DNA from: Trichodesmium erythraeum IMS101
GTDB lineage: Bacteria > Cyanobacteriota > Cyanobacteriia > Cyanobacteriales > Microcoleaceae
Reading direction: 5' to 3'
DNA: 32,000 nucleotides
Assembly (NCBI RefSeq): GCF_000014265.1
Contig: NC_008312.1
Coordinates: 6,210,001-6,242,000 of the forward strand
Shown here: positions 1 to 32,000 of the stretch, piece by piece
Layout: each line of letters begins with the position of its first letter
Numbering within the stretch: position 1 is the first letter of the stretch
Program-made: the position numbers and the translations under genes
Notes under the pieces: generated by a model
What the model saw: only the letters and a program-made list of their open reading frames with translations
The model's database searches: none
What the model was told of the DNA's origin: nothing

Positions 1-418
1 GTATCACAATTTTTTCCGGGGTGCAACTCTAACTACTTGGACGTTTTTTTATAAGCTCCAGAAAATGATATAGATTTTTCCTATTTTTTTAGATATTCTT
101 TAGACAAAACTCTGTAAAAGAGTATCTTTAAAAAAATTGGCAGATTGAAGATTTTTTTTTGATAAAAGTTAGTAGCTTGAATCATATTTGTAGAGACATT
201 CTAGAAAGCATCTCTACAGAAATTTTGAGGGCATAAAAATACTTACCAATAGATAATTAATAATTAATCCCCAAAGGCTTAAAACCTATTTTTAAGGATC
301 AAAAAGAAATAATATTTCCGCATTTGCTTAAATCCTCTTAATTTTAACCGGAGGTAATTATTCATGATTAATTATCCATTATCCATTAATAAATATTCCA
401 ATAAAAACTAATAATTAA

Positions 419-1226
419 TTACTGCTGAAACTGACGAGCGCCGAAAAGATTTTCCTTTGCTTTTGCATCCACATTTTGCATCCGACTCTTACTTAAAACT
501 GTTAAACCACAACTTACCCCAGGTCGCTGACCAACTGTTTTAAAGCATTACTTTAAATGAGGAAAGTTTGCTAAATTTTGTCCTGGTTTTTCCTGAGGTA
601 CTATCCAAGGATATATTGCCATATCAGCGATGGAATAATCTCCCGCTACATATTCAAGTTTGGATAGTTGTTTATCTAAAACTCGATACAAACTAGATGT
701 TTCATTTGTATATCTTTCAATGACATAGGAATTTTTTTTTTGCATATTGACTAAAATTATGAGCTTTTCCTGGCATCGGTATAACAACACCTACTTACAA
801 AATTAACCATAGAATAACTGGTAGTATTCTCATGTTTTTTTTAGGAAGAAAGCGATCTTTTTTTTATGCTAAATAAAGCAAAATAGCTCCTGATTAAAAG
901 ATAGAAATAGGATTACCATTAGGTTTGTTGGAGCCATTTAAGTGATTATTTATCAGTTATCAGTACCTCTAGCTGAAGTTAGAGGCTTGAGATAAAGAAT
1001 ATTATCTTTTTTTATCTCCTTAGAAGAGAAGTCTTGAGACAACAATTTTCCGGTCAACAATAACAGACATGTTATCGTTAGGACTAACTTTGATAAACTT
1101 TGGTTGAAATTTACCTCCAGTCATAATATTAACAAGAATTAAATTATAGGGAGTTTCTGTTTCTTCGAGCATTATACTTATTTTCTAACCGTTAGAGGTC
1201 GCCCAGTAATATAAATCAAGAGTCAT
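419..1226 (-). pseudogene. Decayed YfcG/YghU-like (Nu-class) glutathione S-transferase
   Basis: Minus-strand translation reads MTLDLYYWATSNG*KISIMLEETETPYNLILVNIMTGGKFQPKFIKVSPNDN, then NGSNKPNGNPISIF*SGAILLYLA*KKDRFLP. Next comes the 80-aa track ORF ([19 protein letters not shown]), and after an in-frame TAA, CFKTVGQRPGV..FGARQFQQ*. Motif order (ESGAILLYLA, YSIADxAxYPW) fits a GST. It is broken by several stops, frame changes and a small hairpin-containing insert near 960-1010. Confidence 0.6.
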
Positions 1227-1259
1227 AATTAAAAAAACTCCAATTTTTGTCTATTTTTT

Positions 1260-1958
1260 TTAATTAAAACCCAGATTTTTCCGTCCTATGCCATCAAATA
1301 AATCGAGCATTTTTTCTCGCCAAGCATAAACTGGATCGCTAGTTTCTAAGAGTTTTTTAGGAGACATAGCACGAGCAAATTGAAAAGTAGAAAATACTAG
1401 ATAATCAGCATAGTTTGGTGTTTCTCCTGCTAAGAAAAATTGCTGACTGATAGTGTTTCTTAAAGGCTCTAGAAAACTTTGAAAATTATTAATTTGGTTT
1501 TCTGTAACATCCTTAAATTCTTCTAGAGACTTACCCAAAAAACTTTCACGACTTTCTCGAAAATAAGGCTGGTCTTTTGGATCAATATTTTCAAATACAT
1601 CGTATAAAACTATTGGAGCTAAAATTCCTAATAAGCTGCTATTCCAAGAGTCGATAAACATCGTTTGAGATTTGGCTTCATAACTGCCAAATAAAGAAGG
1701 TTTATCTGGATAAGTTTCCTCTAAGTAATTAGCAATATTCCAAGAATCTGCAACTACTTTATCTCCCTTATTTCCATCAACAATTACAGGAACTGTCTCC
1801 TGATTAGAGAAAGCGATCGCCTCTTTTTCTGTCAGTCGCCAAGGTATAATTTTTACTTCTAAATTTTTGTGTGCTAAAGCCATACGAATTCTCCAACAAA
1901 AGGGACTGAAAGCTCTATTTTCTTCTGCAGCAACCAAGTCGTAAAGTTTAATTACCAT
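1260..1958 (-). CDS. Glutathione S-transferase family protein
   Basis: Intact 232-aa ORF. It has an N-terminal thioredoxin-like GST fold (KLYD..SPFCWRIRMAL..VPVIVDG..VADSWNIANYLEETYPDKPSLFG) and a helical C-terminal domain. Confidence 0.75.
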   Translation of the reverse strand: MVIKLYDLVAAEENRAFSPFCWRIRMALAHKNLEVKIIPWRLTEKEAIAFSNQETVPVIVDGNKGDKVVADSWNIANYLEETYPDKPSLFGSYEAKSQTMFIDSWNSSLLGILAPIVLYDVFENIDPKDQPYFRESRESFLGKSLEEFKDVTENQINNFQSFLEPLRNTISQQFFLAGETPNYADYLVFSTFQFARAMSPKKLLETSDPVYAWREKMLDLFDGIGRKNLGFN

Positions 1959-2389
1959 AGATTATTTAACCTTTATAATTTGTAAATATATGATTAACTA
2001 TATCATATTTTTTGCTTTTTACTAAACTTATTTATTGCTCAAAATAAATAAATAAAGTATTTATTATAGCAATAATTAGCTACTTTTTAGTCATCAATGA
2101 ATAATTAGATATAAAGTTTATCATTTGTTTTAGGGAGTAGTACTGATGTTATTTACAAGGTTGCCACAAGGTAATAATTAGGGTTTTGGGAATCAAAAAT
2201 GAAGAAAAAACTGTAGGTTAGTAGCTTGAAAAAAACTATATAAGTCCTAATAGCAATAGAGACCCTAATTTAGCAAGATGTACTATTAACTATTGACTAT
2301 TAACTATTAAATCATAGCTAGTCACCGATAACTGAGATGACTACTTATATACTAAAATAGTAGAGAATTACTAATACCATCAAGGAAAA

Positions 2390-4834
2390 ATGAACACAAT
2401 TCCAACTCAATGTCAAGACTTAGAAAATCAGGTAGGTATACTACTTCAACTATTATATCAAGAGCCTACTCTTAGACAACAAGATACAACAGCAGTTCGT
2501 TCTTCCTTAAATAAAGTAATTTCCCCAAAGTTTGAAATAGTATTTGCCGGAGCTTTTAGTGCAGGAAAGTCGATGTTAATTAATGCTTTATTAGGGAGAG
2601 AATTACTTTATAGTGCTGAAGGTCATGCAACAGGAACAGAATGCTATATCGAATATGCTGAACCAGAAAAAGAAAGAGTAATTTTGACATTTTTAAGCAG
2701 AGCTGAAATTCAAGAACAGGTAAGAATTTTACGACAGCAATTAGGTTTAGAATCTAATCCCAATATTGAACAATCAGAAGTAATTGGAATTATCCGGGAA
2801 CAATGCAAAGCAATTATTAAAAATGAAGGAGGAGAAAATAAATCGGAACGTGCCAAGCAAGCAAAAGCATTAAAATTATTAGTGGATGGTGTTGAGACAA
2901 ATAAAGAATATATTAATCCTATTGAAAATGCTATTTATTCAATGGAACAGTTCGACTTTTCTAACCTAAAAGAAGCAGCAAGTTATGCCAGAAGAGGAAT
3001 GAATAGTTCTGTGTTGAAGCGCGTAGAATATTATTGTCATCATCCTTTATTAGAAGATGGCAATATTATTATTGATACCCCAGGAATTGATGCTCCTGTA
3101 GAGAAAGATGCTCAAGTTACTTATGACAAAATAGAAAACCCAGAAACTTCTGCAGTTGTCTGTATTTTAAAAGCTGCTGCTGCAGGAGATATGACAATAG
3201 AAGAAACGGAACTGTTAGAGAAAATGCGAGAAAATCCTGGTATTAGAGATCGGGTTTTTTATGTCTTTAACCGTATAGATGAAACTTGGTACAATTCTCA
3301 ACTTAGACAACGATTAGACAATTTGATTATTTCTGATTTTCGAGATACAAAAAGGATTTATAAAACTAGTGGCTTATTAGGTTTTTATGGTAGTTTAATT
3401 AAGGATACAAGCGGGCGGGAGCGCTTTGGTTTAGATAGTATATTTGCTAATAGTATTAAAGGTTTAGATGGAGAGGAAGAAACACCTCAATTTGTTTATG
3501 CTTTTAATAATTATTGTGGCACTTCTCGCAAGTTGCCGAGTAATTTTCGGGTCAGTATTAATGGTTTTGAGTCACCTAATGAAAATTATGTCAGGATTTT
3601 AGCGGACTGGGGTAAACCATTAATCAAACAATTAATAATTGATAGTGGTATAGAAGAATTTAGGGATGGAATTACTCGATATTTAAAGGAAGAAAAACGC
3701 CCACAATTATTTGCAAATTTGGCTGATGATTTACAAAATATTTGTATACAGTTACAGAAAAATTATTTGGCAACTCAGCGAGACTTAGCAAGTCAACCTC
3801 AAGAAATAGAGGCAATGAAAGCTCAGGAATTATCATTATTAAATTTTCAACTTCAGGAGGTGGGCGAAGGATTTAATCAACATATTACTGAGGAAGTAAA
3901 TTTACTAGTTACAAATAAATATGATGCTTTTGAAGCAGATTTTAATCAACTTCAATCTCGAATGATTCGTCGTTTAGATGAACTGTTAGATACTTTTTCT
4001 GTAGAGGCTGCTTATAGTCGGGCAACTGTTAATCATCCACGGAATGCAACGGCTCCTTTATTGGCAGTTTTAGTTGAAGCACTTTATTATTTAGCAAATC
4101 AATTAGAGGATATTTTAGTTGACTCTACTCAGTCAGTAATAACTGGATTTTTTCAAGGTTTAGTTGACCGAATTCGCAAGTCAGAATATTATCGGCAACT
4201 CTATCGTTTGTTAGGTAATGATGGAGGAATTGAAAAATGTTTAAAAGAGGTAGAAAAAAAGGTTAGTACGGCATTAATAAGTGCAGCGCGAATAGAATGT
4301 GATAGATTTGTGCGAGAAAGTCCGCGTTTTTATGATGAAGGAACTTTTTCTATCTATCAGTTTCGGCAGACTTTGTTACAGACTTCTCAAAGTTTTGACT
4401 GTAGCAGTATGGTGGAGGCGGAACCTGCAATTAGACAGTTGTTGAAGTTAGATTTTGAGCCAAAAGTTTCTCAGACTATTCGGCAAACTTTTCGACAAAC
4501 TGTGAATCAAACTTTGAAGACTAATTTATTACCAATGGCTGAAAAAAAAGGGGAAGATATTATGCAGCAATATAATCAAGCTCGGAAATATTTAGAGCAA
4601 AGTTTAGAGGCGGAAGCTGGAGAGAAAATTCAAAGAAATTTACGTTTACAAGCTGAGGTAGATGAGAAGGTTAAGGTTTATAATCAAGCAGTTTCTTCTA
4701 TTAATAGTTGTCTACAGGTGATGTTGTTGAATGAGCGACAGTTGCCAATCATTTCTGATTTTAATTTTGGCAAAGGTGAGGAAAATTTGGAGGTACTAAG
4801 TAATGAGGATGAGAAGTTATTGGAAGGTGAGTAA
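2390..4834 (+). CDS. Bacterial dynamin-like protein (BDLP/SynDLP-type large GTPase)
   Basis: 814-aa ORF. Dynamin-type G motifs occur in order: G1 P-loop GAFSAGKS, G3 DTPG (IIIDTPGID), and G4-like NRID. A long alpha-helical stalk-like C-terminal half follows. The size matches cyanobacterial ~800-aa DLPs. Confidence 0.85.
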   Translation: MNTIPTQCQDLENQVGILLQLLYQEPTLRQQDTTAVRSSLNKVISPKFEIVFAGAFSAGKSMLINALLGRELLYSAEGHATGTECYIEYAEPEKERVILTFLSRAEIQEQVRILRQQLGLESNPNIEQSEVIGIIREQCKAIIKNEGGENKSERAKQAKALKLLVDGVETNKEYINPIENAIYSMEQFDFSNLKEAASYARRGMNSSVLKRVEYYCHHPLLEDGNIIIDTPGIDAPVEKDAQVTYDKIENPETSAVVCILKAAAAGDMTIEETELLEKMRENPGIRDRVFYVFNRIDETWYNSQLRQRLDNLIISDFRDTKRIYKTSGLLGFYGSLIKDTSGRERFGLDSIFANSIKGLDGEEETPQFVYAFNNYCGTSRKLPSNFRVSINGFESPNENYVRILADWGKPLIKQLIIDSGIEEFRDGITRYLKEEKRPQLFANLADDLQNICIQLQKNYLATQRDLASQPQEIEAMKAQELSLLNFQLQEVGEGFNQHITEEVNLLVTNKYDAFEADFNQLQSRMIRRLDELLDTFSVEAAYSRATVNHPRNATAPLLAVLVEALYYLANQLEDILVDSTQSVITGFFQGLVDRIRKSEYYRQLYRLLGNDGGIEKCLKEVEKKVSTALISAARIECDRFVRESPRFYDEGTFSIYQFRQTLLQTSQSFDCSSMVEAEPAIRQLLKLDFEPKVSQTIRQTFRQTVNQTLKTNLLPMAEKKGEDIMQQYNQARKYLEQSLEAEAGEKIQRNLRLQAEVDEKVKVYNQAVSSINSCLQVMLLNERQLPIISDFNFGKGEENLEVLSNEDEKLLEGE

Positions 4835-4960
4835 ATGTGGTCTATTGGCGATTTAGGTAAACAGATTAATGTGAATATTTAGAGATATTTTTTAGTAAAT
4901 ATTTAGTCATTAGTAATTACCTAAATAACTGCTAAGAGCATTTTTTATATCACAGAAAAC

Positions 4961-4988
4961 TGTAGGATGTCTCAACAGATATCCTACA
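4961..4988 (+). promoter_or_regulatory. Inverted repeat between the BDLP and KGK genes (8-bp stem tgtaggat/atcctaca, 12-nt loop)
   Basis: Read directly from the sequence. There is no U-tract after it, so it is not a canonical terminator. It could be an RNA processing or attenuation element. Confidence 0.2.
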
Positions 4989-5025
4989 ATTAGATGCTAA
5001 TTTATTGGAAATAGAAGAATTAAAT

Positions 5026-5793
5026 ATGTCACAAAATTTAGATCATGAAAAGTTTGTTGTGTTGAATTTGCATGATGTTGTGAAAATTGATGCAAATTAT
5101 TGTGATTTTTTGAGCTTGGATAGAAATGAACTTGAATATTTGTGCCTAACAATTGAGCAGTTAAAAACTGAAATTATCCACAAGTTTTCTCCTGATATAT
5201 CTCATCGCTATCTTGTTGAGATACGAAATAAACTATTTGATTATAGTTTCGATGTTTGGATTTTGAAACCTGATGCCAAAAGCTGGAAAAAAGGGAAATT
5301 AAAGGTCGAATTTACTGTCAAATTTTACCCTGATGAACTTGAAGAAAAAATAGAAGAAAATCAAGCAGAAAATTATGGCAATAATAATTCAGAATTTTTG
5401 GAAGGGGATGAAGTTATTCAAGTTGATCAAAGTATAGGAACAAATTTAAATCTAAACTATAACTTTCAATATTTATATATGACAGTTAATCAATTACAAG
5501 GATCAATTATCAAGTTACTAAATATTAATCCTGTCATAAAGCATGAATTCTTTTATCCAAGTTTAAGGTGTGAAGTTTTGAGAGTAGGCACTCAAGGTTG
5601 GCAAAAAGGAAAATTTCATTTTGAATTTCCTGTCAAGTTTTACCTTGATAAGCCTCAAGAAGAAATAGAAGAAAATAAATTAAGTAACTCAGAAAATAAA
5701 GAGGAAAATTATGGCGATAATAATTCAGAATATCTGGAAACTGAACTATCTCCACTTGATGACTTACGGCAAAAATTTCATCAGGAAAATTAG
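5026..5793 (+). CDS. KGK-domain protein with two KGK domains
   Basis: Internal duplication: SWKKGKLKVEFTVKFYPDELEEKIEEN..NYGNNNSEFLE and GWQKGKFHFEFPVKFYLDKPQEEIEEN..NYGDNNSEYLE. The W-x-KGK motif is characteristic of the cyanobacteria-specific KGK domain family. The ATG at 5026 is preferred over the TTG at 5005. Confidence 0.7.
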   Translation: MSQNLDHEKFVVLNLHDVVKIDANYCDFLSLDRNELEYLCLTIEQLKTEIIHKFSPDISHRYLVEIRNKLFDYSFDVWILKPDAKSWKKGKLKVEFTVKFYPDELEEKIEENQAENYGNNNSEFLEGDEVIQVDQSIGTNLNLNYNFQYLYMTVNQLQGSIIKLLNINPVIKHEFFYPSLRCEVLRVGTQGWQKGKFHFEFPVKFYLDKPQEEIEENKLSNSENKEENYGDNNSEYLETELSPLDDLRQKFHQEN

Positions 5794-5917
5794 TAGAAAC
5801 TTTCTGGGAAAAATTTGATTTATGTCAGACATTCTCTCTCCCTACATATTTACTAGCTCCCTCCAAAATTCTGGGAGTAAATTTATCTGGAAAATCAATA
5901 TAAACCACTAAAAACTG

Positions 5918-6064
5918 ATGGCTAAAAATTTTCTGGAGAAAACAGGAAAACCTACAGAAACTTTCTGGGAAAAATTTGATTTATGTCAGACATTCTCTCT
6001 CCCTACATATTTACTAGCTCCCTCCAAAATTCTGGGAGTAAATTTATCTGGAAAATCAATATAA
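5918..6064 (+). CDS. Repeat-encoded mini-ORF copy 1 (48 aa, MAKNFLEKTGKPTETFWEKFDLCQTFSLPTYLLAPSKILGVNLSGKSI)
   Basis: The ATG-to-TAA frame is intact. There is no clear Shine-Dalgarno sequence. The coding status is unproven. Confidence 0.3.
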   Translation: MAKNFLEKTGKPTETFWEKFDLCQTFSLPTYLLAPSKILGVNLSGKSI

Positions 6065-6078
6065 ACCGCTAAAAACTG

Positions 6079-6225
6079 ATGGCTAAAAATTTTCTGGAGA
6101 AAACAGGAAAACCTACAGAAACTTTCTGGAAAAAATTTGATTTATGTCAGACATTCTCTCTCCCTACATATTTACTAGCTCCCTCCAAAATTCTGGGAGT
6201 AAATTTATCTGGAAAATCAATATAA
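6079..6225 (+). CDS. Repeat-encoded mini-ORF copy 2 (variant L6/T13/K18)
   Basis: Same frame, 14 nt after the previous TAA. Confidence 0.3.
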   Translation: MAKNFLEKTGKPTETFWKKFDLCQTFSLPTYLLAPSKILGVNLSGKSI

Positions 6226-6239
6226 ACCACTAAAAACTG

Positions 6240-6386
6240 ATGGCTAAAAATTTTCTGGAGAAAACAGGAAAACCTACAGAAACTTTCTGGAAAAAATTTG
6301 ATTTATGTCAGACATTCTCTCTCCCTACATATTTACTAGCTCCCTCCAAAATTCTGGGAGTAAATTTATCTGGAAAATCAATATAA
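6240..6386 (+). CDS. Repeat-encoded mini-ORF copy 3 (variant L6/T13/K18)
   Basis: Same frame, 14 nt after the previous TAA. Confidence 0.3.
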   Translation: MAKNFLEKTGKPTETFWKKFDLCQTFSLPTYLLAPSKILGVNLSGKSI

Positions 6387-6400
6387 ACCGCTAAAAACTG

Positions 6401-6547
6401 ATGGCTAAAAATTTTCAGGAGAAAACAGGAAAACCTACAGAAACTTTCTGGGAAAAATTTGATTTATGTCAGACATTCTCTCTCCCTACATATTTACTAG
6501 CTCCCTCCAAAATTCTGGGAGTAAATTTATCTGGAAAATCAATATAA
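6401..6547 (+). CDS. Repeat-encoded mini-ORF copy 4 (variant Q6/T13/E18)
   Basis: Same frame, 14 nt after the previous TAA. Confidence 0.3.
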   Translation: MAKNFQEKTGKPTETFWEKFDLCQTFSLPTYLLAPSKILGVNLSGKSI

Positions 6548-6561
6548 ACCACTAAAAACTG

Positions 6562-6708
6562 ATGGCTAAAAATTTTCTGGAGAAAACAGGAAAACCTGTA
6601 GAAACTTTCTGGAAAAAATTTGATTTATGTCAGACATTCTCTCTCCCTACATATTTACTAGCTCCCTCCAAAATTCTGGGAGTAAATTTATCTGGAAAAT
6701 CAATATAA
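6562..6708 (+). CDS. Repeat-encoded mini-ORF copy 5 (variant L6/V13/K18)
   Basis: Same frame, 14 nt after the previous TAA. Confidence 0.3.
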   Translation: MAKNFLEKTGKPVETFWKKFDLCQTFSLPTYLLAPSKILGVNLSGKSI

Positions 6709-6722
6709 ACCACTAAAAACTG

Positions 6723-6869
6723 ATGGCTAAAAATTTTCTGGAGAAAACAGGAAAACCTGCAGAAACTTTCTGGGAAAAATTTGATTTATGTCAGACATTC
6801 TCTCTCCCTACATATTTACTAGCTCCCTCCAAAATTCTGGGAGTAAATTTATCTGGAAAATCAATATAA
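6723..6869 (+). CDS. Repeat-encoded mini-ORF copy 6 (variant L6/A13/E18)
   Basis: Same frame, 14 nt after the previous TAA. Confidence 0.3.
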   Translation: MAKNFLEKTGKPAETFWEKFDLCQTFSLPTYLLAPSKILGVNLSGKSI

Positions 6870-6883
6870 ACCACTAAAAACTG

Positions 6884-7030
6884 ATGGCTAAAAATTTTCA
6901 GGAGAAAACAGGAAAACCTGTAGAAACTTTCTGGAAAAAATTTGATTTATGTCAGACATTCTCTCTCCCTACATATTTACTAGCTCCCTCCAAAATTCTG
7001 GGAGTAAATTTATCTGGAAAATCAATATAA
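6884..7030 (+). CDS. Repeat-encoded mini-ORF copy 7 (variant Q6/V13/K18)
   Basis: Same frame, 14 nt after the previous TAA. Confidence 0.3.
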   Translation: MAKNFQEKTGKPVETFWKKFDLCQTFSLPTYLLAPSKILGVNLSGKSI

Positions 7031-7044
7031 ACCACTAAAAACTG

Positions 7045-7236
7045 ATGGCTAAAAATTTTCTGGAGAAAACAGGAAAACCTGCAGAAACTTTCTGGGAAAA
7101 ATTTGATTTATGTCAGACATTCTCTCTCCCTACATATTTACTAGCTCCCTCCAAAATTCTGAGAAGTAATGGATATTTTTTCCCAGTTCGTACTCAGTGG
7201 AAAGCTACAAATATTTTCGTTATTGAAAGCTCCTAA
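7045..7236 (+). CDS. Repeat-encoded mini-ORF copy 8 (63 aa), with a different C-terminus because the array ends inside it
   Basis: This is the track ORF. It is identical to copy 6 through APSKIL, then reads RSNGYFFPVRTQWKATNIFVIESS from the flanking sequence. Confidence 0.3.
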   Translation: MAKNFLEKTGKPAETFWEKFDLCQTFSLPTYLLAPSKILRSNGYFFPVRTQWKATNIFVIESS

Positions 7237-7620
7237 AAAAATCGCGCTTCAAAGATATTTTTAATTGCATCTTCACAATTTTTGTGATATCTTTATAAGT
7301 GTAAGGGCTAACTCGTACAAGTGTATGATTTTTTGTTCAACTAATTTTACTAGTCCAGAAAAAGAATTAAATATTGTTGATAAATTTTCATCTTAAAAAG
7401 CTCCTAAAAAGAAATGGTGATTTTTTTATCATTAAACCTTTCCATCCATTCTTCTTCTCTTTTTCAGTGGAAAATCATAAATATTTTCATTTTATCAAGC
7501 TCTAAAAATTACAGATAAAAGGTATTACTAGTTGCATTCTCACAATTTTTTTTATATAATAAGGTTAGATGGGGTTGTTCGCCTATATGTATGATTTTTT
7601 ATTCAACACAAATAGCATAA
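7168..7620. repeat. Two diverged tandem copies of a ~245-bp element (A 7168-7412, B 7413-~7620; roughly 70% identity by eye)
   Basis: Blocks that align between A and B: aatggatatttttt/aatggtgattttttt; tcagtggaaagctacaaatattttc/tcagtggaaaatcataaatattttc; ttgcatcttcacaattttt/ttgcattctcacaattttt; gtgtatgattttttgttcaac/atgtatgattttttattcaac. Confidence 0.7.
7532..7560 (+). promoter_or_regulatory. Sigma70-like promoter, TTGCAT-17 nt-TATAAT, inside repeat copy B
   Basis: TTGCAT is at 7532-7537, TATAAT at 7555-7560, and the spacer is exactly 17 nt. Copy A has the same -35 box but a 23-nt spacer to TATAAG. No downstream gene or clear terminator hairpin was identified. Confidence 0.3.
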
Positions 7621-7887
7621 TTTATCAGGGAGCACGAATTTTGTAGAAATAAAAATCAACGTAAGAGATACCAGATGGGTTATATATATTTATATATATT
7701 AAGTGAAAGAGAAAAATTATATGGGAAACAAATTTGAAAATTACAGACATGATTAAGTTATCTGAGTGGAATAAGAGCTTCGTAAAAATCAATCCCAAAT
7801 AATCAAAAGTACAACCTTTCAAATTAATCAGTTAGTAAAAAAATTAGATAAAAAGATAGTTAGGGAGAAAAACTTAACTTTTAATAG

Positions 7888-8070
7888 TTTTGATTTTTAA
7901 TTTATTCAAATTAAGTTTATGCCTTTGGGTAAAAGGTAAAATCAAACTTGCCGTATAATTTTATCCTGATGAAGAAGAAGTTTCTCAAAAACAGGAAAAA
8001 AGTCATCTAAAAATAGTAAATCACAATTTCCACTCGATGATTTATGAGAAAAATTTAATCAGTAAAACTA
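7888..8070 (+). pseudogene. Decayed KGK-domain gene fragment
   Basis: The frame reads ..LCLWVKGKIKLAV*FYPDEEEVSQKQEKS.., which matches W-KGK-..-FYPDE-EE of the intact gene but carries an in-frame TAA. The tail ccactcgatgatttatgagaaaaatttaatcagtaaaac aligns with the intact gene's 3' end ccacttgatgacttacggcaaaaatttcatcaggaaaat. Confidence 0.5.
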
Positions 8071-8248
8071 ATATATAATAAAAACAATTATTTCTTATCG
8101 AAACTGCCAATAATTACAAATATTTTCTAATAGTCTAAGTATGTCAAAAATTTAATTTTTGAATATTTTTTTTGTAGGAGTTTAGTTGTTTTAAGAGTTT
8201 AGATACCAAGCAGGTTTGATTTCTAAACTCCAACCTTAGAAACTATTT

Positions 8249-8560
8249 CTATTTCCCACTATAATAAAAGGCAATTTCTTTTTCCTTCAATTGAGCAAAA
8301 TCTGCATTTTTTAACATATTATTTAACTCATCTTGGGAAATATGCTTCGCCCCAATACGGACGATACGAGACCGCATTGTATTACTAACCCCGCTCCTTT
8401 GTCGTTGACCTTCTAATGCCATAACCTTGTGATAAAGTTCGAGTTTTGGTGATGGAATAGGAGAGCCATCTAAATCTATTCCTTTAGCGATCGCCTCATC
8501 AACTGCATCCGCTCCAGTAGTTGGTGCAGGCAGAGAATTTATTTCCGAAGACATAGCCAT
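8249..8560 (-). CDS. Hypothetical protein (103 aa), family not recognised
   Basis: Clean ORF of normal composition containing a HIP1 site. I recognise no motif (..ELYHKVMALEGQRQRSGVSNTMRSRIVRIGAKHISQDELNNML..). Confidence 0.55.
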   Translation of the reverse strand: MAMSSEINSLPAPTTGADAVDEAIAKGIDLDGSPIPSPKLELYHKVMALEGQRQRSGVSNTMRSRIVRIGAKHISQDELNNMLKNADFAQLKEKEIAFYYSGK

Positions 8561-8683
8561 AAATTATTGAGTTTACATAATTATTTTATAGGCTCTTGGA
8601 GTATTTTTTTTTTAAATCCATTAAACCTAAATTAACGCTATAATTACATTATTTAAAATCAGTAATTTTCTGGGAAATTAATT

Positions 8684-8929
8684 ATGAATAAAACACCACG
8701 GATAAAAATTCCTAGTTCAGTTAAAAAATATGTGTTTGAGCGGGACAATTACCACTGCCAAAGTTGTGGTAAAAGTTCAACCCAAACAGAACTTAGTATA
8801 GACCATATTATTCCCCTTGCTAGAGGAGGCAGTAATGATATTAGTAATTTACAAACTCTCTGTCAAAAATGCAATAAAAAAAAGAAACATCATTTTGATC
8901 CCCGCTTTCAACGAAACTTTAGTAATTAA
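8684..8929 (+). CDS. Small HNH endonuclease
   Basis: 81 aa containing CQSCGK..LSIDHIIPLARGGSNDISNLQTLCQKCNKKK. This is the HNH signature: a Cys pair, DH, N and a CxxCN zinc finger. Confidence 0.85.
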   Translation: MNKTPRIKIPSSVKKYVFERDNYHCQSCGKSSTQTELSIDHIIPLARGGSNDISNLQTLCQKCNKKKKHHFDPRFQRNFSN

Positions 8930-9134
8930 AGAAAATTGCCATCAAACAAAATTAATTTATCAGTAAATATAACATAGCTAGAGGAGGCAGTAATGATATT
9001 AGTAATTTACAAACTCTCTGTCAAAAATGCAATAAAAAAAAGAAACATCATTTTGATCCCCGCTTTCAACGAAACTTTAGTAATTAAAGAAAATTGCCAT
9101 CAAACAAAATTAATTTATCAGTAAATATAACATA
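8819..9134. repeat. Perfect 158-bp tandem duplication (8819-8976 = 8977-9134) covering the last 111 nt of the HNH gene plus 47 nt downstream
   Basis: Compared base by base, with no mismatch seen. The second copy is a promoterless 3' gene fragment. Confidence 0.95.
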
Positions 9135-9303
9135 TAGCAAATCCTATAAGTATAAAATTGCTGGCGTTTATTTGTTTAAGTATAGTTTTTTTATTTGAGG
9201 TTCCCACAGATTTGTAATTGTGGAAAACGAAATAGAAAAGAATAAAAATAACTGTACCTGAGTAACTGCAGAAACCCTATAATAAATTGAGGAGAAACAT
9301 AAA

Positions 9304-9525
9304 GTGAAATCAAACACTATCAGTTTTATCAAGATAAAAATGTATTCCTTAATTGAAAAAATGTCTGATTTAGAATTAAAAAAAGCTTGGGAATCTTTGC
9401 AAATACTTTATTATGATAGCTTTATTATGACAGCCATTCAAAAATCTAAAACAAGTCACAAACCAGGAGATATATTTACCAAAGAAGAAGCCTTACAAAT
9501 ATTATTTTTTGAAAAAGAAGATTAG
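9304..9525 (+). CDS. Hypothetical small protein (73 aa)
   Basis: GTG start with GAGGAG 9 nt upstream. No recognisable domain. Confidence 0.35.
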   Translation: MKSNTISFIKIKMYSLIEKMSDLELKKAWESLQILYYDSFIMTAIQKSKTSHKPGDIFTKEEALQILFFEKED

Positions 9526-9767
9526 GTAGATATTGACCTACTCGTAGTTAGTTTTTAGCTTTTTCATAAATAATGAATATAGACTATCCCTTGCCAAAGT
9601 CTGTTTTTTTTGAAAATTAATTTTAAATTATCCTTAGAGGATATCTGTAAATACAGTATTAAATTCTGGTTAAGAATTGGTTAAGCGTAAATTCATAGCA
9701 TAGATAAGCTGAATAATCTCTGTAATTTGCCGTAAATTTTGGAAATATAAGACAAGCTTTAAATAGA

Positions 9768-9806
9768 CCTAATAGATTTACCTAATAGATTTAGCTAATA
9801 GATTTA
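9768..9806. repeat. 13-bp direct repeat x3 (cctaatagattta cctaatagattta gctaatagattta)
   Basis: Read directly from an intergenic AT-rich region. Confidence 0.8.
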
Positions 9807-10252
9807 TTTTATAGATATCGACCTATTGAAGCAGATAGAAAAAATTAATAACATATTTTTATAAGCTAAATCTTTATATACTGTATATCTTCACTATAAA
9901 ATTAGGCAAGTCTGGTAATGACTTTTGAAGTGCAGATCAAATTCAAAAAAAGTCGTCACAGTAAAAAAAGGAATAAGAAACTAGGAAACAGGGAAAACCC
10001 TTCCTTTTTATTCTATTTTTTTTATTTGATTTTTCTGTATAACAAAATACTAGTTTTACCTAAAGAAAAAAAAAGTTAATATAGCAGTATTTTTTTGAAG
10101 CTGTCATTAAACTATCAATACCAATTTATGCTTATTAGGCAATGATTTAAGAACTAATAATTGATAACTTAATTCTTATAAAAATAGTTAAAGGAAAAAT
10201 TAGCACTATTTATTAAACTAGAATAGAAAAGGTATATAAAAAAAATATTGTT

Positions 10253-10510
10253 GTGAACCTAGAAGTGCGTTATTGTCGGTCTTTTATTGAAGATCTTAAA
10301 ATCATAGAATCTAGTGCCTATCAGCAAGTATATGATTTTGTTTTCATTCAATTCAGTAAAATAAATTACTTACAAGAATTGCCAGAACTCAAACAAATTG
10401 GAACTAGTAATATTTTCTACAGATTTACCGTAGAAAATTATTTAATAGGCATAGAAGTAACAGGTAAAATTGTTAAATTTATCCGTATTTTACCAAAGCC
10501 AGAAATCTAG
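10253..10510 (+). CDS. RelE/ParE-superfamily toxin-like protein
   Basis: 85 aa with a GTG start. The C-terminal pattern FYRFTVENYLIGIEVTGKIVKFIRILP resembles the RelE/ParE core (YRxRxGxYRxxYxx..xxxxxIxxIxxR). No antitoxin ORF lies immediately upstream. Confidence 0.5.
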   Translation: MNLEVRYCRSFIEDLKIIESSAYQQVYDFVFIQFSKINYLQELPELKQIGTSNIFYRFTVENYLIGIEVTGKIVKFIRILPKPEI

Positions 10511-10563
10511 TCTTCTAAACTACAGATAGTAGAAGAGCAAAAATATTGAATAAAGTAATTTTT

Positions 10564-12150
10564 ATGGAATCAAAAGCACTTTGGCAACGCTATATTGACT
10601 GGCTTTACTACCACGAAGGATTAGGTTTTTATGTTGATATAAGTCGTATTAAATTTGACGACTCTTTTGTCGAGATCATGAAACCTAAATTTGAAAAAGC
10701 CTTCCAAGAGATGAAAAAATTAGAAGAAGGTAAGATCGCTAACCCAGACGAAAATCGAATGGTTGGTCACTACTGGTTGAGAGACCTCGATATTGCTCCT
10801 ACTAAGGAAATTAAAAATGAAATTTCCACAACCCTAGAAGCAATAGAAACTTTTGCGAAGAAAGTCCATAGTGGAGAAATTAAACCATCATCTGCTCCCA
10901 AATTTACAGATATTCTGTCCATTGGTATTGGTGGTTCAGCTTTAGGCCCCCAATTTGTCGCCGAAGCTTTAGGTCTTGATGACCCACCAATGGAAATACA
11001 CTTCATTGACAACACAGATCCAGCAGGTATAGACCGGGTACTCCACAAACTGAGCGATCGCCTCAAAAGCACCCTAGTTATAGTCATCTCCAAATCTGGA
11101 GGGACTCCAGAACCTCGTAATGGTATGATAGAAGTTAAAGCAGCCTTTGCATCTCAAAACTTAAACTTTGCCACTCAAGCTGTTGCCACCACTACCCCTA
11201 GTAGCAAACTAGGCCAAATTGCTAAATCTGAAGGATGGATAGATATTATCCCCATGGCAGACTGGGTAGGTGGACGTACTTCAGAATTATCCTCCGTTGG
11301 TTTGCTACCCGCAGCACTGCAAGGAATTGATATCCGGGCAATGCTAGCCGGGGCCAAAGAAATGGATAAAGTTACTCGTACACATGAAATAAAAGGGAAC
11401 CCTTCTGCTTTATTAGCCTTGAGTTGGTATGCTGCAGGTAAGGGCCACGGGGAAAAAGATATGGTAGTTATCCCCTACAAAGACAGTCTATTGCTATTGA
11501 GTCGTTATCTACAGCAGTTAGTTATGGAATCTTTAGGTAAAGAAAAAGACCTAGATGGCAAAGTAGTCAACCAAGGTATTGCAGTTTACGGTAATAAAGG
11601 TTCCACAGACCAACACGCTTATGTACAACAGTTGCGCGATGGTGTACTTAACTTCTTTGTCACTTTGATTGAAGTTTTAGAAGATCGTGAAGGTACTTCT
11701 CCTGAAGTAGAACCAGGGGTAACTTCTGGAGACTACTTATCTGGTTTTATCCAAGGTACTAGACAAGCGCTTTATGAAAACGATCGAGATTCTATTACAG
11801 TCACTATTCCCAAAGTTAATCCTTATAATTTAGGAGCATTAATTGCCCTTTATGAGCGAGCTGTTGGTTTTTATGGCTCTCTGGTTAATATTAATGCTTA
11901 TCACCAGCCAGGAGTAGAAGCTGGCAAAAAAGCTGCAGCTGCAGTGCTAGAATTACAACACAAGGTAATAAATATCCTCAAGCAAGAGAAATCTCCTCTA
12001 TCTTTAGAAGAATTATCTGAAAAGGCAGGAGCTGGTGATCAGATAGAAACTATCTACAAGATTTTGCGTCATTTGGCAGCTAACAAGCGAGGTATTGTTT
12101 TCCACGGAAATGTCGGCCAACCAGATAAGTTAGGGGTAAGTTATAATTAA
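10564..12150 (+). CDS. pgi: Glucose-6-phosphate isomerase
   Basis: The 528-aa protein begins [28 protein letters not shown], and contains the [18 protein letters not shown] motif and [15 protein letters not shown]. The ATG at 10564 is preferred over the TTG at 10546. Confidence 0.95.
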
Positions 12151-12729
12151 AAGTAAATAAGGTTAAACTCTTGAGAAGAAGCCATTATGATGTGAGTATT
12201 AATCTCAAACAATATTCAATGGCCGATAGCTTGTCTAAAAGTAAAGTCTTTGGATAATCAAAACTTTTCTGAGGAAAGTCTGTTAACGATAGGATAAAAT
12301 ACTGAAGTGGACATTTAATCTATCTAAATATTTAAGTAAGTTTGAGTAACTTTCATGAAGAGGAGTGTTGAAGGCCTACCTCTTTGTAAAGCAAACTTAA
12401 TTGCATTTCTATAGTAACAGAAAAAATGGGATTGAAGCTTTGCCCTTCTAGGGCAACCTTCTCCCATAATAAAACCAGGCCTAATAAGACTGACCTGAAA
12501 AGTTAGATCAATTTTTTTCATCTTAACAACAATATAAAAAAGTGTTAAGACATTAATAAAATTGAAGCCCTTGACAACTAATAGTTTTTTCTTGAGCTAA
12601 TTAGCTGTGTGCAAAGCATTCCAGTACGGAAATGCTTAATGGTAAATTTCGGGACAACTCTATTATTATTAATAATTTAAGTATTTTTCTATTCAAACAC
12701 ATTCACTTGTTTGACTCCCCCATAAAACC

Positions 12730-13422
12730 ATGCCCCTCACAATTCTTGTTGTTGATGATGATTTAGGAACTAGGTTATGTATCAGTGACTACCTAGAGGT
12801 ATCTGGTTACTTAGTTGTCAAAGCTGAAGATGGTCAACAAGCTTTTGATATAGTTGAAAAATCTGAGCCTCATCTTATTATTACTGATATTGCTATGCCA
12901 AAAATGGACGGTTATGAACTGGTAAAACGAGTTCGGGCACGTCCAAGTTTTCGTCTCTTACCTGTGATTTTTCTAACTGCTCATATAAGTACACAGGAAA
13001 GAGTCAAAGGTTATCAGTTGGGGTGTGATATTTATCTGCCAAAACCTTTTGAATTAGTAGAGTTAGGAGCAGTAGTTCGTTCTTTATTAGATCGATATGC
13101 TCTGATAGCCAAAGCCTCACCTAGATCCAATTATTTACCTATAAATAGTCAATCTTTGGTAACAGAAAATCCATCAAGATCAGATGATTCAGAATCAATA
13201 TCTCAGTCAATTATTGTCAATTCTCAGATTAGTTTAACGAGTCGAGAAAAGCAAGTTTTAAGTCTTTTGCTTAATGGTCTTTCTAATGTTCAAATTGGCG
13301 ATCGCCTGCATTTAAGTCCAAGGACTATTGAAAAATATGTTAGTGGTTTATTGAGAAAAACTGATACTAAAAATCGTGCTGAGTTAGTTCGTTTTACTAT
13401 GGAAAATTACTTTACTAATTAA
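12730..13422 (+). CDS. Response regulator, REC domain plus LuxR/FixJ-type HTH (NarL family)
   Basis: The N-terminus ILVVDDD..ITDIAMPKMDG..LPKPF is a receiver domain. The C-terminus LTSREKQVLSLLLNGLSNVQIGDRLHLSPRTIEKYVSGLLRK is a LuxR HTH. A ~50-aa Ser-rich linker joins them. No kinase gene is adjacent. Confidence 0.9.
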   Translation: MPLTILVVDDDLGTRLCISDYLEVSGYLVVKAEDGQQAFDIVEKSEPHLIITDIAMPKMDGYELVKRVRARPSFRLLPVIFLTAHISTQERVKGYQLGCDIYLPKPFELVELGAVVRSLLDRYALIAKASPRSNYLPINSQSLVTENPSRSDDSESISQSIIVNSQISLTSREKQVLSLLLNGLSNVQIGDRLHLSPRTIEKYVSGLLRKTDTKNRAELVRFTMENYFTN

Positions 13423-13863
13423 TCTTAACTACGGTTTACTTAAAAAGTATTTTAGGGAGTAGGTAAAGACATTACATGCAAAATCTATAGATCGAAATAG
13501 GTATTAAGAGGAGGTAAGAGTAAGAATTATCCGTTAATTTTTCTGAAATTATTCTCCCTGCAAAGTTTGGTTTTTCAAGCAAATGAAAAGCTGACAGTTT
13601 TTTTAGACCCCAAAAGACTAAAGCCAATATCAGTTAATTTTCCGGTAAAGTATCTATAAAATCAATCTTAAGGTCTACTGAAATATCACCTTTCGGTGTG
13701 TTAGCGCAAATCACAGAAATTATTCAGTGTTAACTATAAATTATTACTTAACCCAACCTAAACCAATACTTAAACTTTATTTAAAGATACCCTCTGATGG
13801 TTAATCAGCAAGCCCTAATTAAGTTGAATTTAATTAAAAATTTTCAGGTAAATAATTTTGAAT

Positions 13864-14364
13864 TCAGCCATTCTTATTACTAATTAATATTTTATTTTGA
13901 TTGATCAAATAATCTAATAGCCCTTCACAAGCATCTAAAAGTATTTCAATCACATAATCAAATCCATCTGAACCACCATAGTAAGGATCAGGTACTTCCT
14001 GAACATCAAAATCTTTGCAAAAGTCACACATTAACTTCACTTTATCTCTATATTTACCAGCCTTATCTAAGGAAAGTACATCCCGATAATTTTCCTTATC
14101 CATTGTGAGAATTAAATCAAAATTATTAAAATCTTTTTCTTGAAATTTACGTGCTGAACCTTTGAGTTTAATACCTCTCATTTTAGCAGCATAAGTCATT
14201 CTAGAATCAGGAGGGCTACCTATATGATAACCTCCTGTACCAGCAGAATCACAAACTATAAATTCGCTCAAATTAGCTTTTTCTATAATATGATTCATAA
14301 TATTTTCTGCCGAGGGAGAACGGCAGATATTACCAAGACAAACAAATAGTAGTTTATGAGGCAT
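13864..14364 (-). CDS. Low-molecular-weight protein tyrosine phosphatase
   Basis: It has the CLGNICRSP active-site loop (CX5R-S) near the N-terminus and a DPYYG motif. Confidence 0.9.
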   Translation of the reverse strand: MPHKLLFVCLGNICRSPSAENIMNHIIEKANLSEFIVCDSAGTGGYHIGSPPDSRMTYAAKMRGIKLKGSARKFQEKDFNNFDLILTMDKENYRDVLSLDKAGKYRDKVKLMCDFCKDFDVQEVPDPYYGGSDGFDYVIEILLDACEGLLDYLINQNKILISNKNG

Positions 14365-14985
14365 AAATTAATCAAATAGAAGAACGAATAAGTTAGGTAT
14401 TAAACTTAATTAAGTCTAATATACTATCTATATTAACTAAGATAATTTACAGTAATACTGCATCAATATATAGGGTTTTGATTTGGGAGGTAAAAAATGA
14501 GTGCTCTTAAAAATAAAAGAGGCTTAAGGGAATTGTGACAATAGTAAAAAAGTGAAAAAGTAAGTATTAAATAGTGGCAAAAACTAGGATATACAGTATT
14601 TACTATTAGCGATTTTTTTCTGAGAAAAAGCCTGAATATAAACTTATATTTTTTAGACAACAGGCAAGATAAAATAGTAAATAAGGTAACAATAGACCCC
14701 TTATTTTGAGGGAAAAATTAACTCTTAATTTTACGTCTCATTAATTAGTGTTATTTTTAGGACATTCTCACCACTTCCAAATGTTGTCCATACTGCAAAT
14801 TTTACTTCGCGCTTTTTGAGTTCTGACTTCTGAGTTAAACTCTAAAACCACAAGTTACGAATATTATTTTTATAAATCAAAAAAAAGACTAGGATACAGC
14901 TTTCCAGTTAGTCTACTAACTCATTATATTTTGTAGCTACCTAACTTGAAACCTTTCCTAGCCATTATTACTATTTAAACTAGGA

Positions 14986-15342
14986 CTACCCTGGTAGATT
15001 TAAGCCACCTGTCAACTCTTCCATCCGTTCCCGCATAGTAGTAGTAGATTTCTTATAAGCATCCTGCATTGCTTCTGTCACCAGTTGATTAACTCGATTT
15101 GCATCTTCCTTCAATACATCTGGAGAAATTTCTACTCGTTTTGGTTGTTGATTCCCACTCATAAAAACCTTCACTAAACCTTCACCTGCTGATCCTTCAA
15201 CTTCTAATTGTTCAAGTTCTTCTTGAAGTTTTTTGGCTCCTTCTTGAACCTCTTGAGCTTTTTTAAAGGCTTCAGTTAGTTCTTTCATTTTACCTAAGCC
15301 AAAGCCAAAACCTTTACCTTTGCTGTCCTTGTTTTCTGACAT
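14986..15342 (-). CDS. ybaB: YbaB/EbfC family nucleoid-associated protein
   Basis: The sequence [52 protein letters not shown] is typical of YbaB. The internal ATG at 15342 (MSENKD..) gives the expected ~118 aa. The track ORF extends to 15396. Confidence 0.85.
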
Positions 15343-16076
15343 AATTAATCTTCTATGATAAGTTTTATCTGATATTTGTTTAGTTACCATTGACATATTC
15401 CTCAGTTAACCGCTATGCAGTAAAATTGAAGAATATTAAAATATAAGTTTAAGATTTCCTGCTTCATGGTATCAAGACTTGTAAAAGAGCCTGTTTCCCA
15501 TTTCTACAGGTATTTTCTAATACCCTATGGACCCTCAGGCCTTTTCATAAGTTTTCTTGTAAATGACTACCATTCATCTCACTGTTAACCTCCAACCATT
15601 AGTTTAGTAGGGGTCGTATGACATAATTTTAGATAAAATCTAATTTTATTTTGCGCTATATCAGGAGTTGATGACAATGCCAAACTACTCTAGCATATTA
15701 TTATAGTATTTATCATAAAAATCATAACACTGCATATATATTTTAGCACTTAATTATAATTAATAAATCGACATTTACAGTCCTAATTTATTGAATATCT
15801 CCTAAAACAATCAAACTATTTACAGCTTTTCAACTTCCTTAAATATATTAATCAATAGTTTCAGAAGGTGAGGAATCTGAAACTGCTGCTAATTTTAGGT
15901 ACTTTTAAAAATAAAAAAACAATGGTAATTTATTTTTTTTTACTGAGTCAATTAGCATAAAAATTATCTTTTCCGCGATAATTTATAGATTTTATGTAGT
16001 TTATTTGTGGTCCTAAATTATACAACTATTGTCAAACAAAAGCTATGCTTTATTGTAATTATAAGCTTGCTACTTC

Positions 16077-17024
16077 TTAAAAATCTCCCACAAATTTTAC
16101 CTCTGGTTTTAATAACAAAGACCATTGCTTTTCCACCTGTTCTTGAACATGGTAAATTAGCTGTAAAATTTCGTTAGCTGTAGCTCCACCACAGTTCAGA
16201 ATAAAGTTAGCATGGCGGTGAGCAACTTGGGCCATACCTATTTGATAGCCCTTAAGTCCAGCTTGTTCAATTAACCAACCAGCAGTCTTTGGTCCAGGAT
16301 TCCGAAAAACACTACCACAGCTAGGTAAATGATAAGGCTGGGTACTTTTTCGCTTCTGAAAATTTTCAGAAGTTATGGCCGTTATTAAGGCAGGCTTTTC
16401 TCCCGGTTGTAACTGAAATGTAGCTTGAGCGACCAAAATAGATTTACCTTGCAATTTAGAATAGCGGTAATTGTATTCCAAATCTTGAGGAGACAAAATA
16501 TCTATCTCACCATTAGGTAAAATAACATGGGCATTCACTAATACATCAGCCATACATTTACCTTGTGCCCCAGCATTCATCACCACAGCACCACCAACAG
16601 TGCCAGGGATACCAACGGCCCATTCTAAACCTTGCCAACCCATTCTAGCTGCCTTCCAAGCAAGACGTGGCAAAAACTCACCTGCTCCTACACTAAGAAG
16701 ACCTGTTTCTTGTTCAAAGGAGATGTGACGGAGATAACGGCTGCCAATAACTAATCCAGATAAACCACTATCGCTGACTAGTATATTAGATCCTGCTCCT
16801 AGAAAAGTTATTGGTAATCCTTTATAGTTAGCAAACTGAAAACTAGCTTGTAGTTGATCTAATCTTTTTGGTGTAACATACCATTCAGCAGGCCCTCCAA
16901 CGCGGAAAGACGTTAGAGGTGCCAGAGGAACATTAGACTTAATTACACAGTCTTTTCCTAACAAGGGAATAGGTTGTCTTTGTGGCATTTTTTCTGAACT
17001 AGCTATGTGATAAGAAAGAGTCAT
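16077..17024 (-). CDS. murB: UDP-N-acetylenolpyruvoylglucosamine reductase
   Basis: 315 aa with the LAPLTSFRVGGPAEWY, LGAGSNILV and GSVFRNP motifs. Confidence 0.93.
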   Translation of the reverse strand: MTLSYHIASSEKMPQRQPIPLLGKDCVIKSNVPLAPLTSFRVGGPAEWYVTPKRLDQLQASFQFANYKGLPITFLGAGSNILVSDSGLSGLVIGSRYLRHISFEQETGLLSVGAGEFLPRLAWKAARMGWQGLEWAVGIPGTVGGAVVMNAGAQGKCMADVLVNAHVILPNGEIDILSPQDLEYNYRYSKLQGKSILVAQATFQLQPGEKPALITAITSENFQKRKSTQPYHLPSCGSVFRNPGPKTAGWLIEQAGLKGYQIGMAQVAHRHANFILNCGGATANEILQLIYHVQEQVEKQWSLLLKPEVKFVGDF

Positions 17025-17281
17025 GGTGATAACTAATGCTTGAATTATCGTAATTTAAGGAGTTTGTTTTGAAGTTAGTTAACTACCTATCAGCTTTTAC
17101 CATTTCCGTGCCGAAATATTTTGCAAACAGCTATTAGTTAGCCGTTAGAGCTAGAGATTTAAATCCCTGCAAACCCCAACCGGATGATGTAGAAGTGGTT
17201 GAAACCAACTTATAAATGTCAAAAAAAATGAACTGAATGCTGAGTGTTGAGTGCTTCTTTGGCTCAAATTCATATTCTTCA

Positions 17282-18901
17282 TTAGGCTATTTCACAAGAC
17301 TTGACCTGGTAGTGAGGTTGTTGATAACGTGCCATAAGTTCTGGGATAATCTGATTTAGGTTACCCGCACTTAGAAATATTGCCAAATCTCCTGGTTTAA
17401 GAACTTGGTACAAAAATTTACTTACTGAGTCTAAAGATGATCGATAGTAAACTTGTCGATGATACCTAGAAATAGCTTCAGCTACTTGTTGGCTGTTAAT
17501 TTGACCCTCAGATGATTCTCCTGCACTGTAGATATTGGTAACAATTACCATGTCAGCGTCATTAAAAGATTGAGCAAACTCAGAAATAAAAGCCTGAGTA
17601 CGACTATAACGATGAGGTTGGAATATAGCAACAACTCTTTCGATCTTCAATGAGTTATTTTGTGTTTTGAGTGTTAATTTTTTTGTTGATATATGAGGCT
17701 TGGGACTTAATTCCTGATTTTTTTGTAAGTTAGCCGCTGCTAGAGTTGCATTAATTTCACTGGGATGATGAGCATAGTCATCAACAAATACAATACCATT
17801 GCACTCTCCTCGATATTCAAAACGACGATGAGCACCTTCAAAAAGAGCGATCGCCGAGGTAATAGTAGAAAATTCTAAACCTAATAATCTACCTACTGCC
17901 ACTGCTGCCAAAGCATTACTTAAATTATGTTTACCCAATAACCTCAACTTTAATTGTCCCAAAATTTGGCCTTTTTCCCAAACACGAGCTAAGGTAACAT
18001 TAGATTGGTAATGTACACAATCTACTTTATAGTGAGCGTCACTTTCGAAGTTAATACTATAACTAATAGTTGGCTGGAGTTTTTCTCTAACTGTAGAGCA
18101 GTCAATACAACCTACTAGATTTTGGCAGTTTTCTTTAAAAACTTGGAAAATTTCTACCACTTGATCCAAACTATCATAATGGTCTGGATGGTCTAACTCA
18201 ATATTGGTCACTACACCAATATGAGCAGATAATTTAACTAAAGAGCCATCCGACTCGTCTGCTTCTGCCACCAGATAAGGACTTCTACCCAAACGAGCAT
18301 TACCTCCCCAGGCGTCTACTTCTCCACCAATAACAATGGTGGGGTCCAAACCAGCCTCTAAAAGCATAAACCCAATTAAGCTGCTAGTTGTAGTTTTGCC
18401 ATGGGTACCAGCTACAGCTATACTTTGATAATCCTGAATTAGGGCTGCCAATAAATCTGAGCGATGAAAAATTGGACATCCAAGTTCAACTGCTGCCTTA
18501 TACTCAGAGTTTGTTGTATTAATTGCTGTTGAACAAACTACTTGTGGTAGTTGAGAAATTCCTTTGTGATTTTCTAATTTGACATTATGTTTTTTTGTTG
18601 TTACTTCTCCTAGACTTATGCAAGGAGTAAATTGAGATAAATTTAAGCTTGAATTGTTTGACAGAAATAAATTTTGTTCTTCAGTAGTTTGCTGAAATAA
18701 CTCTAAATTTTTTGCTTCTTGGTGCCAGAATATGTGGGCTCCTATTGCTTCTAAGCGTCTTGTTATATGGCTTGATTTGATATCGGAGCCATAAGTAGGC
18801 AACTTGCGTTTAGCTAAAATATAAGCAAGAGCAGACATTCCGATGCCCCCAATACCAATAAAATGAAATGGTTTACCAGTTAAATCAACATATTTACTCA
18901 T
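17282..18901 (-). CDS. murC: UDP-N-acetylmuramate--L-alanine ligase
   Basis: It has HFIGIGGIGMSALA, AVAGTHGKTTTSS (P-loop), DDYAHHPSE and FQPHRYSRT. The likely start is MSKYVDL at 18901; the track ORF extends to 18952. Two low-complexity inserts are described in the findings. Confidence 0.92.
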   Translation of the reverse strand: MSKYVDLTGKPFHFIGIGGIGMSALAYILAKRKLPTYGSDIKSSHITRRLEAIGAHIFWHQEAKNLELFQQTTEEQNLFLSNNSSLNLSQFTPCISLGEVTTKKHNVKLENHKGISQLPQVVCSTAINTTNSEYKAAVELGCPIFHRSDLLAALIQDYQSIAVAGTHGKTTTSSLIGFMLLEAGLDPTIVIGGEVDAWGGNARLGRSPYLVAEADESDGSLVKLSAHIGVVTNIELDHPDHYDSLDQVVEIFQVFKENCQNLVGCIDCSTVREKLQPTISYSINFESDAHYKVDCVHYQSNVTLARVWEKGQILGQLKLRLLGKHNLSNALAAVAVGRLLGLEFSTITSAIALFEGAHRRFEYRGECNGIVFVDDYAHHPSEINATLAAANLQKNQELSPKPHISTKKLTLKTQNNSLKIERVVAIFQPHRYSRTQAFISEFAQSFNDADMVIVTNIYSAGESSEGQINSQQVAEAISRYHRQVYYRSSLDSVSKFLYQVLKPGDLAIFLSAGNLNQIIPELMARYQQPHYQVKSCEIA

Positions 18902-19299
18902 TAATTGCTCCTTAAAATCCACACACACCACACCCTTAACACGCGATATCATAGCAGTATTTTTTTTTTTTAGATAGAGTTTAGCAGTAATTTATTCAAA
19001 ACATTGATTACCTTTGTGAATAGTCTCTATAATCTTGTGATTAATCTGTTTGATATCAAATATTTACTTATTGGCCCGTGTTTTTCCGGACATATCTCAA
19101 AAACTGTTTGAGGATTCATTATCTGGATTTTTTCACAAAATAACAAATATTTATGGTTTTATTACATAAAATAAAAGTTCTGAAAGTCTTATACAACTTA
19201 TTCTATGTATATATGGTCTACTAATTTTAGTAGTAAAATATCCAAAGCATGAAAGCTTATTCAGTTTATCTCCGTGAAAAAAAATAGTTAAAAATAAGC

Positions 19300-20260
19300 T
19301 AACAATGTCAGATTTGCATCCCCCTTCGTAGTAACCCAATTTGATGTGAATAAAATATTTGTTCAAAAACTATTGAAACAAAAATAGCATTCGGTGGTAA
19401 TGTTCACCTTAAAAAGCAAGGTAGCAAACTAAGAAGTATATTACATTCTCACAGAACTCAATTGATAGAGATGGTAGAAAAATATTCAGACTATACCCTA
19501 AATGAATACTTTGAATATTGGTTATAGTGAGATAACCAATTTTTGAGCCCTAGTATCATGTGTCGCTTTTTATATCGGTGAGAGCCGAAACTAAAAAAAT
19601 GCAATCCTACCAGAAAAAACCATACGCAGAAGCCAATCGGCCATTGAAATAGTCAAAATTTTGAGGTATAAAATTGGGAAAAAGTGAAAAATGTAAAGCC
19701 TAAAAACTTAGTCTTCTTGAATGAAGTGGGTGTTTGATTGGGCTTAATACGTTTTATGTCTGCCAACTCTGAAACTTATGCACATTCTTAATCTAGTAGT
19801 AGAGTATTATGATTATTCACCATTTTCAAGAGGCAAAAAAGTTATATTTATTGAATAAGTTAGTATCACAAAATTGGTAATATCAATAACACTTAATGGG
19901 GTTTATATATGGTAAAAAAAAATATTTTTTTATATAACTTTTTTTGATGCCTAGTCTATGGGAAATAGCAGTAGTAGTAATGGATAATTTAGCAGCCCAC
20001 AAATTCAAAATAATTGAAGCATTAATTTAATTCATTTGGGGTAAGTATAATGAATTTATCATCTTATTCATGGGAGCTTAATCCCATAGAATTATGGTGC
20101 TCACCATCAATTTTTTTTTGCTTGGGTTGAAACCTATCACAGCAAATATGGTCGATATAATATAAGCTAAGGATACTCTTTTTATTAAAAACTAATTACT
20201 TCAAAACTATTTTCCAAACTGTTTTTTTTGTTAATGTACCTCATAAACCACCGAATAAAT
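19300..20260 (+). mobile_element. Degraded IS630/Tc1-mariner family transposase gene
   Basis: Broken-frame translations give ..GNVHLKKQGSKLRSILHSHRTQLIEMVEKYSDYTLNEY.., ..NLVFLNEVGV*, ..VVVMDNLAAHKFKIIEALI* and ..YSWELNPIELW.. These correspond to the DDE-region motifs DE-G, DN-xxH and YSPxLNPIE. There are many stops and frameshifts, and the ends were not defined. Confidence 0.65.
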
Positions 20261-21720
20261 GCTTATAACCCAAATCGGTTAATTGAAAAATAGAAATGGC
20301 AATGGTAAATAAGCTTCAGATAAAACCAAAACTATCAAATTATTGAAACCTTGATTGAGCAATTCATGTTATGAAACTGCAAAATAAATCCTAAAAATAA
20401 ATCCTATACTCAACCATATTATAGCTATGAGAATATAGTATTTTTTGGAGTATTTTTCAATCTTTTTCCTACATCTACTTCTTCTAATTCTCCACTTAAT
20501 AATACCAAACCTCAAAAGTCTTGCGATTTTTTTTGACAGTAGGGAATAGAAAGTAAGATTCGGTAATAAGTAGTTACTGTAGTTTGGCTCTATAATCCTT
20601 AAAAACTTTGCTTTTAATTATTTATTACCTAATAACTGAAGTATTGAACAAGTTGTCGCATTATTTTTAGGAATTAGTAACTTAAAATATAAATCGCGGG
20701 CGTCAATACTAAATGCCTTGTATCACCTATTCCGTCTCTACCGAACAATTATTTGGACTTTGGGAAAATCTCAGGTTCAGCTCATCTTAACAATCATTGA
20801 CAAATAGCATCTTTTCTGAACCTATTGCCCTGAAAGTTTTTGAGATTAATTTAGTGAGAAAAATACATTCCAATTGTTAAGCCACGAAAACCGATAATAT
20901 GAAAATTCTATGATCTTCATAATTCCTTAGAAAGCTTGTACTGCAAATAGATCATAAAAATATTTATTTGTCAATAAAATTTTAGGTGAGCTTGCCCTGG
21001 GGAAAATCTAAGTGTCGCGAGGATAAATCATTATTCCATTTTGGTTAATTGGATAATAAACAGTTGACTAATAGAGTAGGAGCAAAATTGTCTATTGTCT
21101 GTATACCGTAACCAAAAGTTTAATATGAAAAATATTGTAGTTTAAGTCTTTGAGGATATATAACCTCCATTTAAGATAAAACAGTAACTTTGTCAAGATT
21201 TATACCACAATTAGTACAACAGAACTTGAAGTTAACTGCATATTTGCTTTAATAAATTACTTGGAATCATAATTAAAACTACAAAAGAATATTAGATTAC
21301 CACTTTGTTGTATGATAATTCTCAAGGTTAATTTTTTTTTAAGCTCTCCTGGGCAAAATTCATATAACTTCTTGAAAAATAAGGAATGTGGAGTTAAGCC
21401 CTCTTAGAGTTTAGAGCTGAAATAAATACAGCACTTTCTGTTTTTATGATGTACATGTTTGGCGATATTGATGCCCATAACACAAAAGTGTTACTGCTAA
21501 CTCCTTGTACCTCATTTATCCTAAATCTGCTGTATCTGAAACTTTTGAAACTATCAATAAGTAACCGGTGGGGCATCTACGGGGACTTAAATCTTTTAAC
21601 TGGGAATATATCCACTTAGCTGGATAAGTTTATTGAAAACCCTATACTGAAAATTTTTTTATTAGTATGTGGGACTGTCTAAAAATTTCAATTTTATAAG
21701 CTACTATTAGGAGGTAAAAA

Positions 21721-22740
21721 GTGATTAGAGTTGCCATAAATGGTTTTGGACGTATTGGACGGAATTTTTTACGTTGCTTGCTTACTCGTACAGATAGTCA
21801 ACTCGATCTTGTAGCTGTTAATGATACTTCTGACCCCAAAACCAATGCTCATCTGCTAAAGTATGACTCAATGTTGGGTACTTTAAAAGATGTAGATATT
21901 AGTACGGATGAAAATTCTATTACAGTCAATGGTAAAACAATTAAATGTGTTTCTGACCGTAATCCTTTAAATTTACCATGGGCAGACTGGGGTATTGACT
22001 TAATTATTGAATCTACAGGTGTATTTGTGACTGAGGAAGGAGCTTCAAAGCATTTACAGGCTGGAGCTAAAAAGGTTTTAATTACTGCTCCTGGTAAGGG
22101 TGGACAAATTGGTACTTTTGTAGTAGGTGTTAATCATCAGGATTATAAGCATGAAGATTACAATATTATCAGTAATGCTAGCTGTACAACTAATTGTCTA
22201 GCTCCTATTGTCAAGGTCATCCATGACAACTTTGGTATTATCAAAGGTACAATGACTACAACTCACAGTTATACAGGCGACCAACGTATTTTGGATGCTA
22301 GCCACAGAGATGTACGAAGAGCCAGGGCTGCGGCGGTAAATATTGTGCCAACTTCTACAGGTGCAGCTAAAGCAGTAGCTCTAGTAATTCCAGAAATGAA
22401 AGGTAAATTAAATGGTATTGCGATGCGTGTTCCTACTCCTAACGTTTCTGTGGTAGATTTGGTTGCTCAAGTTGAGAAAAAGACATTTGTTGAACAGGTA
22501 AATGAAGTTATGGAGGTGGCTGCTAAAGGGCCAATGAAGGGAATCATTGAATACAGTGATTTACCTTTAGTTTCTATCGACTATCGTGGCCATGATTGCT
22601 CTTCAATTGTTGATGCTAGCCTGACAATGGTTATGGATGGGGATATGGTAAAAGTTATTGCTTGGTATGATAATGAGTGGGGTTACAGTCAGCGTGTTGT
22701 AGACTTGGCTGAAGTTGTAGCACAGAATTGGGCTGCCTAG
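21721..22740 (+). CDS. gap2: Glyceraldehyde-3-phosphate dehydrogenase, cyanobacterial Gap2 (Calvin-cycle) type
   Basis: 339 aa with [17 protein letters not shown] and the [12 protein letters not shown] active site. The GTG start has AGGAGG 8 nt upstream. Confidence 0.93.
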
Positions 22741-22969
22741 TGTTTTTAAGTTTTGACTTTTTAAACTTTTAACAAAATCAGGAGTTACGGGGGCAAATCC
22801 GGAAACCAAGTTTTTTGGTAGATTTTTATTGTTAAAAACAATGATTTATTTTATAAACAGGGTTTCCCGTGTATAAGTTCTAACAATGAAATATCAAACT
22901 CCAAGTATTAAAATAGCCATGATCAGGTTTGGATTATAATGCAGGAGAAGATCACAATAAATAACTTTT

Positions 22970-23995
22970 TCAAAAATGTTGAAATCCTTGGCTAAGTGTA
23001 AGTTGCTCATTTGGGTATATTCCTTGGCTATCTATTAATAAGATGTCGGTGTTGTTTGTGGTTGTACCCACTATGGCTGCACCGACTCCAATCCTTTTTA
23101 CTAATTCTTGGCCACAATTTGGTGGAAGGCACAAAACTAACTCGAAATCTTCTCCTCCATATAGTGCCCAGTTTAATGCTTGTTCATCTGAGACGAATTT
23201 AGTCAAGGAGTGAGGAATAGGAATTTGATTACGTTCTATCCTGGCCCCTATTTGGGATGCTTGACAAATCTGAATAATTGCATCTGCCAGGCCATCACTA
23301 CTATCCATTCCTCCTACTAAAATAGAGTTTTTGCTACCTTTTGTAGCACTGAAACTATTTAAGGAAAGACAATCCCATAAAGTATCTAAAATGTCAAGCC
23401 TTGGTTTAGGTCTTTGGTGAGCCAAAATTAGGTCAGAACGTTCGAGTTCTGTGAGAGATTCACCTAGTTCTGGATAAAGTAATAATTCTAAGCCAGCCCT
23501 TGATGCTCCATGAACTCCAGTGGCAACAATTACATTTTTTGGTTGACAATTTGAGCGAAGAATGGTATATCCGCCATCTATTTGTCCAAAAGCAGTAATT
23601 GAGATCGTAGAAACTGGGGATCGCACAATATCTCCACCAACTATAGGAGTATTGTATGGCTGCAAGCATTCAGAAATACCTTGATAGAGTTGTTCGCACC
23701 AAGCAATGGGTGTATCCACAGTCAAACCAAGAGCGATCGTAATTCCAATGGGAAACGCTCCCATTGCTGCGATATCGGATAAGTTAGCAGCAGCACTACG
23801 CCAACCTACATCTTCAGGAGAGGTTGTGCGATCACTAAAATGTACTCCATCAACAAGTGTATCAGTTGTCACCACTAATGACTTGTTGGGTTGAGTTGGC
23901 AAAATGGCGGCATCATCCCCAATAATATTTTCTGGACAAAAATGGCGCAATTTTTTTAAAAGCTCTTGTTCGCTAATATCTTTAACTTTGAGCAT
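22970..23995 (-). CDS. thiL: Thiamine-monophosphate kinase
   Basis: 341 aa with GDDAAIL, TTDTLVDGVHF and GGDI motifs of the AIR-synthase-like fold. Confidence 0.88.
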   Translation of the reverse strand: MLKVKDISEQELLKKLRHFCPENIIGDDAAILPTQPNKSLVVTTDTLVDGVHFSDRTTSPEDVGWRSAAANLSDIAAMGAFPIGITIALGLTVDTPIAWCEQLYQGISECLQPYNTPIVGGDIVRSPVSTISITAFGQIDGGYTILRSNCQPKNVIVATGVHGASRAGLELLLYPELGESLTELERSDLILAHQRPKPRLDILDTLWDCLSLNSFSATKGSKNSILVGGMDSSDGLADAIIQICQASQIGARIERNQIPIPHSLTKFVSDEQALNWALYGGEDFELVLCLPPNCGQELVKRIGVGAAIVGTTTNNTDILLIDSQGIYPNEQLTLSQGFQHF

Positions 23996-24654
23996 GATAA
24001 TTGATTTAAATTAATATTTCTGATTATTCTTTTTTCTTTCTTCCTATTTTAGTGTTTAATAGAGAGCTATAGTATACTGTAAAAAATCAATAATTTTTGC
24101 ACCTACGATATTAATAGAAAATTTTATTATTTATAAATAGTTGATTAATTTGTTAATTTCACGAAAATCTCTCTTATTGATCTAAGCCCTTAAAAAAAAA
24201 GGGTCAGATTTAACAATCAGTTTTTTACCCTTAGTTGAAAATAGATTTATGGTAGATACTGGTGTATGATCCTAGACCATAATTAGGGCTGGCTAAATAA
24301 ATATATAATCCTTATTTATAATTAGCTTAAGTGGTTCTAAACATTGAGAAAAGTGCCAAAAAATTATGAAATTAACATTCATCCTACTTGGAGTTTTCCC
24401 TGACCTAAGTCGAAAAAATTGAAAAATTTCGGGGTATTAAGCTTGTTACTAAACCAAGGGATAAATCTTTCTATAAATAGTAAATCCTATCTTTTACTTC
24501 CTCTTCCTCTCAAACTACAATTTATCCTGCACTCTATACAACGGGATAAATCGTGTAGTAAGCTACATTTTTTTTAGTTTAAATAATTAATGATAGTTTA
24601 CAGTAGAAGATAAAAGAGGACTTATTAACATTACTTTAATAAATTTCCTGATCT

Positions 24655-26352
24655 ATGAAACCTAGAATCATAGTTTGTGGCCTGGGTCGTACCGGTTACA
24701 AAATATTCCGTCTATTAAGACAGCAGGGTGCAACAGTTGTTGGCATAAGTGAGCGCCCACTCCGTGGAGAGGGTTCAGAAATTATCATCGGCAACTTTCG
24801 ATCAGCATCTACTTTATTAGCAGCAGGTATTCAAAGTGCTCATACTCTGATTTTAACAGGGAAAGATGAATCTGTTAATTTGGGAGTTTTAATGTTAGCA
24901 AGGATTTTGAATCCTAAAATTCGGATTATTAATCGCTTGTTTAACACAAGTTTGGGCGATCGCTTAGATCATACTTTGACTGACCACACAAGCATGAGTG
25001 TGTCAGCTTTAGCAGCCCCAGTGTTTGCTTTTGCAGCACTAGGAAATCATGCTATTGGTCAGCTACAGATGTACAACCAGACCTGGCCTATGTACGAAGA
25101 ATTAATCGATCATAATCATCCTTGGGTAGATCGTAAGCTAACTTCGCTTTGGGATGATCGTGATTTGATGTTAATTTACTACATACCAGTAGGAGATCCA
25201 ATCGATCTAATCTCTGCAGTAGTACAAGAGCGAGAGTTAAAAGTAGGCGATCGAGTAATTATTGCTAGCAAACCTAGTATCCGAAATCGCAGACAAAATT
25301 TAATTCACAGCTTATTCAGAATATTTGGTAGACTTAGACAATTTCAGCGACATAGTAAATCTGCAGTCATCCTTAACTTAGCTCTTTTAGTAACAGTTTT
25401 AGTTTGTACTATTACTTATATTAGTATTAACCTGAATAATAGTTTCGTTGATTCTCTGTACTTTACTGTTGGTATGATTACAGGAGCAGGGGGAAATGAA
25501 AAAATAGCAGAACAAGCACCAGGTAGTATCAAAATATTTACCTCAATAATGATGCTTGTAGGTACAGCGATCGTCGGTATTTGCTATGCACTTCTAAATG
25601 ACTTTGTATTGGGTACTCGCTTGCAAGAATATTGGGATGCTGCCCGCATTCCTGTACGCAATCATTATATTATCTGTGGGTTTGGTGGCATTGGTTTACA
25701 TATTGCTAAGCAACTTATTGCTAGTGGTTATGAAGTAGTAATAATAGAACCCGATCCTAAGTGTCGATTTCTCAATATTGCCAGATCAATGAAAATTACT
25801 GTGATTGAGGGAGATGCAAGTTTATCTTCGACTTTAGAGGTTGCCAATATTGAAAAAGCCGAAGCTCTATTAGCTGTAACTGGTAATGATATTATTAACT
25901 TGAAAATTGCTTTGAGTGCCAAAGGTCTGATGCCGAAAGTATCAGTTGTAGTGAGAAATCAAGATCCGCATTTAGCCCTCATGGTACAACAAGTCTTTGA
26001 ATTTGAATCTGTACTTAGTCCCACAGAATTAGCAGCTCCTGCTTTTGCTGCAGCAGCTATTGGTGGTAGAATTCTTGGCAATGGAATTACTGCAGATAGT
26101 TTGTGGGTAGCATTAGCCACTTTAATTACACCGGGACATCCTTTTTGTGGTAAACTTACTAAAAATGTGGCTCATAGTGCTGACTTTGTACCTTTGTATA
26201 TAGAAAGCAACGGAAAAGAAATTCATGGTTGGGATTTGTTATCTGCGACTCTGAACTCAGGTGATGTTTTGTACTTAACGATGCCAGCTAATAGACTAGA
26301 CAAACTGTGGAGAAATGCGAGTATACAATTAACGAGTAATGTAGTTGAATAA
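24655..26352 (+). CDS. Channel-like protein with two RCK/TrkA-N domains flanking a two-TM pore-like module
   Basis: Rossmann motifs are IIVCGLGRTGYKI (N-terminal) and IICGFGGIGLHIAKQL (after the TM region). A hydrophobic helix is followed by a pore-helix-like LYFTVGMITGAGGNE and a second helix, IFTSIMMLVGTAIVGICYALL. Confidence 0.7.
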   Translation: MKPRIIVCGLGRTGYKIFRLLRQQGATVVGISERPLRGEGSEIIIGNFRSASTLLAAGIQSAHTLILTGKDESVNLGVLMLARILNPKIRIINRLFNTSLGDRLDHTLTDHTSMSVSALAAPVFAFAALGNHAIGQLQMYNQTWPMYEELIDHNHPWVDRKLTSLWDDRDLMLIYYIPVGDPIDLISAVVQERELKVGDRVIIASKPSIRNRRQNLIHSLFRIFGRLRQFQRHSKSAVILNLALLVTVLVCTITYISINLNNSFVDSLYFTVGMITGAGGNEKIAEQAPGSIKIFTSIMMLVGTAIVGICYALLNDFVLGTRLQEYWDAARIPVRNHYIICGFGGIGLHIAKQLIASGYEVVIIEPDPKCRFLNIARSMKITVIEGDASLSSTLEVANIEKAEALLAVTGNDIINLKIALSAKGLMPKVSVVVRNQDPHLALMVQQVFEFESVLSPTELAAPAFAAAAIGGRILGNGITADSLWVALATLITPGHPFCGKLTKNVAHSADFVPLYIESNGKEIHGWDLLSATLNSGDVLYLTMPANRLDKLWRNASIQLTSNVVE

Positions 26353-26599
26353 ACAGAAAACCCTATCAATAAATTTTTAGGGCTAATCACTGTTGGTTAT
26401 AATCTAATATTATCTATGATAATATGTAATTATCTTTCTTTATACTACTTGGATTCAAAACTGAATTAGACTAAAATAACCAGCCAAAAACATTGCTGGT
26501 CAAACACGAGCTCTGTAGTATGTCATGTAAATAAATTGGGGTTTGTGGTTAAGAAAAAACATCCTTTTTTCATAACTTCTCAAATCTCACCAAGTGTAA

Positions 26600-27310
26600 G
26601 ATAAACTTTTCCAATACCATTGACTTATATAAGCTTTTGGTAGCTATGGTTAAACCAAAAACTGTTGGTATTATGAAGTATTATTATCTACTCCTCAGTG
26701 TGTTTTAAGGAATTTTTCATCAGCTTTTCAGTACTGTTTTACCAAAATGTCGGGAGTAGCTAAATTTCAAAAAAAAAGTAGGGGTGATAGCTTCACTCTT
26801 GATGTTTCCATAGTCACCCCAGTAAGAGGGCTGGGTCATAGGGTCATATTAAACTACGGCGAATTGGATGGGTTAAAACTTATGAAATATTACCTACCAG
26901 ATAATGCTAATCCGAAGTTAGTAACTATTAGTTGAAAAGTAGACTATAAAGTAGAAAGAGAATCTATCACTTACTGATTTCTTGGTAGATGTAGTAGGTG
27001 TCGATTTATATGTCAAATCATTTTTCGAGTTATCCACTGGTGAAGTATTTGAAGGAACTATTCAAGAGCGAAAGTTTAGAAGCTAAATTATCTAGGCTAC
27101 AGTACTTGAAGTAACATAAAGTTAAGTGTTCGTCTAACTGGATGCATGGCTTCTCTCAAAATGACTTAGTTACACATCGCAGATAGCTAATATTTGGAAA
27201 GATGCATTGCATAAACTAACTGCTTACTTGGCTTTTAACCACAGCCAGACAGTAAGAGAAGATCGTTATGTATCAGAAATGATATCAAATTACCACCCAT
27301 ATCCATTCCC
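26600..27310 (+). mobile_element. Truncated and frameshifted TnpB (IS200/IS605 OrfB-type) gene remnant
   Basis: The fragments are ..VAKFQKKSRGDSF..LNYGELDGLKLMKYYLPDNANPKLVTIS, VDVVGVDLYVKSFFELSTGEVFEG (RuvC-I GxDxG block), KLSRLQYLK*HKVKCSSNW and QIANIWKDALHKLTAYL. They follow the canonical TnpB order but lie in different frames with stops. The C-terminal half is missing. Confidence 0.6.
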
Positions 27311-27559
27311 TCGGTGGTAGGGAAACAACAGATATATTATTAATAACTATATCATCAAAAATTAAATAGTTATAATTTCCTCCCGTACATTAATAAGAAT
27401 ACTGTAAAATCCTTAGTTAACTTTTGATACGAATATTACTATTTGTACATTACTGTTCCAAATATCATTATTTGCACACTACCATCATTTTCAATGGATT
27501 ATACACATATCCATCTTGGAATTGACCAATAATAAGCAAAAACAGGATATTCTGTTTTT

Positions 27560-27800
27560 CTCCGCTGATAAAGTCCTGACAATTTTCCAGTTTTACATAG
27601 CAATATTCGACAAATAAGGGGAGATCAATCTCAGTTTGCTTAATAGTTGTGACAACTTAAACATTTGACCTGAACCACCTATAAAAAGACGTTATTTGTG
27701 GATATCCAGGAAGCTGATCCAGCACAAATAGAATACAAATAGAATATCTTTTGTCATCGTTGACGGACTAAAATGCAAACTGATAAACTCCTGACAACAC
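27560..27800 (-). mobile_element. Possible IS5-family transposase N-terminal remnant
   Basis: A minus-strand frame reads ..DDKRYSICILFVLDQLPGYPQITSFYRWFRSNV*, which resembles the (W)xxLPxxFPxxxTVYxxFRxW block of IS5-group transposases. The match is short and weak. Confidence 0.25.
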
Positions 27801-27947
27801 TTTTGAGAATAGTGAGGTAGAGTTTAATATTAATATCTCTTCCCTCCACTACTAAATTTGTAAAACTTTGTACCTCCAATATTTCAAAACTACTAAAGTG
27901 TGCTTAATAGTGAATATTATTTTAGCACTTGATTGATATTCAGTATT

Positions 27948-29858
27948 TTACTGACTTTTTTTGACCCACTCCACAATTCCATCTGCTAATGCTTTTGCTA
28001 ATTTCTGTTGTTCTTGAGAATTCATAATCCATTCAAATTCATAAGGGTTAATCATAAATCCTAATTCTAACAACACAGAAGGAGCGATCGCGGGACGAGT
28101 TAAAGCCAAATTATTCCAAAATACTCCATAGGAAGGTCGGTCTAATTTTTCCACTAAATAATTATGTAAAAATATTGCCAAACTATGAGCTTGAGAATGA
28201 TACCAAAAAGTACCAATTCCCTGAGTTTTTAGGGCATCTCCATAATCAGGTAAAGCATTATAATGAACAGAAAGTGCTAAATCTGGAACTTGTTGATTAA
28301 TCATTTCTACACGGTCTTTAGGGTATAAATCTTCCTCTGCCTTTCGTGTCATATACACTAAAGCTCCTCGATTAATTAACTCATTTTGTAATAGCTTTGA
28401 TATAATTAATGTCACATTTTTTTCAGGATAACCAGTCGGACCTATTGCCCCTAGATCATTCTCACTACCATGTCCTGCATCAATTAAAATTTTCATTCCA
28501 GTTAAAGGTTGAGTAGCAGAACTAATAACACTTTTTACCGCTGGAGGATGTCGCAAAGTTAATAGTAAAGTTGTACCAACATATTGTAATTTATAACCCC
28601 ATTGTTGGTCTGTTTTTAAGTTAAACTTATATCTAACTGCCTGTTCATTTTGTACTGTTGAAGTCAAAACTGGTTGCCAGTCTAATCTCTCAATTAAGGG
28701 ATCATCATCTAGGCGAATAGTATCAGTTTGAGCAGTAGTATTATGCAAAGTTAAACTTAAATAGCGAGCGCCCTGTTCAACTGTTACTGGCACCGGAACT
28801 TGCAGAGGAAACCTAATTTCCGTTGCACCTTGAACCTGACGAGCGATCGCACTCCGAATCACCGAACGCGGTGGTGTTGCATCTGTAAATATCCTGGTCT
28901 CGTTTGCTTTGATCCACCCACCATAGTCAAGGCGTAAATAATCTCCCTCTTTCCCTGTAATTAAAGCTTTAGTACCTTTTGGTAATGGTGTCAAGCGTGA
29001 ATAGGTGGTACTGGGTCCGGTTCTGGCAACTCCCTCTTCTACTGTCACCTCAGCTATTTCAAACGTAGTTGGAGAAAGAATACTCACTTTTCCCGGTGCT
29101 TTTTGAGTCACTGTTTTCCCCATGAGACTAAGTTGAAACTCAGGTTGACCTAACTCTCCTGGTGTTTCTACTTTTGTACAACCTTGATAATAGTCTCCCC
29201 CAGAGGGAAAAGGTTGATTATCTCCTGTTAATACTGCTAAATTTCCTGGTAAATTTACTATTTGAGATTGGGCAAATAGGGGAATAGTTTGGGTAGCTAA
29301 TAATACAGAAATATTAGCGTTTGGAGGAGCGATCGCCTGAAAACAAATCAACTCCCCGGGCATTCTAGCAATATCTTTTATCGGAGTCAAAGAATCTTGA
29401 GTAAAAGCTACCCCTACTGGTAAAGGTGGTTGATTTGAATTGCGTGTTATTTTTAAAATAATCTCTTCATTTTGATGTTGTACAGTAAATATATTTTCCC
29501 CTATTTGTAATGGAAAAGTAGGAGCAAAATGACCCATTCGACTACGCTCATTAATTAGTTTTCCATTAACAGTAACTTCAGCTTCTGGAGAAGCTGTACC
29601 AATTAAGAAAATTCTGTCAGAAGTAGTTTTATGATTGGGTGAAGGATAAGCAATAAATAGAGATTTTTTCCTTGACTTGGAGTCCTGTGGAAGTTGATTA
29701 TTATCTTCATAATTTTGTGACATAGCATTAGGAGAAATGATATTTATTAGTCCTAAAAATATTATTAACTCTAGGGTAGATAAACTAATAATTTTCCTAA
29801 ATACTTGGAAATTTATTGCTTTTCTTATAACCATTAGCAGTGGATTAAAATTTCCCAT
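27948..29858 (-). CDS. N-acetylmuramoyl-L-alanine amidase (Amidase_3) with N-terminal signal/TM region and an SH3-like domain
   Basis: The C-terminal catalytic domain contains ILIDAGHGSENDLGAIGPTGYPEKNVTL..SVHYNA..LLELGFMINP. A mid-region SH3b-like block reads ARTGPSTTYSRLTPLPKGTKALITGKEGDYLRLDYGGWI. The N-terminus has a hydrophobic helix. Confidence 0.85.
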   Translation of the reverse strand: MGNFNPLLMVIRKAINFQVFRKIISLSTLELIIFLGLINIISPNAMSQNYEDNNQLPQDSKSRKKSLFIAYPSPNHKTTSDRIFLIGTASPEAEVTVNGKLINERSRMGHFAPTFPLQIGENIFTVQHQNEEIILKITRNSNQPPLPVGVAFTQDSLTPIKDIARMPGELICFQAIAPPNANISVLLATQTIPLFAQSQIVNLPGNLAVLTGDNQPFPSGGDYYQGCTKVETPGELGQPEFQLSLMGKTVTQKAPGKVSILSPTTFEIAEVTVEEGVARTGPSTTYSRLTPLPKGTKALITGKEGDYLRLDYGGWIKANETRIFTDATPPRSVIRSAIARQVQGATEIRFPLQVPVPVTVEQGARYLSLTLHNTTAQTDTIRLDDDPLIERLDWQPVLTSTVQNEQAVRYKFNLKTDQQWGYKLQYVGTTLLLTLRHPPAVKSVISSATQPLTGMKILIDAGHGSENDLGAIGPTGYPEKNVTLIISKLLQNELINRGALVYMTRKAEEDLYPKDRVEMINQQVPDLALSVHYNALPDYGDALKTQGIGTFWYHSQAHSLAIFLHNYLVEKLDRPSYGVFWNNLALTRPAIAPSVLLELGFMINPYEFEWIMNSQEQQKLAKALADGIVEWVKKSQ

Positions 29859-30337
29859 ATTACTTTCTTTTTTTTGAGTTGATATTATTTAATTTTACCA
29901 AATTTTTCTTTTGAGAATTTGAGTTAAATTAAAATTTTTTTCCTTAACTTTTTAAGAGTTTTGTTACACAAAAGATAAAAATAGAGTATAAATAGCGACA
30001 TATACTACAAGAAATCTCCACCCACACCAATATGAGTAAGTTTCAGTCCAAATCCCAATACAGAGCAAGTAACTAATCGGAATATGACCATGATGTACAA
30101 TGAGCCAATAGTAAAATCTTTGTAAGTATTTTGCCTGCTCAATGTGTGCCTCAAAATCAGCTTTATTACTGTAATTTATACTTGCTAATCATAAAAAAAC
30201 TAGGAAAAGGTATTATATATCCAAAAATACCGATATATGCTTATACAAACCAGATTTCTTTGCCTTTGTATAAAAATAATACTACCTAATTTGATATAAT
30301 ACAGCACTACAAAGACATTATTGATGAAAGAAACATT

Positions 30338-30770
30338 ATGACCGAAAAAACCAACAATTCACATAAGTGGTAACTACCATAAAGACCGACGAATCATAAC
30401 AGATAACAAAGGCAATATGGTTGAAAAAAATGCAGGTAATAAAGGTAATATGGTTGAAAAAAATGAAGGATATTTCATCTAATACTCTCCTGAATAAAAG
30501 CAAGATTTAGCCGAAACTGCTGCTGAGATTCAAAAACTACTAGAACAATTGGAGAATACTTACTCAGTAGAAACTACGACAGAAAAAATGACAATTGCAA
30601 CAAAAGCCGTTGAGGAAATTGAGAAGAACCAGGGTTTAACACAGCGAGTTATTAATACTTTAAAAACAGTCGGTGCGGCAGCGTTGGCAAAATTCCTAAG
30701 CCATCTAGCTTCTAGTTTTATAATCGTAGCTCTTGATGATTGGCAAAAATCAAAAAAAAGGATTAGTTAG
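30338..30770 (+). pseudogene. Frameshifted gene for a cyanobacterial repeat-protein N-terminal module
   Basis: It begins MTEKTNNSHKW*, followed by a 33-bp internal repeat (GNMVEKNAGNK/GNMVEKNEG) and a stop. Next comes ..QDLAETAAEIQKLLEQLENTYSVETTTEKMTIATKAVEEIEKNQGL..LDDWQ. This layout is familiar to me from Nostocales hypothetical and pentapeptide proteins. Confidence 0.4.
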
Positions 30771-30865
30771 TAATAATTGAACCAAATAAGAGCGAAGGGG
30801 ATATTAAAACTGATGGTGATTATTATCAAGACCGTCGGCTAATTTCTAATAGTAAAGGCTGTGTT

Positions 30866-31566
30866 GTGGAAAATTTTAAGGATAATATATCCCTAGACCA
30901 AACTGATATTAAAGCTCAAGCAAGTTATTTTTTTAAAAAAGTCGAAAAAGTTGTTATCCACAATCAAAATAACAATTATGAAACAAAACAAAGTAACAAC
31001 AAATCAGACACTCAATTGGCTTTTGTGATAACTGGAAGTATTGAAGAGGGAAATTTAACTAGAGCTCAATTAAATGCTGCTGTGAAAGCTTTACAAAAAA
31101 ATAAGTGGGGATGCGTCTTTGGAAATTGAGTTTATTGAAGAAGGGAGTATCAAAATTATATTAAAAGGAATTATATTAAAAGATTCAAATCAAGGTTTAA
31201 ATCAAATAAAAGAACTGTTTTTATCTGATGAAATTGCTGACGATCCTGCTGTTTTAGAAGCTGTCCATGAAGATTTTTTTTTGTTGATGCAGTTCGACTT
31301 TTAACTGATTTAAAAAAAATCAAAAGATAGAGGAAAAATTTCAACTTGTAGCACAAATTAAGGAAAGGGAAAGGAAAAGTGAGTTTAGTTCGGAGCTAGC
31401 TAACAGAAAAACTAAACTGATAGAGAAAAATCTGAGAGGGTCAGACCTCAGAGGGGTTGACCTGGTAGGTGCAAATCTGAGTGGGGTTAACTTAAGGTAT
31501 GCTGATTTGAATGGGGTTTATTTGAGCTTAGTTAATGTCATTAATACCAAATTTAGCAATCTTTAA
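30866..31566 (+). pseudogene. Pentapeptide-repeat protein gene split over three reading frames
   Basis: Frame 1 gives ..LAFVITGSIEEGNLTRAQLNAAVKALQK.. Frame 2 gives EIEFIEEGSIKIILKG..GLNQIKELFLSDEI.. Frame 3 has no start codon and gives ..KNLRGSDLRGVDLVGANLSGVNLRYADLNGVYLSLVNV.., which is the A(D/N)LxG pentapeptide pattern. Confidence 0.6.
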
Positions 31567-31608
31567 TTTTTAAAAGAAGTAAAGCAAGACTTCATTATCC
31601 GTGGTCAT

Positions 31609-31860
31609 TTGCGCAGATGCTTAGAAGGAATTATTGAGGATGGATGGAAGACTTTAGAAGAAATCAAACAACTGGAAGAAAATAAACCTGCTTTTTGTCA
31701 TGCTAAAATGTCTATTTTTTCTAGTGAACAACCCTTAATTACAAGAGTAAAAGAACTTATTGAATTGGAATTAGTTATAAACAAGCAAAAAGTAGCTTTA
31801 GTCATGAATATTTTCTCACAAACAGCTCAAGAAATAAATGTAAAAATATTTGATTTTTAA
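31609..31860 (+). pseudogene. Possible C-terminal fragment of a DUF1822-like cyanobacterial protein
   Basis: The 83-aa ORF (..IIEDGWKTLEEI..PAFCHAK..ITRVKELIELE..QKVALVMNI..) resembles the C-terminal portion of DUF1822 proteins from memory. It is far shorter than a full-length member. Confidence 0.3.
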
Positions 31861-31928
31861 GCAGTTTTTTTCATGCCTAATCATATATTAATCAGCAGCT
31901 TTTTTCATGCCTAATCATATATTAATAA
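31861..31928. repeat. 34-bp tandem duplication (gcagtttttttcatgcctaatcatatattaatca / gcagcttttttcatgcctaatcatatattaataa)
   Basis: Read directly from the sequence, with 2-3 mismatches. Confidence 0.9.
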
Positions 31929-32000
31929 TAGGTATTAAACCATTCACACAAATGTAAATTTTTCAGAATTAATTTTTTTTAAATAGTTATAATGCAAGAA

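Follow-up and report, generated by a model that had tools for sequence, protein, structure and literature searches.

The 161-bp tandem array that lies downstream of the KGK gene Tery_4019 in Trichodesmium erythraeum IMS101, a member of the order Oscillatoriales and the family Microcoleaceae, is likely to be a young, probably neutral minisatellite that is specific for the T. erythraeum clade and was built from the relic of a gene. An earlier reading of this region, made from the sequence only, had viewed the array as eight peptide genes and had named a neutral minisatellite as its fallback; it is the fallback that is supported by the results reported here. The window that was analysed is a stretch of 32,000 nucleotides of this genome, and the features within it to which the following text refers are listed below.

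2390–4834, + strand: dynamin-like GTPase Tery_4018, identified by Pfam Dynamin_N (E = 1.6e-16) and by cluster names and accessions.
5005–5793, + strand: KGK gene Tery_4019, 262 aa as read here, with two KGK modules.
5794–5917, + strand: unit 0, consisting of spacer D after the KGK stop codon and the first relic of the start of the next gene.
5918–7044, + strand: seven full 161-nt units, consisting of a KGK tail relic, spacer D and the first 11 codons of the next KGK gene.
7045–7169, + strand: last, truncated unit, consisting of the tail relic and spacer D as far as CCAAAATTCTG.
7185–7620, + strand: element B, two diverged copies of ~165 nt (7185–7350 and 7455–7620; repeat families D13, D16 and D19).
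7720–8100, + strand: third KGK gene, a pseudogene (MGNKFENYRHD*VI*VE*...) with stops and frameshifts in three-frame translations.

The protein encoded by Tery_4018 is a member of the KGK clade of cyanobacterial dynamin-like proteins (defined in PMC5827413 and PMC10104851), and its gene served as the synteny anchor by which related loci were retrieved. The product of Tery_4019, whose identity is given by the ABG53037 / WP_011613367 cluster, matches Pfam PF08872 over two stretches (E = 1.8e-24), and the gene carries an internal 315-nt repeat (families D11 and D14). A C-terminal SPLDDLR motif is common to the KGK proteins and the KGK-clade dynamin-like proteins. The left border of the array is formed by the tail of Tery_4019, ..NSEYLETELSPLDDLRQKFHQEN*.

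Tandem Repeats Finder placed the array at 5795–7169, with a period of 161, 8.5 copies, 98% matches, 0% indels and a score of 2636, and a repeat search of the window recovered eight in-register copies at an exact spacing of 161 nt. The period and purity of the array, as first described, are thus confirmed by both methods, and the earlier argument that it cannot be one long repeat protein is also supported. Head-to-tail units of constant period and high identity are what is seen in a minisatellite. In unit 0, whose anatomy is based upon alignments to the loci L090, L093 and L007, spacer D comprises the conserved core GAAACTTTCTGGGAAAAATTTGATTTAT, a degenerate hairpin (ATGTCAG..CCTACAT) and an old Shine-Dalgarno sequence (GGGAG), and it is followed by the start relic CTG GAA AAT CAA TAT AAA CCA CTA AAA ACT GAT G. 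In the full units the initial ATG of the start relic is likewise changed to CTG, and the KGK tail relic is diverged, with a 6-nt deletion, an 8–9-nt insertion and a CAA-to-TAA nonsense change.

The source of the unit is revealed by its relatives. In blastn searches with the unit, copies that are 67–85% identical were found, several per locus and beside the same dynamin gene, in Trichodesmium MAG_R02, Okeania, Dapis and other Microcoleaceae, with the conserved core located directly 3' of a KGK stop codon in nearly every case. In Okeania, Dapis, another Trichodesmium and metagenome contigs, tandem KGK genes are separated by a conserved spacer of ~90 nt, and Trichodesmium MAG_R02, which is without the 161-nt array, has three KGK gene copies with one spacer D after each. 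When compared with such loci, the unit aligns end to end with the last ~12 codons and stop of one KGK gene, the spacer with its Shine-Dalgarno sequence and the first 11 codons of the next gene. The colinearity of the unit with a KGK end, an inter-KGK spacer and a KGK start, which is the mark of a relic of a KGK cluster, also holds across a nine-sequence alignment (A2). In L090 the flanking ORFs are intact KGK genes (5705–6151, 6241–6597, which begins MENQYEPLETDEV.., and 6958–7293).

The alignment scores of the whole unit with KGK tail, spacer and start are 126 for L090 and 143 for L093; the shuffle controls (300 each) cover two sub-alignments only, those of the junction part of the unit with the KGK tail and with the start in L007. 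The non-spacer part of the unit scored 47 against the KGK tail, compared with 20.5 ± 4.1 in shuffles (0/300), so that the degenerate unit 0 previously reported to lie over the KGK stop codon, with its homology to the end of the KGK gene, is real. The 36-nt start relic is identical to L007 (17334–17369) at 33 of its 36 positions, with a score of 60 versus 24.3 ± 4.0 in shuffles (0/300). A derivation of the junction part from the KGK tail alone was considered and has been refined, as the start of the next KGK gene provides the better fit; the KGK tail and the start of the KGK module are themselves homologous. Read in the frame of the old gene, the unit gives L-ENQYKPLKTDG-*-KFSGEN, corresponding to MENQYEPLETDEV.. 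and ..DDLRQKFHQEN* in the relatives. A KGK domain is not recognisable by Pfam in the translation of the unit; only terminal codons survive in it, as is expected of a deletion relic. The join within the unit lies at a shared GATG(A), and in the intact loci two GATG(A) sites are 158–160 nt apart, a distance which matches the 161-nt period of the array and supports the origin of the unit as a stub.

Based upon these alignments, the following course of events may be proposed. The ancestral state, which related Microcoleaceae still show, was a dynamin-like gene with two or three KGK genes in tandem behind it and the conserved ~90-nt spacer D between them. Illegitimate recombination at the shared GATG(A) may then have fused the second KGK gene, at codon ~11 (..K-T-D-E), with a KGK gene tail at ..L-D-D-L, producing a 161-nt stub made up of start relic, tail relic and spacer D. 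As the D of this stub is homologous to that after Tery_4019, its copies could recombine, and unequal crossing-over or replication slippage would have brought the combination of stub and D to about eight copies and kept them 97–100% identical. Whether the internal deletion came first or was preceded by an unequal crossover, either order may be envisaged. The stub has since decayed through the ATG-to-CTG and CAA-to-TAA changes noted above and small indels. The mini-ORF present in the units is a by-product: its ATG is that of ..GATGG.. at the recombination joint, from which its frame continues at +1 through the tail relic and into the spacer, as far as a TAA inside the old gene start.

The sequence-only reading had counted eight intact 48-codon ORFs in the array. 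Seven of these stand: the ORF listing contains seven ATG..TAA ORFs of 48 aa (starts at 5918, 6079, 6240, 6401, 6562, 6723 and 6884), every one of them followed by a 14-nt spacer, whereas the eighth ATG, at 7045, opens a chimeric 63-codon ORF (7045–7236, WP_044136931) that leaves the array into the unrelated flank. The peptide contains the stretch MAKNFLEKTGKP(T/V/A)ETFW(E/K)K, in which the variation at residues 13 (T/V/A) and 18 (E/K) had been correctly described and that at residue 6 (L/Q) had been missed. If each unit were a functional 48-aa peptide gene, the amplification would serve to raise its dosage. In favour of such a multicopy small-protein locus are the seven intact ORFs, the annotation of the 48-codon ORFs as hypothetical proteins WP_155994505-510 by the NCBI pipeline, and the occurrence of the same ORF, with one substitution, in metagenome-assembled genomes (MAGs) of the T. 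erythraeum clade. However, an ATG-initiated ORF of at least 48 codons was found in 11% of 2000 dinucleotide shuffles of the unit, the stop-to-stop stretch of 51 codons equals the shuffle mean, and the intactness of the ORF in every unit is trivial because the units are 98% identical. All six coding variants (five within the array and F5S in a MAG) are nonsynonymous, without a single synonymous change, a pattern with P = 0.28 under neutrality and 0.011 at an omega of 0.2. Among 5.8 billion proteins, the 48-aa peptide matches only entries named 'hypothetical protein [Trichodesmium erythraeum]', and the members of its cluster are from IMS101 and T. erythraeum-clade MAGs only; an 880-aa GyrA-like protein (P0006) placed in this cluster was rejected as a clustering artefact. 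The conserved ORF under purifying selection expected of a small-protein family was thus not found.

Neither the 48-aa nor the 63-aa product has a Pfam match at E ≤ 0.1, and within 15 nt upstream of the mini-ORF ATG (..AACCACTAAAAACTGATG) a purine-rich motif that could act as a ribosome-binding site is absent, the sole GGGAG being located ~45 nt upstream and belonging to the old gene start; the combination of an ORF longer than chance with a ribosome-binding site is therefore also lacking in the unit. The ORF is chimeric, one part being a gene relic read out of frame and the other intergenic spacer. In the relatives the same frame lacks a start codon, ends at the TGA contained in GATGAC and is broken by stops or frame-breaking indels. 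The suggestion that the amplified segment began as a small ORF overlapping the end of the KGK gene was rejected on the same grounds, as the relatives show a tail in the KGK frame, the spacer and the next KGK start at this position. In view of the chance-level ORF length, the lack of homologues outside the T. erythraeum clade and the lack of synonymous variation, the proposal of eight peptide genes is not upheld and a small-protein locus is very improbable; the 48-codon mini-ORFs have the look of reading frames that arose by chance, not of conserved peptide genes. A literature search on the WP accessions and on Tery_4018/4019/4020 found no papers, and the seven RefSeq 'hypothetical proteins' (WP_155994505-510 and WP_044136931) are probable annotation artefacts.

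In the NsiR1-type sRNA arrays of Nostocales, each unit has a regulated promoter, a terminator and a conserved fold. The present array resembles them in being cyanobacterial and tandem, with a unit size of similar order, and Nostocales sRNA arrays had been put forward as a precedent for it. This precedent does not transfer by taxonomy, because the locus is from T. erythraeum, a species of the Oscillatoriales (Microcoleaceae), and the array differs from the NsiR1 type in that promoter, terminator and conserved structure are all absent. No promoter-like site was detected on the + strand of the array; on the − strand each unit has a weak match (TAGCCA-16-TATATT, 9/12), and the total counts of promoter-like sites equal the shuffle expectation. 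A terminator-like site per unit is similarly absent, the only such match in 4800–8700 being in one unit, on the − strand and at chance level. The folding of the unit on both strands (z-scores of −0.78 on the + strand and +0.40 on the − strand) and of the KGK 3' region was not better than that of shuffles. Additionally, no Rfam match was obtained for the whole window at gathering thresholds, nor for 5600–8300 at E ≤ 1, so that neither an unusually stable structure nor a curated family is indicated for the unit.

A different kind of RNA function has also to be weighed, in which the array yields a repeat-derived ncRNA, or a long 3' UTR of Tery_4019 that titrates an RNA- or DNA-binding factor via the nine copies of the spacer core which the array now holds. 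In T. erythraeum the share of ncRNA start sites is the highest known, non-coding repeats are transcribed very strongly, and the most abundant RNA of the same genome comes from a seven-unit array carrying a duplicated gene 3' part (PMC4143802); expression of the 161-bp array is therefore possible. Read-through is plausible because no + strand terminator-like site lies between the KGK gene and 8700, and the conservation of the spacer core across genera speaks for the same view; an ancestral spacer hairpin, which in T. erythraeum is broken at two pairs, has also been counted on this side. Against it stand the promoter, folding and Rfam results given above, a weak RNAalifold hairpin (−5 kcal/mol) without covariation over nine spacer copies, and the absence of any transcript near Tery_4019 from the top-20 table of PMC4143802. 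On balance an ncRNA function is unlikely. Still less probable is a bolder form of these ideas, in which the amplified stub would be transcribed by read-through from Tery_4019 or from a cryptic start and its nine cores would act as a sponge or decoy, or in which the 48-aa frame would be a de novo peptide gene. If the former were true, a core-binding factor of KGK mRNAs or DNA would be titrated, tuning the dynamin-like/KGK module; in the latter case, a peptide gene born from a gene relic would already have been amplified. Under the minisatellite interpretation, the array is probably without sequence-specific function and would at most be retained as a long extension at the 3' end of the Tery_4019 transcript.

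The array should be distinguished from the spacer it has multiplied. Spacer D consists of the core, which comes immediately behind the stop codon, a weak hairpin with its T-rich tract, and the ribosome-binding site of the next gene. Across the window and 10 loci, the 28-nt core is matched at 28/28 positions in Okeania (L008), with at most two mismatches in several copies and at most six in all 30. Because this degree of conservation between genera is unusual, the core probably has some cis function. An extension of the KGK protein into the spacer by stop read-through or frameshifting (KLSxxKLIY after the TAG) was considered and rejected, since stops occur in each of the three frames in many copies from different genera. 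The ~90-nt spacer with its near-invariant core after KGK stops in Trichodesmium, Okeania and Dapis is maybe more interesting than the array itself and, together with the SPLDDLR motif, could help in deciphering the function of the KGK/dynamin-like module.

The copy number of the array rests on one finished genome, and the other assemblies (L001–L006 and L087–L089) are all short-read ones. The independent contigs L002–L006 all end ~30–50 nt after the KGK stop, and L001 has an N-gap at the array. The near-identical contigs L087 and L088 hold 1.5 copies, which is most likely due to assembly collapse, from which copy-number variation between strains is indistinguishable in such assemblies. It could be argued from the N-gap and the 1.5 copies that the true genome has one or two copies, the remainder being an assembly artefact. 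Short-read assemblers, however, collapse or break at such repeats, as the end points of L002–L006 illustrate. Further, the Tara scaffold L089, whose beginning falls within the array, has one further full mini-ORF unit before the terminal 63-aa one; its two successive units differ in sequence and match two variant units of the window. Six sites vary among the units of the window, in mosaic combinations that would not result from mis-assembly of one copy. A pure assembly artefact is thus unlikely, and a true copy number of one or two appears extremely improbable. A scan of JGI metagenome contigs for copy-number variants with a T. erythraeum-specific 37-mer gave 0 matches.

Bacterial minisatellites or VNTRs, such as the mycobacterial MIRUs, are intergenic tandem repeats with units of tens to hundreds of bp; unequal recombination or slippage keeps their units alike, and they frequently border on or extend into the ends of genes and contain incidental short ORFs. 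The 161-bp array is like them in being intergenic, tandem and homogeneous, in abutting a gene end and in its incidental short ORFs, and it differs in that its unit can be derived from one particular deleted paralogue and not from a dispersed repeat family. The closest parallel within the same genome is a tandem array of >6 kb at 103–110 kb (Pfreundt et al., 2014; PMC4143802). Its copies are likewise arranged head-to-tail (>96% identical), its units hold the duplicated 3' part of a neighbouring gene (Tery_0080), and it too has no similarity outside the lineage. Unlike the present array, its units are 736–973 bp rather than 161 bp in length and each has a mapped transcription start giving an abundant RNA of ~260 nt, whereas no per-unit promoter or structure was found in the 161-bp array, which is absent from the top-20 table of that study. 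The array also occupies the same position as the tandem KGK clusters that follow KGK-clade dynamin-like genes (PMC5827413, PMC10104851) and has a KGK-derived unit; in contrast to those clusters, its units are without a KGK domain and retain ~11 N-terminal and ~12 C-terminal codons in decayed form.

The earlier view that such arrays are unusual in bacterial chromosomes does not apply to this lineage, where they are common. At the sister Trichodesmium locus there are arrays of 339 bp × 6.8 and 454 bp × 3.8, the array of PMC4143802 has been described above, and the window itself contains a second, perfect duplication (158-bp × 2), 1.6 kb from the array. The array provides a fully traceable example of the growth of the unusually large non-coding fraction of Trichodesmium, by a route in which a paralogous gene would be gutted by recombination at a 5–6-nt microhomology and the stub amplified into a minisatellite.

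The neighbourhood of the array is decaying, as is seen from the 158-bp duplication and from the third KGK gene, a pseudogene here but with an intact counterpart in Okeania L011 and L090 (ORF list). Element B, which in relatives is conserved upstream of the third KGK gene, belongs to the same decaying KGK cluster and lies outside the 161-nt array; an alignment of nine copies from four lineages (A1) has 60 invariant columns. Its second copy contains TTGCAT (7532–7537) and TATAAT (7555–7560) with a 17-nt spacer between them. Lastly, a 7-nt complementarity between the spacer core and element B was noted at a glance by eye.

The tandem array downstream of the KGK gene Tery_4019 was detected by Tandem Repeats Finder at positions 5795-7169, with a period of 161 nt, 8.5 copies, 98% matches, 0 indels and a score of 2636, and a repeat search of the window placed eight copies at a spacing of exactly 161 nt. 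The 161-bp array that the sequence-only reading had described at 5766-7161 is thus borne out. It had further been proposed that the array contains eight genes for a 48-residue peptide. Seven intact ORFs of this length are present, but the eighth is a chimera whose reading frame leaves the array.

ORFs of the array (ORF listing)
Starts at 5918, 6079, 6240, 6401, 6562, 6723 and 6884, forward strand: seven 48-codon ORFs, all ending in TAA
7045 to 7236, forward strand: 63-aa ORF from the eighth ATG, exiting the array

The TAA of each 48-codon ORF is separated by 14 nt from the next ATG, and the mini-ORFs are annotated in RefSeq as WP_155994505-510 (exact look-ups). The variable residues previously pointed out in the peptide are present, but an L/Q difference at residue 6 had been overlooked.

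Six positions vary among the units, in mosaic combinations. Five independent short-read contigs with an identical KGK protein all terminate 30-50 nt past the KGK stop codon, and a Tara scaffold starts within the array and contains two successive, non-identical units, both matching variant units of the window. Based upon the mosaic units, the contig breaks at the array and the two differing units of the Tara scaffold, we conclude that the multi-copy array is real and is present in both culture and field populations, the figure of eight coming from the finished IMS101 genome alone. Two contigs near-identical to the window (L087 and L088) contain only 1.5 copies, which is what short-read assemblers make of such a repeat.

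The gene upstream of the array encodes a KGK protein with two modules (PF08872, E = 1.8e-24), and exact look-ups identified it as Tery_4019 and the dynamin-like gene preceding it as ABG53036 of strain IMS101. [quoted passage not shown] The Nostocales precedents cited earlier for tandem small genes do not carry over by taxonomy, as Trichodesmium belongs to the Oscillatoriales (family Microcoleaceae).

The unit was compared by blastn against 80 loci retrieved via the dynamin-like neighbour, and matches of 67-85% identity, several per locus, were observed in Trichodesmium sp. MAG_R02, five Okeania, two Dapis and two other Microcoleaceae. A 28-nt core, GAAACTTTCTGGGAAAAATTTGATTTAT, was found in 30 copies at ≤6 mismatches, in nearly every case directly 3' of the KGK stop codon (..SPLDDLRQKF(H/N)QEN(Q)*), and one copy in Okeania (L008) is identical at 28/28 positions. 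A metagenome scan with this core yielded four contigs. One of them, L090, has a clean layout in which the dynamin-like gene is followed by three KGK genes: the first encodes 148 aa and is separated by an 89-nt spacer from the second (MENQYEPLETDEVIEIEF..), and a further spacer separates the second from the third (MGNKFEHLRDDEV..). This is presumably the ancestral arrangement.

The unit is colinear from end to end with a KGK tail (~33 nt with the stop codon), the spacer including the Shine-Dalgarno sequence of the next gene, and the first 11 codons of this next KGK gene. The end-to-end alignment scored 126 with L090 and 143 with a further related locus, L093, and the colinearity is also seen in a nine-sequence alignment of the unit and related loci. 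The 36-nt start relic is identical to that of the sister Trichodesmium at 33/36 positions (score 60 versus 24.3 ± 4.0 in shuffles), and the whole non-spacer part of the unit aligns with the Tery_4019 tail with a score of 47, versus 20.5 ± 4.1 in shuffles. The unit ends join at GATG, a sequence shared by the KGK tail (..CTT GAT GAC.., L-D-D) and the beginning of the following gene (..ACT GAT GAG.., T-D-E). The distance between the two GATG sites is 158-160 nt in intact loci, and the array period differs from this by 1-3 nt. Translated in the frame of the former gene, the unit reads L-E-N-Q-Y-K-P-L-K-T-D-G-stop-K-F-S-G-E-N, viz. the first 11 codons (ATG changed to CTG) fused in frame to the tail, with CAA changed to TAA. 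This colinearity, the GATG spacing and the old-frame reading identify each unit as what is left of a gutted KGK paralogue, together with its spacer.

The simplest account that we infer for the array involves three steps. The second KGK gene would have lost its interior by an in-frame deletion between the two GATG(A) sites, and the remaining stub would have decayed. The spacers that follow Tery_4019 and the stub would then have recombined unequally or slipped, time and again, amplifying the stub plus spacer and homogenising the copies. A direct unequal crossover between a KGK tail and the start of the next gene would yield the same unit. However, the tail relic within the units is ~40% diverged from the authentic Tery_4019 tail, whereas the spacers are identical, and this diverged relic is a poorer fit for a direct crossover, which explains the array less well than the deletion-first history. 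The 161-nt array was not found in the sister species Trichodesmium MAG_R02, which has three KGK copies (two frameshifted) with one spacer after each, and the unit is also present in T. erythraeum-clade MAGs. This distribution places the amplification after the lineages of the genus had split.

The ATG of the mini-ORF lies in the ..GATGG.. of the recombination joint; its frame is +1 relative to the old gene through the tail relic, continues across the spacer and is closed by a TAA that lies in the former gene start. The corresponding frame of relatives lacks a start codon and contains a TGA, part of GATGAC, and copies contain stops or indels that are not multiples of three. An ATG-ORF of ≥48 codons was obtained in 11% of 2000 dinucleotide-preserving shuffles of the unit (tandemised), and the observed stop-to-stop stretch of 51 codons equals the shuffle mean. 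The ORF is retained in every unit because the units are 98% identical. The coding differences between units (5/5), as well as F5S in a field MAG, are all nonsynonymous, for which the probability is P = 0.28 (5/5) or 0.21 (6/6) under neutrality and 0.011 or 0.004 with an omega of 0.2; this pattern is expected under neutrality and unlikely under purifying selection. No ribosome-binding motif was found ahead of the ATG, the product has no Pfam match, and among 5.8 billion proteins the peptide matches only 'hypothetical protein [Trichodesmium erythraeum]'. Translation into a 48-aa peptide, as the annotation implies, is in our view highly improbable, and the seven annotated 'hypothetical proteins' constitute a warning case. 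An 880-aa GyrA-like protein (P0006, JGI/IMG) in the 90%-identity cluster of the peptide (P0001) is a clustering artefact with no biological link.

With regard to an RNA gene, no Rfam match was detected at gathering thresholds or at E ≤ 1, and folding of the unit is no more stable than that of its shuffles, whichever strand is taken (z = -0.78, +0.40). A promoter scan of the array found no promoter-like sites on the + strand; on the - strand there is a weak 9/12 match per unit, and total promoter-like counts are at the shuffle expectation. No terminator-like site recurs per unit, the single match in 4800-8700 being on the - strand inside one unit and at chance level, and the top-20 transcript table of PMC4143802 lists no transcript in the vicinity of the locus. 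In other genera, a hairpin (ATGTAGG..CCTACAT) with a T-rich run behind it lies in the spacer and could be the KGK terminator; no covariation was found in this hairpin, and T. erythraeum has lost two of the base pairs. In view of the broken hairpin and the lack of a per-unit terminator-like site, read-through from Tery_4019 into the array is plausible. The 28-nt core after the KGK stop codon varies less from genus to genus than the non-coding sequence around it, and it probably acts in cis on KGK expression. As this conserved core is multiplied ninefold by the array, the array could conceivably act as a decoy or sponge, although we consider this unlikely.

The best-supported reading is that the array is a neutral minisatellite, formerly held as the fallback and now with a specific origin: a tandemly amplified, T. 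erythraeum-clade-specific relic of what appears to be an internally deleted KGK paralogue plus intergenic spacer. Gene-fragment-derived tandem repeats are already documented in this genome, where a published array of >6 kb has units that include a duplicated gene 3' part (PMC4143802). The present array is a further instance, and provides a clean case of non-coding DNA build-up in Trichodesmium.

The neighbourhood of the array is in general decay.

Features around the array and at related loci
Window 7720-8100: third KGK gene, a pseudogene (several in-frame stops, two or more frameshifts)
Window 8819-9134: 158-bp tandem duplication (x2, 100% identical) of the 3'-terminal ~110 nt of an HNH endonuclease gene (8684-8929) and ~47 nt downstream
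Window 7185-7350 and 7455-7620, L007 (Trichodesmium MAG_R02) 18207-19943, L008 (Okeania) 15095-15545: element B, ~165 nt, conserved, non-coding, upstream of the third KGK gene
Window 5755-5793, L008 12452, L009 2842, L010 10447, L011 (Okeania) 5516 and many more: (E/D)xSPLDDLR(Q/R).. motif

Okeania L011 and contig L090 have an intact version of the third KGK gene, and MAG_R02 has a broken one as well. The 158-bp duplication, absent or collapsed in L087 and L088, is the same type of event as the 161-bp unit (gene 3' end plus downstream sequence), from which it differs little in size. The MAG_R02 locus has tandem arrays with periods of 339 bp (6.8 copies) and 454 bp (3.8 copies). The former (91% matches; L007 6441-8765), upstream of the dynamin-like gene, is another large array at this locus in the sister lineage; the latter holds element B, of which the window and Okeania L008 have two copies each, those of the window being diverged. 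When nine copies of element B are aligned, 60 columns are invariant, among them TTGCAT-17-TATAAT-like hexamers and ..TCG..TGAyTTTTTATTCAAC. Element B has no Rfam match and could be a KGK_c promoter plus leader, or a small RNA gene.

In Okeania (L008 13889-14282; L011 6943-7240) the KGK tail and spacer core are repeated with a 126-nt (42-codon) period, in frame except for a conserved TAG (KLSGENLIYLxxNxGDKNSExLExEVSPLDDLRQKFNxxNQ*). It resembles a repeat protein with one stop per unit; read-through was dropped as an explanation, since other copies have additional stops. One spacer copy of MAG_R02 is split by a ~50-nt G+C-rich insert, AAGGAATCCCGCGTTGTTTCCTAAGAGCAACGTCGGGAGGATGTCAAGT (L007 17055-17105), which may be a miniature inserted element. 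Lastly, the C-terminal (E/D)xSPLDDLR(Q/R).. motif is common to the KGK proteins and KGK-clade dynamin-like proteins of many cyanobacteria (Okeania, Dapis, Phormidium, Nostoc and others). This points to a partner shared by the two proteins, or to a short linear interaction motif that connects them. In the T. erythraeum dynamin-like protein the motif has been lost, and the C-terminus reads ..NEDEKLLEGE*.
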